Assembly (NCBI GenBank): GCA_965116925.1
Contig: OZ220744.1
Span: 4,160,001 to 4,224,000, forward strand
Length of the DNA stretch: 64,000 nt
From: Candidatus Poribacteria bacterium
GTDB taxonomy: Bacteria > Poribacteria > WGA-4E > PCPOR2b
Reading direction: 5' to 3'
Below are positions 1-64,000 of this stretch, one piece after another. Position numbers and translations under genes: made by a program. A model generated the notes under the pieces. That model had not been told where the DNA came from, made no database searches, and worked only from the letters and a program-made list of their open reading frames with translations. Positions within the stretch are counted from its first letter, which is position 1. Every line of letters starts with the position of its first letter.

Positions 1-398
1 CTAACCTCCGCCGTAAAAAATATCCCTTTGGGGTGCACAGTCTGGCATGAGCCGATGTGCACCACACGATTAATACCGCGCTGTCGTGCGGATTCCAGCA
101 CATTCCACAAACCCTTCAAATTAATCAAGAATGACTGCGAATCATCAACGCCGTAGCCCCCGAAAGAGACTGCGAGATGAATAATCGCGTCCATCCCCTC
201 TGTGGCGTTGTGAACAGCGGAGAAGTCCACAATATCTCCGTGGATGACCTCCCCGCCCTGCCATTCGCCATCAATATCCTTCCAACCCTCCCATGCCTCC
301 GGTCCCCGATCAAAGGCACGAACCTGATATTTGCCTTTTAGATTGGCAAGCACAGCTCGCCCCATCCAGCCGGCTGCGCCAAACACCACAACCTTCAT
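1..398 (-). CDS. NAD-dependent epimerase/dehydratase (extended SDR), truncated by window edge
   Basis: Manual translation MKVVVFGAAGWMGRAVL...HGDIVDF...DAIIHLA...INLKGLWNVLESA; GxxGxxG Rossmann motif; AAAGGA upstream; absent from ORF track because it runs off the edge. Confidence 0.85.
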   Translation of the reverse strand, partial: MKVVVFGAAGWMGRAVLANLKGKYQVRAFDRGPEAWEGWKDIDGEWQGGEVIHGDIVDFSAVHNATEGMDAIIHLAVSFGGYGVDDSQSFLINLKGLWNVLESARQRGINRVVHIGSCQTVHPKGIFFTAEV

Positions 399-420
399 TC
401 GTCTTATTCCTTTCGTAACC

Positions 421-1227
421 CTATTGGATTACACTTGATTTCAGTAACCCCCAAGTGGTTGTCAACTTGCCCTGCGCCTCCACAGCGAAAGGATTCTTTT
501 CAGGTTCAGTGACATACACGTTATCTACCTCGATGACCGCCTCTAGTGTCCCAAAACCGATTCGCCCCTCTCCCTGTATATTGAAATCCTTCACATCAAA
601 GAGGGCAGGACCGTAATCACCTAAGGCCGCTGCTCCAGCATTATCTGTGAGGAAAACACGGTAGCCTGCCGAGTGATTTTCGACCTTGATCCAGTAGTCT
701 TTGCCCCTATCAACTTTCGTTTTCGTTTCGGTTTTTTCAAACTCTTTCACAATGTGCCGTATATGCCGCATCACAACGGATCTTTTTCCATCTTTGTTCA
801 GTTCCCAGTAAATGACATGACGACGCAGGCTCTGTTGCATCCGGGGTGGCAGAGTATCCTTACCGCCAAAACCCGCCCCTTCATCACTGTGGAATCGCCA
901 AATGAGGAGTGGACCTTGACCGGCCGCAAGCTTGACCGTTGAATAGAACCAATAGTCATTCCATTCTTCATCCCAATGACCATCGGATACAAGGATCAGA
1001 TTTTTACCGTTTCGCTGGTTCTGTGTCAATTTGCCATTTTTAATAGCCCACGCTCCAGAAACCGTGTGCCATTTTCCTGTACCGTTCAATTTGTCATTCG
1101 CCTTATCGAAAGTATCTTCAAACAAGACTTTCTGTGCTTGAGCCAAAGTTGGTAGGATAAGGATGCCCGCTACAATAAACATTACGGCGAGAATCCATTG
1201 CTTTTGAGAAATTGTCTTAGGAAACAT
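421..1227 (-). CDS. Secreted ConA-like/DUF1080-like beta-sandwich protein with Poribacteria-type C-terminal tail
   Basis: Signal peptide (AQA-Q); LFEDTFD...GRIGFG...EVDNVYV pattern; ends AVEAQGKLTTTWGLLKS; GGGAGG RBS. Confidence 0.65.
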   Translation of the reverse strand: MFPKTISQKQWILAVMFIVAGILILPTLAQAQKVLFEDTFDKANDKLNGTGKWHTVSGAWAIKNGKLTQNQRNGKNLILVSDGHWDEEWNDYWFYSTVKLAAGQGPLLIWRFHSDEGAGFGGKDTLPPRMQQSLRRHVIYWELNKDGKRSVVMRHIRHIVKEFEKTETKTKVDRGKDYWIKVENHSAGYRVFLTDNAGAAALGDYGPALFDVKDFNIQGEGRIGFGTLEAVIEVDNVYVTEPEKNPFAVEAQGKLTTTWGLLKSSVIQ

Positions 1228-1431
1228 GGTGAATCCTCCCTTTCATTTTAGCAGCCAGACGGGTAAAAGCATCATAATAGACGCTTTAGAAATCTGTTAA
1301 TCGACACTTATAGAAATTATACCCTATTATCCCCCTAGTTTCCAACATGATCTGAACGGTATAGTAATTTTTCGTGGAACTTATCTATATGTACAGTGTG
1401 TTACCCTTCAAACCATAAGGGAGGTTAAAAA

Positions 1432-1823
1432 GTCAGCTACCCCGCCCTGAAGGACGGTGCTTGTTTGTCCGTCCAACGGGTCTTATTGGGATACGCGGTC
1501 TTGGCTCGTAACTTTACACACCCGCCACCGCACGGTCGCAGCAACCGTTTAGAAGCCGTTGCAATCCGTCGGTGACGAAATTGTTTCGACTTCCGGGTGA
1601 AACCTCAGACATACTGCTTGGTAGGCTTTGCCTACGCAATTTTACCTTTCACATCGAAGGGAGAGGGCAGCGAAAAACGAGCGTTTCTCCTAAGTCATCG
1701 AGTTACGAGCATTATTCTCTCACAAATCTACCTAAAAAGTGTAAGGTAGATTCCAAAAACAACAAAAAAGGAGCGCAGTTTCCTCCCCGCTCTAAAGAAC
1801 GGGGTCTCCACTGCGAAGATTTG
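1432..1823. mobile_element. Non-autonomous IS200/IS605-family derivative (no tnpA/tnpB ORF)
   Basis: Two related subterminal hairpins (GTCAGCTACCCCGCCCTGAAGGACGGTGCTTG; TTCCTCCCCGCTCTAAAGAACGGGGTCTCCACTGCGAAGATTTG) typical of IS605/IscB/TnpB ends; abuts ATGA; no target duplication. Confidence 0.75.
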
Positions 1824-3338
1824 ATGAAAGCGAATGTATTTCAAACGCGCAGCGTCATTCTCATCTGTGTACTCGCCTTTGGCATACTCCAACATGCTGC
1901 ATGGGCGGCAGATGAACGGCAGACATTGCAAGCACTCAGCAAAAGTTTTACCGTGCTCGCACAGGAAGTTGGAGAAGTAGTTGTTGGAATTGAAACTGAG
2001 CAATCCGACAGAGATAAGGATTGGAAACCTCGCTTTGAAAACTTTGAACGTCGCGACGTATTCCCGTTTGCTCCAGAGGAATTTCATCGTTGGTTGCGCC
2101 CAAACTCAGGCCGAGATGAAAAGTCGGAAGATTACTTTTTCTTCTCCCCTGATCCGCATCAGGAAAAGCGGGAGTATAATGTGATACCTAAAGATATACT
2201 CCCGCACGAGATTGGAAATAAAGTCAATTTCGGATCCGGTATTTTGCTTGATGAACAGGGGCACATTGCTACCGTTGTTGAATTGGTTAACAACAGCAAG
2301 GAAATTACTATCACACTTCAGAACAGCACACGCCTTGATGCTGACGTAGTTGCATCTGACGAAGACACAGGAATTGCTGTGCTGAAAGTTGATACCGATG
2401 GACTTCCAATGACGAAGTTCGGTGACTCGGATGATGTCGTCCTTGGTGAATTGATGGTTGCCTTCGGGCATACCGAAAATCAGGAACCTGCGATTTCCTT
2501 GGGGATGGTCAGCGGCGTTGGACGCAATCCACACATCGTCAATTATGAAAACTGGTTCGCAATTGACACGAATCAGCGTCCCGGTTTAGGTGGTAGTGCA
2601 ATTGTCAGCGCAAAAGGTGAAATCATCGGCATGACCGCTGGCAGCCCATCAAAGGGCGCGTTTGCCATACCGATTAACACAGTTAGGCAGGTCGCTATGG
2701 AATTAATCGAACATGGAAAGGTCCTACGCGGATGGCTTGGTGTTTCGATTCAGGAGATTAATTCAGATCTGGCTGAGAAACTGGGGTTGGATAGACCGAT
2801 GGGTGCCTTAATCAGCAATGTCTATGATGAGACACCTGCTGCAGAATTTGGCTTACAAAGAGGTGATGTAATCGTCGCTATTAACGGTGAAGCGATTAAG
2901 AATGTGAATCACCTCCGCACTACAGTTGCCATGTATAAGCCAACAACCACTGTCTCGGTTTCCATTCTGCGGGATGGTCAAACGCAAGACATCTCTGTGA
3001 CGCTTGGTGAACGTTCCGCACGGGTTGTTCAACATGGCAAAGATTCTGAGGGACACGTAGATCTTTGGAAAGGCCTCTCCGTTCAGAACCTGACAGCCGA
3101 TCTGGCTGAAAAGCTTGGACACACTTCTGACAAAGGGGTGTTAATTGCTGGTGTGACGCCGGGCAGTGTGGCTGCTAAAGCGGGACTCCGCAAAGGGGAC
3201 CTAATTCTTGAGGTCGAGAATCAGCCTGTTCACAGCGTAGCAGAGTTCAAATCGGCAGTGGAGAGGGTGATAAGTGAAGACAAAGTCTTGCTACTCGTAA
3301 AACATGAGGGGCAAGCACGGTATGTCACCGTCAAGTAA
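1824..3338 (+). CDS. HtrA/DegP-like protein (trypsin-like domain + 2 PDZ), catalytic triad absent
   Basis: Signal peptide from MKANVF; GSGILLD, RGWLGVSIQ and two PDZ domains; triad positions substituted; start moved from 1572 (inside the mobile element) to 1824. Confidence 0.85.
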   Translation: MKANVFQTRSVILICVLAFGILQHAAWAADERQTLQALSKSFTVLAQEVGEVVVGIETEQSDRDKDWKPRFENFERRDVFPFAPEEFHRWLRPNSGRDEKSEDYFFFSPDPHQEKREYNVIPKDILPHEIGNKVNFGSGILLDEQGHIATVVELVNNSKEITITLQNSTRLDADVVASDEDTGIAVLKVDTDGLPMTKFGDSDDVVLGELMVAFGHTENQEPAISLGMVSGVGRNPHIVNYENWFAIDTNQRPGLGGSAIVSAKGEIIGMTAGSPSKGAFAIPINTVRQVAMELIEHGKVLRGWLGVSIQEINSDLAEKLGLDRPMGALISNVYDETPAAEFGLQRGDVIVAINGEAIKNVNHLRTTVAMYKPTTTVSVSILRDGQTQDISVTLGERSARVVQHGKDSEGHVDLWKGLSVQNLTADLAEKLGHTSDKGVLIAGVTPGSVAAKAGLRKGDLILEVENQPVHSVAEFKSAVERVISEDKVLLLVKHEGQARYVTVK

Positions 3339-3452
3339 AAACGGGTTCAGATTGTTCAAAACCTGAACACCCCTGTTAAATATTTGCACAAAACTTGACA
3401 TCTTAACGAAGTTATGTTCTAATTATTTCAGGCTTCGGCGGGATGTCAGTCT

Positions 3453-3467
3453 TGGCACAAAGATTGC
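3453..3467 (+). promoter_or_regulatory. Putative sigma54 (-24/-12) promoter
   Basis: TGGCAC-AAAGA-TTGC matches TGGCAC-N5-TTGC, ~190 bp upstream of the cytochrome gene. Confidence 0.6.
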
Positions 3468-3656
3468 GTATTACTATTGTAATCACATTTGCCTCCAAAA
3501 ATTAATAGCCGGGTCAGTTTTGGGAATTGTGGTTTCCCTAGGTATTTTTCATTCGTTTCGAGGTCCGACTGGCACTCGCCTCGCCTATCAACTGGAATGC
3601 TTCCGTTGAAACGACATTTCCATCACCTGACCCGGCTTTTTTATTACGGATCCACG

Positions 3657-4553
3657 ATGAATCCATTCATTCAAATCGCTCAAGGTGTTATTGGAGCGAT
3701 TCTTATATCTGCCTTCTTCATTCTCAGATCAAGTTTCGGTGAAGCACGGCATACGCTTAGCATCATCGGTGCTATCATTATCTTTATCGCAAGTGGCTAC
3801 ATTCTGCGAACACGGTTAATCCGATGGGGGAGCCGGCAGGTCTGGCTCAAATACCATCAAAGGCTCGCATCGTTAGGATTATCGCTTGTTCTCATCCACT
3901 CAGCAGCCCAACCGCTCGTTTGGCATTCGTGGTTGGCGTTTACGTTAGCACTACTCAATCTTGGCACGGGTGTCGCGGTCAGTTTCACCACACATCGCGC
4001 ACGGCGGATTCTTCTCCGCTGCCATCTGGCACTTGCACCAATCTTGCTGCTTTCCGTTGTCCTACATGGTAGAGAAAAGTTAGACCACGATGAATTCTTT
4101 CCTTTGACTGAGGTTCACGACATCCCATGTGCGAAATGCCATACGTCGGAGAAACTGCTATTTACGATTGATCCACACTTTCAGAGCGATTTAGATAGTG
4201 GAGGGATTGTCTCAGAGGACTTGCAGTGGGAGTTTAATCTGCATGGGACTTCCCTCTCTCGACAGACAACGATTTCAACAAAAGAGACGGATAATCGCTG
4301 GCTGGTAACCGATGAAAAAAACGAGGGTGAATATACAGTCAAGAAAGCGGACGATCGGCTAAGTGTCCATACAGATGCTGTGTACGAGGCTTATACCTGT
4401 CTCACCTGTCATGTTCACAATACCCCGGAGATCCAATTTGACCACGAAAGTCATGGGGTCAAATCCTATAATGCCTGCCTCAACTGCCATCAGACTGTTA
4501 TCAATGGGGTAAAATACGGAACTCGAAAGGCGAATTGGGAGTATAATCCGTGA
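3657..4553 (+). CDS. Integral membrane protein with His-containing TM bundle fused to a triheme c-type cytochrome domain
   Basis: Several TM helices with WLKYH, LIH, RCH, VLH histidines; CAKCH, CLTCH, CLNCH motifs; start set at MNPFIQ. Confidence 0.75.
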   Translation: MNPFIQIAQGVIGAILISAFFILRSSFGEARHTLSIIGAIIIFIASGYILRTRLIRWGSRQVWLKYHQRLASLGLSLVLIHSAAQPLVWHSWLAFTLALLNLGTGVAVSFTTHRARRILLRCHLALAPILLLSVVLHGREKLDHDEFFPLTEVHDIPCAKCHTSEKLLFTIDPHFQSDLDSGGIVSEDLQWEFNLHGTSLSRQTTISTKETDNRWLVTDEKNEGEYTVKKADDRLSVHTDAVYEAYTCLTCHVHNTPEIQFDHESHGVKSYNACLNCHQTVINGVKYGTRKANWEYNP

Positions 4554-4598
4554 TAAGTTGCGAGACAACCACGCTTGATTGGCGATAAGGAGTTGTGC

Positions 4599-5258
4599 AT
4601 GCCTCAAAGCTTCAAACCGGTGACGGTTGGGATATCGGGTGGTTCAGCATCAGGAAAAACGACATTAGCCAAAGTACTGGCAGAAGCACTCGAAGAATTT
4701 TCGCCGGTGATTTTGCACCAAGATTACTACTTCAGGGATTGGTCGGAATACCCGCCGGAAGAACGGGAGAAGGTCATTACTGCAAATCATCCGGAGGCAG
4801 TTCGGTGGGAGGCACTGCTTGGGCATATCCGTCAACTGATCGCACGTCAACCGATTGAAACGCCGCCCGAAGGAACGCGGTCGTTTGCACGAGGAGATGC
4901 GCCTGCCACAATTCAGCCGAGTGATCTGATTATCGTCGAAGGGCATCTTATCCTATGGGAGGCAGCGCTCAGAGACCTGATGGATGTCAAACTCTTCGTT
5001 GATGTTGAACCGCATGAACGGGTGCTGCGCCGTCTGCTACGAGATGTCGCACAACGCGGTGGCGACCTTGAGGGGGCGGTCGCATGGTATCGTCGGGATG
5101 TTATCCCCAATTTCTCAGTTTACACCGAGCCGTGTAAGGCGTATGCGGATCTCGTTGTGCCTTTCCTAGATGAGAATCCCGTGGCGTTGCAGACCCTCGT
5201 TTCAGGGGTACGGGATCGGATTATGAATCAATGTGCTTCGGTGAAACCTGAGATGTGA
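4599..5258 (+). CDS. udk: Uridine kinase family protein
   Basis: GISGGSASGKTT Walker A, HQDYYF, NHPEA, IIVEG, RRLLRD motifs; AAGGAG RBS before ATG 4599. Confidence 0.8.
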   Translation: MPQSFKPVTVGISGGSASGKTTLAKVLAEALEEFSPVILHQDYYFRDWSEYPPEEREKVITANHPEAVRWEALLGHIRQLIARQPIETPPEGTRSFARGDAPATIQPSDLIIVEGHLILWEAALRDLMDVKLFVDVEPHERVLRRLLRDVAQRGGDLEGAVAWYRRDVIPNFSVYTEPCKAYADLVVPFLDENPVALQTLVSGVRDRIMNQCASVKPEM

Positions 5259-5300
5259 TGGGTAATAGAAATGCAGCCGTGTGCGCCTGATTAACAGATG

Positions 5301-6842
5301 CTATTCAACCGCTCCAATTGCTGCGGCTTGCGGCGCACGAGTTGGGATTCTTTGCTGCGCTTGCTTATCTGCCGGCACATAGCCGGAGTAATCTGAAATT
5401 TGACCGTGCGTTAGTGCATAGATGGCAACATTGGTCATAAAACGGTAGACGCCGGGCGAGTAGCGCACCCGACGGCTTGGCAGACTGATTGACTCCATCG
5501 CACACATATAGTCTCGACGAATGATCAGCACAGAAAGTTTGTCGCCGATAAAAATGCCTTCAAGAAAATTCCGTGATAGATTATAAGCAGGGCGTCCACT
5601 CGTTAAAAAAAAACCGATTGTCCTACCGGGATGGTAAATGTCAAAGCCGATGGGTGGTCCACCCATCTGATAGAAGTTGTGATAAATTTCATGGCTGTTG
5701 GGGATACGTCCCACATGATATTCTGGCATGATGTGCCGCATATTAGTCAGAAATAGACGGGTCATTGATTGGTCAGCAGCATGGGTACCACAGTCATCAA
5801 AAATGAGGAACCCTTCTTTTTCAACCAGATAGCGCCGCAACGAGACCGCTTCTAATCGAGAGAATTGACTACTCTTGATACTGCGAAGCATTCGCCCGGT
5901 GTCCAATGCTCTTACACCTTTTGCTTTAGTAAGAGCGGGATTATGTCCAGTCATGACGAGAATCGGTGATTTCATCACATTGGCGTCAGTCAACTTTAGT
6001 GCTCCGCCCTCGACGTTCATGTCTGTTTTAATTTTCGTCCGTTCGTTCAACCACTTTGCCCACGCGTTCAACGAAGACGCATCTGCCCACCAATCAGAGA
6101 GGTCATGGCGAAGGCGCGTAAAACGAAAGATCCCACGAATATCACGACCTCTACCAACAACGCGGCCTCCCGGCTCGCCGCGGGGCAGGGGTGGCACTTC
6201 AAGATTACCAAGCATAACGCCATCAACTACCCCGTCCAAGGCGTCCCCGATGGCTCCAACCTCCTTGACCATCGCAAGTTCCAACGGCAACTTGAACCCA
6301 TCAGTGATCCTGACCTGCACAGTCCCCCCAGACGACATTCCACGACCACTGCCTCCAATCCCACGACTCATGCGCCCACCATTTTTACCTGTGCCTATGA
6401 CGACAAATGAAGATAATGCCAGCGCATCAGAAATAGGGGCATCTGTATGTGTTACGCCCTTAGGAATAAGTGTATTGGAGACCACTTTTGGCACATTGGG
6501 GTTGAGGGGGGCATTAAGTTTCAAGGCTTGATTTGAAAACGTGGAGACGGTCTGCGGTTGGACAGTGGCTGTACGAACGCCAGCCGCATTTGTCGTTCTC
6601 GGTTGGGTTTTAACCGGTTCAACGATGACCGTGTTTTTGACTGGCACCTCTGGCTTTTGAACGGGTTTGATGACGGGTTTCCGAACTTGGGGTTTGGGTG
6701 GCGGATTCGCTGGTTGCAAAACTTCAATGCCTATCAAATCCTTAAATGATTGGGTTTGTGTTACTAGATACCCTCCAATAATAGCAGCAAGACACAGATG
6801 GATTGCTAAAGAGATAAACCAAGAACGCGAAACGGTGGACAT
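5301..6842 (-). CDS. Membrane-anchored protein: TonB-like SxxxH TM, Pro-rich linker, C-terminal DUF4159-like domain
   Basis: SLAIHL TM; PPPKP linker; SDWWAD, PILVMTGH, LRRYLVEKEGFLIFDDC, IPNSHEIYHNFY, TNVAIYALTH motifs. Confidence 0.75.
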   Translation of the reverse strand: MSTVSRSWFISLAIHLCLAAIIGGYLVTQTQSFKDLIGIEVLQPANPPPKPQVRKPVIKPVQKPEVPVKNTVIVEPVKTQPRTTNAAGVRTATVQPQTVSTFSNQALKLNAPLNPNVPKVVSNTLIPKGVTHTDAPISDALALSSFVVIGTGKNGGRMSRGIGGSGRGMSSGGTVQVRITDGFKLPLELAMVKEVGAIGDALDGVVDGVMLGNLEVPPLPRGEPGGRVVGRGRDIRGIFRFTRLRHDLSDWWADASSLNAWAKWLNERTKIKTDMNVEGGALKLTDANVMKSPILVMTGHNPALTKAKGVRALDTGRMLRSIKSSQFSRLEAVSLRRYLVEKEGFLIFDDCGTHAADQSMTRLFLTNMRHIMPEYHVGRIPNSHEIYHNFYQMGGPPIGFDIYHPGRTIGFFLTSGRPAYNLSRNFLEGIFIGDKLSVLIIRRDYMCAMESISLPSRRVRYSPGVYRFMTNVAIYALTHGQISDYSGYVPADKQAQQRIPTRAPQAAAIGAVE

Positions 6843-6933
6843 AATTTTTATCCCCTTACTCCTGAAGTTTTATCATATGAATGACGCTTTAGCCAAGTGC
6901 TATGAGTCTATCGATTGGATTGCCATAAAACCC

Positions 6934-6960
6934 AAAAAGCGCCGCTAAACAGCGACGCTT
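6934..6960 (-). terminator. Probable intrinsic terminator after the 7024 lipoprotein gene
   Basis: Stem AAGCGTCGCT/AGCGGCGCTT running into a T-tract on the minus strand. Confidence 0.5.
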
Positions 6961-7023
6961 CGGTTTGAAAGCTAATGTTGTTGTTTCAGATAGGGCAGAT
7001 ACCATCATTCACGCCATGCCTCA

Positions 7024-8706
7024 TCATTCACGCCATGCCTGCTGGCTGATAATATCATCCTGCCCCAATTCATCGAAAATAAGGGCTGTATTGCTACCGT
7101 CGGCATCCATCATCCAGATACCCAAACTACCGTTGCGGTCACTGCTGAAGATTATCTTCGTCCCATCGGTAGACCAACACGGATACCCGTTGTAACCGAC
7201 CTCGCCCGTCAGGCGGGTTTGAACCAGCGAAAACAGATCTAGAACATACACCGCAGCGTTCAGCGGCGCGCTTTCCTTGGTAAACACCAATTTCGACCCG
7301 TCTGGACTCCAATCCGGGTGGATATCGTGGTGTGCACTAATTGTCAAACGTTGAATCCCTTCTTCGAGTGCTGGTGGATCGGCACTCGGTGCTTGGGGTG
7401 GGTCACCTTCACCTTCCTGTTTATCTTGCTCATCATCCGGCGTTTGATGAGGATCCGGCTCCGGTTCCGGCTTTTGGGGTGGGTCCGGTTCCGGCTCAGG
7501 CTCCGGTTCCGGCTCTGCTTCGGGTTCCGGTTCCGGCTCCGGTTCTGGTATGACTTGTGTTGGCGGTGCCTCCTTGGCGGCGAGAAATGTCTCAATATCC
7601 ACCACAAAAAGATTTCGTATCCCTTCGTTCAGAGCATGGTTATAGACGAGTTGAGTCCCATCGGGCGACCACGCAGGTCGAGAATCTGCGTGGCAGTCGG
7701 AAAGCCTGACACGATTGTCTCCGTTCACATTCATAGTGTAAATTGCAGGTTGACCCAACGCACGCGCATGAACAAATGCTAGACGACGACCATCGGGTGA
7801 CCACGCTGGATGACGATCATTAAAATGGTCTCCGCTGAGTGGCATCGCATTACCACCACGATTATCCATAATATAGATTTGTAGCGGACGATTGTTTTCT
7901 GAACGACTGAACGCTATTTCCATACCGTTAGGGGACCACGACGGGTTGACATCAAACACATGGGTCAACGCCTTTTCTCCATTCCGATCCGCGTTAATCA
8001 CTGAAATACCAAAAAAGTCATTACCCGCTACATTGCCACGCGCAAAAACTATCTGACCCCTTACTTGACGACGAATCGTGACCTTTTGGGAAATATCATT
8101 ATCACCTACAACTAGACCCGGTATATGCGTCGTCTGATAACCCGGCTTTTCCGCTGTCAAGTTGTACACGCCCTTCGATACAGGCGATATCTCATATTGA
8201 CCACCACCCTTGGTCACCGACGCACGGTCACCCAGAGTGATGAGAACATTGGAAACTGCATTGCCATCGTCCGATACCACTGTACCCTTAAACCTCACAC
8301 CCGGTTCAAGGCGAAAATGAACCGTCGCTGACTCTTTACGCGTCACCGTTACCGACGCTTGCTGGTCCAAGTAACCGGGCGCATAGATCTGTATTATATA
8401 GTCACCCGCTTTCAGTTCGCCAAAAAGGAAGTTACCACTCCCATCCGTCGTGACTGACGCTATCGATTCCTGTTCAAAATCTCCCCCCGGCAACTTTTTC
8501 GACGACGACAACGTCACTTGGATACCCCCAATCCCTTGCTCCGTTACCAAGTCTACAATCGTACCTTTGACCACGCCCTCCGGCGTTGATACTACCACAG
8601 GACCTACATCTACAACATCATCTTCGTCATCTCCACAACCTAATAAAAATAAAAATAGCGTCAAAGCAACAAAGCTGAAATAGGCGTAACGGATTAGGTT
8701 CGACAT
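7024..8706 (-). CDS. Lipoprotein: carboxypeptidase-regulatory-like beta domains + TolB-like PD40 propeller with Pro/Glu insert (copy 1)
   Basis: Lipobox LLGC; six P-x-WS(P/T)(D/N)G repeats; EPEP tract; alternative GTG start at 8754. Confidence 0.8.
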   Translation of the reverse strand: MSNLIRYAYFSFVALTLFLFLLGCGDDEDDVVDVGPVVVSTPEGVVKGTIVDLVTEQGIGGIQVTLSSSKKLPGGDFEQESIASVTTDGSGNFLFGELKAGDYIIQIYAPGYLDQQASVTVTRKESATVHFRLEPGVRFKGTVVSDDGNAVSNVLITLGDRASVTKGGGQYEISPVSKGVYNLTAEKPGYQTTHIPGLVVGDNDISQKVTIRRQVRGQIVFARGNVAGNDFFGISVINADRNGEKALTHVFDVNPSWSPNGMEIAFSRSENNRPLQIYIMDNRGGNAMPLSGDHFNDRHPAWSPDGRRLAFVHARALGQPAIYTMNVNGDNRVRLSDCHADSRPAWSPDGTQLVYNHALNEGIRNLFVVDIETFLAAKEAPPTQVIPEPEPEPEPEAEPEPEPEPEPDPPQKPEPEPDPHQTPDDEQDKQEGEGDPPQAPSADPPALEEGIQRLTISAHHDIHPDWSPDGSKLVFTKESAPLNAAVYVLDLFSLVQTRLTGEVGYNGYPCWSTDGTKIIFSSDRNGSLGIWMMDADGSNTALIFDELGQDDIISQQAWRE

Positions 8707-8852
8707 AAAAATTCGTGGAATATATTTATCCGACAGGAATCGATAAACAACCACTTCCTCCTTTCAAAATTTGCCCGCTGACAAAATGCAAGGTTAAATC
8801 TTCATGAGATGATAGCGGAAGACAGTTCAAAAAACAAAGAAATTAATCGTGC

Positions 8853-9015
8853 TAGGACTCACGCAATTGAACGGTCAAAGCCCTGTAGTTCGGCGATTCA
8901 TCGCCGCTGGACACCGTTGCCAACGCCCGATGAATCGGGCAACTACAGCAGAGGCTCCATAAGGAGTCCGTAGGGAACGCAGATCTGCGTTCCCTACGGA
9001 AGTGCGTAACTCCTA
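8853..9015. repeat. MITE-like element carrying GTAG-type REP palindromes
   Basis: Ends TAGGACTCACGCA...TGCGTAACTCCTA; internal GTAGTTCGGCGATTCATCGCCG and GTAGGGAACGCAGATCTGCGTTCCCTAC; near-copy at ~20899-21061. Confidence 0.75.
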
Positions 9016-9022
9016 CAGAAAT

Positions 9023-10642
9023 TTACAATTTCTGTATGACAACTGGTGCTTTTTTACGATAACTATCATCACCAGAGTTTTTAAGTGTTTCGGGAACGTA
9101 GTTGCTATAATCCGAAATATTCCCATGGGTGATGGCATAGACCACAATGTTAATCATGTGCCGCGCCGCGTGGGGTGCAAATTCTTCTAGGACTTGATTT
9201 TGATTGTACAAGTGACCATAGAACGGTTTCTGAACTTTGCCATCGATCACATGCATCATCTGCTCGGTATCTACTAACACAGCAAGACGACCATCAATCG
9301 TGATACCTTGCAATTCGGAATAGGGACCAAAGTGAAGGGGGATGGTTATTCCGCCATACACGACATGCCGCAAGGGAAAACGCAAAGGACCGTTTAGCGA
9401 GTAATAGGTGTTGTAAACCGGGTGATCATTCGGAACAAAGCCAAGTGGATGCTCTGGCAGGAGATCTCGCAGCACCTTTCTTGTCCCTTTCAATGCGTTA
9501 TCTGTATTTCCATGCGTTGCTAGATAGAGGAATCCGCCACGATTGATTACATATTCTCGCAATCTTTGGACTTCAACATCAGTGTATTTACTCAATCCGC
9601 TCGGACGCCTCGTATTCCAGATCGGAATGCTGTGGGAATTGAATACCCGCTTCTTGTGTTCTGGACTTATCCGTGAGCCACCTGATACCGGTTCCATAAA
9701 AAGAATCGGCGTCTGAAAGAACGATGCATCCTTCAGGTGGACCGCTTCAACAAGTTGGGTCTTGATTTTAGTCTTTTGATTCAGTGATTGTACTAAATAG
9801 GACAGACCTGCCCCAAATCGGAAATTTCCGACTCCACTGTTTCATATATCTGCGCTTGGGTGAAGCGGATCTTCAAAACGAGCAAGGTTTAAGCGACCCA
9901 TGATATCTCGACCGCGACCCACAATTATAGCACCAGGACTGCCAGCAGGAAGTTCAGGCACTTCTCCTCCTAGCGTTACTTTGTCGGCGACATTGGCAAG
10001 TGTATCGTCGATGTTAGACGCGCCTTCAGCACCGACCAGCGAACCGAGACCCGTGCCTCCTCTGGTCGGGGTTTGGCTCACACCACCTCCTAAACCGAAG
10101 GAACCCCGCCCAACACCGCTACCACTACCTTCGCCAAGACTGCCTGTGCCGGAAAGCGAACTGTTTCCGCTCAGTCCCGCAGCTAACGGGGCATCCGACT
10201 GAACCGGGAGATCAACAGCAGTGGCAAGTGAGTGGGCGGGACGGTCATTGGCGCGAAAAGATTGAGAAGCCCCTTGGACAGAAATTTCTGCACGCACAGA
10301 TTGTGCCGGAGACTGAGATACCGGGGCATCCACCGCTGTGGCTTTCGGCACAGATACAGAAGTTGATTTCACCGGATGGGGTGTAAAAGCCCGGGTCTGT
10401 ACCGATGCTGACAGACGCTCGATTTGAAAATTAGGCGTGGGCGTAGGTACGATGGAAGGGGCTACTATGCGTGGGGTTTTCTCCACAGGCGGCACCGGTT
10501 TAACTTTGAGAATGCTCACTTCTAAAGCATCGACATCGCTCCGAATAGTTTGGTTGACGATGATAACGCTGAGAACCATCGCTAGGCATAGATGGACCAA
10601 TAGAGAAACGCACCAGAAACGGTACTTGTAATGAGATTTCAT
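9023..10642 (-). CDS. TonB-like-anchored DUF4159-like protein with one in-frame TGA at 9842-9844 (candidate selenoprotein, or nonsense pseudogene)
   Basis: AAGGAGG RBS before ATG 10642; ORFs 9842..10870 and 9023..9697 share a frame; the 48 intervening codons are stop-free (NSGVGNFRFGAGLSYLVQSLNQKTKIKTQLVEAVHLKDASFFQTPILF) and align with paralogue 5301..6842. Confidence 0.8.
9799..9841 (-). promoter_or_regulatory. Candidate bacterial SECIS element
   Basis: GGGGCAGGTCTGTCCT hairpin 27 nt after the TGA contains GCAGGUCUG, as in the E. coli fdhF SECIS apical stem-loop. Confidence 0.5.
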
Positions 10643-10687
10643 GAGGGTAACCTCCTTAAAGCGAATAATTGGCTTTTGACATACTCC

Positions 10688-10818
10688 CACATGTGAGCGT
10701 GCCAGTTCCGGTTTGCCCGAAAGGGGCGTTACCGAACCGTGAGTCCACGATTCTGTGAGTGCTGAAACAGCACAACAGAAGCATGACATCGGGATTTGTA
10801 AAGTCCCAAGCGCATGTG
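10688..10818. ncRNA. Candidate multi-branch structured RNA of unknown family
   Basis: Closing helix CACATGTG/CGCATGTG encloses three hairpins with GAAA/GTAA-type loops on the + strand. Confidence 0.4.
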
Positions 10819-11343
10819 AGATTCCGCTATTAACAACACTTACTACCCGAAGAGGATTCAGCAACATCAATTTACATCTACTAGCCCCAAGGTAGTCTTA
10901 CGGTGTCTCGCTCAATGGACAATACTTCGTCCATTTTCTATATTTATACTGCTTTAGGCGGTTCAGAATGAAAGGTTTTTGTAACAGGTCATTTCTACCT
11001 AACCCCAATGATTGGGAAGGATGGCAGCTCATTGATTGGTCAGCCACCACTCATACACTGTTACTTGAAAAAGCATTGTAGCATGTTTTCGTTAGAAATA
11101 CAATTTTTTAATAGATAGCATGGTTAAGCGCGCAACATCCCCTTGAATCCCCGGAACATTACACTATACGGAAGTTGCTACTTAAATGCTAAATTGAATC
11201 AATCACCGCCTACAATATAAACCTCCTTGCATTCATTTGCAACCAGTTTTTTGAGGGGTATGGACATATCATGTCCATACTCCAAAAGTAACTGGAATTT
11301 TTGTGTGATTGGTTGAAGCAATTTTTTTATGGCGCACTGGGTT

Positions 11344-13017
11344 TTACTCACGCCATGCGTGTTGGCTGATAATATCATCCTGACTTAACTCATCAAAAAC
11401 AAGAGCGGTATTGCTGCCATCTGCATCCATGATCCAAATGCCAAAACTTCCATTACGATCACTGCTGAAAACAATCTTTGTACCATCAGGAGACCAACAC
11501 GGATAGCCGTTGTAACCTTCCGCACCGGTCAATCGGATTTGGCTTAGCGAAAATAGATCTACGACATACACCGCAGCATCGAACGGGGCGGTTTCTTTAG
11601 TAAAGACTAATTTTGAACCGTCTGGACTCCAATCCGGGTGGATATCGTGGTTTGCACTAATTGTCAAACGTTGAATCCCTTCTTCGAGTGCTGGTAGATC
11701 GGCGATCGGTGCCTGAGGTGGATCGCCCTCCCCCTCCTTCTTCTCTTCACCATCTGGGGTTTGATGGGGATCCGGCTCCGGCTCTGGCTTTTGGGGTATC
11801 TCCGGTTCCGGTTCTGGCTCCGGTACTATCTCTGGTTCCGGTTCCGGCTTCGGTTCTGGTTCCGCTTTCGTAGGGGGCGCGTCTTTGGCGGCGAGAAATG
11901 CCTCGATGTCCACCACAAAAAGATTCCGTTTGCCTCCCTTCAGAAGTGCATAGGTATAGACGATCTGAGTGCCATCAGGTGACCATGTAGGCCTAGCGTC
12001 TACATCGGAGTCGGCAAGTCGAACCCGATTCCCTCCGTTCACATTCATGGTATAAATTGCTGGTTGCCCCAAGGCTCGCGCGTGAACAAAGGCGATGCGG
12101 CGACCATCAGGAGACCAAGCCGGGTGTCGATCGTTGAAATGGTCCCCGCTGATGGATCTGGCACTGCCGCCGCGGTTATCCATAATGTAAATTTGTGGTA
12201 GCCCCCTGTTTTCTGAACGACTGAAAACAATTTCTCTACCATTAGGGGACCAGGTAGGCTGTAGGTCAGAAAGGTCTGTTAGAGACTTTTCGCCTGTACG
12301 GTCAGCGTTAATCGTTGAAATCCCAAAGAAGTCTTTGCCAACAACATCGGCGCGTACGAAGACAATCTGTCCCGTTACTTTGCGTCGAATAGAGATCCTT
12401 CGCGAGATGTCGCTATCACCGACAGTTATACTCGATATGTGTGTTGTGTGATAGCCCGGCTTTTCCGCAATCAAGTTGTATTGTCCCTTGGAGACCGGGG
12501 AAATTTCATATTGTCCACCACCATTCGTTACTGCCGCGCGTTCACCTAAAGAGATAAGAACATTTGCAACGACATTGCCATCGTCAGAGACCACGATGCC
12601 CTTAAACCTGACACCGGGTTCAACAAGAAAATTAACAATTGCAGGCTCTTTGCGAGTGACTTCCACCGGTGCTTGTTGACCCAGATAACCACGGGGATTG
12701 ATTTCCAAGACATATTCACCGGTTTTTAGTTCTTCAAATATGAAGCTCCCACTAGAATTGGTGGCTGTTGAAGCGACATTTTCCCGCTCAATATCGCCCC
12801 CTGGGAGTTTCTTTTGTGCAACCAATATAACTTGGGCATCTATAACGCCCTGCTGTGTGACCAGATCTACAACGGTTCCTTTGATAACCCCTTCCGGTGT
12901 TGCCACAACCCGGGGCCCTATATCATCAACAACTTCGTCATCACCACAGCCGATAAAAAACACAAACAGCGTCAAAGCAAAAAGACCGAGATAGGAGTAA
13001 CGGGTTAAGTTCGCCAT
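11344..13017 (-). CDS. Lipoprotein: carboxypeptidase-regulatory-like beta domains + TolB-like PD40 propeller with Pro/Glu insert (copy 2)
   Basis: Lipobox FIGC; full-length colinear paralogue of 7024..8706. Confidence 0.8.
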   Translation of the reverse strand: MANLTRYSYLGLFALTLFVFFIGCGDDEVVDDIGPRVVATPEGVIKGTVVDLVTQQGVIDAQVILVAQKKLPGGDIERENVASTATNSSGSFIFEELKTGEYVLEINPRGYLGQQAPVEVTRKEPAIVNFLVEPGVRFKGIVVSDDGNVVANVLISLGERAAVTNGGGQYEISPVSKGQYNLIAEKPGYHTTHISSITVGDSDISRRISIRRKVTGQIVFVRADVVGKDFFGISTINADRTGEKSLTDLSDLQPTWSPNGREIVFSRSENRGLPQIYIMDNRGGSARSISGDHFNDRHPAWSPDGRRIAFVHARALGQPAIYTMNVNGGNRVRLADSDVDARPTWSPDGTQIVYTYALLKGGKRNLFVVDIEAFLAAKDAPPTKAEPEPKPEPEPEIVPEPEPEPEIPQKPEPEPDPHQTPDGEEKKEGEGDPPQAPIADLPALEEGIQRLTISANHDIHPDWSPDGSKLVFTKETAPFDAAVYVVDLFSLSQIRLTGAEGYNGYPCWSPDGTKIVFSSDRNGSFGIWIMDADGSNTALVFDELSQDDIISQHAWRE

Positions 13018-13275
13018 AACAATTCGTGGATACGTTTATCCGATAGAGACTGATAAACGTGCCACTTCCTCCTTTCAAAATTCGCCTATTGGCAAAATGC
13101 AAGGTGTTAAACCACTATAAGATGGTGCGGAACGGGATTTCGCTACGCTCAACTTGTTGTATTCGATATGAGCAATTAATATGCCAAATAAAACAGTAAG
13201 TCCCAAAGTCGGTATAAGATTTTCCCTGATATTGCAGCTTTCTGCGAAGTTGCCCGGATTGACTCCTCCCAATAG

Positions 13276-13788
13276 TAGGGTCATTTATAGTAGATTTTAG
13301 AATTAATAGGACACGCTAAACCGGTGCGGTTACATGAAAATTAAAAAAATAATTCGGTAATTTGCTAGCGACACCGGCGCGGGGGAAAACCGCGCCTACC
13401 GTGTGTTTGGAGGCAAATCGGGATTACCGATTTAAATACTTAAACTTCATCAAACCGCACCTACCGGGGGCGCGCAAGTGTTTCTTTATTTTTTGAATTC
13501 ACTATAGTTTTCGTTCTATGGAATGCAGATGCCGATTTATCAAGAATTCCTCCAATTTATCGGAGGAAACGTCGGAATCGGTGAGGGATCACCGTTTGAG
13601 AGACCTGCGCCCCGGTTAGCCCGTCATTTCGAGGGGGTGTGATAGGTAATGAGAAATTGGACGAGATTTTCGCAACCCAAGTGCATAAGTCCTAAGTAAT
13701 ATCAGATTTTGGCGGGTAGATGGCAGATTGTTCCTTCCATCGTAGGCGGGGCATCTGGTTTCCCCGCTCGAAGAATTAAATGCCCCTA
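13276..13788. mobile_element. MITE with TAGGGTCATTTA-type terminal inverted repeats, containing nested elements
   Basis: TAGGGTCATTTA...TAAATGCCCCTA; same family as 57190-57472 in the opposite orientation; internal GTAGGCGGGGCATC REP. Confidence 0.6.
13286..13506. mobile_element. Correia-like MITE (TATAGT ends) with nested 117-bp element at 13334-13450
   Basis: TATAGTAGATTTTAGAATT...GAATTCACTATA; copies at 27250-27470 and an empty form at 55961-56063. Confidence 0.75.
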
Positions 13789-13961
13789 GATTTAGTATGA
13801 AATATTGAATGATGTGCGAATGTTTGACGGCAGTGTTCAGATTTTGAACAGCTGCCAATAAAACGTCAAACACTTTACAGAGTTGCACAAGGCGGTGCAA
13901 TTCTTTGAACCACCTCGGTTGTTTGGAACTCGCCGACTATTTCACAGGAGCTCGGGGAGAC

Positions 13962-15122
13962 TTACCCTGCCGTCGGCCGCCAACGAATGGCGTAGATATC
14001 GGTGTTGTCTCTGACCTCATCCCACGATCCGGGGGCTTGGCTGGAACCACAGATCGATAGAATCGTATCATCCGCAAATACCACACTAGCACTGTAGCTG
14101 CCGGTGAAGGTGGTGGAATCGAGATAGTAAACCTCGTCCAGCCAAGTTTTGCCTTCGTCCCGGCTGATCATCGCTCGCGACCCAGGCGGTCCGGGTCCAT
14201 AGCGTGTATCGTGAATCACAACCACAGTCCCGTTGCTCTGGGCTGCAGGATAGCCGAAGGTTTGACCGTACACTGTGCAAAGCATACGCGGCGGGCTCCA
14301 CGTTTGACCGCCATCCGCAGCCTCCATCACAAACACGTTCTTAAAGCCTCTCCCTTCGTCGGAGCCATCCATCGGTCGCATCATCTCCTCGGTGTCGGCT
14401 GGTAAGGGAGGACGTTGATAGCGCATTGTCGCAAAGATGCGACCCGACGGCACCAACACAGCGGCACCCTCTGAACCCCAATCAATCATCAGAATGGGAC
14501 CCTGCCACGTATGCCCCCCATCTGTTGAACGGAAGGTGTAACAGCCATTCATGGTGGTTGGCGTATCTCGGATGTCCACAGTCCATAGCAGCGTATCGTC
14601 CTGAAGGCGGTTCAGTCCGCGATGCGTGTAACGTTCGGTGTAGGGTCTGCCGTCGGGCAGATTCATCTCGACCGGAATCTCTGCCCGTTTTGTCCACGTT
14701 ATCCCCTCATCTTGGGAGACCCACACAACCGCTGGATCGCGCATCTCCGGTCCTGTCGAGCAATCAACACCGATGAACGTCCCGTCCCGCAAAATCCGCC
14801 AATGCCCTCCCGGCAGATCCTCCATCCCTATCAGGGATCGTGATGTCCATGTGCGTCCCCCGTCCGTGGATTTGCATAGGACCTGGGACTGCTTTACGTA
14901 TACTGTGCCATCCGGTCCCACGTCCACGTGTGTGCCCTGCGGACTCATGTCATCGCTATGCGGCAGCAGGGCCTTTTCCACCGGAACGCGGGTGAGTTTA
15001 CCGCCGGCAGCGTGCAAGATATATTGGCTGTCGTGCATCTGTTTGAGCACCTCTGCCGATGGCACGTCAACCCCACCCAGTCGATTCGTGCGTCGCTTCG
15101 GTTCAACGATTACTTGCATCAT
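13962..15122 (-). CDS. BNR/Asp-box (sialidase-like) beta-propeller protein
   Basis: Repeated S-x-D-x-G-x-TW boxes (STDGGRTW, SQDEGITW, STDGGHTW, SRDEGKTW); no signal peptide. Confidence 0.8.
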   Translation of the reverse strand: MMQVIVEPKRRTNRLGGVDVPSAEVLKQMHDSQYILHAAGGKLTRVPVEKALLPHSDDMSPQGTHVDVGPDGTVYVKQSQVLCKSTDGGRTWTSRSLIGMEDLPGGHWRILRDGTFIGVDCSTGPEMRDPAVVWVSQDEGITWTKRAEIPVEMNLPDGRPYTERYTHRGLNRLQDDTLLWTVDIRDTPTTMNGCYTFRSTDGGHTWQGPILMIDWGSEGAAVLVPSGRIFATMRYQRPPLPADTEEMMRPMDGSDEGRGFKNVFVMEAADGGQTWSPPRMLCTVYGQTFGYPAAQSNGTVVVIHDTRYGPGPPGSRAMISRDEGKTWLDEVYYLDSTTFTGSYSASVVFADDTILSICGSSQAPGSWDEVRDNTDIYAIRWRPTAG

Positions 15123-15360
15123 CTTAATCCTCCATCGTGGTGTGTCATCGCTTATCAGGCATATTCAAGGGTCAAGTCTAGTCCAAGAATCGTGGCGATA
15201 TCTTCAGGGAGGACAACCATATTTCGAGCCGCTAGGTCCAGAACATTTCTGCCTGTCCGTATAATATAGACACGAATCCTTACTAGGAGTTCTCAAGTTT
15301 TTTCTCTGTCCACTTCGTCCACATTATTTTCTCATTTTGGAGATTCACATAACCACTAAG

Positions 15361-16944
15361 TCACGCATATTCAAGTGTCAAATCCAGTCCAAGAATCGTG
15401 ACGATACCTTCAGGCAAGGCGACATCGTTCCGAGCTGCTAGTTCCACAACGTTTCTATCCGGCCGCAGCGGCGGCACCTGTACATGGTATGCAAGTTGGG
15501 GATTCACGGTTGGTCGGAACTGGCGATCCGTTCCGACCTCCGCTGCGGGAATGAATCGGCTGTTGGTCAATGGCTCACCGTTTAACCGAACTAGCAACGC
15601 ATCCTTCCATGAAGAATCATCAAACTCAACAGTCAAAGTTACCTTTATCGGCGGATGCGATGCCACATCGTCACCGACTATCAGCGGTAGGCGACCAATC
15701 ACGCCGGTACGCAGTGCACCACCCTTCGATTTGAGCGGTAGGGGACGAGGTGCGGATAGGTGTGCGTAGTACGGCAGGATGCCCCCTGCGGCACTATCGA
15801 CGCTGAACAGTTTATCTTTGCCAACCAACATGTTCGCATCTCCCACTTCATGCACACAGGCATAGCACCGACGACGGGTTTCGACCAACTGATCGCCGGT
15901 CATAAACTCAAACGGCGTCCCAAGGTTCCAGAAGTAGAGTCCGTCAACACCGGCGCGATACCAATTCGATGCCAATCCACGCACCAACGGCAGCGACTCT
16001 TTGCCCATATTCACGCACGGGTAGACAGGCACACCGTGCGGTTGTGCCGCTTCAACCCATGTCTTAACCGGCAGCGACCACGGCGCATATCCACCACCGA
16101 TGATCAGAATATCAATCAGATCTTCTTCGAGCCACGCTGCGACATCCATGCCGTTGTCAAGGGATGTGGTGAAGGTATCCGGGACTCGCACAGCGATGAG
16201 GGACGGTCTACCACGCCGCTGTGCTGCGGCGTCCGTCAGGCTGCGAATCTCCCCCATCATTGATGTGATGACCTCAATCTCGTCTACCGTAGACGACTCG
16301 CCGCGCATCCGCCGACTGAACAGCACCGGGTGACGGATGTAGTCCAGCTCAAACCCATCCACATCATACCGTTGGCAGATCTCCTCAATAATTTCGAGTT
16401 TACGTTGACGCACCGCTTTATGCGAGAAGTCCTGCGCGGTCGTGTACAATTCAAACTCTGGTAGCATCTCGCGGGTGTCAACCATGAACTCCGGGTGTGT
16501 GCGTTTCCAAACGGTCATGGCGTTGGCATCCATAAAACTATCGTGTACGTCGTTCATCCGTACCGACGCGAATGCCTCCATGTCGTGCTTGTGCGCGAAG
16601 TCACAAACTAGGTGCAATGGACAACGATACTCCCTCACCAGCGTCTTAACGTTCTCAGTCACCCTGTGCCAATACTTGACCGGCGCACCTTGAGCGTCAC
16701 CGTAGATCGGCTGCACCTTGCTGTCGTAAGCTGGAGCGTCAAACTGTCCACACAATACCGACCAAGAAATAGCACCGACCTGCGTTTCGACGAGCGGCGC
16801 GATCCGATGTGCGAGGAAACCTTCAGGCGTGTTTGCGTCCTCCAGTGCTAACTCGTGTGTGTCATCGTTGAAGATGACGCGCCGAGGACGTTTTGCCGCC
16901 TCAACCCGCGCTCGCTTGATCTCCGACCAGTCAGTTCCTGACAT
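15361..16944 (-). CDS. Glycoside hydrolase-like TIM-barrel protein (GHL10-like)
   Basis: RRVIFNDD, ASVRMNDVH, RYDVDGFELDYIRHP, AGVDGLYFWN motifs; GGAGG RBS. Confidence 0.65.
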   Translation of the reverse strand: MSGTDWSEIKRARVEAAKRPRRVIFNDDTHELALEDANTPEGFLAHRIAPLVETQVGAISWSVLCGQFDAPAYDSKVQPIYGDAQGAPVKYWHRVTENVKTLVREYRCPLHLVCDFAHKHDMEAFASVRMNDVHDSFMDANAMTVWKRTHPEFMVDTREMLPEFELYTTAQDFSHKAVRQRKLEIIEEICQRYDVDGFELDYIRHPVLFSRRMRGESSTVDEIEVITSMMGEIRSLTDAAAQRRGRPSLIAVRVPDTFTTSLDNGMDVAAWLEEDLIDILIIGGGYAPWSLPVKTWVEAAQPHGVPVYPCVNMGKESLPLVRGLASNWYRAGVDGLYFWNLGTPFEFMTGDQLVETRRRCYACVHEVGDANMLVGKDKLFSVDSAAGGILPYYAHLSAPRPLPLKSKGGALRTGVIGRLPLIVGDDVASHPPIKVTLTVEFDDSSWKDALLVRLNGEPLTNSRFIPAAEVGTDRQFRPTVNPQLAYHVQVPPLRPDRNVVELAARNDVALPEGIVTILGLDLTLEYA

Positions 16945-16994
16945 CTTTCCCTCCTAGGTTCTCGAACATGGCTAGGGCGTATTGACATTTTGAA

Positions 16995-17496
16995 TTTGCA
17001 GACTGGGATCACAATCTAACAGATCGTGGTACAAAAGGAGATTGTAGGTCGAGACTCACATCTCGACAAAATACTACCGAATGTGGCGCAAACTGTGAGT
17101 TTGCAGACTGGGATCACAATCTAACAGATCGTGGTACAAAAGTAAATTGTAGGTCGAGATTCACATCTCGACAAAATACTACCAAATGTAGCGCAAACTG
17201 TGAGTTTGCAGACTGGGATCACAATCTAACAGATCGTGGTACAAAAGGAGATTGTAGGTCGAGATTCACATCTCGACAAAATACTACCAAATGTAGCGCA
17301 AACTGTGAGTTTGCAGACTGGGATCACAATCTAACAGATCGTGGTACAAAAGGAGATTGTAGGTCGAGATTCACATCTCGACAAAATACTACCAAATGTA
17401 GCGCAAACTGTGAGTTTGCAGACTGGGATCACAATCTAACAGATCGTGGTACAAAAGTAAATTGTAGGTCGAGATTCACATCTCGACAAAATACTA
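16995..17496. repeat. Tandem array of a 105-bp unit (~4.8 copies), each with two GTAG REP-like hairpins
   Basis: Units start at 16996, 17101, 17206, 17311, 17416; hairpins GTAGGTCGAGATTCACATCTCGAC and GTAGCGCAAACTGTGAGTTTGC. Confidence 0.95.
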
Positions 17497-18618
17497 AACT
17501 AGCCGCCAGCGGATGATCACATAGTCGGTGTTGCCGATGCAGTTGTTCCAAGAATTCACGTCGCCATAGCAGGAGCCGGTCAGCGTCAACATCTCTTCCC
17601 CATCCAGACTGATTGTCGCTGCGTAACCAGCCGCATGACCATGACTGAGGTAATACACCTCATCCTGCCACGTCTCACCGTTGTCATGGCTGACTACCGC
17701 CCTGCCGCTACTCATATTGCGGGGATAGCGATGATCGGTCACCACCACCGCACGATTGCCCGACAAACCAACACCGTATCCGTAGCACTGCCCCAGCACC
17801 GTAGCAAGTTGCCGCGGCGGCGTCCATGTATCGCCCGCGTCGTCCGAATGGGCGACGAATACATGCTTATACGGGAATGTGTGACCGGCAGCGAGCGCAC
17901 CGGTCCGTTCCAACAGATCCGGGGGATCGTCGGACAAACTCGGACGCTGATAACGAATCGCCGCCAACAGTCTGCCCGTAGGCAGTTGTGCGACATTGAC
18001 TTCACAGCACCACTCGCCGAGTACAGAATAGTCTGACCATGTGCGTCCACCGTCTTGCGAACGGTAGATGCGACATACAGCGGGGGTTATCTCAGCTGCC
18101 TCACGGTCCCCAATCCTATCCGCCCCCACTAACACCGGCACGAGCAGCGTACCATCGTCCAGACGGGTCATGCTGAAACCCAACGACAATACATCCGACG
18201 TACCGGGGTCAATCCTTCCAATCAGCCGCCATGTCTCACCTTCATCGTGCGACTCCCACACGGTCGGCGGTGTGCCGTTGACCGTAGGTTTGACGTTTAA
18301 CATGACACCCTCATCGTTGAACGCTATCCGCCAACCGATGCATACATCGGGATCACGCCGAAGATGCTCCCACGTTTTGCCACCGTCGGTGGACCTGTGC
18401 AGCAGCGTGTGTTGGGCAGCATAGATTGTGCCATTCGGTGCCTGCGCCAAGCACAACCGTTGCGTATGTCCTTCAGGATCGCGCGGCAGCCGAATCTTCT
18501 CCACAGAAACCTTCTCTAATTTTTTATCGCGGGCGTGGAGGATATAGTCATTCGCCTGCATCGCTTGCAGTTCATCAGGTTGGATGGATACTCCACCCAT
18601 GTTGTGTGTTGAGAGCAT
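17494..18618 (-). CDS. BNR/Asp-box (sialidase-like) beta-propeller protein, paralogue of 13962..15122
   Basis: STDGGKTW, SHDEGETW, SQDGGRTW, SDDAGDTW, SHDNGETW boxes; shared RYQRP and DEVYYL motifs. Confidence 0.8.
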   Translation of the reverse strand: MLSTHNMGGVSIQPDELQAMQANDYILHARDKKLEKVSVEKIRLPRDPEGHTQRLCLAQAPNGTIYAAQHTLLHRSTDGGKTWEHLRRDPDVCIGWRIAFNDEGVMLNVKPTVNGTPPTVWESHDEGETWRLIGRIDPGTSDVLSLGFSMTRLDDGTLLVPVLVGADRIGDREAAEITPAVCRIYRSQDGGRTWSDYSVLGEWCCEVNVAQLPTGRLLAAIRYQRPSLSDDPPDLLERTGALAAGHTFPYKHVFVAHSDDAGDTWTPPRQLATVLGQCYGYGVGLSGNRAVVVTDHRYPRNMSSGRAVVSHDNGETWQDEVYYLSHGHAAGYAATISLDGEEMLTLTGSCYGDVNSWNNCIGNTDYVIIRWRLV

Positions 18619-18654
18619 AGCATCTCCTTTATTGCGTTCATGAGTTCATTATCC

Positions 18655-18770
18655 GTAGGTTGGGTTGAGCGGTGATCGCGAAACCCAACTCAATGAAAGT
18701 AGTAGGCACACGCCGTGCGCCGTAACCATCTGCGTTAAGGTAGTAGGCATACTCCGTATGCCGTAACCCA
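18655..18770. repeat. Cluster of GTAG REP-like palindromes
   Basis: GTAGGTTGGGTTGAGC...AACCCAAC; GTAGTAGGCACACGCCGTGCGCCGT; GTAGTAGGCATACTCCGTATGCCGT. Confidence 0.65.
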
Positions 18771-18776
18771 ACGATG

Positions 18777-19106
18777 CTATTGGCTAAACTGCTGTGCAAC
18801 AAAGACCAGATCCAAGATGTTGACCACCCCATCACCATTAGGGTCTGGAGAGGATTTACCAAGGCTGTTGGAAACCTGAACCAAATCTAAAATATTGACG
18901 ACACCATCATTATTTACATCAGCGAAACTTCGGGTCGCGATATAGATTTCACCATCAAGGTCGGGAAGCAGGTGAGTCAGGGACGCAGCGGTGCTTCCCC
19001 TATCAGATACGGAGGTCGCAGATGACGGCAATGTGATTGTTTGGGCTTGACCACTCCGGTTATAGACCGTCCAGCCGTTGGTGAGCTCGCGGATATACAA
19101 CCCCAG
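18777..19106 (-). pseudogene. 3' remnant of a large protein ending in a dockerin-like (duplicated DxNxDGxVNILDL) domain
   Basis: ADVNNDGVVNILDLV...DPNGDGVVNILDLV; no ATG, RBS or signal peptide; only ~80 bp to the upstream gene. Confidence 0.6.
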
Positions 19107-19187
19107 AACCGAAAAATATTCATAGCTTTCCTTTCATTAAAAACGAAAAGCGGAAAACACCTTCTCTCAATTTGACCCCCTACCAAC

Positions 19188-19961
19188 TCACCCCTTCTGG
19201 GCAGCCAACCACTCCTCATACTCCTTCCTACCTTCATCGTTGAACGGATAATACTTCCGCAGATCTCCGCCCTCCTGTAACTTCATTCGGACAAAGACCT
19301 CATGCTCCTCACGCTCACCGGCGATGTCGAGGATACGCGGTATCAGCCGAGGCGGTACAACAATCGCACCGCCGTCGTCCGCCATGATGATGTCACCGGG
19401 GTTGACCAAAACCTTCCCACAACCGATAGGGAGATTGAAATCAGCGGGAAAGAGGTTCATGTGCCCTGCCCCACCGGTGGTCACAGCGGTCGACCAAACC
19501 GGCACCTTCAGTTCTTGGAAGATCGGCACAGAATCCCGGATGCCGGCATCAATGACAACACCAGCCCCACCCTGCGCTTGGAAATAGGTCATCAACATCT
19601 CTCCGAAGCAGCCTGTGGCGAGGTCACCCCTGCCGTCAACCACGATCACATCGCCAGCCTGTACTTCAAACATCACCTCCCACAGGGCGGAGGTTTTCTC
19701 ACCGGCTTCCTCACCTTCAGGTTCCGATTCTTCGGCGGAGGCACCCGGTATCTGGTAGCCTCGCATCTGATCTTCGCGCTGCGGTGTGAAGCGGAGTGTC
19801 AGTGCGGGTCCGACAATTTTACTCCCGGGCACACGGGCGATGGGCCCCTCCATAAAGGTTCGGCGCACACCCAACGCTTCCATGGTGGAGGTCACGGCAT
19901 CGGTTCCCAACTCATATAACGCCTCAATAATTTCAGGTGTGGGTCGTTTGATAGTGGACAT
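19188..19961 (-). CDS. RraA-like / HMG aldolase family protein
   Basis: VGPALTLRF, GDVIVVD, GCFGEML, GVVIDAGIRD, VNPGDIIMADDGGAIVVP. Confidence 0.85.
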   Translation of the reverse strand: MSTIKRPTPEIIEALYELGTDAVTSTMEALGVRRTFMEGPIARVPGSKIVGPALTLRFTPQREDQMRGYQIPGASAEESEPEGEEAGEKTSALWEVMFEVQAGDVIVVDGRGDLATGCFGEMLMTYFQAQGGAGVVIDAGIRDSVPIFQELKVPVWSTAVTTGGAGHMNLFPADFNLPIGCGKVLVNPGDIIMADDGGAIVVPPRLIPRILDIAGEREEHEVFVRMKLQEGGDLRKYYPFNDEGRKEYEEWLAAQKG

Positions 19962-20188
19962 ATTTTATACTCCTATGACTTTGCTCACGGATTGATGGAT
20001 TTTCCTCGCTTACTTTGGAAATATGCAACAGTCATTTTACCCCTTTGTTGCAGTAGGGTCAACAGCAAAAATCCCCGCGAAAAAGTAATTGCTTGTTCAA
20101 CAAGCAGTGGCAAAAATTCTGCTTTTCGATCTCTTTTTTGCCCCACTCCTGTTACAATATTTGTTGGACTGATAGGAACTCAAGTTGT

Positions 20189-20505
20189 TAGGGCGTGTTG
20201 ACATTTTGATACTGCTCATTCGGCAAACGCTGTAAGCATTAGGCAATCTGCCATAAGTAGCGTCCCGACGCGTCGGGATTAGTTTGCAGGCTAGGATCAC
20301 AATCTAACAGATCGTGGTACAAAAGAGCACTTTTACGAAACAGCTTTTTGAACAGGAAACGTCCCGGTGAAAAACGGAGTTGGGTTTCACTCTATCTGTC
20401 TATAGGCAAGTGTTGTTGGACGACGGAGGCTCTATTGGACTCAATAGGGATTGACGATTAACCGTTCAACCCAACCTACGGACTAGTAAATGTCAACAGA
20501 ACCTA
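20189..20505. mobile_element. MITE with TAGGGCGTGTTGACATTT-type ends
   Basis: Inverted ends TAGGGCGTGTTGACATTT/AAATGTCAACAGAACCTA; shares GGATCACAATCTAACAGATCGTGGTACAAAAG with the 105-bp array unit. Confidence 0.65.
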
Positions 20506-20620
20506 GTACACTGTCAGGCAAATTATGATTGTCTATATAGATTGAGACTCATAATACTTCGTAGGGGTCGGGTCACCCGACCCCCTTGTTGATATGCAAA
20601 ACTTATATGACTGAGTACTA
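20504..20620. mobile_element. Small MITE around a GTAG REP
   Basis: Ends TAGTACACTGTCA/TGACTGAGTACTA; internal GTAGGGGTCGGGTCACCCGACCCC. Confidence 0.55.
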
Positions 20621-20773
20621 GTTGAAAAACACCGTTAAGAAATCCTCGGAATTTCATAGTTTTCATAGTTTTCTGAAAAGTTTGATAAAGTTGAAAAAGT
20701 GGGAAACCCGCGCTATGAGTGGCTTCTGGGCAAATTATACAGGAAGGCTACTCAGACCTACTATGAAATTCAC

Positions 20774-20821
20774 CAACTTCTTAGCAGTGGAAACCCCGTC
20801 CTTTAGGGCGGGGTAACTGAC
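20774..20821. mobile_element. 48-bp fused-end remnant of the IS200/IS605 element family seen at 1432-1823
   Basis: 5' part matches one end of the 1432-1823 element (read on the minus strand) and 3' part matches the other, sharing a single hairpin; preceded by TTCAC versus TTCAT. Confidence 0.65.
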
Positions 20822-20898
20822 GTTGTTTTCTATCTCTGATACTTGGCTGACTAAAGTAGCCCCTTGTGTGATGGTACATAACCGACGGTTGTATAGGG

Positions 20899-21061
20899 TA
20901 GGAGTTACGCAGTTGAATGCTCAACGTTTTGTAGTTCGGCGATTTATCGCCTCTGCACACTCGTCCCAACGCCCGATGAATCGGGTAACTACAACAGAGA
21001 TTCCATAAGGGGTTCGTAGGGAACGCAGATCTGCGTTCCCTACTGAAGTGCGTAAGTCCTA
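20899..21061. repeat. MITE-like REP-bearing element, near-copy of 8853-9015
   Basis: TAGGAGTTACGCA...TGCGTAAGTCCTA with the same internal palindromes. Confidence 0.75.
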
Positions 21062-21364
21062 TAGGGTCCATCAATCTAATGAACGGTTGAACCAATAGTA
21101 GATTGAGTTATAATCCCAATCCGCAATCAACAATAAGAATCCCAACGATAAGATGAAAGTGTAATTGTTTGTAACTGTTTGTAATACGATTGGCAATCTA
21201 TGACAAAACGTTTCACCCTGAAATAGGGACAATTTTCCCATTTGCGCGGGAAAAATGGGAAAATTTCATCTTCAAACCATACAGGTTGAATCAATTGTAG
21301 GTCGAGATTCATATCTCGACATCCAAACTGACGGCATCAGCCAAAATCAACAAGGAGGATATTT

Positions 21365-22834
21365 ATGGTATCTCTCACTTCCGCAATGCTTACACTATCA
21401 AGAGACGCAATGACACAAGCGGTTTCACCCATCGACATCGGCAATCGGCTGGAACTGTTCGTTGACAATTATCTGATTGATGAAATAGCTGGTGCAACGC
21501 AACGGTTACACCACCCGCAACCGCAAGAGGTCGCCTGTGTTCATGATAATCCGTGGGAGGGTAGCACCTGCGGCTATAAAACTGTGTTTCAGGATGGTGA
21601 TCTCTACCGGATGTATTACCGGGGGAGCCATGTCATTTATACAACAGAAGGCTTTGACAATGACCACCACCCGCAGGTGGTCTGCTACGCCGAGAGCCGC
21701 GATGGAATACACTGGACCAAACCGGAACTCGGCTTGGTTGAGTTTGATGGCGGAAAGCAGAACAACATTATCTGGGAGGGGGTTGGATCACACAACTTCG
21801 CACCTTTCAAGGACGAGAATCCGGATTGCAAGCCGGACGAGAGGTACAAGGCACTCGGCTCAGGTGACCGCAGTTTGTATGCGTTCAAGTCCGCCGATGG
21901 CATCCACTGGTCACTCATGAGCGATGAACCTGTAATCACCAAAGGTGCGTTTGACTCACAGAACCTCGCCTTTTGGGATGCGGTGCGTGGCGAATACCGT
22001 GAATACCATCGAGACTTTCGTGAGGGACGCGACATCCGCACAGGGACATCGAAAGATTTCCTCAACTGGTCTGATCCTGAATGGTTAGACTATTCACCCG
22101 ACCGAGTCAGCGAACTGTACACAAATCAGATTATCCCATACTACCGCGCCCCGCATATCTTCCTCGGCTTTCCAACCCGATATACCGATCGGGGGTGGAC
22201 GGAATCGACGAAAGCCTTGCCAGAGCTTGAGTATCGCCGCCTTCGAGGCTATGTGTCCGAGCGCGAGGGGACAGCTGTGACGGATGGGATGTTCATGAGC
22301 AGCCGTGATGGGAATCATTTCAACGTTTGGCCCGAATCGTTTATCCGTCCCGGCTTGCGGTTGAGAGGTAACTGGTTCTACGGTGACAACTATCAGAATT
22401 GGGGATTGGTCGAGACAGAATCGCACATTGACGGCGCGCCCGACGAGATTTCCATCTATGCGAGTGAAGATTCGCATCAGGGTGACGATTGTCGCTGGCG
22501 GCGTTATACAATCCGAATTGATGGGTTTGTCTCAATGCAGGGTCCGTTGAGCGGCGGGGAATTTGTAACAAAGCCGCTGACCTTCAAAGGAGATCAGCTC
22601 GCCATTAACTTCTCAACCTCTGGGGTAGGCAGTATTCAGGTCGAAATTCAAGATATGTCCGGCAACGCCCTCCCCGGCTTTGGATTGGACGATTGTCCGG
22701 AGGTATTCGGTGATGACCTCGAACGGACAGTAACGTGGAGGAATGGTACGGATGTGAGTCGGCTTTCAGGGCAGCCCGTCCGTCTGCGATTCCTGTTAAA
22801 GGATGCAGACCTCTATTCAATTCGATTCAGTTAG
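21365..22834 (+). CDS. Five-bladed beta-propeller glycosidase-like protein (GH32/43-like), function unknown
   Basis: RLELFVDNYLI, YRMYY, YAESRDGIHWTKPELG, SADGIHW, RIDGFVS motifs; AAGGAGG RBS. Confidence 0.65.
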   Translation: MVSLTSAMLTLSRDAMTQAVSPIDIGNRLELFVDNYLIDEIAGATQRLHHPQPQEVACVHDNPWEGSTCGYKTVFQDGDLYRMYYRGSHVIYTTEGFDNDHHPQVVCYAESRDGIHWTKPELGLVEFDGGKQNNIIWEGVGSHNFAPFKDENPDCKPDERYKALGSGDRSLYAFKSADGIHWSLMSDEPVITKGAFDSQNLAFWDAVRGEYREYHRDFREGRDIRTGTSKDFLNWSDPEWLDYSPDRVSELYTNQIIPYYRAPHIFLGFPTRYTDRGWTESTKALPELEYRRLRGYVSEREGTAVTDGMFMSSRDGNHFNVWPESFIRPGLRLRGNWFYGDNYQNWGLVETESHIDGAPDEISIYASEDSHQGDDCRWRRYTIRIDGFVSMQGPLSGGEFVTKPLTFKGDQLAINFSTSGVGSIQVEIQDMSGNALPGFGLDDCPEVFGDDLERTVTWRNGTDVSRLSGQPVRLRFLLKDADLYSIRFS

Positions 22835-22854
22835 AGTTATAGATGCCAAAATAG

Positions 22855-22887
22855 AGAAACCGAGTTTTTGACAAAAACTCGGTTTCT
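22855..22887. repeat. Palindromic repeat / bidirectional terminator-like hairpin
   Basis: AGAAACCGAGTTTTTGACAAAAACTCGGTTTCT; near-copy at ~39906-39940. Confidence 0.6.
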
Positions 22888-23037
22888 ATGCTTATGCTTA
22901 CCGATGATCGCTGTTGTAGGCTGGGTTGAACACAAGCCGTGAAACCCAGCACTATACTAATCATCGGCGTAACCACCCTTGCTCCAGAGGATCGATATGT
23001 CTATAGAATCGAGGTGCAGCCAATGACTGCACTCCAG

Positions 23038-23154
23038 ATGAAAATTAAAAAAATAATGCGGTAATTTGCTAGCGACACCGGCGCGGGGGAAAACCGCGCC
23101 TACCGTATGTTTCGAGGAAAATCGGGATTACCGATTTAAATACTTAAACTTCAT
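23038..23154. mobile_element. 117-bp element (ATGAAAATT...AAACTTCAT) inserted in the loop of another palindrome
   Basis: Near-identical to 13334-13450 and (inverted) 27298-27414; flanks GCACTCCAG/GAGGAGTGC form a hairpin. Confidence 0.75.
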
Positions 23155-23238
23155 GAGGAGTGCAATGTGTATAGCAATCCCGAAACTGCGCGTCCAAGCC
23201 CCGGAGGGGCGACAGGTGGCAACTTGCGTTACAATAGC

Positions 23239-24261
23239 TTAAGGAGTAGGTGCGTCTTCGCGCAGCAGCCCCTCTGCCTTCAGTTCACTCCACAGATCCG
23301 CGGGGATAGGGTGTTCAAATATTTCAACATTTGATTGAACGTGCTCTGGCATGAGTCCCCCCGGAATCGCTGCGGCGACGATTGGATGCGCTAACGGGAA
23401 CTGTAATGCCGCTGCCCGTAGCGGTACATTGTGTCGGTCACAGACCGCTTGGATGCGCCGCGTTTTTTCTAATACTTCAGGGGGTGCTGGGGCATAGGCG
23501 TAATACGCATTCTCCGTAGCACCTGTCGCCAGAATGCCGGAGGCAAACACCGCACCAATCACCACACCGACACCGCGTTCCTCGCACTGTGGAAACTCAG
23601 CGTCCAAGACATCCTGATCCAGCAGTGTATACGGCATCGCAACGATAAAGAAATCGAGGTCCACCATCTCCAAAAAGCGTGGGATTGTGCCCATCTGATT
23701 CACGCCAGCCCCTATCCCTTTTATCTGCCCACTGGAACGAAGTTCCTCAAGTGCGCGCCAACCGCTGGTGCCGAGCTGCACCATGTGAGCGTTGATCCGC
23801 GTGTCGTTCACGTGAAACATGTGATCGAGATCGTGGATGAGCAGGAGATCGATAGAGTTCAAGCTGAGCCGCTGGAGACTGTCTTCAAAAGAGCGCATCA
23901 CCCCGTCGTAGCTATAGTCAAAATAAAGATCGAAGGGCAATCCTCCCGCCCACATCCCTTTGTCAAAATTATCGGGGTCCCGCGTCGCCCGCAGCACACG
24001 CCCAATTTTTGTAGAAAGCACAAAATCCTGACGTGGCTGTTGACGGAGAAAATGTCCGAAACGATGCTCACTTTTCCCATAGCCGTAAAACGGTGCCGTG
24101 TCAAAGTAGCGCAAGCCGGCATCCCATGCCGCTTGCAGCGTCGCTTGCGCTTGCGTTTCGCTGAGAATCTCAAAGAGATCTCCGAGTGGTGCCCCGCCAA
24201 AACCCAAGTTAGTTAAGGCAACCCCTGTATTTCCCAAGTTGCTTGTTGCTATATTACCCAT
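23239..24261 (-). CDS. Aldo/keto reductase (D-threo-aldose dehydrogenase-like)
   Basis: LGFGGAPLG, YFDTAPFYGYG, LSTKIGR, DYSYDGVMRSFEDSLQRL, LIHD. Confidence 0.9.
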   Translation of the reverse strand: MGNIATSNLGNTGVALTNLGFGGAPLGDLFEILSETQAQATLQAAWDAGLRYFDTAPFYGYGKSEHRFGHFLRQQPRQDFVLSTKIGRVLRATRDPDNFDKGMWAGGLPFDLYFDYSYDGVMRSFEDSLQRLSLNSIDLLLIHDLDHMFHVNDTRINAHMVQLGTSGWRALEELRSSGQIKGIGAGVNQMGTIPRFLEMVDLDFFIVAMPYTLLDQDVLDAEFPQCEERGVGVVIGAVFASGILATGATENAYYAYAPAPPEVLEKTRRIQAVCDRHNVPLRAAALQFPLAHPIVAAAIPGGLMPEHVQSNVEIFEHPIPADLWSELKAEGLLREDAPTP

Positions 24262-24401
24262 TAACGTGCCTCCAAGCTGAATTGGTATTTGTTGTCAATG
24301 AAATGATGGTAAATTCATGTATTAGATACCAATAATTTTCTCACAACCCTCACCAGATTTCAAGCATTTTTTGATTTAAGCGACTCCTTGCAGGAATGAG
24401 A

Positions 24402-25124
24402 TCAAAGATCCGCATCAAAACGATAAACCGGTTCCCAACCCAGCATCCTCTCTGTCCGTGCCGTATCTCCTTTTTTATAACCGCCCGGTGTGGCAAAGAT
24501 ATAAAAACAATCGTAGCCAATATCCGGTGCCTCTAGAGCGCGTTTTAACGCGGACGCAACATCTCGTCTATCAATCGAGCCATAATAGAAGCCGTTGACA
24601 GGATGACCATCAGTCGTCACCATTTCATCTGAATCAATGATGCCCCACGGTCGGATACACGCGATAGAAAGACCGTGTTGTTCATGATAATTCCGGGCGA
24701 GTTCTTCTTGCACTAGCTTAGAAAGATCATAGGAGCTAGCGGCTTTGAGCGGATATAGATCATGCGTGAGGAAAGTATCCTCCGGATAGCCACCATGGAC
24801 CGCCCCGCTAGAGGTATGGACAAATCGCTGGCTTTCGCATACACGGGCAGCTTCAAGAAGATTAAACATACCCCGCACATTAATATCAAAGCCGGGACCG
24901 TCCATGCCATAGCTCCCATTGGGTGCCATAATCGTATTCACAACCGCATCGTGGTCCGCCATTACAGCTTCGAGCGTTGTATAATCAAGCACATCCCCTT
25001 GAACGGTGTTATCGTAGCCCTCCACCGGGCGAATATCGAAGGCCGTTACTTCATAGTCTTGGCTCAAGATATCGACTGCAGCACGTCCCACAAAGCCGGC
25101 TGCGCCTGTCAACAGTATTTTCAT
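24402..25124 (-). CDS. NAD-dependent epimerase/dehydratase
   Basis: MKILLTGAAGFVG, YDLSK (YxxxK). Confidence 0.85.
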   Translation of the reverse strand: MKILLTGAAGFVGRAAVDILSQDYEVTAFDIRPVEGYDNTVQGDVLDYTTLEAVMADHDAVVNTIMAPNGSYGMDGPGFDINVRGMFNLLEAARVCESQRFVHTSSGAVHGGYPEDTFLTHDLYPLKAASSYDLSKLVQEELARNYHEQHGLSIACIRPWGIIDSDEMVTTDGHPVNGFYYGSIDRRDVASALKRALEAPDIGYDCFYIFATPGGYKKGDTARTERMLGWEPVYRFDADL

Positions 25125-25446
25125 AGTTGTAATACCCTCGGTTTATACGTTCAATTGTTGATGAGAAAATATAGTGTCTGTTCAGGTGCTACATGTTTCA
25201 AGTTTGCCTAACAAATTATTGTTCATAACCCCTCGACTTGTCAAGGAGTTCACCAGCGAGATTGTTGAGAGACATAATTTTTCCGTTGACGCTACACCGA
25301 AGCATCTGTATGATAAATGCTTTGAGGTGAAGACCTCGCGAATCTATGGCGTAGGGGAAAGCAATCAAAAAAGAAAGTTCAAAGCACGGAGAGAAATCGT
25401 TTCTTAACGTGAATAAAAAAATCAAATCAGAGGAAGTATAGCAATA

Positions 25447-26253
25447 ATGGAAAACAGCGGAACGCGGTTAGCAGGCAAAGTCGCCATTGTCACCGGAGCG
25501 GGAAGTCGCACCTCGATAGATGGCGTTGGACGAGCGACATCAATTCTCTTTACTCGGCAGGGTGCCAAGGTCTTGCTGGTAGACCGAAATCTCTCAAATG
25601 CGGAGAAAACCCTTGCTGTTATTGAGGAGGAAGGCGGGGAGGCGTCAATTTTCGTCGGCGATGTTTCCCAAAACGATGACTGTCAAGCGATGGTTGAAGC
25701 AGCCGTTGAGAGATACGGTGAGCTGCATATCCTATTTAATAGTGCCGCCATCGGTGGTGCAGGGACGGTTGTTGATGTAGATCCTGATGTCTGGGATGAC
25801 GTGATGGCGGTTAATCTCAAAGGTATGATGCTGGCATCTAAGCACGCTATCCCCAAGATGATTGAGGCAGGTGGTGGCTCAATTATCAATATCGCTTCAA
25901 TTGATGGACTGCGCGCAAATATCTGGCGCAACATCCCCTATGCGGTATCGAAAGGTGGTGCGGTCTCCTTAACGCGCAATATGGCGGTACATCATGGGCG
26001 GGATAACATTCGAGTCAACTGCATCGCACCGGGTCACATTTACGCCCCAATGACGACCACCATTTCCGATGAATTACGCGATCTCCGCCGTCGGTCGGGC
26101 CCGTTGGGAACAGAAGGCACCGCTTGGGACATCGCATGGGCAGGGCTATTCCTCGCTAGCGATGAGTCCCGCTGGATTTCCGGCGTGCTGCTTCCCATTG
26201 ATGCGGGTCTGCTCGCAACAACGCCACTGGCGATGTTATCCCATTTGCAGTGA
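25447..26253 (+). CDS. Short-chain dehydrogenase/reductase
   Basis: KVAIVTGAG, YAVSK, IRVNCIAPG. Confidence 0.9.
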   Translation: MENSGTRLAGKVAIVTGAGSRTSIDGVGRATSILFTRQGAKVLLVDRNLSNAEKTLAVIEEEGGEASIFVGDVSQNDDCQAMVEAAVERYGELHILFNSAAIGGAGTVVDVDPDVWDDVMAVNLKGMMLASKHAIPKMIEAGGGSIINIASIDGLRANIWRNIPYAVSKGGAVSLTRNMAVHHGRDNIRVNCIAPGHIYAPMTTTISDELRDLRRRSGPLGTEGTAWDIAWAGLFLASDESRWISGVLLPIDAGLLATTPLAMLSHLQ

Positions 26254-26287
26254 CGATCGCCTCCTGCGAGGGAAAGATTTTAGCAAT

Positions 26288-27088
26288 ATGCAAGGAATCA
26301 ATCAGTTGTTTGGTCATTCCAAACCGATCATCGGCGTAATCCATCTACTCTCACTGATCGGCAGCCCCCAATCAACCCAACCCTTCCATGAAATTCGCAC
26401 CCGTGCGCTTTCAGATGCGGGGGTTTTGATTGATAATGGAATTGATGGGGTTATCATCGAAAACTATGGCGATGTGCCCTTCCAGCCGGATAACGTCGAA
26501 CCCCATACCGTTGCAGCACTAGCGATCGTCACGGACGAAATTCGAGGACACCATCCCCAGACACCAATCGGACTCAACGTCCTGCGCAACGACGCAAAAT
26601 CGGCAATAGCAATCGCAACGGTCGCGGGCGCGAATTTTATCCGTGTGAACATTCACACCGGCGCAATGCTCACCGACCAAGGTATTATTCAAGGAAAGGC
26701 GCACGAGACTTTGCGCTACCGATCTACCCTCAAAAGCGAGGTTAAAATTTTCGCCGACATTGCTGTGAAGCATGCGACGCCACTGGCACCGATCGATATC
26801 CTCGCTAGTGCGGAGGATACCTATCATCGCGGACTTGCGGACGCCCTGATTGTTACAGGCATAGCAACGGGCAAAAGCACCGATCTCGATCAGGTAAAAT
26901 CCGTGAAATCGGCAGTTCCTCAAGCCAGTGTGTTCGTTGGCAGCGGTGTGACAATCGATAACCTTCCTGAAGTCTTGCAGTATGCGGATGGCGTTATTGT
27001 CGGCACCTCAATCAAGCGCGACGGTGTTACGACAAACACGGTTGATGCAGATCGTGTGCGTACACTGATCAAGGCACGTGAGGGATGA
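26288..27088 (+). CDS. btpA: BtpA/SgcQ family TIM-barrel protein
   Basis: KPIIGVIHL, IENYGDVPF, GLNVLRND, IFADIAVKH, ADGVIVGT; start set at MQGINQ after the SDR stop. Confidence 0.85.
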   Translation: MQGINQLFGHSKPIIGVIHLLSLIGSPQSTQPFHEIRTRALSDAGVLIDNGIDGVIIENYGDVPFQPDNVEPHTVAALAIVTDEIRGHHPQTPIGLNVLRNDAKSAIAIATVAGANFIRVNIHTGAMLTDQGIIQGKAHETLRYRSTLKSEVKIFADIAVKHATPLAPIDILASAEDTYHRGLADALIVTGIATGKSTDLDQVKSVKSAVPQASVFVGSGVTIDNLPEVLQYADGVIVGTSIKRDGVTTNTVDADRVRTLIKAREG

Positions 27089-27110
27089 ATACTCCACAGC
27101 CAGATGGAAC

Positions 27111-27247
27111 TATGGTAGATTTTAGAATTACTTAGACACTCCCAATACACGCCAACCCCCTAAATCCCCCTTATCAGGGGGACTTTGGAAACCTCGTAAT
27201 GGTCAGAGTTATTGGTATATGTCTACTGATTTCTCTAATTCACCATA
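27111..27247. mobile_element. Correia-like MITE (TATGGT ends) with CCCCCTAAATCCCCC...GGGGGACTTT hairpin
   Basis: TATGGTAGATTTTAGAATTA...AATTCACCATA; relative at 57200-57360. Confidence 0.65.
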
Positions 27248-27249
27248 TT

Positions 27250-27470
27250 TATAGTAGATTTTAGAATTAATGGGACACGCCAAACCGGTGCGGTTACATG
27301 AAGTTTAAGTATTTAAATCGGTAATCCCGATTTTCCTCGAAACATACGGTAGGCGCGGGGGAAAACCGCGCCGGCGTCGCTAGCAAATTACCGAACTGTT
27401 TTTTTTATTTTCATGTAACCGCACCTACCGGGGGGACGCAAGTGTTTCTTTATTTTTTGAATTCACTATA
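27250..27470. mobile_element. Correia-like MITE with inverted nested 117-bp element (27298-27414)
   Basis: Outer sequence matches 13286-13506 and 55961-56063. Confidence 0.75.
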
Positions 27471-27471
27471 A

Positions 27472-28374
27472 TCACGCCGCAGAGGCCTGCATGAGATCCG
27501 TATGGGCAAGGTGCCAATCCTCTATATGATTCAGAAGCACCGCAGAGTTGAGTGTGCCGTCATCTTCACGACCAACGGTTGCGTGAATCTCTATCCGTTT
27601 CTCATCCCTATGGATGCGGTTGCGGATAAAGGTGTTCCATTCATCAGCTTTTTCCCGGTCAATTTCACCGCCATTCTGTTCTAACACCCACGCCTCAAAC
27701 TGAGTGTAGCTAGGCAGGTTTTCACGGATATAGGCGACGGCATCGGCGGGTTCGATTCCAAGTACGCGTAAGACTCGCGGGTCCAATCCGTTTTCGGTCA
27801 TGTCCGGATAGTCCGGGTGAAGCTTGCCTTTCGCTTTCAGTAGGATTTTAACCCAAGTTCGGGGCAGTTGACAGACCTCCAAAGCACCGTAGTCGATGTT
27901 CGCGATCAGTGGTACAACGCGCCCGGTGAGCCCTGCGAAATCGTTATCCAAGTTACGCTCATAGAAAAGCTGCCAATCCTGTAAATTGTTCAGAACCACA
28001 GCGGACGTGATGCCGGCATCATCAGGAAGCCCGATGTCATGATACGTCTCTTCGATTTTCGCTGGACGGTGCTCACGAGATCGGAGTTGTGCGTTCCAAT
28101 CTGCCACCGCTTGTTGGTCAATCTTCCCACCCTTTTGCTGGAGAATCCAAGCCTCAAATTCGAGATAGTTCGGCATATTATCTCGCAGGTAGGCGAGCGT
28201 TGTTTCTTTGTCTAAATCTAAAAGTTCGAGGATCGATGTGTCAAGCCCACCGCTACAGTCGGGATATTCTGCGTCAAGCAGCCCTACCTTTCTGAGGGTG
28301 ACTTTCCACCAGAACCGTGGAAGTTGACAGGCACCTAAGAGACCATAGCCAATGTTGCTAATCAGGGGAACCAT
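27472..28374 (-). CDS. Protein with two tandem DUF5069-like domains
   Basis: Internal duplication: VPLI..I.YG.L..CQLPR.W.K, YPD...GLD, FEAW.L.Q.GG.ID, SAV.LN...DW. Confidence 0.65.
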   Translation of the reverse strand: MVPLISNIGYGLLGACQLPRFWWKVTLRKVGLLDAEYPDCSGGLDTSILELLDLDKETTLAYLRDNMPNYLEFEAWILQQKGGKIDQQAVADWNAQLRSREHRPAKIEETYHDIGLPDDAGITSAVVLNNLQDWQLFYERNLDNDFAGLTGRVVPLIANIDYGALEVCQLPRTWVKILLKAKGKLHPDYPDMTENGLDPRVLRVLGIEPADAVAYIRENLPSYTQFEAWVLEQNGGEIDREKADEWNTFIRNRIHRDEKRIEIHATVGREDDGTLNSAVLLNHIEDWHLAHTDLMQASAA

Positions 28375-28590
28375 ATTATGCTCCTTGTTTTAGTTTGACA
28401 TCGGTAAATTTGTTCTCAACTCTTTTTGATTCCAAAGGTTGTTTTGTTCATTGTATCATGATCACTCTGACTGCATCAACCCCCAGATTGAGTTTCTATT
28501 TAACCTTGACAATGTAATACGTTTGGCATATCCTATATCAATCGGATTTTTGAATAAATTTTACAGTGTCCAATTCTGAGGAGAACAGAG

Positions 28591-29115
28591 ATGGCAGAAA
28601 AAACTTCAGCGAGCACCGAGCAGCATCGGGAGATGGCTGCGGAACACGGTCCTGTGCTCGTAGCAATCGTCACCGTCAGTGATACACGCACACCGGAAAC
28701 AGATAAGAACGCAGCGTACCTCCGCGAACAACTAGCGACAGGCGGAAATGAGGTCGTGGGATATCGCATCATCAAGGATGAACCGGAGCAGGTCAAGGCG
28801 GTCCTGGACGAATTCGCAGCAGGTGATGCACGGATGATCCTTTTCAACGGCGGCACCGGTATTGCCCCACGCGATACAACCTTTGATGTGTTGAATCAAG
28901 CCCTAGAGAAAACCTTACCCGGTTTTGGCGAACTTTTCCGGATGTTCAGCTATGACCAAGTCGGAGCGGCAGCGATGCTATCGCGTGCTACCGCCGGCGT
29001 GTACCGAGGAAAAGTGGTTATTTCGACACCTGGCTCAACGGCTGCAGTACAGTTAGCGTGGGAAAAACTGATCGGACCGGAGTTACAGCATCTGGCATGG
29101 GAGGTCGGACGATAG
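28591..29115 (+). CDS. moaB: Molybdenum cofactor biosynthesis protein MoaB/MogA family
   Basis: [42 protein letters not shown]. Confidence 0.9.
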
Positions 29116-29133
29116 GAAAACAGAGCCACTTGG

Positions 29134-29397
29134 TCAATTAGGCTCCTTTTCCTTTGCTAACTGATGGCAGATATGACAGCTGCCAACATTGAGATGCGGC
29201 ATGGTTGGTGATTGCTCGGTCCCACGAAGATGACACTTCAGACAAGCGGCTGGATCTGTGTAAGTTTGGTGATCTGGAATGTCGGAGCGGGCAGGAGCCG
29301 CGTTAAAAAACAGGATAATCATTACAACTGTAAAAATAGCTCCGATGACGCTGACAATAATCAACAGCGTTCGGGCACTGGCTTCTTCCGTTGGCAC
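29134..29397 (-). CDS. Small membrane-anchored diheme c-type cytochrome
   Basis: One TM helix; IPDH...CLKCH...MPH...CHICH; AAGGA RBS. Confidence 0.75.
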   Translation of the reverse strand: MPTEEASARTLLIIVSVIGAIFTVVMIILFFNAAPARSDIPDHQTYTDPAACLKCHLRGTEQSPTMPHLNVGSCHICHQLAKEKEPN

Positions 29398-29445
29398 GTT
29401 TTAGTCCTTCTTAGTTTACTGAAATTAAAATAGGAAAATCGAAAA

Positions 29446-29922
29446 TTGAAATGGAAAATTGAAGTTAGTTATAAACCCGAAACACCGGACGCTATCGGAC
29501 AAGGTATTCTTCAGGATATCGCGGATCTCGGACTTACCGGTGTAGAATCGGTGCACACCGTCCAAATCTACTGGATCGAAGGAGACATTAATTCTCACGC
29601 AATCGAGCGCGTCGGCGCGGAACTGCTTGCTGATCCGGTGACGCAGAATTATGTCTACAGCCGTTCCGACAATCATACCCCAAGACAAGGCGATAGTTCC
29701 GTGTGGACCATCGAGGTACGATTGAAACCGGGGGTAACGGATGCTGTGGGTGATAGTGTTCTCAAGGGGCTGCGCGATATGGGAATCCCAGATGTCCAAA
29801 CCGCACAGACAGGACAGAAATACCGGATACACGGAGACTTAGATCAACCCAAACTTGAAATGATTGCACAGCAGCTGCTTGCAAACGACGTTATACAAAT
29901 ATTTGAGATCTGGCGCGGTTAA
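29446..29922 (+). CDS. purS: Tandem PurS-like domain protein (FGAM synthase subunit)
   Basis: Two repeats of IEVxxKP..D..G......LLA(D/N)xV; TTG start. Confidence 0.7.
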   Translation: MKWKIEVSYKPETPDAIGQGILQDIADLGLTGVESVHTVQIYWIEGDINSHAIERVGAELLADPVTQNYVYSRSDNHTPRQGDSSVWTIEVRLKPGVTDAVGDSVLKGLRDMGIPDVQTAQTGQKYRIHGDLDQPKLEMIAQQLLANDVIQIFEIWRG

Positions 29923-29976
29923 TGTGCTGCTAACCCGTAGGTGCTTACTTTTTAGGCCATCGGCGTGATACTAACA

Positions 29977-31335
29977 TCATTTTTTACCCACTAGTCTTTT
30001 GGTCTTCCATGTCCCCCGTCTAAACCACAACCACATCAACATACCTTGTACAACATTTGATAGGGCGATGCCAATCCAGACTCCCGTAATTCCCACTAAA
30101 TAGGAAAGCGAGATCACTAGCAACAGTCCAATACCGAGTTGACAGATGAATGTCATCACCATGGGGGAAACGGTATCGCCCGCCCCGTTGAGGGCACGAC
30201 CAAATACGATAGAAATCGCGATAAATGCAAAAGTGGCTGATAGGTATCGGAGGTAAACACTCCCGACAGTGATAACTTCCGTTTGTCCAGTAAACACCCT
30301 AATACAAAAATGGGGGAAAAGAAACAGTAAGCTTCCAAGCACAGCCATAAGTACCGTTGCCAATCCACCGGCAAGATTGGCAGATTTTTCTGCCCTGTCA
30401 ATCTGACCTGCTCCGATATTCTGCCCCACCATGGGTGCGACAGCGTTTGCGAATCCGAAACCCAAGTGCATCACGAGGATGCGAAGGCGCATACAGATAG
30501 CGTAGGCAGCCACAGCGTTCGTTCCATAAATCGCCACAACTCGAATAAACCCCAACCGGGAGGCGTGTCTCAAAAATCCTTGCATTGAGCTAAAAATTCC
30601 GAGGCGCAGGATTTGACCCATTACTAACAGGTCAACGCGGCGCTTAACGTGCTTCAATGAGATGACGCTGCGCCCGATGAAACAGAGGTAAAGGAAAATC
30701 ACAACGCCGGCACTTCTGCCAATCACGCTTGCATAAGCGGATCCTGCAACACCCAGACGCGGAAATTTCCAAATCCCAAATATCAGCAAGGGATCAAGAA
30801 CAATGTTTAAGACCGTTGAAACAATCATGACGACCATCGGTGTCAGTGAATCTCCACCCGCCCTGAAAACGGAACCCAATGTCATTGATACGAACATCAT
30901 GACACCACCGAGCAGTGTGATACGCAAGTAAGGAACGCCCAGTCGTACCACCTCTTCCTCTGCTCCGAGTAACCTCAATCCAATTTCAGCGAGCGGAACG
31001 CCTATACACGCAATTGCAAGGGGGCATACAATGCTCAAAATGAGTGCCTGCATCGCGATGTTCTCCCCTTGCTCTCTCTGCTGTGCACCGATTGACTGAG
31101 AAACCAGAACGACCGTTCCCATGGAGATGCCAAGTGAAAGCACGCTAATCAGTCGCTGAAGATTCGAGCTCATATCAACAGCGGAAATCGCTTCGGCTCC
31201 CAATTTTCCGACGAAGATCATATCGACGACACTGAAAGAGTCCTGCAAAATATTGCTGAGAGCAATGGGCCAAGCGAGATGTATAAGGTTCTTGAAAATA
31301 CTCCCTTGGGTCAGGTCATGCCTCGATTTCTTCAT
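29977..31335 (-). CDS. MATE family efflux transporter
   Basis: DLTQGSI, VDMIFVGKLG, LNIVLDPLLIFG, VGQNIGAG; ~12 TM helices. Confidence 0.9.
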   Translation of the reverse strand: MKKSRHDLTQGSIFKNLIHLAWPIALSNILQDSFSVVDMIFVGKLGAEAISAVDMSSNLQRLISVLSLGISMGTVVLVSQSIGAQQREQGENIAMQALILSIVCPLAIACIGVPLAEIGLRLLGAEEEVVRLGVPYLRITLLGGVMMFVSMTLGSVFRAGGDSLTPMVVMIVSTVLNIVLDPLLIFGIWKFPRLGVAGSAYASVIGRSAGVVIFLYLCFIGRSVISLKHVKRRVDLLVMGQILRLGIFSSMQGFLRHASRLGFIRVVAIYGTNAVAAYAICMRLRILVMHLGFGFANAVAPMVGQNIGAGQIDRAEKSANLAGGLATVLMAVLGSLLFLFPHFCIRVFTGQTEVITVGSVYLRYLSATFAFIAISIVFGRALNGAGDTVSPMVMTFICQLGIGLLLVISLSYLVGITGVWIGIALSNVVQGMLMWLWFRRGTWKTKRLVGKK

Positions 31336-31623
31336 AGATAGCTTTCTCTCCAGTGTGTTGATGCGCTTTCGACGACTCAAATCGCCCTTTGTTTAGCGAC
31401 TTGAGTCGAATACACGAAAATCTCCTTCTCGCATTTTCTTTGATCGCGCACGGATAACTTGGATTAGCACCTGCAAACCAAAACCGATAGATCTGCCAAT
31501 TCGTCAGAAATTTTACCAGTTATTTTATTGTGTCACATCTTCACAAATTTCGGCAAGAATTATCTGTTTGAATTTCGGTTGTTAATTTTTAGAAAAAACT
31601 ATCGAAATTCTGTTAAAAAACTG

Positions 31624-31652
31624 TTGACAGATCATAAATAATCGTTTATCAT
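31624..31652 (+). promoter_or_regulatory. sigma70 promoter of nrdR-nrdJ
   Basis: TTGACA-N17-TATCAT. Confidence 0.65.
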
Positions 31653-31662
31653 ATTAGCCCTA

Positions 31663-31709
31663 ATCGCACATATTGTATGACAAAAGAAATTATACACAAT
31701 ATATTGGTG
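31663..31709 (+). promoter_or_regulatory. Tandem NrdR boxes
   Basis: ACACAATATATTGGTG at 31694 fits acaCwAtATaTwGtgt; degenerate copy 31 bp upstream. Confidence 0.7.
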
Positions 31710-31713
31710 TTCT

Positions 31714-32169
31714 ATGAAATGCCCATACTGCAATGGTTCAAGCATAAGAGTCATCGACAAGCGGGATACTGACGGAGGGACTGCCATCCGTAGACGCCGA
31801 GCGTGTCTCCATTGCTCAAAACGGTTTACAACGTATGAGCGGGCTGAAGTGTTGGATCTTTTCATTATCAAGAAGGACCAGCGCCGCGAAGCTTTTGACC
31901 GGCAAAAGCTAAAGCGCAATATCATGAAGGCGTGTGAAAAACGCTCGATTAGTCAAGAAACCATCGATCGCCTGATTGGGGATGTCGAACAACAAATTAT
32001 CGGTATGCACAAATCCGAAGTCGAAAGTCATATCATCGGTGAAATTGTTATGGATGCGCTCAAAAGTTTGGATAGTGTCGCATATATTCGGTTTGCTTCT
32101 GTTTACCGTGATTTCAAGGATGCAGCAGATTTTGAAAACGAGCTCCGTCAATTGACACCTAATGATTAG
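31714..32169 (+). CDS. nrdR: Transcriptional repressor NrdR
   Basis: MKCPYC, IRRRRACLHCSKRFTTYE, ATP cone, VAYIRFASVYR. Confidence 0.97.
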   Translation: MKCPYCNGSSIRVIDKRDTDGGTAIRRRRACLHCSKRFTTYERAEVLDLFIIKKDQRREAFDRQKLKRNIMKACEKRSISQETIDRLIGDVEQQIIGMHKSEVESHIIGEIVMDALKSLDSVAYIRFASVYRDFKDAADFENELRQLTPND

Positions 32170-32280
32170 ATTAATGAAACCGATAGTTCAGGAAGAACGT
32201 TAGATTAAGGGGAATTATAAACGAATTACAGGTAAGCGAATTGCTGAATCTGTCAATTTTTTTAGCAATCATAGAAAGAA

Positions 32281-35200
32281 ATGAAAGGAATCAAAATGTC
32301 CCAAGCCAACAATTTTGGTGTTAATCAGGATTCGATAGTTGGTGCCCCATCGGATAAGACTGCTGACATCAAACCCTCTGCTCTTGAAGAAACTGCACAA
32401 CAACAGGGCTTGAAAATCGATCGACGGTATACCTTGCCCGGTGTGCATCCATTCGATACAATCGAGTGGGAACCTCGAAGTTCGGTAATCTATAATGAAA
32501 AAGGCGAGGCAATCTTCGAGAAAGACGAGGTGGAGGTCCCATCGAACTGGTCGCAGTTGGCAGCGGATATTGCGGTGTCCAAATATTTCCGTAAAGCGGG
32601 TGTGCCTGAAACGGATAGCGAAACAAGCGTTCGTCAACTCATCCAACGGGTCGCTCATACCATCCGCCACGCTGGCGAAGCCTTTGGCGGCTACTTTGCC
32701 ACACCGGAGGATGCTGATGCCTTTGAGATGGAACTGACAGATCTGCTCGTGATGCAACGCGGTGCGTTTAATTCGCCGGTCTGGTTTAACTGCGGACTAT
32801 ATCATCAATATGGAATTATAGGCGGAACCGGCAACTGGTATTGGGACGTTGAAAAGAACGGTGTGGTCCAGACAGAAAACAACTACGACCACCCACAATG
32901 CAGCGCGTGCTTCATACAATCTGTTGACGATGACCTGATGTCGATTTTCCAGTTGGTCAAAAATGAGGCGCGTGTCTTTAAATACGGTTCAGGGACCGGA
33001 ACGAATTTTTTTAAGATCAGAGGACGGCAAGAAAAACTCTCCGGCGGTGGGACAAGTAGCGGACTGATGTCTTTTCTTGAGGTTTTTGATCGGGGAGCAG
33101 GGGCGACCAAATCTGGAGGGACTACCAGACGCGCGGCAAAGATGGTATGCCTTGATATGGATCACCCAGAAATCGTTGACTTCATCAACTGGAAAGTGAA
33201 TGAGGAAAAGAAAGTAGCAGCGCTTGTCGCTGCTGGTTATCCCTCTGACTTCAATGGGGAAGCGTATAAGACTGTCTCAGGGCAAAACTCAAATAACTCT
33301 GTCCGAATCACGGACGATTTCATGAATGCCTATCTACGCGGTGATAAATGGTATACGACGCTGCGTACGACGGGCGAAATCTGCGAAACATTTGAAGCCA
33401 AAGATCTCATGCGTCAAATCTCCGAAGCCGCTTGGGCTTGTGCGGATCCGGGGGTGCAATTTGACACGACGATTAACGACTGGCACACCTGTGCGAATAC
33501 CGATCGAATTTATAGTAGTAATCCATGTTCAGAATATATGTTCCTTGATGACTCCGCATGTAATCTCGCTTCTATCAATCTACTCAAATTCGTCGATGAA
33601 GATGGAAACTTTGATATCGAAGGGTTCAAGCATGCTTGCCGAATCTTCTTCATCGGTCAGGAGATCCTTGTGGATTTCTCCTCCTATCCAACCGGGCCAA
33701 TCGCTCAAAATAGCCACGACTATCGACCACTCGGATTGGGATATGCCAATCTGGGAACTTTGCTGATGGTCAACGGTATCCCCTACGACAGCGAAGAAGG
33801 ATATGCGATCGCCGGCGCGCTCACGGCAATCCTCTGTGGTGAGGCGTATCGAACATCCGCTGAGATGGCCGCGGTCAAAGGGCCCTTCCCTAGTTTCGAG
33901 AAGAACCGCGAACCGATGCTGCATGTGATGAGTAAACATCGTTCTGCAGCCTATCGCATTAACCCAGATGTCTGCCCGCCGAACCTATTGAAGGCAGCAC
34001 AACAGACATGGGATGATGCGGTTGAAATGGGTGAGCGCTACGGCTATCGGAATGCACAGGCAACAGTGCTAGCACCTACCGGCACCATAGGGTTGCTGAT
34101 GGAATGCGATACGACCGGCGTTGAACCTGAATTCGCGCTCGTGAAATTCAAGAAGTTGGCGGGTGGCGGTTACTTTAAGATTATCAACCAGTCCGTGCCT
34201 CGTGCGCTGAAGAAACTTGGTTATACGGACGAGGAGATTGACGATATTGTAACTTATGTGCAAGGGACTTCCTCGCTGATCGGTTCGTCGCATATCAATA
34301 ATGTTTCACTTAGACGGAAGGGTTTGACTGATGAGGAGCTCGGTCAGATTGAAGCGACGTTACCCTCCGTCTTTGAGTTGGTACATGCGTTTAACGCCTA
34401 CACCATTGGAGAGGAAGGGATGGCGCGTCTCGGATTTGATCCTGAGCAATATAACGCGTCGGATTTTGACCTTTTAAGTGAATTGGGATTTACACAGCAG
34501 CAGATTGAAGAAGCAAGCAAGGTAATTTGTGGCATGATGACTATCGAAGGTGCACCGCATCTGAAAGCTGAACACCTACCCATTTTCGATTGTGCCAACA
34601 AGTGTGGGAATTATGGTCAACGTTATATTGAGCCGATGGCACATGTTCGCATGGTCGCCGCGACGCAGCCATTCTTGAGTGGGTCGATATCCAAAACCAT
34701 CAACATGCCCCACGAGACAACGGTTGAAGAGGTCGAGAACCTTTACGTTGAGGCGTGGAAACTGGGACTGAAGGCGGTGGCACTCTATCGGGATGGATCG
34801 AAACTGTCGCAACCTCTCAGCACAACGAGAGCAGAAACAGGGGAAGAGGAACAGGAAACGCGCCCCATCCGCCGTCGTCTACCCAATGAACGCGCTTCAA
34901 TCACCCATAAATTCAGCGTTGCCGGTCACGAAGGCTATATCACGGTCGGATTTTACGAAGATGGCACACCGGGCGAGGTGTTTCTCAAAATGTCTAAGGA
35001 AGGCTCCGTCATCTCTGGGTTGATGGATACGATTGCGACAATGACCTCTATCTCGTTGCAGTACGGTGTCCCACTGGAATCGCTGGTCAATAAGTTTAGC
35101 CATGTCGGATTTGAGCCTGCGGGATTCACCAACAATAAGGATATCCCGATAGCAAAGTCAATCATTGACTATGTATTCCGTTGGCTAGCACTGAAATTCC

Positions 35201-35451
35201 TGCCCCAAAGCGAGATGCTTGCCGAGGAAGACGAGCGTCTTGGTGATCAGCTTGCCCAACCAGAGCAGCTACACCCTTATGGAGATGATATTAATCAGGA
35301 AGAGAATGCCCAGAAGCTAGAAGCGCGCGAAAAACGCGTCGCAGCGATGCAGTCGGACGCGCCTCCTTGCCATGATTGTGGGACAATCATGGTGCGGAAC
35401 GGCACCTGTTATCGTTGTCTGAATTGCGGTGCGACGAGTGGGTGTTCGTAG
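32281..35451 (+). CDS. nrdJ: Vitamin B12-dependent (class II) ribonucleotide reductase
   Basis: FNSPVWFN, PQCSACFI, SNPCSEY, APTGTIG, ALYRDGSK; TSCPD-like domain and C-terminal CxxC...CxxC...GCS; start may be 32296. Confidence 0.95.
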   Translation: MKGIKMSQANNFGVNQDSIVGAPSDKTADIKPSALEETAQQQGLKIDRRYTLPGVHPFDTIEWEPRSSVIYNEKGEAIFEKDEVEVPSNWSQLAADIAVSKYFRKAGVPETDSETSVRQLIQRVAHTIRHAGEAFGGYFATPEDADAFEMELTDLLVMQRGAFNSPVWFNCGLYHQYGIIGGTGNWYWDVEKNGVVQTENNYDHPQCSACFIQSVDDDLMSIFQLVKNEARVFKYGSGTGTNFFKIRGRQEKLSGGGTSSGLMSFLEVFDRGAGATKSGGTTRRAAKMVCLDMDHPEIVDFINWKVNEEKKVAALVAAGYPSDFNGEAYKTVSGQNSNNSVRITDDFMNAYLRGDKWYTTLRTTGEICETFEAKDLMRQISEAAWACADPGVQFDTTINDWHTCANTDRIYSSNPCSEYMFLDDSACNLASINLLKFVDEDGNFDIEGFKHACRIFFIGQEILVDFSSYPTGPIAQNSHDYRPLGLGYANLGTLLMVNGIPYDSEEGYAIAGALTAILCGEAYRTSAEMAAVKGPFPSFEKNREPMLHVMSKHRSAAYRINPDVCPPNLLKAAQQTWDDAVEMGERYGYRNAQATVLAPTGTIGLLMECDTTGVEPEFALVKFKKLAGGGYFKIINQSVPRALKKLGYTDEEIDDIVTYVQGTSSLIGSSHINNVSLRRKGLTDEELGQIEATLPSVFELVHAFNAYTIGEEGMARLGFDPEQYNASDFDLLSELGFTQQQIEEASKVICGMMTIEGAPHLKAEHLPIFDCANKCGNYGQRYIEPMAHVRMVAATQPFLSGSISKTINMPHETTVEEVENLYVEAWKLGLKAVALYRDGSKLSQPLSTTRAETGEEEQETRPIRRRLPNERASITHKFSVAGHEGYITVGFYEDGTPGEVFLKMSKEGSVISGLMDTIATMTSISLQYGVPLESLVNKFSHVGFEPAGFTNNKDIPIAKSIIDYVFRWLALKFLPQSEMLAEEDERLGDQLAQPEQLHPYGDDINQEENAQKLEAREKRVAAMQSDAPPCHDCGTIMVRNGTCYRCLNCGATSGCS

Positions 35452-35460
35452 GGCTGAAAT

Positions 35461-36054
35461 GTGAAGCAGATGCACCGAACACTCAGAAGCATTGTTGAAG
35501 AAGCGTGTAAAAAAGAAACCAACAAGTATGGATATGGTATTTGGAGTCATCACATCGTACTTGTTGTAAAATACGGCAAGCTGCTAGCACAGAAGTTGGA
35601 AGCAGATTCAGAGATTGTCGAAATTGCTGCTTTGTTACACGACTATGCCAGTATCAAGAAAAAATCCCTTACCCCAGACCACCATCTTCATAGTGCTCGC
35701 GAGGCTGATAAAATCTTAAAATCTCTCGGTTATCCTAACGATAAGATAACCGCCGTCAAGCAGTGCATTGTTTCTCATCGAGGGAGTATTGATATAGAGA
35801 AACAAACAGTAGAAGCAGTTTGCCTTGCCAGTGCTGATGCCATAGCTCATATTGATCAAATTCCATCTTTGTTTTATCTTGTTTTTGTGCAACATCAGAT
35901 GGATATTGACGAAGGAACAGCTTGGATAAAGGCAAAATTAGAACGAAGTTGGAATAAGTTATGCCCTGAAGGCAAGGAAATGATTAAGGACAAATATGAA
36001 GCTGCTAAGAAGATTGTACAACAAGTGAAACTACTGGACGGGGATCAACATTGA
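35461..36054 (+). CDS. HD-domain metal-dependent phosphohydrolase
   Basis: HI..V, AALLHD, SHR, SADA motifs. Confidence 0.8.
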   Translation: MKQMHRTLRSIVEEACKKETNKYGYGIWSHHIVLVVKYGKLLAQKLEADSEIVEIAALLHDYASIKKKSLTPDHHLHSAREADKILKSLGYPNDKITAVKQCIVSHRGSIDIEKQTVEAVCLASADAIAHIDQIPSLFYLVFVQHQMDIDEGTAWIKAKLERSWNKLCPEGKEMIKDKYEAAKKIVQQVKLLDGDQH

Positions 36055-36147
36055 GAACCGAGACCTTCGCTAGCGTTCCTTCCAGGTAAGTATCACTAAG
36101 GTCCATGCCAATACCGGGAAACAACATCCAACCCTCCTGTCGTTCAA

Positions 36148-37050
36148 CTATCCGTAGATTAGGCGCAGTAGATTAAAGCCAATCATCCCCGCCACAATCA
36201 AAACAATAAACGCAAAACAGAAGCGGATTGAATCGCCCTGTATTCTTTGATTTGCGATTACCCCCACCTGTGCACAGATTGTGGACCCAACCAGCAAAAA
36301 CACAACCAGCCATAAATCGACATTGCCCCGCATTGCATGGGTAACAGTCCCATAAGCAGCAGAAAAAAATACGATAAGCGAAGTTGTGCCAACCGCTGCA
36401 TGCGTCTCAACGCCATACCCATAGATCAGTAGCGGCACGAAGAGGATACCGCCGCCGATCCCGAGCAATCCTGTGAAAATACCGATAACGAGTGCTGAGT
36501 AAACAATTGCCGGGAGTGAGATTCGGCGAACACCGGTGATGGGAAAGGAAACGTAAGGTGGGATCGGTAGGTCTTGAAGTAAGCTGAGTGGCTGTTTGTG
36601 ATCGCTTTTTCTTCTGTGAATCAGCGATTCGATGAGAATCAATCCTGAAACGGTGATAAGCACTCCGAAGAAGAGCCATTGCAAGTAAAACTGAAGCGCG
36701 GGCATTGATTGCTTTCCGACACTAATCTCTCCCAGTTTCTCCAGCCAGTCGAGCAGATATACCCCAATCTCAATACCGACAAAATTACCTCCCACAATCA
36801 TCAATGCTAGTTTCGCATCTATATTGCCGAATTTCCAATATCGCAATACGGCAGAGAAAGTGGTGCCGGCCGTCCGAGAAAGCGTACTTCCGATGCAAAT
36901 TGGGAAGGGAATGCCGAACAAGATATTGAGGATCGGGGTGATTAGTGGTCCGCCGCCGATCCCAAAGAAACCAGATAGGAAACCGCTGATGCACCCTAAA
37001 GCAATCAACCCCAAGATATTAATAGGTATGCCACTGATATCGACGTTCAT
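36148..37050 (-). CDS. TauE/SafE (TSUP) sulfite-exporter family membrane protein
   Basis: Duplicated G.FGIGGG / GLLGIGGG motifs; multiple TM helices. Confidence 0.9.
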   Translation of the reverse strand: MNVDISGIPINILGLIALGCISGFLSGFFGIGGGPLITPILNILFGIPFPICIGSTLSRTAGTTFSAVLRYWKFGNIDAKLALMIVGGNFVGIEIGVYLLDWLEKLGEISVGKQSMPALQFYLQWLFFGVLITVSGLILIESLIHRRKSDHKQPLSLLQDLPIPPYVSFPITGVRRISLPAIVYSALVIGIFTGLLGIGGGILFVPLLIYGYGVETHAAVGTTSLIVFFSAAYGTVTHAMRGNVDLWLVVFLLVGSTICAQVGVIANQRIQGDSIRFCFAFIVLIVAGMIGFNLLRLIYG

Positions 37051-37064
37051 CTAGCGCTATAAAG

Positions 37065-37205
37065 TCAAATGTGATAATCAATTTTAGGGTTGTGGGGAGT
37101 TGAACGGCCGGTACGACGTTCGAGAAAGGTAAAGATCCAGTTAATGAGTGCCCCCCAAGCTATCGGAAAGAGTAAACAGATTAGAACGTTAAAAATGCCT
37201 TTCAT
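37065..37205 (-). CDS. Small single-TM protein (46 aa)
   Basis: Manual translation MKGIFNVLICLLFPIAWGALINWIFTFLERRTGRSTPHNPKIDYHI; GGAG RBS; stop 14 bp before the TauE start. Confidence 0.6.
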   Translation of the reverse strand: MKGIFNVLICLLFPIAWGALINWIFTFLERRTGRSTPHNPKIDYHI

Positions 37206-37791
37206 GTAGGACTCCAATTCGATGGAACATCAAAATCTGCTCGTACCGCACGGCAAAAGTTTGTGACCCCTCCCAAGTTCCCTCCGTATCCGTCCGATTC
37301 CTCCAACATCTTGAGAGTTCTAGACCGCTACTAGGAGAGATATTGGAGATTTATGCCGTCGTATACGCGCCCATCCAAAGTATAGAGGAAAGCTGTGCCA
37401 TTGTAAAGGGAAAAATTGATCGAATTCTTTTTGCTTGCATTTCCTATGGGGGTGTGCTACAATCACCAAGATTTTTAGGAATTTTCAAATCGGGTCGAGG
37501 TTTAGTAGATGACACCTTAATGGGTCCCTCCTTTTCTCAATCAAGAAGATTCTGAAAAATTTGAAGCTGACTGTCAATCCGTTTGGTTGATTCGGGTTAA
37601 GATGTTTGTCAGTTTGGATGCCGATGCTTACCTCCTAGCACGACTTCAAGGGTAAACGACATGAAGGGGACCTACAGAGGAACCGAGTAAATGACATCAG
37701 AGCCAGCTCATACAAACAAAAGTTTTACAGATCTGCTTAATGGCATATCTCTGCGATGTTTTTGGTTAGACTGACACCGTAAGGAGTTTTT

Positions 37792-39864
37792 TTGATGAAG
37801 GAATATCAGACGGAACAGATTCGGAATATTGGTATTATTGGGCATTCGAGCACAGGGAAGACTTCGCTCATCGAGGCGATACTCTATAATGGGGGCGCGA
37901 TTGAGCGAATGGGACAGGTTGATAGTGGGAGTTCAGTTTCAGATTATGCCCCAGATGAAATTGAGCGCAGGATGACAATTAACTGTTCTGCGTGTGTCGC
38001 CGAGTGGAAGGGGTACAAGCTAAATATTCTTGATACGCCCGGTGTTGAAGATTTTCATGGGGATCTTGAGAGCGTACTGCGGGTGGTAGATGCTGTTATT
38101 GTGGTGATTGATGCAACAACCGGGGTCGAAGGGGGTACGGAGAAGGTATGGGAAGCCGCTGATAGATATGAACTCCCACGGATGATCTTTATCAACAAAA
38201 TGGATAAAGAGAACGCTAGTTTTGAAAACGCGCTTGCGAGCGTTGATGAGATTCTTGAAGCCCAAACAGCTGTGATGCAGGTGCCAATTGGCAAAGAAGC
38301 CGACTTTAGAGGTGTCGTTGATCTTATCCAGATGGGAGCTTTCACAGAACCGCAGGACAATAAGCCTGCTCCAAAATCAGAGACTCCTGCCGAACTTGAA
38401 GCACAAGCAGAAGAGATGCGGGAACAGCTTGTTGAAGTCGCAGCGGAAAGCGATGATGAGTTGATTGAAAAGTTCTTTGAAGGTGAGCTCACCGATGAAG
38501 AGATTGGTGATGGACTTCGGACAGGACTATTTGCTAATCAGTTCGTACCTGTACTTTGTGGCGATGCCCTGCGGAATATCGGTGTCCAACCTCTGATGGA
38601 CATGGTTACCAACTGCTGTCCATCCCCGGTAGATGCCAGACCGATTACAGGAACTGATGGCGAAACAACCTATGAAGTCTCCCCGGATTCGCCGCTGTCA
38701 GCACTAGTTTTTAAGACATTGGCAGACCCGTTCGCAGGCAGACTGAGCTTCTTCCGTGTTTATTCCGGTGTCTTAAATGGCGATTCTCAGGTCTACAACT
38801 CGACGAAAGATGAGAATGAACGAATCGGCAAACTCGCGTTCATGAATGGGAAAACCTCTATTGACACACCCCAAGTCTCTGCGGGCGATATCGGAGTTGT
38901 CTCTAAACTGACGCTTGCAGAAACGAACGACACATTCTGCGATGTGGGCAGTTCATTCCAACTTCCCGGAGCGGAATTCCCGCAGCCGGTTATCTCGTTC
39001 GCCATCGTGCCTGCACGAGAAGGGGATGACGAAAAATTGAGTTCGACCCTCTCCCGGATGATGGAGGAAGATCCATCGTTCCAGGTTGAACGGAATAGCA
39101 CAACGAAACAACTGCTGGTCTCCGGTCTTGGCGAGATACATCTCACTGTCATACGCAACCGAATGCGAGACAAGTTTGGCATTGAAACTGATGTCGAAAT
39201 GCCAAAGGTCTCCTATCAGGAAACAATTCGCGGTAGGGCGAGCAGTGTCCAAGGTCGGTATAAGCGTCAATCTGGTGGACGCGGGCAGTTTGGTGAAGTT
39301 TGGATAAACCTTTCCCCGCTTGAACGCGGCTCCGGCTTTGAGTTTGTCAACCAGGTTGTGGGTGGCTCGATCCCGCGTAATTACATCCCCGCGGTTGAGA
39401 AAGGTATCCGTGAGTCAATGGCTCAAGGTCTGATCGCCGGCTATCCCTTCGTTGACGCTCAAGTTGAGCTTTACGACGGTAAGCACCACCCCGTTGATTC
39501 CTCAGATATGGCTTTCCAGATTGCTGGGTCTTTTGCGTTTCGAGAGGCGGCAAACCAATCTAGACCCGTGCTGCTTGAGCCGATCATGAACGTCACAATC
39601 TCCGTCCCGGAACAGTTCATGGGGGACATTATCGGCGACCTCAATAGTAAACGCGGGCGAATTATGGGGGTTGAGCAGGTGGGTAAACGTCAGGTGATTC
39701 AAGCGACTGCACCGTTGGCAGAGATGTTCCGATATTCGATAGATCTTAAATCGATTACCAGTGCACGGGGCAACTTCACGATGGAGTTTGCATATTACGA
39801 GGAGATGCCCGATGAACTCGCCCAAAAGGTAATTGCTGAAGCGAAATCGGAAGCGGAAGAATAA
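37792..39864 (+). CDS. fusA: Elongation factor G paralogue (EF-G2-type)
   Basis: GHSSTGKTS, RRMTI, DTPG, NKMD, RQSGGRGQFG, VDSSDMAF; not in an rpsL-rpsG operon. Confidence 0.9.
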   Translation: MMKEYQTEQIRNIGIIGHSSTGKTSLIEAILYNGGAIERMGQVDSGSSVSDYAPDEIERRMTINCSACVAEWKGYKLNILDTPGVEDFHGDLESVLRVVDAVIVVIDATTGVEGGTEKVWEAADRYELPRMIFINKMDKENASFENALASVDEILEAQTAVMQVPIGKEADFRGVVDLIQMGAFTEPQDNKPAPKSETPAELEAQAEEMREQLVEVAAESDDELIEKFFEGELTDEEIGDGLRTGLFANQFVPVLCGDALRNIGVQPLMDMVTNCCPSPVDARPITGTDGETTYEVSPDSPLSALVFKTLADPFAGRLSFFRVYSGVLNGDSQVYNSTKDENERIGKLAFMNGKTSIDTPQVSAGDIGVVSKLTLAETNDTFCDVGSSFQLPGAEFPQPVISFAIVPAREGDDEKLSSTLSRMMEEDPSFQVERNSTTKQLLVSGLGEIHLTVIRNRMRDKFGIETDVEMPKVSYQETIRGRASSVQGRYKRQSGGRGQFGEVWINLSPLERGSGFEFVNQVVGGSIPRNYIPAVEKGIRESMAQGLIAGYPFVDAQVELYDGKHHPVDSSDMAFQIAGSFAFREAANQSRPVLLEPIMNVTISVPEQFMGDIIGDLNSKRGRIMGVEQVGKRQVIQATAPLAEMFRYSIDLKSITSARGNFTMEFAYYEEMPDELAQKVIAEAKSEAEE

Positions 39865-39904
39865 ACCGTACTATACTTTTTGGCTCATGTTAAGAAATCG
39901 TGCG

Positions 39905-39941
39905 AAAGAAACCGAGTTTTTGCCAAAGACTCGGTTTCTTT
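39905..39941. terminator. Hairpin between convergent fusA and smc
   Basis: AAAGAAACCGAGTTTT...AGACTCGGTTTCTTT. Confidence 0.55.
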
Positions 39942-40075
39942 CTCTTCGTCCACCACACTTTCTTTTAATGTGAGCCTATTTTTTTGCTTTTTTTAGGAGA
40001 AGTTTAGGGGAATGGTAGAGGCGGAGCAGATGTTTGCGGTGTGGGTAAAACGTGATTGTGCAGGATTCTCACGTT

Positions 40076-43000
40076 TCACGCTGCAAGCTCATTCCCAAAC
40101 TTTGCTGAAACAACCTTTGACAAGCCTGCTTGCTCCATCGTCACACCGTACATGATATCGGCGATCTCCATCGTCCGCTTATTGTGGGTAATGATAATAA
40201 ACTGGGTCTGTTGGGCGTATTTCCGAATAAGATTCGTGAAGCGGAGGACGTTCGCTTCGTCGAGTGCTGCATCAACTTCATCCAGAACGCAGAACGGGCT
40301 CGGCTTAATCTTGAACACGGCGAAGAGCAGGGCAATGGCAACAAGTGACCGTTCCCCGCCGGAGAGTTGTGTGATACTCTGTGGTCTCTTACCCGGTGGG
40401 CAAGCGATGATATCAATCCCCGCTTCTAATACATCCGATTCGTCTGTCAAACGCAACTCCGTCTCCCCGCCTCCGAAGAGTTCTGCAAACACCTCCTGAA
40501 AGTTAGCGCGTATCTGCTCAAATGCTTCGAGGAACGTCTCACGCGAAGTCCGGTTAATCTTCTGAATTGCTTGATTGACCGATTCGAGCGACTTCTCTAG
40601 ATCTTCGCGTTGAGTGACAAGAAAATCTTCGCGCTGCTTGTGCTCCTCGTACTCCTCTATCGCTACAAGATTAACAGCTCCCATTCCTTCAATCTCGGTT
40701 TTCAACGTATCAATTTGCGCCATCAATTCAAGGTCGTCAACCGGATTATCCTCGACTTCAATCTGATCAATTGTGAGTTGATACTTATCTAGGATTCGGG
40801 CGGAGATAGCCTTCAATTGCATCTGTAACTGGGTTGTCGTGACCTCTAGGTGATGCCGCAGGCGATTATGTTTATCAAATTCTCTCCTCGCTTTGCGCAT
40901 CAGTTTCTGCGCTTCCGCAATCTGTCCGATTAAGCCGACATGCTCCTCCTCTAGCCGCCTGACGTTTTCCTCAGCCTCGAATTTTTCCTGCTCTATCTGG
41001 AGAAATTTGCGTTGTGCTTCATCGATCTGTGAAGAGAGTTCTTCGCGAGTTTGATCGTCAGAATCGATAACCGCTTGATGTTCAGCGACCCTGTCGCGAA
41101 TCTGTGCCTGATTTTTTTGAAGGTTCAGGATTTCAGAACTCAGACTCTGCAATTTTTCCCGTTTGCCTGCTAAGGCGATTTCAAGTTCTTGACAGGACTC
41201 GGTGACTTCCTCCCGTTTACTCTTTTCGCTCTGAATCTGTTCTGACAATCGCTCGATGCGTCGTTGTAGCGTGCGGCGCGTCTTGGCTGCGCTGTCCAAT
41301 TCAGACTGAAGGGCATCCTGATCGGCTTTTGCTTTTTCTGTTTCCTGATGCAAGTTTATCTCTTCCTGTGCTACACCGTTCAGCTGCTCCTCAAGCTGAC
41401 TGATTTGCCGCTGCCCCTGTTCCAGAACCTTTGATAAACTCGCGTACTCAATCTGGTGTGTTTGCCCTTGTGTGATGAGGGTTTGTCGGGTCTGTTGGAG
41501 TTCCGCTAACTTGCCGGCGAGTTTTTTGCTTCTGGTATCCTTTTGGTTAAGCTGGCTTGTCAGTTGATTAATACGTTCCTGTAGGCTTTCTAGCTCCCGT
41601 GAACGCCTCAGAAGCCCACTGGTTGAACTGGTGTTATACCCACCCGTAACCGCGCCAGAAGTATTGATTAACTCCCCCTCCAGCGTGACGAGGCGCGCGT
41701 TGTGACGGAAACTTCGTGTTAGTTTTATCGCTGTATCGAGGTCCTCGACCACGACTGTATTTCCCAACAGTTGCTGAACCGCAACCTCATATTTTGAATC
41801 ATAGTCTAGGAGTTCAGCTGCCAGGCCGATTACACCAGCCTCCCCTAGCAAGCCATCGCCCTTAAATGGGCGCGTTCGCAGAATATCCAAGGGCAAGAAT
41901 GTCACCCGCCCCGCTTTCGTCCGCTTGAGGAACTCAATGCCGGACTGGGCATCTTCAGCGGTTTCTGTAACGATGTTTTGGATCGCGCTCCCCAATGCCA
42001 CTTCGATTGCTAACTCGTAGTCCGGTTCCGTTCGGATGAGTTCAGCAATGACGCCACAAATGCCACCGAAACGTTCCGGTTCCGTTTCGCGGACTTTCAG
42101 GATCGCACGTACACCTGTATAGTAACCTTCATGGGTGGCTTGCAAATCCTTTAACGACTTAAACCGCGAAGCACTAGTACCGAGTGAGTCCTGCATCCCT
42201 CGCATCTCCAACTCTAGCTTGCGGAGTTCCGCCTGATAACGTTGGATTTCTTCCTCAGCCTTTTGTCGGTCAGTTTCAAGGCGAATTAGGTCAGCATTTA
42301 GCTGCTGTTCACGCCGTTGCGCCTTTGTATGACTCTCTTTCTCCGTCTCCAGTTCAGTACCTAAGGTGTTTGAGCGTTCTGTAATTCGATCCAGATTGGC
42401 AGCTGAATATTCTAGCTTGTTGTTGAGCGACGCAAGTTGTGTTTCTAGTTGTGAGACCTGATTCGTGGTTTCAAGCAAATTTTCCCGCGCTGTCTCCACG
42501 GAGTTTTCGGCTTCCGTCACCCGCGTATTGAGTTCGGTCAAAACCCGCCGCCGCGCGGTCAGTTTGCTTTCCTCCAACTGAAGCGAAACATCAACCTGTC
42601 TGTGCTCCTGCTCACGCTCCTCCTTTTGCCCCTCCAGTTCCACCGACTGTTTCTCGAGCGATTCAATTGCCTGAAGTGCCCGTTGACGTTGCTGCTGAAT
42701 ATTTAGCTGTCGTTCCTTATAAACTGCAATTTCTCGTTCTGTTTGTTCGATTTTGCTAGTGAATCCGTTCACAACTCCTTGCCCCTCACGAATTAAGTTC
42801 TCTAACTCGGCTCGGCGCGCTGTGGCCTCTTCGATTTGCTGCTCATTGGCATCGATCTGTTCATTAGCTTCTGTCACAGCAACCATCAGTTCATCGAAGT
42901 TGAGTTGTGTCTGAGTCAATTCTTTGGCAAATCGTCCATGCTCCCGACGGCTAAGGTCTAGTTCGAGATTTCTCAGTTGACCATGGAGCTGTTGATAACG

Positions 43001-43639
43001 TTTGGCTTGTGCAGCTTGCTGTTTGAGCGATTCAGTTTCACGCTGCACCGTGTGGATAACATCATTAATCCGCACAAGGTTCTGCTCGGTTGCTTCTAGC
43101 TTTTTAAGTGCCGTTTTTTTACGATGCTTGTATTTGGTGATACCTGCAACCTCGTCAAACAGGAAGCGGCGCTCTTCGGGACGAGTATTGAGGATGAGGT
43201 CAATCTTGCTCTGTTCCATGACAGAGTAGGCATCGACGCCGATTCCTGTATCCATAAAGAGTTCAGTAATATCTCGTAGCAAACATGGAGTGTCATTAAT
43301 AAAATAGGTACTTTCACCGCTACGTGTCAATTGACGACGAACTGCAATCTCCGGAGATTCGAGCGCGAGTTTTCCCTCAATGTTGGCGAAATGAAGAGAA
43401 GCCTGTGCTCGCTGTGCTGGTTTAAAGTTCGATCCACCGTTGAAAAGGAGATCTTGCATATTGGCACAACGTAGGGCGCGAGGGCTCTGTTGGCCCAGGA
43501 CCCAACGAATTGCGTCTGACACATTGCTCTTGCCACAGCCGTTGGGACCGACAATGGTTGTGATCCCCGGCTCCAATATTAACTCCACATTTTCGGCGAA
43601 ACTCTTAAAACCACTGATTTTAATTTGATCGATATACAA
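40076..43639 (-). CDS. smc: Chromosome segregation protein SMC
   Basis: GFKSFA, GPNGCGKSN, hinge GRVTFLPL...GAVTGG, LSGGE, LDEVDAALD; TTG start with AAGGAGG. Confidence 0.97.
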   Translation of the reverse strand: MYIDQIKISGFKSFAENVELILEPGITTIVGPNGCGKSNVSDAIRWVLGQQSPRALRCANMQDLLFNGGSNFKPAQRAQASLHFANIEGKLALESPEIAVRRQLTRSGESTYFINDTPCLLRDITELFMDTGIGVDAYSVMEQSKIDLILNTRPEERRFLFDEVAGITKYKHRKKTALKKLEATEQNLVRINDVIHTVQRETESLKQQAAQAKRYQQLHGQLRNLELDLSRREHGRFAKELTQTQLNFDELMVAVTEANEQIDANEQQIEEATARRAELENLIREGQGVVNGFTSKIEQTEREIAVYKERQLNIQQQRQRALQAIESLEKQSVELEGQKEEREQEHRQVDVSLQLEESKLTARRRVLTELNTRVTEAENSVETARENLLETTNQVSQLETQLASLNNKLEYSAANLDRITERSNTLGTELETEKESHTKAQRREQQLNADLIRLETDRQKAEEEIQRYQAELRKLELEMRGMQDSLGTSASRFKSLKDLQATHEGYYTGVRAILKVRETEPERFGGICGVIAELIRTEPDYELAIEVALGSAIQNIVTETAEDAQSGIEFLKRTKAGRVTFLPLDILRTRPFKGDGLLGEAGVIGLAAELLDYDSKYEVAVQQLLGNTVVVEDLDTAIKLTRSFRHNARLVTLEGELINTSGAVTGGYNTSSTSGLLRRSRELESLQERINQLTSQLNQKDTRSKKLAGKLAELQQTRQTLITQGQTHQIEYASLSKVLEQGQRQISQLEEQLNGVAQEEINLHQETEKAKADQDALQSELDSAAKTRRTLQRRIERLSEQIQSEKSKREEVTESCQELEIALAGKREKLQSLSSEILNLQKNQAQIRDRVAEHQAVIDSDDQTREELSSQIDEAQRKFLQIEQEKFEAEENVRRLEEEHVGLIGQIAEAQKLMRKARREFDKHNRLRHHLEVTTTQLQMQLKAISARILDKYQLTIDQIEVEDNPVDDLELMAQIDTLKTEIEGMGAVNLVAIEEYEEHKQREDFLVTQREDLEKSLESVNQAIQKINRTSRETFLEAFEQIRANFQEVFAELFGGGETELRLTDESDVLEAGIDIIACPPGKRPQSITQLSGGERSLVAIALLFAVFKIKPSPFCVLDEVDAALDEANVLRFTNLIRKYAQQTQFIIITHNKRTMEIADIMYGVTMEQAGLSKVVSAKFGNELAA

Positions 43640-43772
43640 CGGACATTCCTCCTTCGATAAGCGATTCGCAAGTTACATTTTCATTAACGCAAGTTAACCG
43701 ATAAGCGTTTCAGTGTTGCGTTAGAAAAGTCCGTTGCAAGTTGATGGAATATCCCCATGTCAACTATTTCCT

Positions 43773-44909
43773 TCAATCCTTGGAAAAGTTTTGGTTCAGT
43801 GCGTCTTTAATCTCTGTAATAACTTCTGTCTCACCTTCCGTGTCTAAACGCGTCTGTAGTGCTTTTCTTGCCGCTTTACCACCAATCTGCCCCAATGCCC
43901 ATGCAGCATGGCCACGAACTAGGGGCTCGTCATCGTTCAACGCCTGCTTAAGGGCAGGCACCGCAGCGCGATCCTTCCAATTACCAAGCGCGACTGCAAC
44001 ATTTCGGAGAAAGCCGCGTCGTTTCGCTCGCTTGATTGGACTGTTCCTAAAACGTTTGCTAAACTGTTCCTGTGTCATGTTGATAAGTGATAGCAGCGTG
44101 GGTGCGAGATTCCCCTTGCGTGGATAAAAGCCGCGCTCCTTTGTCGGTATAGCCTTACTGTTCCAGGGGCAGACTTCCTGACAGATATCGCAACCAAAGA
44201 TTAGGTTATCTATCTGCGGACGGAGTTTGTGCGGGATGCTCCCTTTCAACTCAATGGTAAGGTAGGAGATGCACAGCCGGGAATCAAGAATGTTGGGTGC
44301 TAGGATCGCATCTGTGGGGCACGCCTCAATGCAGCGGGTACAAGTGCCGCAACTGCCACGGAGCGATAGTATGTCCGTATCCAACTTGATGCTGACTAAA
44401 ATCCCCGCGAGAAAAAACCAAGAACCTGCCCGCCAGTGGATTATATTCGTGTTTTTAGCAATCCACCCGATTCCCGCACGTTCAGCGTACTCCCGCTCAA
44501 GGACCGGAGCGGTATCTACATAAACTCTGGTTTTAACCTTTTCTTCGGCGGTTTTTTGGATAAATGTCGCCAACTGATCTAATTTCGATCGGATAAGACG
44601 GTGATAATCCGTTCCCCACGCGTATCGAGAAATCTGTCCACGGGATGGGTCTTCCGCAAGTGATTTAGGCGGGTCAAGTGTGTAGTAATTAATTGCTAAC
44701 GCGATGATTGACTGGGCTTCAGGGAGGATCTGGCGCGGATCTCGCTTCAGCGGTAGATGTTTTTCGAGGTAATCCATATCCCCCGCATGACCATCTTTCA
44801 ACCACCGTTCGTAACGATCAACGGTCTGGCTCGGTTCAACGGGGAGGATGCCAACCAATTCAAATCCAAGTTTTTGTGCTTGAACCTTAATGTGTTCTGT
44901 CAGATTCAT
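43773..44909 (-). CDS. queG: Epoxyqueuosine reductase with C-terminal HEAT repeat
   Basis: ISRYAWG.DYH, VDTAPVLER, CGTCTRCIEACPT, CISYLTIE, GCDICQEVCPWN; start set at MNLTEH. Confidence 0.93.
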   Translation of the reverse strand: MNLTEHIKVQAQKLGFELVGILPVEPSQTVDRYERWLKDGHAGDMDYLEKHLPLKRDPRQILPEAQSIIALAINYYTLDPPKSLAEDPSRGQISRYAWGTDYHRLIRSKLDQLATFIQKTAEEKVKTRVYVDTAPVLEREYAERAGIGWIAKNTNIIHWRAGSWFFLAGILVSIKLDTDILSLRGSCGTCTRCIEACPTDAILAPNILDSRLCISYLTIELKGSIPHKLRPQIDNLIFGCDICQEVCPWNSKAIPTKERGFYPRKGNLAPTLLSLINMTQEQFSKRFRNSPIKRAKRRGFLRNVAVALGNWKDRAAVPALKQALNDDEPLVRGHAAWALGQIGGKAARKALQTRLDTEGETEVITEIKDALNQNFSKD

Positions 44910-45068
44910 ATTTTTATTGAGTGTGTAACAAGTGGCTATCGGCGAAACAGCATCACTTACCGTAAAGTGAGGGACGGTCATGAAGAGCTCACTGTTATCG
45001 TAGCAGCGATTTTTTCTGAAGTCAAAGGATTTTTTTTGATAAAAAGTGATAGATGTCCAAAAAATTGC

Positions 45069-45097
45069 TTGACACGGGATAATAGTTGGTATATAAT
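45069..45097 (+). promoter_or_regulatory. Consensus sigma70 promoter of rpoBC
   Basis: TTGACA-N17-TATAAT. Confidence 0.8.
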
Positions 45098-45171
45098 ACT
45101 GCGTTACGCTCGTTTCAGGCAATAAAATTCAGAAATGCCCTCATCCTCTAATCTCAAGGTCAGGTGAAAGC

Positions 45172-48100
45172 ATGCCCCAGCCCGTCAAATACGACAAACC
45201 CGTCAAATATTATGGTAAACGCGAACGATTGTCTTATGGAAAAATTCCGGAGATTATGGATCTCCCGGATCTCATTGAGGTTCAAAAATCCTCCTACGAA
45301 GAATTCTTGCAACGAAATGCCCCTCTAGAAGCACGGAAAGATAAGGGTCTACAAGCTGTTTTCAACGAAATCTTTCCAATTCCCGACTTCAGCGAAACTT
45401 CCGAGCTCCAGTTCGTTAATTATTCACTGGGTGTCCCAAAATACGACATTAATGAATGCCAATCTCGTGGATTCAGCTATGCGCTACCGGTGAAGGTTTG
45501 TGTCCGATTGGTTCTCAGAGAAAAGGATGAGGATACCGGTGAAAATCAGCTTATTGACATAAAAGAAAACGAAGTTTATATGGGCGAAATCCCGCTCATG
45601 ACGGAAAACGGTACTTTCATTATCAACGGCTCTGAACGAGTGATTGTCAGCCAGCTACAACGATCGCCCGGTGCAACGTTTGGGGAAGATACCCATACCA
45701 GTGGGCAGATACTCAACACTGCAAGGATTATTCCGTATCGCGGTGCGTGGATTGAGTTTGAGTACGACATCAAGGACATGATTTACGTCCGGCTCGATCG
45801 ACGGAAAAAAATGCTCGTCACCGTTCTGCTACGAGCTCTGGGTTGGGAAACGGATGAAACTATCCTCAAGCTGTATGCCAAGGCAGAGCAGGTTAAGCTC
45901 GACGATTCCCTAATTGATCGAGTAACAGCTGCTCCTGTCAAACACCCTGCCACTGAAGAACTTTTGCTTGAAGCGAATGTGGAGTTGACGCAAGAGCAAA
46001 TTGATGAATTGCGTGAGGCAAAAGTCAAAGAAGTTGAGGTTTTAGATGCAGATGAGGCAGAAGATATCCGTTTCCTCCGGAATACGCTCAAGCGCGATCT
46101 CCAATCAGATTACAATCTGCCGCTAATTTTTGAAGTGTCATCAGACGAGGGCTCGTCAAACCTCCAAAATGATTTGACGGAGGGTGCACCAGTATCAGAT
46201 GCCTGGCACCAACAGTTTAAGAACAGTGGCACCTCTCTATCCGCCTCCGCGATTGTGCAAGTATTGACGGAGGGACGATATCGTATATCCAACAAAAACA
46301 GTAGAGATAACTTTACTATTGAGAAAGCAGGGAATACTCTCAAAGTCTATCGTGGTACTATCCAAGATCTCGCAGTCGTTGAGATATTTCGTAAGATGCA
46401 ACCGGGTGATCCGCCGACGATCGATAGTGCACACAACCGATTTGAGAAGCTATTTTTCGATCCAGTGCGTTACGATCTCGCAGATGTAGGACGGTACAAA
46501 CTCAATGAAAAATTGGGGAATCTCTCCCTGTATCGGAACGGAGACGAAGAAGTAAATGAGGAGGTTCGAGTGCTGCGCAAAGAGGACATCGCCGCGGTTC
46601 TCCAATACCTGATACAAGTACAGAACGGAGAAGGGGAGATGGACGATATCGATCACCTCGGTAATCGTCGAGTTCGAGCTGTCGGCGAGTTGTTGCAGAA
46701 TCAGGTACGGATGGGAATGTTGCGAGTGACTCGTGCAACGCGAGAGCGATTGACGGTTCAAGACTTGGAGAGTGTAACCCCCGCCGACCTGATTAATCCT
46801 AAACCGTTGACCGCTGCAATTAAAGACTTCTTCGGTTCAAGCCAACTGTCCCAATTTATGCAGCAAGCCAATCCGCTAGACGAATTAACCCATAAACGCC
46901 GCTTGAGTGCACTGGGACCTGGCGGGCTGCATCGGGAACGTGCGACCTTTGAGGTGCGAGATGTTCATCGAACTCACTACGGACGTGTCTGTCCAATTGA
47001 GACACCCGAAGGTCCATCCGTCGGGCTAATTGTTTCCTTAAGTACCTACGCCCGGGTAAACGCCTACGGTTTTATGGAGACACCCTATCGCAAGGTCTCG
47101 AAAGGCAAAGCAACTGATCAGATTGATTACTTGGCTGCGGACAAGGAAGATACGTTCACCATCGCGCAAGCGCATGCTGTCCTTGATGAAAAAGGAACAA
47201 TGGAAGACGACATGATGGTGACACGCCACAAGGACGATTTTCCGCGGAAGTCAGCGCCAGAAATTGACTATATTGATGTTTCCCCCAAGCAGATCGTCGG
47301 TGTCTCTGCTGCACTCATCCCTTTCCTTGAGCACAATGACGCGAACCGCGCCTTGATGGGGAGTAACATGCAGCGACAAGCTGTGCCGCTCATCCGCCCG
47401 GAGGCTCCATTGATTGGAACGGGCATGGAACATAAAGCCGCTCGTGATTCTGGAGCGGTTGTGATAGCCAAGCGGGATGGCGTTGTGGAAAGCGTATCCG
47501 CCGCTGAAATCATTATTCGTACCGATGATGCCTTCCGGATTGCTGGTGGGGAACAGTCGTTCAGTGAAATGGGCTACGATGTATACCGCTTGACGACCTT
47601 CAAGCGATCGAATAGTGGCACTAGTCTCCACCAACGTCCATGTGTAGATGTCGGAGAAGAGATAAAAGCGGGTCAAGTGATTGCCGATGGAACCTCCACT
47701 GAAAATGGAGAACTTGCCCTCGGAAGCAATATCCTAATCGCATTCATGTCTTGGGAAGGATATAATTATGAAGATGCCATCCTCCTCAACGAGTCGCTTA
47801 TCACTGACGATACCTACACCTCGATCCATATTGAAGAGTTTGAGGTAGAAGCACGTGATACAAAGATGGGACGTGAGGAAATTACGCGAGATATTCCCAA
47901 TGTCTCTGAGGAAGCTTTGGCGCAATTGGATGAGGAGGGGATTATTCGCATCGGTTCGCTTGTCCGTCCCGGAAGCATTCTGGTCGGCAAGGTAACACCG
48001 AAGGGCGAAAGCGACCTCGGTCCCGAAGAAAAACTGCTGCGTGCGATCTTTGGTGAGAAGGTTGGCGAGGTACGAGACGCATCTAAATATGTCAAACCCG

Positions 48101-49308
48101 GTACAGAAGGGGTTGTGGTTGATGTTAAGGTTTTCTCTCGGAAAGAGCGAGAGCCTGACCGTCAAACGAGACTACGGGAGCTTGCCAAAGAAAAAGAGGT
48201 GGAGAAGGAATGGGAAGCAAAACGTGGATTGATTAATCAACGCAAGAACGCCGAAATTCGCAACGCATTGCTCGGTAAGAAACTCGCTAGCAGTGTCTCT
48301 GACGACACAGACCTCATTGCTAGGAGAGGAAAAATTGTCACAGAGGAGTTGCTTGATGCAGGGGTTCCGTTGGAGCACTTCCATGTTACGGATACTGATG
48401 CAATGGAGCTCATTGAGCGCATTGAACAGTTGGCGCAAGGCCGTCTTAGAGATCTGGAGGAGGAACGGGACGCGCAGATTGAGAAAATTCGCAAGGGAGA
48501 TGAGTTGAAGCCAGGCGTTCTCAAGCTAGTGAAGGTGTATGTGGCGACCCGCCGAAAGATCTCGGTCGGCGACAAAATGTCCGGCAGACACGGCAACAAG
48601 GGGGTCGTTTCAAAGATTCTCCCACAAGAGGATATGCCCTATCTGGAAGACGGCACACCAATCCAGATTATCATGAATCCATTGGGGGTTCCCGGTCGCA
48701 TGAATGCGGGACAGATTCTGGAGACACATTTGGGCAGAGCGGCTAGGGAGCTTGGTTTATACATTGCTACACCGGTCTTCGATGGTGCGGAGGAGCCGGA
48801 GATCCGTAAACTCTTAAAAGAAGCTGGTTTGCCAGAACACGGAAAAGCCAAGTTGTACGATGGTCGCACCGGGGAACCGTTTGCTCAAGAAGTTACTGTC
48901 GGATATACTTACATTCTCAAACTCAATCACTTGGTGGATGATAAAATTCATGCCCGCAGCACGGGCCCCTATTCGTTGGTGACTCAACAGCCACTCGGTG
49001 GTAAAGCACAGCAAGGTGGTCAACGTCTCGGCGAAATGGAAGTATGGGCCTTGGAAGCATACGGTGCTGCGTACACCCTGCAAGAATTACTCACAATTAA
49101 GTCCGATGATGTCGTTGGAAGGAGCAAAATCTACGAAGCTGTTGTTAAAGGAGAGAATGCCCCTGCGCCGGGCACTCCAGAATCATTCAACGTCCTTGTG
49201 AAGGAATTGCAAAGTCTTTGTCTAGATGTGGACCTAGAGCAGACATCTGACGACCTAGATACTTTTGACCTAGCCCCTGAGGATTGGGAGTTGGAACGTG
49301 AGATCTGA
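45172..49308 (+). CDS. rpoB: RNA polymerase beta subunit
   Basis: [55 protein letters not shown]. Confidence 0.99.
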
Positions 49309-49582
49309 TTCAGCCGCTCAGGGACCTGTGTAAGGTATATCCAACCTACAAAAAAATTGCCCCATGCCTAAAAGATAATGCGGATCTTAATCTGATTTCG
49401 TTGTGCTGATACTGCGATGTTGTCCCGATAGGATCGGGATCCTTCCCACGTCATGGATTTGGAATTCGCTTGGTAAATGGGGTTTACAGCTGCTCACACC
49501 AAGACAAAAGCACCACACTACTAAATCAATGCTTAATTTTCAATTACCGATTGCTAACTGTTAATACTAAGGGAGAACAGCC

Positions 49583-52500
49583 ATGTCAAATCCAATCCAA
49601 GAACAAACAACACAGTCGGGAAATCTGAACAATTTTGATGCAATTTCAATCCGGATTGCTGCACCAGAACACATTAAGGAATGGTCAAAAAAGACAGCAT
49701 GTCATCAACGAACCAGTGGCTGTGCAACAGGTAACTGTGCATGCGGCGAAGTACGGAAACCTGAAACGATTAACTACCGTACATTTCGCCCCGAACGAGA
49801 TGGCTTGTTCTGTGAGGCGATTTTCGGGCCGCAAAAGGACTGGGAATGCGGCTGCGGTAAGTACAAGCGGATTAAACATAAAGGGGTAATATGTGACCGA
49901 TGCGGTGTTGAAGTTACCCAACAGAAGGTACGTCGTGAACGGATGGGGTATATCGAATTAGCAGCACCGGTATCACACATCTGGTTTTTCAAGGGACTGC
50001 CTTCTCGGATCGGTTTATTTTTAGACCTCCCATTTCGTGAGATTGAACGCGTCATCTATTTTGAGTCGTTCATTGTATTAGAGATTAATGACCCAGACTG
50101 TGGCTTAGAGGTAAAACAGCTCCTGACAGAGGAAGAGTACACAGAATACCAAAATAAATTTCCCAATAGTTTCCGTGTAGGTATGGGGGCAGATGCCATT
50201 CGAGAATTGCTGGAACAGATTGATCTAGATCAGGAAATCGAAACCCTGCGCGCAGAACTCGAAGCGACCGCGAGTAAACAGAAATCTCGCAAACTGTCCA
50301 AGCGGCTGAAACTGGTCATGGGCTTCAAAAAGTCCGGGAATCTGCCACATTGGATGATCCTTACGGTCATTCCGGTAATTCCACCGGACCTGCGCCCGTT
50401 GGTTGCTCTCGACGGTGGGCGGTTTGCTACTAGCGATTTGAACGACCTGTATCGGCGCGTTATTAATCGGAACAACCGTCTGAAACGCCTGATGGAGCTC
50501 CGTGCACCGGAAGTGATTATCCGCAATGAGAAACGAATGCTCCAAGAAGCAGTAGATGCGCTGTTGGACAATGGTCGCCATGGTCGCATGGTACGGGGTC
50601 CGGGCAATCGCCCCCTCAAATCCCTCTCCGATATGCTCAAAGGGAAGCCGGGGCGTTTTCGTCAAAACTTGCTGGGCAAACGTGTGGACTATTCGGGACG
50701 AACCGTGATCGTGGTTGGACCCGAACTCCAGTTGCACCAGTGTGGTTTGCCGAAGAAGATGGCATTGGAGCTGTTCAAGCCGTTCATCATTCATAAGTTG
50801 CAGGCGAAGGGCTATGCTCATACGATTAAACGAGCCAAAAATATGGCGGAGCAGGTCACGGAGGAGGTATGGGAGGTGTTGGAAGAGGTAATTGACGAGC
50901 ATCCAGTGCTCCTGAACCGTGCGCCAACACTCCACCGACTCGGAATTCAAGCGTTCCAACCTGTACTTGTGGAGGGGAAAGCGATTCGCATCAATCCACT
51001 GGTGTGTGAGGCGTTCAATGCCGATTTTGATGGCGACCAGATGGCAGTGCATGTGCCATTAAGTGTTGAGGCACAGGTTGAGGCAAAACTACTGATGATG
51101 GCTACACGAAACCTTCTCAAGCCAGCACATGGTGGTGCCATTGCAGTGCCGAACCGAGATGTCGCAATGGGAGTTAGCTTCCTTACGAAGGCTGTTCCAG
51201 AGGAGGATTGGGAGAAGGTGTGCAAAGTGCCAATCCCACGCACCTATCGGGATACGGAAGAGATTATGCTTGCACACGATTGCGGTGCACTCGGACTGCA
51301 TGATCCCGTAAAGCTGTGCTTTGAGGGAGCAGCACAGCCAATTGTCACAACGGTAGGACGAGTAATCTTTAATCAGGCTATCCCTGATACATTACTGTTT
51401 ACCGATGCCGAGACGCAACAAACGTTGCCATTTGCCAACCAAGAGATGGGTTCCCGCGATCTTTCAGACTTAGTATCTCGTGCTTTTGAGGAATTGGGTA
51501 ATCGCCAAACTGTCGCGTTTATAGATGACCTGAAGCGGCTCGGCTTCCATTATGCAACGCTCGGTGGGATTTCTATTGCCATGCAAGACATGATTATCCC
51601 GCACGAGAAGGCGGAGCTGATAAGGGAAGCACGAAAAGAGGTGGAGCAGATCGAAGCCGATTACCAGAGAGGCGACATGGGCATGAGCGAGGGTGAACGG
51701 TACAACAAAGTGATTGATGTCTGGCATCAACTGATTGAACAGATTGAAACCGCCCTGTTTGATGGACTGGAACAAGGACGTGATGATGAAATTGAAGGAT
51801 TCAATCCCGTTCATATCATGGTGGACTCAGGCGCGATTTCCCGAAGTAAGCGGGATTCAATTCGCCAGTTAGCAGGCTTGCGCGGCTTGATGGCAAAGCC
51901 CTCTGGAGAGATTATCGAGCAGCCGATTGAATCTTGCTTCCACGAAGGATTGTCAGTACTTGAATATTTCATCTCAACGCACGGTGCGCGCAAGGGACTT
52001 GCCGATACCGCTATTAAGACAGCGAGTAGCGGCTACCTGACGCGGAAGTTAGTTGATGTTGCACAAGATGTCATGATAACAACTATCGACTGTGGAACGC
52101 TTGGAGGTATTACCAAGACGACAGATGAAGAGGAGGAAAGTCCATTTTCAGAACGGATTTTTGGACGCACAGCTGCCGATGACATCATCGACTTGAGCAC
52201 AGGTGAAGTACTAGTGCCAAAGGATGAGTTGATTACCCAACAAGCAGCAAAGCAGGTCGAAGCAGTTGGTGTCCCTGAAGTCCGTGTGCGATCTGTGTTG
52301 ACATGCGAAGCCCGATATGGTGCTTGTGCAAAATGTTACGGCACCGATTTAACAAGCAATCATCTCGTAGATGTTGGTGAGGCGATTGGTATCATCGCAG
52401 CACAATCGATCGGGGAGCCGGGCACGCAGTTGACGATGCGGACGTTCCACACCGGCGGCACTGTCAGTGGTGGTGGGTCCCAATCAAGGATTGAAGCTCG

Positions 52501-53902
52501 GCATGATGGGACGGTTCAATATTACAATGTCAGATTTATTGAACGCCCGGTTGAAGCTAATGTGGCATCAGAAGATCAACAGTCCGATACAGAAACGGAA
52601 AGGGTTGTGCTTTCCCGAAATGCACAAATCCGGATTGTTGATGACAATGGATATACGGTGGAGCGGCATACCGCTGATGTTGGCGCGCGATTATACGTCG
52701 AAGACGGGCAAGCAGTAACTAAAGGAAATTCCCAAAATGGCGAACAACCAACGCTGCTGCTTGAGTGGGATCCGTATCAAGTACCGATTCTGACAGAACA
52801 TGCCGGATCCCCTGTGTTCAAGAACATTGATAAAGGCAAAACAGTACGTGAGGAAAGAACCTCCGGTTCAGCAGAGTGGGTCATTATCGAACACAGAGGC
52901 GAAGATCAGCCACAAATTGAGATCCATACCGGGAAAGACGTGATTAGCTATCAGATGCCGACAGGAGCATACCTTTCAGTTCCGGTTAAAGAATTGAAAG
53001 AAGATGAAACTGTTTTGGAGCTAGCTACAGAGCACGTGGAACAAGGAGCGGTCTTGGCACGGCTTCCGCGCGAAAAAGGGCAAAGTCGAGACATTGTGAC
53101 AGGGTTGCCACGGGTCACTGAGCTCTTTGAGGCGCGACGACCGAAGGATACCGCTGTCATCTCCAAGATTGAGGGACAGGTCGAGTTGGAAAGTGCCAGT
53201 CGTGGTGTACGCATCCTGCGTGTGGTGGACGGAGACTATCACGAAAGCCATCGCATTCCACAAGGCAAACACTTAATTGTGCAGGATAATGATAGAGTTG
53301 CTGCCGGAGAACGGTTGACAGATGGACCAATCAACCCGCACGATATCCTTGAAGTGAAAGGGGAAGAGGCGGTTCAGAATTACTTGGTCAATGAAGTTCA
53401 AGATGTATACAGAACACAAGGCGAGCGTATCAACGACAAGCACATCGAAGTCATTGTACGGCAGATGCTAAGTAAGGTCAAAATCGAGAATCCGGGTGAT
53501 ACCGAATTTCTTGAGGAGGAGGAAATAGAACGTACAGCTTTCAATCGAGCGAATCGCCACGTTATTGAAAACGGCGGGCAGCCTGCAACAGCTGAATCGG
53601 TTTTACAAGGAATCACGAAGGCATCCCTGTCCACGGAAAGCTTCATCTCTGCCGCTTCGTTCCAGCAGACAACCAATGTACTGACGAGAGCTTCAGTTAT
53701 TGGCAAACGAGATCGGCTCGTCGGTCTGAAGGAAAATGTCATTATGGGACATCTTATCCCGGCAGGTACAGGCGTGTCTAAGTTTCGGAAGATTCGCGCT
53801 TTCCCGACAGGCGAAGCACAGCTTGAATCTAATGCGGATTCAGAGCAATCTGAGTTGACTGATTCTCTATCGTCTCAGGTCGATGAACCGGCAGCAGATT
53901 AG
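49583..53902 (+). CDS. rpoC: RNA polymerase beta' subunit
   Basis: [21 protein letters not shown], Zn-ribbon, [15 protein letters not shown]. Confidence 0.99.
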
Positions 53903-53923
53903 GCCTGAATGGTTCCGAGATGC

Positions 53924-54784
53924 TTACTCTGTAGCTGAGAGAAAGTCGTCCAATTCTTTCCATGAATCAATGAGTAGAATGGTTCCTTGATAACGCCGTG
54001 AAGCATCGAATCGCGTACCCTCTTGGAGTCGCAGGGTTGGGAGGCGAAACCGTTCAATCGTTTGCATTGCTGTGTGGTTCTGCCCAATCAGCACCCCTAA
54101 ATCTGCGTCAAGGATAGCGAGAAAATCTGAGATCGAATCTCCAATATACAGCGTCCGTTTTACTCCCCCGTCCCCGGTTCCATCGGGGTTCGGGGGATTT
54201 TTTTTTCGTGACCTGAACTTTCTCAACTTATCTCGTGCCGAAACGACATGCAGATGGATGTTCCCGGTCGAACGCCCTGTCGCATCATACTGCAAACTGT
54301 TGGTGATTATCTGATCACATAGCCCCTCTGTTGCCCCTTGAATCAAAGTTTTCGACCAATTGGCAGATAAAATCTCAATCGCAACGCCCTCCCGACGAAG
54401 TCGGGACAACGCCTGATCAACCCCCGGTTTCTTGACAACGTTCCGCCCAACCGTTCTTAATCTTTCCTTTGTTAGTCCTTCCAGAAAGCCTTTCGCTATT
54501 ACCCGTTGTATGGAGGCTGTTTCCAGTTCCTCAAAGGATTTTAGGTAATCAACAAGCGAATGCCGATGGTCCTGCCACGCATCGCACACTCGATGATACC
54601 GCGTCAAAAACCATTCCACCATCTCCTGCCAAGCTGCGAGAAACTCCTCTTTCTCATGCCCACGGTTGTCAGCCGCTGTATGCACAAGCGTGCTGATAGT
54701 ATCCCGTTCCGATATTGTTTCGTCAAAATCGGTGATAAGTTTATGGATTGGGTAGTTTGGCATACGGTGTTGCTCGTCGCTCAC
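53924..54784 (-). CDS. HAD-superfamily phosphatase
   Basis: DFDETIS motif I, ILSANW motif II, YIGDSISD motif IV. Confidence 0.8.
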   Translation of the reverse strand: MSDEQHRMPNYPIHKLITDFDETISERDTISTLVHTAADNRGHEKEEFLAAWQEMVEWFLTRYHRVCDAWQDHRHSLVDYLKSFEELETASIQRVIAKGFLEGLTKERLRTVGRNVVKKPGVDQALSRLRREGVAIEILSANWSKTLIQGATEGLCDQIITNSLQYDATGRSTGNIHLHVVSARDKLRKFRSRKKNPPNPDGTGDGGVKRTLYIGDSISDFLAILDADLGVLIGQNHTAMQTIERFRLPTLRLQEGTRFDASRRYQGTILLIDSWKELDDFLSATE

Positions 54785-54785
54785 A

Positions 54786-55808
54786 TTATTGCGGCTTAAA
54801 TTGTACTGCTAATTTCTCCGCCCATGCTTGGTTGGCATCAATGGTCCGTCCGGCGTTATGGGGTGTGTGGACGACGTTATGTCGCCCCAGAAGTGGATCG
54901 TCTAACGGAAGCGGTTCGACATCCCAGACATCGGCAGCAAGGCTCAATTCGTCGGCAAGAACCCGCCTTCGCACTGCTTCCATATCGCAAATCCCTGCAC
55001 GCGTTGCCAGCACTACTAAACAACCTTTCGGCAGCGCGTTGATATGCTCTGCGGTAACAATGCCCCGCGTTGATTCTAGTAAAGGCACCATCGGTGCGAA
55101 GATTTCAGCGTCTTTAACCAATTCAGAAAGATGCCATTCCTTCCGAGAACCCGCCCGATGAAAACAGGGTTCACTGGCATACGGATCCCAAACCGCTACA
55201 TCCGCACCCAGCATGTGCACAAAACTGGCGTAGCGACTGCTAATGTTTCCAGCACCGACAATACGCACCCGTTTTCCTGCAATCGTGCCACTGGTAAAGT
55301 TTGAATCATCACCAAATTGATGTCCACGTCCCCCGGGAGTCCCCATGCCGTTGGGTGCTTCGTAATCCCAAGGCACTAAGCTGCTAAGGATCGCACGATG
55401 TAGTTGTGGGATACGACGCAATCCGCACAGCGTCAACGCAAGAGCGTATTCCGACACAGTTTGGCCCCAAAATCCCTCGGTCGGGTGATTATAAACCGTG
55501 ATTCCTGCCTGCTGGATATGCTCCTGAATCGGTCCCTCTGATACACTACTTCCGTAGCTCCCTTGAAAGGTCGCCTCCTCTAGTTCCGTAAAACGCTGCA
55601 GACATTCCAACGTCACGGGCACACTAAGACACGCGAGCCGTTTAATTTCAGCGGGGTTTGAAGTGATCTCACCGAGATTTCGCTCGTCGCTGGGTTCGAG
55701 GCGTATGAATTCGACATCTCCCTGTGCCTGCCACAATGTGTGGAAGTGATCTGCTGCAAAGGGCCAAACGCCGTCAAAACGGGGATGGACAACTATTAAG
55801 CTGCTCAT
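54786..55808 (-). CDS. D-isomer-specific 2-hydroxyacid dehydrogenase family protein
   Basis: VRIVGAGNI, VPL...TRG, AADVWDVEPL, TPHNAG. Confidence 0.88.
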   Translation of the reverse strand: MSSLIVVHPRFDGVWPFAADHFHTLWQAQGDVEFIRLEPSDERNLGEITSNPAEIKRLACLSVPVTLECLQRFTELEEATFQGSYGSSVSEGPIQEHIQQAGITVYNHPTEGFWGQTVSEYALALTLCGLRRIPQLHRAILSSLVPWDYEAPNGMGTPGGRGHQFGDDSNFTSGTIAGKRVRIVGAGNISSRYASFVHMLGADVAVWDPYASEPCFHRAGSRKEWHLSELVKDAEIFAPMVPLLESTRGIVTAEHINALPKGCLVVLATRAGICDMEAVRRRVLADELSLAADVWDVEPLPLDDPLLGRHNVVHTPHNAGRTIDANQAWAEKLAVQFKPQ

Positions 55809-55960
55809 TAATTAATGCTCCTTTCTGCTACTAATTTTTGATCAAGCCCCGCCTCACTCTGATTAACTATACGATTTTGCGAGGAGAGTTAATAATTTTG
55901 TCGTGATAAGAAGACACAGGTCTTTCGGTCTAGATCCGGTATGCGCCACACGTTGGGAAT

Positions 55961-56063
55961 TATAGTAGATTTTAGAATTAATGGGACACGCCAAACCGGT
56001 GCGGTTACAAACCGCACCTACCGGGGGGGCGCAAGTGTTTCTTTATTTTTTGAATTCACTATA
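55961..56063. mobile_element. Correia-like MITE, empty form (103 bp)
   Basis: Same outer sequence as 13286 and 27250 copies; intact central REP GGTGCGGTTACAAACCGCACCTAC. Confidence 0.8.
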
Positions 56064-57119
56064 AATGCCTGTAAATAATCTAATATAGGTCCGAGCGACT
56101 TTCAAATCCTCCAACGCTTCCTCCGAGGTGCAGGGCGGATCAGTCTCTCCCTTGATGGCCGTTACGAAATTAATCGCTTGCTGTCGCATGGCATGTACTG
56201 AAGGAAATTGTGGCACTATGGTCTCTGGGGGAATGCCTTCGCCGGGGTCACGTAGTATTTCAACACGACCGGGCCGGTTGCTCGCTAACGGCGCCGGCAA
56301 GTCAATTTTCACGTAACCCCGCTCAAAACACACAAGCGCAGATTCCTGCCAATCAATCGTTGTGCTGTAAGGGGACATTTCAATGGTGCAGGCGATGCCG
56401 TTCTCGCTCTGTCCCGCTAGTAGTACGCCAGAAGGATCGGCATAGGTGACCGTGTAGGGTTCTCCAAGCAGGTAGCGCGTCAGATTGATCTGATGAATAT
56501 AATAATTGACAAAACCGTTATACTGGTTGCGGACTTCCTCATTCATGCCGGCGGCGGGGGGATCCCACTCCAGTGAAGGGGCCGGGGAGTCGTCTCGAAT
56601 CAGGTCATTAAAGCCGCCAGCCACCCAATCTCCCGAAGGCATCAGAATACGAACATACGTCATTTTGCCAAGTTCACCCGATACTTTGAAACGCTCGATT
56701 TCCGTCTTTGCGTACATTGTTGCTGGGTCACTGCGTTTGTGATAGCCAACCATGTGCCAGGTCCCACTCGTCCTCATGGCAGCCACAATTTTTTCGCCCG
56801 CTTCGATGGAAGCGGCAAGTGGTTTTTCAGTAAAGACGGGGACCCCCGCCTTGAGAAGTTCAGGTACAAGTATCCCGTATCGACCAAAGGGTTGGGCAGC
56901 CACAATACCATCTAACGCTTCGTTTTGTAACATCTCTTCGTGTGTAGGATAGGCATTTGGGATACCGTAGCGGGCAGCGACTTTTCGACGCAGGGACTCA
57001 CGTATCTCGGCAATCGCAACTACTTGACAAATATCCAAATTCGCATAGTTCTTCAAGTGGGCGCATTGTCCCATGTTGCCGACACCGACGAATCCAATTC
57101 TAATTTTCTGATTCGACAT
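56043..57119 (-). CDS. Gfo/Idh/MocA family oxidoreductase
   Basis: IRIGFVGVGNMG, VFTEKPLA, MVGYHKR. Confidence 0.9.
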   Translation of the reverse strand: MSNQKIRIGFVGVGNMGQCAHLKNYANLDICQVVAIAEIRESLRRKVAARYGIPNAYPTHEEMLQNEALDGIVAAQPFGRYGILVPELLKAGVPVFTEKPLAASIEAGEKIVAAMRTSGTWHMVGYHKRSDPATMYAKTEIERFKVSGELGKMTYVRILMPSGDWVAGGFNDLIRDDSPAPSLEWDPPAAGMNEEVRNQYNGFVNYYIHQINLTRYLLGEPYTVTYADPSGVLLAGQSENGIACTIEMSPYSTTIDWQESALVCFERGYVKIDLPAPLASNRPGRVEILRDPGEGIPPETIVPQFPSVHAMRQQAINFVTAIKGETDPPCTSEEALEDLKVARTYIRLFTGIYSEFKK

Positions 57120-57189
57120 ACTATGATTCCTTTCCGAAGCCTATCTTATCAGATTTACCAGACACGGTCAATCCCAAAGTGGTATCCGT

Positions 57190-57472
57190 TAGGGTCATTT
57201 ATGGCAGATGATAGAATTACTTAGACAGTTCCAATGGACATGTACAGATTGGGAAATCTGTACCCACAAACAACCCCCTAAATCCCCCCCGATTTCATCG
57301 GGATGTACCACTTGTCAGGGGGACTTTGGCGAATGTTCACTTATTTGTCTAATTCACCATAATTCTTCCGCAGCTCGATGTCTTGGTTAACGCAACGGCG
57401 GGGCAAGATGCCCCGCCTACGGGTTCGGGTCGTTCCAAAATCGGTCAAAAAACCAAAAACTAAATGACCCTA
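57190..57472. mobile_element. MITE with 12-bp TIR and 9-bp target duplication, with nested Correia-like element (57200-57360)
   Basis: TAGGGTCATTTA/TAAATGACCCTA flanked by GGTATCCGT on both sides. Confidence 0.8.
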
Positions 57473-57493
57473 GGTATCCGTGCGCCGATGGTG

Positions 57494-57522
57494 TTGACAA
57501 ACTTTCCTAGTACCCTTATAAT
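57494..57522 (+). promoter_or_regulatory. Consensus sigma70 promoter
   Basis: TTGACA-N17-TATAAT upstream of the Ldh_2 gene. Confidence 0.75.
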
Positions 57523-57598
57523 GAGCCCCTAATACATGGAATCATTTAGGATTAAAAATTGTTAATTCACAATTGATAATAGCCGGAGGAGATTGATA

Positions 57599-58657
57599 AT
57601 GCCAGTTTTCACTGCGGAGGTATTGGCGCGAACATGCCTGAAGGTTTTCCGCGCGATGGGTATCTCTGATGCAGAGTCTGAAGTTGTGACACGCTCCATG
57701 GTTGACGCCAATCTGGTCGGACATGACTCGCACGGGATTATTCACTTGCCAAAGTACGTTAGCGAAATTGAGGAGTCTCTGATTCGACCGGGGGCAACAA
57801 TTGAAGTCAAACGCGAATCCCCTTCAATGGCAGCCCTTGATGGAAATTGGGGATTTGGACCCGTAATCGCGACACATGGGATGAAATTAGCAATTGAAAA
57901 GGCAAAAGCGACCGATGTTAGTACGGTCACGATTTCCCGTTCTAACGAGACCGGCAGATTAGGGGGATATGTGCTGATTGCGGCGGCAGAGAATATGATC
58001 GGGATCTTGACGGTGAACGACCATGGTGGCGGTCAAAATGTCGCGCCTTATGGAGGGATTGAGGGACGGCTTTCGACCAATCCGCTGGCTTGTGCCATTC
58101 CGGTTGAAGGGCACGAGCCTATTTTGTTGGATATGTCCACAAGCGTCGTCGCAGCAGGAAAGGTGCGGGTGAGGCGGCATCGGAAGGAAGCTGCCCCGGA
58201 GGGGTGGCTTATTGATGCTGCGGGAAATCCGACAACCGATGTCGAGGATTTTTATGGATCTCCACCCGGCGCGCTGCTTCCTTTTGGAGGGATCGCTGCA
58301 CAAAAAGGATTCGGACTCAGTATCGTTGTCGATATCCTCTCTGGCGCGTTGAGTGGGGCGGGCTGTACCAGCCAAGAGGGTTCAAGGGTGGGCAATGGTG
58401 TGTTCATCACAGTTATCAACATCGCCAGTTTTGTGGACCTGTCAGATTTCAATGCAGAGGTCAATCGCTTCATTGACTACATCAAGTCTTCCAAACGTTT
58501 ACCCGGGGTTGAGGCAATCCGCATTCCGGGTGAGCGGGGCAGGGGTGAACAGGAAAAACGGATGCGGGAGGGAATCTTTGTCGAAGAAAGCACGTGGGAA
58601 CAGATTCAAGAGGTCATGCGAAAATATCAACTCCCAATTCCTGATCCGTTGACATAG
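57599..58657 (+). CDS. Ldh_2 family (malate/L-lactate/sulfolactate-type) oxidoreductase
   Basis: ANLVGHDSHG, DGNWGFG, STNPLA, LDMSTS, LLPFGG...KGFGL, IPGE. Confidence 0.9.
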   Translation: MPVFTAEVLARTCLKVFRAMGISDAESEVVTRSMVDANLVGHDSHGIIHLPKYVSEIEESLIRPGATIEVKRESPSMAALDGNWGFGPVIATHGMKLAIEKAKATDVSTVTISRSNETGRLGGYVLIAAAENMIGILTVNDHGGGQNVAPYGGIEGRLSTNPLACAIPVEGHEPILLDMSTSVVAAGKVRVRRHRKEAAPEGWLIDAAGNPTTDVEDFYGSPPGALLPFGGIAAQKGFGLSIVVDILSGALSGAGCTSQEGSRVGNGVFITVINIASFVDLSDFNAEVNRFIDYIKSSKRLPGVEAIRIPGERGRGEQEKRMREGIFVEESTWEQIQEVMRKYQLPIPDPLT

Positions 58658-58842
58658 CCGGTGCGGGAGCGCATTGCATTAACTGCATAGGAAAAATCTT
58701 GCTTCTTTTGGATCAGATGTGCTACCTTATGACTTATCGATGTTAGTGTTGTGGTCTTAGGAGATAGCGACATGATAAACAAAAGCCTTAATTTGGGTGG
58801 ACATATCCCGGACTTGTGGTGTGCAGTATACAAGGAGACCGT

Positions 58843-60603
58843 ATGGGAACAGGGCAAGCTGCCATAAAACTTCTGCGTTATCGTCCGGGACTCTTTCTGT
58901 TCACAATACTGTTTCGCGGGGCAGATGACCTTGTCCCACTTCTGACCGGACTGGTCCTGAAAGGGTTCTTCGATGCCCTTACAGGCGATGCACAAGCGGG
59001 ATTCGACGTATGGACCTGTGTAGCACTGTTTATCGCTGTTGAGGTTGGTGATGTAATCGTCCTGTTTGGATCGGCAGTCGTTTGGCCCCGGTGGTGGTAC
59101 GCAGTAGAATCGCTTCTTCGCAAAAACCTGATGGCGGTCTTGCTTAACGTGCACACACCGCGCCGTGTTTCAAGTGCCTCTGGCGATGTAACCAATCGTT
59201 TCCGTGATGACGTGGGAACGATTGTTAGGTACTTGGAGCGGTACATTCATCTGTGGGGCAACCTCATCTTTGCCGTACTCGCGATCATCGTGATGGTGCG
59301 GATAAGCGTGATGATTACACTCGTTACGGTCATTCCGTCTATCCTCGTCGTAATTATTATTGATGCAGCAAGGAAATATATCCATAAATATCGAACAGCA
59401 CAACGGGTTGCCACAGCGCAGTCAACAAACTTCATCAACGAAATGTTCCAGGCAGTATTGGCGATCAAGGTTGCAACGATGGAGTCAAATGTCATCTCGC
59501 ACTTTCGCCGGCTTAACGATGCGCGCCGAAAATCGACCCTGATAGATAACCTGCTTGAACAACTCCTGCGCTCGATTAATCAAAATCTTGGAAACATAGC
59601 AACAGGCGTGATTCTCATACTCGCTGCGGAGAAGCTGAAATCAGGTGAATTTACCGTCGGAGATATTGTCCTCTTTATGGCGTACGTGGGTGAAGTTGCT
59701 AGGAGCGGTTCGCTACTAGGTACGGTGATGACACACCATGCACGCGCAGAAATTTCCTTTGGTCGAATGGAGCGAATCAGTGATGAGACACCACCAAGCA
59801 TACTCGCCCAACATAGTCCGGTCTACCTCCGAGGCGATCTGCCTGCTGTTCCGGTCCCTGTCAAGACGGACGCCGATCAACTCCATGAATTAACAGTCAA
59901 GGGATTGACCTACCGTTACGAAGGATCGGAGAATGGGATTCACGACATCGATCTACAGATACCCTCCGGTTCATTCATTGTGATTACCGGACGAATTGGG
60001 GCGGGCAAATCGACTCTTCTGCGAACCCTCCTAGGGGTGCTGCCGAAGGAGTCCGGGGAGATTCGCTGGAATGGCGAGATGGTAGACGATTCAAAATCGT
60101 TCTTCGTGCCGCCCCGCTGTGCCTACACCCCACAAGTTCCGCAACTTTTCAGCGAACCACTCAAAGACAATATTCTCATGGGATTACCAGATGACCCGGA
60201 GGCACTTAACCGGGCGATCCGGTTGGGTGTGATGGAGGAGGACCTCCCGACGCTCGAAAACGGGTTAGATACAATCGTCGGTCCACGGGGAGTCAAGCTA
60301 TCGGGAGGGCAGATACAACGCGCCGCTGCGACACGGATGTTTATCCGTCCTGCGGAACTCTTTGTTTTTGACGATCTATCTTCTGCACTCGACGTGGAGA
60401 CAGAACGGGTGCTGTGGGATCGCGTCTTTGAAACAGACCATTCTACCTGTCTTGTTGTTTCCCATCGCCGGCCGGCCCTCCGTCGTGCGGATAAGATTAT
60501 TGTCCTGAAGGCCGGGCGGGTTGAGGGGGTAGGTACACTGGATTCCCTCCTAGCTTCCTGTGAAGAGATGCAACGGCTGTGGCGAGGGGAAGTAGACGCC
60601 TAA
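58843..60603 (+). CDS. ABC exporter, fused permease + ATP-binding subunit
   Basis: TM domain; GRIGAGKS, LSGGQ, VFDD, VSH; AAGGAG RBS. Confidence 0.92.
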   Translation: MGTGQAAIKLLRYRPGLFLFTILFRGADDLVPLLTGLVLKGFFDALTGDAQAGFDVWTCVALFIAVEVGDVIVLFGSAVVWPRWWYAVESLLRKNLMAVLLNVHTPRRVSSASGDVTNRFRDDVGTIVRYLERYIHLWGNLIFAVLAIIVMVRISVMITLVTVIPSILVVIIIDAARKYIHKYRTAQRVATAQSTNFINEMFQAVLAIKVATMESNVISHFRRLNDARRKSTLIDNLLEQLLRSINQNLGNIATGVILILAAEKLKSGEFTVGDIVLFMAYVGEVARSGSLLGTVMTHHARAEISFGRMERISDETPPSILAQHSPVYLRGDLPAVPVPVKTDADQLHELTVKGLTYRYEGSENGIHDIDLQIPSGSFIVITGRIGAGKSTLLRTLLGVLPKESGEIRWNGEMVDDSKSFFVPPRCAYTPQVPQLFSEPLKDNILMGLPDDPEALNRAIRLGVMEEDLPTLENGLDTIVGPRGVKLSGGQIQRAAATRMFIRPAELFVFDDLSSALDVETERVLWDRVFETDHSTCLVVSHRRPALRRADKIIVLKAGRVEGVGTLDSLLASCEEMQRLWRGEVDA

Positions 60604-60606
60604 TTC

Positions 60607-62061
60607 TCAATAAGGGGTCTCCGCTGTTGTTATAGGGCACCAGCGGGAGGTCAACAGGTCGTCCCATAAAGCATTTTGCGCTTCAGGCGTTCCGATCTGA
60701 CGTAACACCGCAGCCGCATAGTAACGAATATACCGGTCCTCATCGCTTAACCTGCCTGCCAATGCTGGTACGATACCGTCCGCGGATTGACCAATCTTTG
60801 CGAGTGCCATCACCGCGTTGAGTCGCACCAACATCTCCGAGTCGCTTGAGACCTGCATCAATGCGGGTACAATATCTTCAGCAGGTGCTGCGATTGTTCC
60901 TAACGCCTCCGCTGCATTACGGCGGATCCACGAACTCTCATCACGGAGTCGCTGAATCAATGCGGGCACAGCCTCTTCCGCAAGCGAGCCCAGATTGCCC
61001 AACGTATCCGCGGCTGCCGCACGGGTGGGCCAAGACACATCCCCTAACGCCGAAATCAATGCCGGCACACTGGACTGCCCCACCTCGGTCAGCGCTTGGG
61101 AGGCATACAAATCTGCTGGATTGCCCCCTTGTGGATTCGCTGCAGTTTTTGCGACATTTGTTTTCGCCAAAGCCTCGGCTTCTTCTTGTAACGCTTGCAT
61201 TAGTGCCGGTACGACGGATTCCCCCAGCCCGCCCAGCGCGTAAGCTGAATTCAGACGAACACCCTCATCTGTATCTCGTAGCCCCGCTATCAGTTGTGAC
61301 ACAGAGCCATTTTCGTCGGGTGCGACGGGCATTGAATCCCTGCCATCACTTTGGGAGAGCCATCTCCAGACATGCCTCGATAACGCCTGATGTTTGTCGT
61401 TATCCGCAGGTTGCCAGTGCGTATGCCCGTTACCCGGTAGGGATTGAGAGGGTTCCTGCATCCGTGTAAACTGAAACTTCAGCATGTAACGTTTTTTGTT
61501 GCTACGATTTGCTGTCGCCCGATGCCACGAATCGAAATTGACAAGTGTTACCGTGCCCGCCTTCCCGCAAAGCGGCTTCGCCTGCTCAGTGCTTTGCCTC
61601 GGATTTGTGTCGGAAACCGTATTGTAATACTGCTTTCCGGGTAAGACCCCTGTCGGTCCCATGTCTTCGGTGACATCTTGTGGATAGTAGAAAGCCATCA
61701 CCCATCGAAAGCGATGATGCCGCACCTTTTGGTCAAATATATAGTCATCCTTATGCCAAGTTTGTCCGTCACTCCCCGGTGAGTTGAGATGACAGTAGCG
61801 GTGGGGGTGCATCAGGTAATCTGGACCCATCAGACTCGTCAATGCACCGCAAACCTTCGGATGCTCGAAAACCCTCTGAATATCAGGGATCCGGGGCAGC
61901 AGATTGTTTCCCGGGTTACCTTCCTTCGCAAGTACCTCTTCGATCTGCTGATAGATGTCCTCGTGAATGTTGGTCGGGAAATCAGCTTGAATTTGGATAT
62001 ACCCGTTGAGGATAAAATCCCGAATTTCTTCGGGGGTAAGGAGATCAGTTTTGTCCACCAT
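60607..62061 (-). CDS. PhyH-like 2OG-Fe(II) dioxygenase domain fused to HEAT repeats
   Basis: WHKD...MGPT...WHRA..N facial-triad pattern; repeated VPALI..L.D...R.NAA.ALG. Confidence 0.85.
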   Translation of the reverse strand: MVDKTDLLTPEEIRDFILNGYIQIQADFPTNIHEDIYQQIEEVLAKEGNPGNNLLPRIPDIQRVFEHPKVCGALTSLMGPDYLMHPHRYCHLNSPGSDGQTWHKDDYIFDQKVRHHRFRWVMAFYYPQDVTEDMGPTGVLPGKQYYNTVSDTNPRQSTEQAKPLCGKAGTVTLVNFDSWHRATANRSNKKRYMLKFQFTRMQEPSQSLPGNGHTHWQPADNDKHQALSRHVWRWLSQSDGRDSMPVAPDENGSVSQLIAGLRDTDEGVRLNSAYALGGLGESVVPALMQALQEEAEALAKTNVAKTAANPQGGNPADLYASQALTEVGQSSVPALISALGDVSWPTRAAAADTLGNLGSLAEEAVPALIQRLRDESSWIRRNAAEALGTIAAPAEDIVPALMQVSSDSEMLVRLNAVMALAKIGQSADGIVPALAGRLSDEDRYIRYYAAAVLRQIGTPEAQNALWDDLLTSRWCPITTAETPY

Positions 62062-62108
62062 TCCCTTTTTTCCTTTCAGTATGGGTTCGCCTACTTCCCT
62101 TGTGCAAG

Positions 62109-62765
62109 CTAAAGCTTCATGAGTTCAGATTCGCTCAGGTGTGGTCGGATTTTTTCCGCAAATTCAGCGACTGTCTCATCGACCGTTGCCGTGGAAGTGT
62201 CCAGCGTTATCTTGTTTTTAATTGACGAATTTTGGTGTGCATCCTCGAATTTTTGCAACACATCTGGGATGTCCTGTTCAGGTACAACGGGGTATTTATG
62301 GGGATTTTCTTTCATCCGTTTGGCAATAACTTCGGGGGAAGCCTTCACCAAGACAAGCACAGTTTCAGGTGCAAAGTTGAGGATACGCTGCTCAAGGCTT
62401 TTTGCTATCGTTTGCCGGTCGCCCAGTTCACCCGGTCCCCCGTAACCGTAGTATAGGGGTCCATATATTCCATCTTCGATATGGATACCGATTCCGAGAA
62501 AGTCCTCTCCCGATGAGGACTGGGCGGGTGTGTGATAGTAGAGGTTGTGCCGCATTATAACCTCTGTCAGCCGCGGACTAAGCGCGTCGAACTGGGCGAT
62601 TTCTTCCTCAGTAAGCTCAGGTCCGTGGGGCTTGGTATCCGGCAGCTTGAAGTGGTCATGGATGAGCGTAAACTCCTTGCCCATTGTCTCTTTGGTCCAT
62701 TCATTGATTGCGTGGGCTAATGTCGTTGTGCCGCTGTATTCACAACCGATCAGGATAAGTCTCAT
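62109..62765 (-). CDS. P-loop nucleotide-kinase-like protein with atypical Walker A
   Basis: RLILIGCEYSGTTTLA, LVLVKASPEVIAKR, LDTS. Confidence 0.65.
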   Translation of the reverse strand: MRLILIGCEYSGTTTLAHAINEWTKETMGKEFTLIHDHFKLPDTKPHGPELTEEEIAQFDALSPRLTEVIMRHNLYYHTPAQSSSGEDFLGIGIHIEDGIYGPLYYGYGGPGELGDRQTIAKSLEQRILNFAPETVLVLVKASPEVIAKRMKENPHKYPVVPEQDIPDVLQKFEDAHQNSSIKNKITLDTSTATVDETVAEFAEKIRPHLSESELMKL

Positions 62766-62895
62766 TTTTTCCTCCGTTAGTTTTGGGTTGATGGAGAGTT
62801 GTTTCTAACAAACAATTGTTCTGTCAAAGAAAGTTTCCTTCACCGCAGAGATGCGGAGAGGCAGAGAAAAACTGAATTTAACGCATTTTTCGCGC

Positions 62896-63867
62896 CTACT
62901 GTTCTCTATAGGCTGCACTAGCAGCGTTCAAGGTATCAATCGCTTCGTCCGGCAATACTATCTCTGTGCCAGCGAAATTGTCCTCAACATGCTCAGGATG
63001 TTCAGCACCAGCCAGTACGCTTGTCACCTCTGGATGGGTCAGCACCCAAGCGACACAAACTGTAGCACGACTCACACACAGATCTTGAGCTACTCGGTCC
63101 AACACATCTATCAGTGTCGCTAGCGGTGTATCCGGATCGATATTACGCCCCGGCACAAGGTGTCCGGTGTCCAAAGGACTAAAAGCGAGAAGTCCCAATC
63201 CTGAGTGCCGTAACACGGGAAACATCTCCTGCTCCAGCTGATGCACACGAGACTCGCCTGTTTCAGTCAAGGATTCTCCAGCGATGTTATAGTAATCCTC
63301 AGTGCCTGCAATAGGTGCTTTGCCCGTGCTTTGACCGAGTTCGACGTACTTGCTCACCTGGGACGCACTATGGTTGGAGACACCCCAGTATCGAATTTTC
63401 CCTGACCGCACTAGCGCGTCCATTGAATCAACGACCTCTGCTGCTGGGGTAGCTTTATCGGGTTGATGGAGTAGATAGAGATCAATGTAGTCGGTCTGTA
63501 GCCGTCTGAGGCTGCCTTCGGCTTGTTCAAAGAGAAAATCACGGGTGAAGCACGCTGGCTTCCCCGGACTATCCTCTTTTTCTGGCGCGTATGATGCCGC
63601 GACTTTGGTGCAAATAACCATCTGATCGCGCTGTCCTGCAATCGCCTTCCCCAAGTTCTCTTCTGCCCCGCCCCACCCGTAAGCATTTGATGAATCGAAG
63701 AAGTTCACACCTACCTCAATACAGTGTTGCAGCACACGCAACCCCATTGTATCCACTTCCCGTGGCATATTCCGAAATGCGGTCCCCTGACAAAGACGAG
63801 AGACGTACAAATCGGTCTGTCCGAAACGGACTAGATGCGAGGGTTGTTCATTTGACTTTTCTGCCAT
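62896..63867 (-). CDS. Aldo/keto reductase
   Basis: FFDSSNAYG, ICTK, SLRRLQTDYIDLYLLH, GKIRYWGVSN. Confidence 0.9.
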   Translation of the reverse strand: MAEKSNEQPSHLVRFGQTDLYVSRLCQGTAFRNMPREVDTMGLRVLQHCIEVGVNFFDSSNAYGWGGAEENLGKAIAGQRDQMVICTKVAASYAPEKEDSPGKPACFTRDFLFEQAEGSLRRLQTDYIDLYLLHQPDKATPAAEVVDSMDALVRSGKIRYWGVSNHSASQVSKYVELGQSTGKAPIAGTEDYYNIAGESLTETGESRVHQLEQEMFPVLRHSGLGLLAFSPLDTGHLVPGRNIDPDTPLATLIDVLDRVAQDLCVSRATVCVAWVLTHPEVTSVLAGAEHPEHVEDNFAGTEIVLPDEAIDTLNAASAAYREQ

Positions 63868-64000
63868 TATTCACTCCTTTTTTATTTTCTTTCCTTAATT
63901 TCCCCTTCCTCCGTTTTCCAATTCTTCATAAGAATCCTGTCTGCTGAACCGTGTGAGTATATCGCCAATTTTATCTTGTAGGGCGCGCCGCGGACTCACG

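Follow-up and report, generated by a model that had tools for sequence, protein, structure and literature searches.

The window analysed here, a 64,000-nucleotide stretch of a Candidatus Poribacteria contig, carries on its minus strand a frame of 539 codons (9023-10642) in which the ORF translation shows a single internal stop, a TGA at 9844-9842. The original prediction had noted this lone TGA in an otherwise intact frame, had placed it near the start of a DUF4159-like domain and had proposed that it encodes selenocysteine (Sec). The frame is as described. A Shine-Dalgarno-like AAGGAGG (10651-10657) precedes the ATG at 10642, and the encoded protein has a basic N-terminus followed by a single hydrophobic helix in the hydropathy profile (residues 10-29, 10556-10615), a low-complexity linker rich in Pro, Ser and Gly (residues 30-221, 9980-10555) and a C-terminal DUF4159 domain with a class-I glutamine-amidotransferase-like fold (residues 222-539, 9026-9979), all on the minus strand. 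The predicted topology is that of an N-in, C-out membrane anchor with the DUF4159 domain in the periplasm.

Both the Pfam score and the fold of PDB 4i66 assign the protein to DUF4159, as the profile PF13709 matches residues 352-503 with an E-value of 8.8e-18 and a score of 65 bits (cut-off 25.9). The fold itself starts at about residue 248 and its first strand precedes the UGA (codon 267, 9842-9844, minus strand). The UGA therefore falls within the domain's first loop, in agreement with the predicted position. This loop has a pLDDT below 50 in the predicted structure. Apart from the U site the C-terminal domain contains no Cys, and a UxxC or CxxU redox motif is absent, with no second Cys in the domain in any of 70 copies. 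A profile search detected no sigma domain (sigma regions 2 and 4) in the window gene, and P0001 had no match in NCBIfam at E ≤ 1. Databases hold the gene as two pieces, a hypothetical N-terminal half and a 'DUF4159 domain-containing' C-terminal half.

Downstream on the same strand lies a lipoprotein-like gene with carboxypeptidase-regulatory domains and a PD40/TolB-like propeller (7024-8754), which adjoins the Sec gene in part of the family only, and beyond it a DUF4159 paralogue of about 28% identity (5301-6842, minus strand) that belongs to a Trp-type subfamily with an SDWW motif and two Cys. Two palindromic repeats, which we take to be REP-like, directly follow the Sec gene at 8881-9002; the second has about 280 short BLAST matches in the genome, where 117 GTAGGG..CCCTAC palindromes occur. 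Elsewhere in the window, a membrane protein with three CxxCH motifs and weak cytochrome c matches (3489-4553) has an HtrA-like protease on one side and a uridine-kinase-like gene on the other. The window region 5301-13017 and the region C1:4144133-4151484 are inverted clusters about 15 kb apart. Both hold DUF4159 genes and CarboxypepD/PD40 lipoprotein genes, and this layout recurs in several genomes of the genus.

Conservation of the UGA site

We compared 88 distinct copies of the domain that had at least 40% domain identity and covered the site, after dropping 4 matches that did not cover it. These copies span 46-100% domain identity. The codon at the site is TGA in 72, TGT in 13, TGC in 2 and none of these in 1, a distant metagenome contig (L060) that keeps FGAGLSY; both UGA and Cys are missing from its site, and it lacks the SECIS. 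TGG was found in 0 of the 88 copies, and TAA or TAG never took the place of TGA (72 copies). The original prediction had proposed that UGA or Cys in orthologues would speak for Sec and Trp for a nonsense change, and the distribution of 72 UGA, 15 Cys and 0 Trp falls on the side of Sec.

A search of 176 genomes of the phylum found the subfamily in 78 (2 families, 8 of 31 genera) and gave 102 matches, 85 with one TGA, 15 full-length without a stop and 2 that did not cover the site. The UGA was present in 75 of these 78 genomes, which a base-call error, the concern raised earlier, cannot explain. Close relatives with named records were assigned to Candidatus Poribacteria (69 of 71) or to 'uncultured bacterium' (2 of 71), and several of the sequencing runs are labelled sponge metagenome; Poribacteria are sponge-associated bacteria. 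The genome of the window itself has a second UGA copy that is 86% identical (C1:4148059) as well as a Cys copy (C1:4146045).

Past the UGA, the frame remains open for at least 255 codons in 71 of the 72 UGA copies. The frame of one UGA copy (L016, G013:C1:1685340-1685756) ends 50 codons past the site, and this copy is probably a broken duplicate. Median dN/dS downstream of the UGA is 0.13 (25 pairs). From the UGA to the next Met there are 49 codons, which are free of indels in all 70 copies and whose conservation matches that of the remainder. Purifying selection thus acts past the UGA. The in-frame ATG of that Met (codon 316) has no Shine-Dalgarno-like sequence upstream.

A conserved probable SECIS hairpin downstream of the UGA

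As predicted, an fdhF-like hairpin, GGGGCAGGTCTGTCCT, begins 27 nt after the UGA (9814-9799, minus strand). It has a 6 bp stem and a GGUC loop, and its apex is of the fdhF type but has no bulged U. Nine nt (GCAGGTCTG) are identical in the SECIS of fdhF in the E. coli K-12 record, and this 9-mer starts 15 nt after the UGA in fdhF and 30 nt after it in the window gene. The 9-mer is found no more than 45 nt past the stop in 3 of the 4806 TGA-ended frames of at least 100 codons in the genome; two of these three frames are the window gene and its paralogue.

The 16-mer of the hairpin is intact in 72 of 72 UGA copies as compared with 4 of 15 Cys copies, and the other 11 Cys copies carry six different altered versions. 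As the copies are related, Fisher's p of 5e-11 for this difference is overstated. The sole variable stem base in the UGA copies toggles between a G-U pair (26 of 72) and a G-C pair (46 of 72). Within the Arg-(Phe)-Gly-Ala-Gly-Leu stretch, Arg, whose codon precedes the hairpin, and Gly, Ala, Gly and Leu, the hairpin's four degenerate codons, each use a single codon in all 70 full-length UGA copies (one truncated copy and one at a contig end were left out), whereas the remainder of the domain has no fixed codon among 79 comparable ones. The conservation of the SECIS among relatives is far beyond chance. Two-sided covariation was seen at 0 of 12 base pairs in the two hairpins of this region (43 of the 72 UGA copies), folding energy alone was insignificant (z -1.3 to -2.1) and an Rfam scan gave no match at E ≤ 10.

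The bacterial SECIS consensus, as drawn in Figure 2 of PMC13188914, has a loop of 3-9 nt with a G in the first two loop positions, a stem of 4-16 bp, a distance of 16-37 nt from the UGA and an MFE of at most -7.5 kcal/mol. With its 4-nt loop that begins with G, its 6 bp and 33 nt to the apical loop, the window hairpin agrees with the loop, stem and distance values of the figure. The energy of the hairpin alone, -5.9 kcal/mol, is above the -7.5 kcal/mol given there, whereas that of its G-C variant is -8.6 kcal/mol. According to the description of fdhF in passages of PMC8659212, the SECIS stem stands 11 nt from the UGA and a bulged U17 is needed in E. coli; measured against that minimal element, the window hairpin differs in its linear distance of 27 nt and in having no bulge.

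Between the UGA and the SECIS lies another hairpin (hairpin 1, 9817-9832, minus strand), which starts 9 nt past the UGA, has a stem of 5-6 bp and a variable loop, and was predicted to shorten the spacer by extrusion. The hairpin is real; its five core pairs are all kept in 70 of 72 UGA copies, and together the two hairpins fold at -15.1 kcal/mol. The geometry also fits, since 9+2 unpaired nt would remain upon extrusion, equal to the 11 nt cited for fdhF in the passages above. The extrusion itself is hypothetical, and so is a role of hairpin 1 in Sec insertion, because 15 of 15 Cys copies keep the hairpin as well and the 33 nt to the apical loop agree with the consensus even without extrusion. 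Other in-frame UGA read-through frames occur in the genome at approximately C1:4898559, 4745312, 519400, 6017161 and 628700, with hairpins that lack the SECIS apex of the DUF4159 family.

Decoding of the UGA

The genome has the complete set of sel genes, for which the original prediction had asked. selA, selB and the tRNA-Sec gene (selC) lie side by side (C1:2373929-2377500), and selD is present and itself contains a UGA. Among 41 genomes searched, selB scored above the cut-off in 40, and the exception is a genome that is 80% complete. Of the 48 tRNAs of the window's genome, only tRNA-Sec has a UCA anticodon. RF2 (prfB) is encoded and TGA terminates 897 of 3017 long frames, and UGA outside Sec genes is a normal stop. 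In the proposed mechanism, the conserved hairpin that follows the in-frame UGA at 27 nt would be the binding site of SelB, and Sec would be inserted at position 267, which would yield one membrane-anchored selenoprotein of 539 residues. We regard it as very likely that this UGA is read as Sec.

The presence of RF2, the frequent use of TGA as terminator and the separate database entries for the two halves would all suit a true stop, with a conserved anchor and a separate DUF4159 half, or with regulated low-level read-through by another residue. However, a stop codon of this kind should not be restricted to TGA in 72 copies alongside 15 intact copies with Cys, nor should the hairpin decay solely where the UGA has become Cys. 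In addition, the first strand of the fold would be cut off from the rest, and the next Met lacks a ribosome-binding site. We therefore consider this very improbable. A TGG-to-TGA nonsense mutation, in a pseudogene or through a sequencing error, was the alternative raised with the original prediction; it draws on the SDWW of the Trp-type paralogues, which falls roughly in the Sec loop, and on the one truncated UGA copy in G013. It is practically negligible given the UGA in 75 of 78 genomes and the dN/dS of 0.13, and it fails because no copy has Trp at the site. In the alignment, the SDWW paralogues form a separate subfamily of about 30% identity with a gap at the Sec loop, and Trp is therefore not ancestral in the Sec subfamily. 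Genome-wide reassignment of UGA to Trp, Gly or Cys is just as negligible, as the sole UCA-anticodon tRNA is tRNA-Sec and prfB and TGA terminators are in place.

A candidate metal site in the DUF4159 domain

Three His residues, all on the minus strand, are candidate metal ligands together with Sec267: His261, six residues ahead of Sec (9860-9862); His377, within THGN (9512-9514), which aligns with the Cys of DDCG in the Trp-type subfamily; and His464 (9251-9253), which aligns with the Cys of DYMC there. These three residues, as well as Glu317, Asp458 and Glu460, are invariant in 85 of 85 copies, and His261 is also invariant in the Trp-type rows of the alignment (A1). Matches from the wider family have a Cys near the His377 position in 98 of 160 segments and near the His464 position in 49 of 79. 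Two positions that are often Cys in the wider family are thus His in the Sec subfamily, which suggests a His/His/His/Sec metal site. The four residues are predicted to share one face of the fold, and the candidate His3/Sec site would replace the His/Cys/Cys set of the Trp-type subfamily. We give a role of Sec267 as metal ligand, which would be the role of selenium in this domain, an even chance.

Class-I glutamine amidotransferases use a Cys-His-Glu triad with the Cys at the nucleophile elbow. Sec267 could be the catalytic nucleophile of a hydrolase or transferase with a periplasmic substrate, in which it would take the place of a Cys of the wider family and a His and a Glu would serve as acid/base. 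This seems unlikely, as several His are invariant rather than one, and both family Cys positions have changed to His, as in a swap of ligands. A profile comparison also brought up no similarity in sequence to true amidotransferases (probability 0.1%), and the fusions to sigma and BlaR1 domains described below suit sensing better.

Evolution and domain fusions of the Sec subfamily

To follow the history of the site, we built a maximum-likelihood tree of 64 domains, with the deep clade subsampled and 5 proteins dropped for which no domain start was found. A clade of solo TGC copies and a clade of sigma-fused TGT copies each nest inside UGA clades with starred support; therefore, at least two reversions from Sec to Cys have occurred. 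The deeper relative used as outgroup (P0049) has Cys at the site and a long branch. The distant proteins P0134 and P0136 stop precisely at this position, and MBC8232824 and MBC8232825 are consecutive halves, which suggests that the UGA may occur in further lineages. No neighbour of the Sec subfamily is conserved across both families. At L104 (7188-10862) and other deep-clade loci, a conserved run downstream of the Sec gene comprises a rhodanese-type sulfurtransferase, PTPS, GTP cyclohydrolase I and a short-chain dehydrogenase.

Among ECF sigma factors, those that have a transmembrane helix and a C-terminal extension form a recognised class. Sigma-70 region 2 was found in 28 full-length and 10 truncated proteins of the 47 examined, and the 10 truncated ones terminate exactly at the Sec site. 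In one genome, a UGA with an intact SECIS is directly seen in a sigma fusion of 737 aa (L018/L080). Read through, this gene (L080, 4747-6960, G014) encodes sigma regions 2 and 4, a helix, a linker and DUF4159; the gene that follows begins like another solo copy. The Cys paralogue at C1:4145367 likewise has sigma regions 2 and 4 in the same frame. Overall, DUF4159 is fused to ECF sigma in L080, P0064 and P0010 and to a BlaR1 peptidase M56 in P0090. The anchor and linker of the sigma fusions are 61-78% identical to those of Trp-type genes and about 30% to those of the window gene, and those of the paralogue at 5301-6842 match the sigma-fused Sec/Cys genes. It is therefore likely that a pre-existing sigma fusion acquired the Sec domain by a swap. 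Sigma-70 region 2 has 42 matches genome-wide, about 24 of them in frames of more than 400 aa, and several are clustered near C1:5635000-5669000 and 1221000-1228000. Because this genome is rich in long sigma fusions, the fusion is of little specific value as a clue to function.

Taken as a whole, the gene very probably encodes a 539-residue membrane-anchored DUF4159 selenoprotein whose domain, on the predicted topology, would face the periplasm, with the selenium likely serving as a metal ligand. Because related domains form the outer part of ECF sigma and BlaR1-type fusions, sensing is its most likely role, and we tentatively suggest, at somewhat less than even probability, that the domain may act in the envelope, where it would sense a metal or an oxidant or bind it as a ligand. 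A fuller scenario is speculative and rather unlikely: a selenium-based envelope sensor of Poribacteria whose metal site changed from Cys2 to His3-Sec and which was swapped into membrane-anchored ECF sigma factors, with a tandem-hairpin SECIS that places the apex at the fdhF position. If true, the sigma-fused form would be a Sec-containing transcription factor, and the sensor domain would be made only when selenium permits read-through.

Comparison with known selenoproteins and DUF4159 proteins

The statement that no DUF4159 selenoprotein was known agrees with the lists and literature searched. Table 1 of PMC13188914, with its 119 families, lists neither DUF4159/PF13709 nor a sigma factor; passages and supplements of deep-Sep (PMC12013277), and those of BSepDB (PMC13326102) among the entries listed, gave no match to DUF4159 or Poribacter. 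NCBIfam has no model for the Sec DUF4159 family. Literature searches never paired DUF4159 with a selenoprotein, led by its name to the Pfam paper, and returned nothing that joins Poribacteria, sigma factor and ECF. This is very likely a new bacterial selenoprotein family with an insertion mechanism that is already known, although the candidate list of Deng 2026 could hold it. It adds a family missing from the 119-family table, NCBIfam and the literature searched, and mends a gene that is split in at least 75 genomes. Sec is usually a working residue of a protein, so DUF4159 gains its first candidate active site, for which the Cys-to-His ligand swap can be tested. The natural Sec/Cys pairs in one genome and the decay of the SECIS after reversion also provide a clean system for Sec loss.

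Like other bacterial selenoproteins, of which E. coli fdhF is the prototype, the window gene has selABCD in its genome and Cys homologues. It resembles fdhF in its in-frame UGA, its hairpin within the coding region, its loop with G first and the 9 identical nt of the apex, but the distance from the UGA to its apex is 15 nt greater and includes an additional hairpin, its SECIS has no bulged U and the protein is unrelated. A known selenoprotein with a class-I amidotransferase-like fold shares the fold type; the window gene differs in that it has no GxUxG and that its Sec occupies the loop that follows strand 1. The fused protein L080 fits the ECF sigma class (TIGR02937 match) in its sigma regions 2 and 4, helix, linker and DUF4159, and departs from it in an extension that carries an in-frame Sec codon, while the window gene has no sigma domain. 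Compared with DUF4159 as solved in Hoch_4089 (PF13709, PDB 4i66), the Sec subfamily carries its Sec or Cys in a first loop that is an insertion, has His in place of two frequent Cys, and possesses a membrane anchor and a long linker.

Follow-up and report, generated by a model that had tools for sequence, protein, structure and literature searches.

Inteins are parasitic inserts that lie in frame in essential proteins, and their termini are a C, S or T residue at the start and HN at the end. Lineage-specific inserts of the bacterial RNA polymerase beta subunit (RpoB) are of the sandwich-barrel hybrid type. Mobile DNA offers further parallels. Two papers describe Rickettsia palindromic elements (RPEs) as short selfish DNA that lies in frame in unrelated genes and is translated as an extra peptide (PMC10969869), and as ~150-bp palindromes, described from Rickettsia, that mostly sit outside genes (PMC10969869; PMC1458961). 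For R. bellii, 53 of 526 RPEs are placed in coding genes in one of them (PMC1458961). Fusion of enterobacterial repeats to open reading frames is mentioned elsewhere (PMC2759123). As for IS66, a table attributes 8-bp repeats to its members (PMC3281130, table), and ISDge4, from the ISBst12 group, is described as a single-ORF element that makes an 8-bp repeat and whose ends, GTAACTGC/GTGACTAC, are imperfect (PMC12898284).

The module described here lies in RpoB and in a cytochrome c-like protein encoded in a 64,000-nucleotide stretch of a Candidatus Poribacteria contig (the window). We regard it as an IS66-driven, protein-coding MITE that was domesticated as an insertion domain, a reading to which we give a probability of about 0.88. 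Like the RPEs, it inserts in frame in unrelated genes; unlike them, it has no hairpin excess, every copy found is in frame, its product is predicted to be globular and is under purifying selection, a transposase family and a target duplication can be identified for it, and it spans several phyla and both prokaryotic domains. With the IS66/ISBst12 group, which has a single-ORF DDE transposase (PF03050), it shares near-identical terminal repeats and the 8-bp target duplication, but it measures 205-220 bp, lacks a transposase, has asymmetric ends edited into sense codons and has an unrelated interior. Like the sandwich-barrel hybrid inserts, it adds a clade-restricted domain to the surface of RpoB, but the predicted topology is beta-alpha-alpha-beta4 and RpoB is one of dozens of hosts. 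It resembles inteins in being a parasitic in-frame insert in essential proteins and differs from them in having neither splicing residues nor an endonuclease, in staying in the protein and in apparently moving by transposition, not homing. Coding MITEs are already known; this one differs in occurring only in frame, in being globular (as predicted) and selected, and in its tie to a named transposase family. No literature on the element was found by title or abstract start in a search of mainly non-subscription journals.

The two copies in the window

An earlier note on this DNA had claimed that RpoB carries an inserted domain, in frame and with no intein termini, which aligns with a stretch of an unrelated cytochrome. 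The insert is confirmed at that place with refined boundaries (Table 1), and the termini of the module are LLF...Y. Measured against relatives with an empty site, the RpoB insert extends over ~46117-46350 and comprises 78 codons here and 73 in close relatives; the element copy itself is ~15 bp longer than the copies of sister genomes. The empty alleles suggest that one codon was later lost in RpoB, giving a net 73 and not 74 codons. The distance between the NTL..D and PGD motifs is 23-40 residues (mostly 29) in empty alleles and 102-107 in simply filled ones.

Table 1. Features of the window bearing on the module.
Feature	Position	Strand	Remark
rpoB host gene, 1378 aa	45172..49308	+	Insert within region matched by Pfam RNA_pol_Rpb2_2
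rpoB element copy, 229 bp, in frame as LIF...KVY	46122..46350	+	Family membership via protein homology
rpoB left 8-bp target duplication, expected place	46114..46121	+	Placed by the family rule
rpoB right 8-bp target duplication, expected place	46351..46358	+	Placed by the family rule
Host of second copy, cytochrome c-like, start codon uncertain	3489..4553	+	Weak cytochrome c matches only
Second element copy, 217 bp	4154..4370	+	In frame

Among 30 RpoB loci, 13 are filled (12 from genus g1 and one from g3), 16 are empty and one could not be parsed. In a tree made by a quick method only, the filled genomes group together as one supported clade; this tree does not resolve genus g2, family f2 and g1+g3. 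The site is cleanly empty in relatives of the filled clade. The RpoB insert is vertically inherited, and its dN/dS is 0.19 vs 0.09 for the remaining stretch. In two studies, 4/4 RNA libraries yielded contigs that run across the insert and hold no joint skipping it; they demonstrate presence only, and DNA may be in the libraries. RpoB homologues of the same clade (P0001-P0114) contain further in-frame inserts, seen in L136, L137, L141 and L142: ~58-aa repeat expansions, an HNH-like domain, a restriction endonuclease-like domain (REase MTES_1575/DUF559) and a nuclease-like piece. Some of these inserts lie within the beginning of the module, and a single HNH-like copy occupies a distant site without it.

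The host of the second copy is a membrane-anchored, multiheme protein of cytochrome c-like type, in which the insert directly follows the first CxxCH motif; the site is also filled in G003, G020, G029, G067, G090, G098 and G112. The alignment with the RpoB insert has 29% identity over 65 aa (E 4e-9 as a pair alignment), in agreement with the earlier observation. Both copies are worn at the DNA level. In rpoB the two expected duplication sites match at 2/8 positions, which is the chance level, and the ends agree with the IS66 terminal repeat at 6/12 and 6/12; for the cytochrome copy the flanking 8-mers (4146-4153 and 4371-4378) match at 3/8, again chance level, while the orthologous site in G098 (L016) has a 5/9 flank match over nine bases. 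Overall, the ends of the window copies score 5-6/12 to the terminal repeat. The best explanation is that both are old, immobile fossils; since their signature is lost and no IS66 transposase is detectable in the genome, they are assigned to the family by homology.

Hosts and taxonomic range

When an HMM started from the two copies was iterated over all six-frame ORFs of the 6.47-Mb genome (G000), the search converged at 16 copies, distributed over 15 ORFs. They lie in RpoB, RpoN, SecA, heme A synthase, an AI-2E transporter, a VWA protein, YibE/F, an O-antigen ligase-like protein, an MsbA-like ABC transporter (two copies), PDZ-HEAT, CBM9, DUF5683 and S1/P1-like proteins, the cytochrome and one unnamed protein. 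With a family HMM whose copies came mostly from other genomes, the RpoB copy scores 1.4e-10. Six other genomes of the phylum add AspRS, BamA, RseP, trigger factor, signal peptidase, CtpA, RpoC (the copy being in G002), ComEC, CCA/poly(A) polymerase, a histidine kinase, CRISPR RAMPs and an MFS transporter; SecD comes in addition from G061. These hosts appear to have neither location nor function in common. Such diversity supports the idea of the earlier note that an in-frame domain spreads among unrelated proteins, essential ones included, and answers its proposal to search the proteome and databases with an HMM from the two copies. Its alternative, a lineage-specific domain found in RpoB and nowhere else, does not apply, because the module resides in many unrelated hosts.

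Matches occur in 97/101 genomes of the phylum, with 6-25 matches each, and the four genomes lacking them belong to families f5 and f6; 41 matches were counted in G112. A profile search returned 2,619 protein clusters (50% identity) at E<=0.001, many of the top matches having several, tandem or overlapping copies. Scanning species genomes with a motif gave 25 loci, all of which (25/25) contain the whole module. Their sources include bacteria (Poribacteria, Sedimentisphaerales, Pirellulales, Phycisphaerae, Chloroflexia, Anaerolineae) and archaea (Methanophagales, Halobacteria, Nanohalarchaeota); single taxon records may be misbinned, since these are metagenome-assembled genomes. Five archaeal genomes carry 1-5 copies each, some in archaea-type genes (AglB, MbhE, EMC6-arch), and five planctomycete or chloroflexan genomes carry 1-4 each, in hosts that include trigger factor and TatC. 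P0229 is not an archaeal Rpo2 but an RpoB-like single-chain polymerase, and it bears the module twice and a longer module once.

At the AspRS site (L353-L381), the module is present in genus g2 (4/4) and in families f2 and f3, and the site is empty in 25/29 genomes of family f1, including G000. Either precise loss or a gene history differing from taxonomy would account for this pattern.

Ends, target duplication and a probable IS66-type driver

When filled hosts are compared with their empty orthologues in G000, the same ends, LLF...LN(I/V)Y, are met at site after site. Filled/empty pairs were tried in 53 cases, of which 22 could be scored; the gain is the core plus exactly three codons in 13/22 and the core plus 2-4 codons in 18/22. 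At 82 independent sites, obtained after collapsing by flank similarity, bases -9..-2 match bases +1..+8 (offset 9, z 8.8) with an identity of 0.42 compared with 0.28, and no other offset from 3 to 18 rises above z 1.7 at the same sites. The match is eight bases long with sharp edges, the ninth base being part of the element. It is a decayed 8-bp target-site duplication. Many of the 82 sites represent independent insertion events, given the collapsing by flank similarity. A typical unit consists of a 214-bp element and the 8-bp duplication, together 74 codons.

The left consensus end reads (G/A)TT(A/G)CTGTTTAG, and the right one, reverse-complemented, reads GTAAATGTTTAG; they are inverted repeats with a mutual match of ~10/12. 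Of five carrier genomes searched for PF03050, the related genome G020 gave 24 matches and G061 a single fragment, and no IS66 transposase came up in G000, G003 and G112; tblastn on G000 was also blank. The G020 element, of the IS66/ISBst12 type, is 1561 bp long, has a single 480-aa PF03050 ORF and carries GTAACTGTTTAG at both ends. Both ends were present in 18/19 loci examined, 14 of these 18 with an exact 8-bp duplication. The element has recently expanded in that genome (L267-L286). The imperfect ends of ISDge4 are similar to these.

The consensus ends of the module lie about one base in 12 from those of the G020 element at each end. Compared with codon-resampled expectation, the similarity is 7.4 vs 6.1 (max 6.4) of 12 at the left end and 7.7 vs 7.0 (max 7.4) of 12 at the right end, so that at both ends the match to the IS66 element exceeds, by this resampling, what amino-acid conservation predicts. 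Base 3 of the left consensus is changed from the A of the IS end to T, which removes a stop in the frame of the module, and at the right end the module has LN(I/V)Y vs LNSY in the IS. The module (~71 aa) has no similarity to the G020 transposase, and none was found between its interior and the IS. Among the traits of a MITE, it has terminal inverted repeats, a target duplication of fixed length, small size, multiple copies and no transposase. The earlier note put forward no mechanism, but the DNA-level boundary motifs that it recommended looking for exist, in the form of the 8-bp duplication and the inverted-repeat ends, and point to a non-autonomous transposon of the IS66 family. Copies also have synonymous codons in common above the codon-usage expectation in 4/4 genomes (0.49 vs 0.37 in G112).

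Young copies and the mode of spread

Metagenomes were scanned, blind to frame, for an end-gap-end pattern, so that the ends of the copies match by construction of the scan. It yielded 66 loci, 16 of which are the module (15 distinct). Each of the 16 measures 205-220 bp, forms an in-frame part of a longer ORF and has a length that becomes a multiple of 3 when 8 is added. Their duplications are perfect in two unrelated hosts (L344, L309), and at least 6/8 positions agree in 6/15; L309, a young copy with a perfect duplication, has an internal stop. The pattern had no match among 286 non-scan loci. Of the 50 other scan loci, 11 are non-coding MITEs with IS ends and perfect 8-bp duplications. The non-coding MITEs at L287, L289, L297, L303-L305, L311, L323, L339, L343 and L345 fall into several unrelated families; they are 204-215 bp long, have these IS66-type ends and are flanked by perfect 8-bp duplications.

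An IS66 MITE origin might have been followed by spread that was mostly independent of the transposase, through gene conversion between copies, through duplication in nested or tandem form and through the horizontal movement of whole host genes. Two module copies in unrelated hosts are 95% identical exactly from the first to the last base and have imperfect duplications (6/8 and 3/8), and gene conversion may therefore also spread or homogenize copies. Tandem and nested copies, the recurrence of trigger-factor, ComEC and RAMP hosts across genomes and the three carrier genomes in which no transposase was found fit the same idea. Against it stand the duplication signal from the flank-collapsed sites, with its many independent insertions, and the perfect duplications in the unrelated hosts L344 and L309. 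We consider spread mostly of this kind very unlikely; it can coexist with the transposition reading, and gene conversion and host-gene transfer have probably contributed.

One argument against IS66-driven insertion is that random insertion should leave non-coding or antisense copies at least transiently. Neither the DNA profile search of G000 nor the 16 metagenome copies gave any intergenic, antisense or out-of-frame copy, and no burst of near-identical copies was seen (median copy identity 0.47 in G000 and 0.53 in G112). The decay of unselected copies can explain their absence for old insertions; for young ones this explanation is unproven.

The encoded domain

AlphaFold2 run with 111 copies gave a confident model (pLDDT 86) with one strand, two helices and four strands, the fold prediction that the earlier note had called for; a single-sequence fold of the young L344 host reached pLDDT 38, too low to be of use. 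Foldseek had no match at E<=0.001. The best structural match among 48,161 chains was profilin (Z 5.4, rmsd 3.2, 73 aligned), within the usual background, and fold searches that end with no clear match (profilin-like and KA1 were tested) do not demonstrate a new fold. In Pfam, no family covers the RpoB and cytochrome inserts, the only row at E<=1 being Cadherin (E 0.15), and none matched more than one of the 111 copies at E<=0.05. NCBIfam gave no match for the RpoB insert, PDB sequences no clear match (best E 0.018) and a search of the ESM Atlas by features no match at 0.9. Mean-field covariation over 534 copies recovers core contacts; an N-to-C pair is confounded by the target duplication. The model points to a small protein domain that probably folds by itself.

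In 5/5 hosts, RpoB included, dN/dS is 0.04-0.39 from pooled, non-independent pairs. Judged by these ratios the module is under purifying selection, and it would accordingly seem to be translated within its hosts.

Selection and a confident fold might also be expected of an ordinary promiscuous domain for interaction, anchoring or targeting, which recombination or shuffling spread and which hosts retained for their own use. Its fixation in orthologues across several families and the tandem arrays in some proteins agree with such a role. However, a domain of this sort predicts no 8-bp duplication, no IS-like ends and no length rule; the hosts are cytoplasmic (RpoB, AspRS, RpoN), membrane (CtaA, TatC, MFS) and envelope proteins (BamA, CtpA, signal peptidase), close orthologues do without the module, and the conserved columns are mostly hydrophobic core. 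We find this very unlikely. A self-removing element (mini-intein, intron or RNA-structured palindrome) would be tolerated in essential genes, as the module is, but merits next to no credence given the non-intein termini, the lack of Hint domain or splicing residues in the alignments and in Pfam searches of 111 copies, the mean folding z of -0.08 over 45 copies, the RNA-library contigs (presence only) and dN/dS <1.

Proposed origin

According to the preferred reading, the module would be at once an open reading frame and a non-autonomous, MITE-like member of the IS66 family with ISBst12-type ends. Its ~12-bp terminal inverted repeats would be recognized by a transposase acting in trans, which would insert the element and thereby duplicate 8 bp of the target. 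The sum of element length and 8 is a multiple of three, as in 214+8, and the change from A to T at the third base of the left repeat would turn the stop of the parental end into Leu. With this stop gone, the repeats can code for the first strand (LLF) and the last one (LN[I/V]Y), and the length rule and stop removal together would let one of the six frames and orientations add a compact beta-alpha-alpha-beta4 domain and leave the gene unbroken. Copies in permissive loops would survive, kept folded in vivo by purifying selection and inherited vertically, and disruptive or non-coding copies would be lost. We lean slightly toward the further view that the domain was born de novo from transposon ends and interior and was selected at the element level as frame-neutral and self-folding.

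The birth and insertion of new domains are usually inferred after DNA traces have vanished. Here the traces survive: a named transposase family, end repeats read as beta-strands, 8-bp duplications at dozens of sites, matched empty alleles and copies ranging from perfectly young to fully decayed. They make transposon-driven domain birth and insertion directly testable. As a natural map, the sites also mark loops that tolerate insertion in RpoB, RpoC, SecA, AspRS, BamA and trigger factor, and the module may be used as a source of clade-specific markers for Poribacteria and possibly as a compact insertion scaffold. If de novo birth is true, it is a splice-free counterpart of the intein strategy, and through it one selfish element grew into a family of proteins that counts thousands of clusters in bacteria and archaea.

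A second module with the same ends

A second module, of 87 aa, was observed in archaeal records (L383-L385 in G101 and G103; P0229, P0246, P0158). It follows the same arithmetic (262 bp + 8 = 90 codons) and has xLF...LN(I/V)Y ends as in the main module, with flank matches of 5/8, 2/8 and 6/8 in three DNA copies. In a profile comparison of the two modules only the last 18 columns were aligned. It is probably a sister coding MITE, and this family with the same ends suggests that IS66-type ends have made coding modules more than once.
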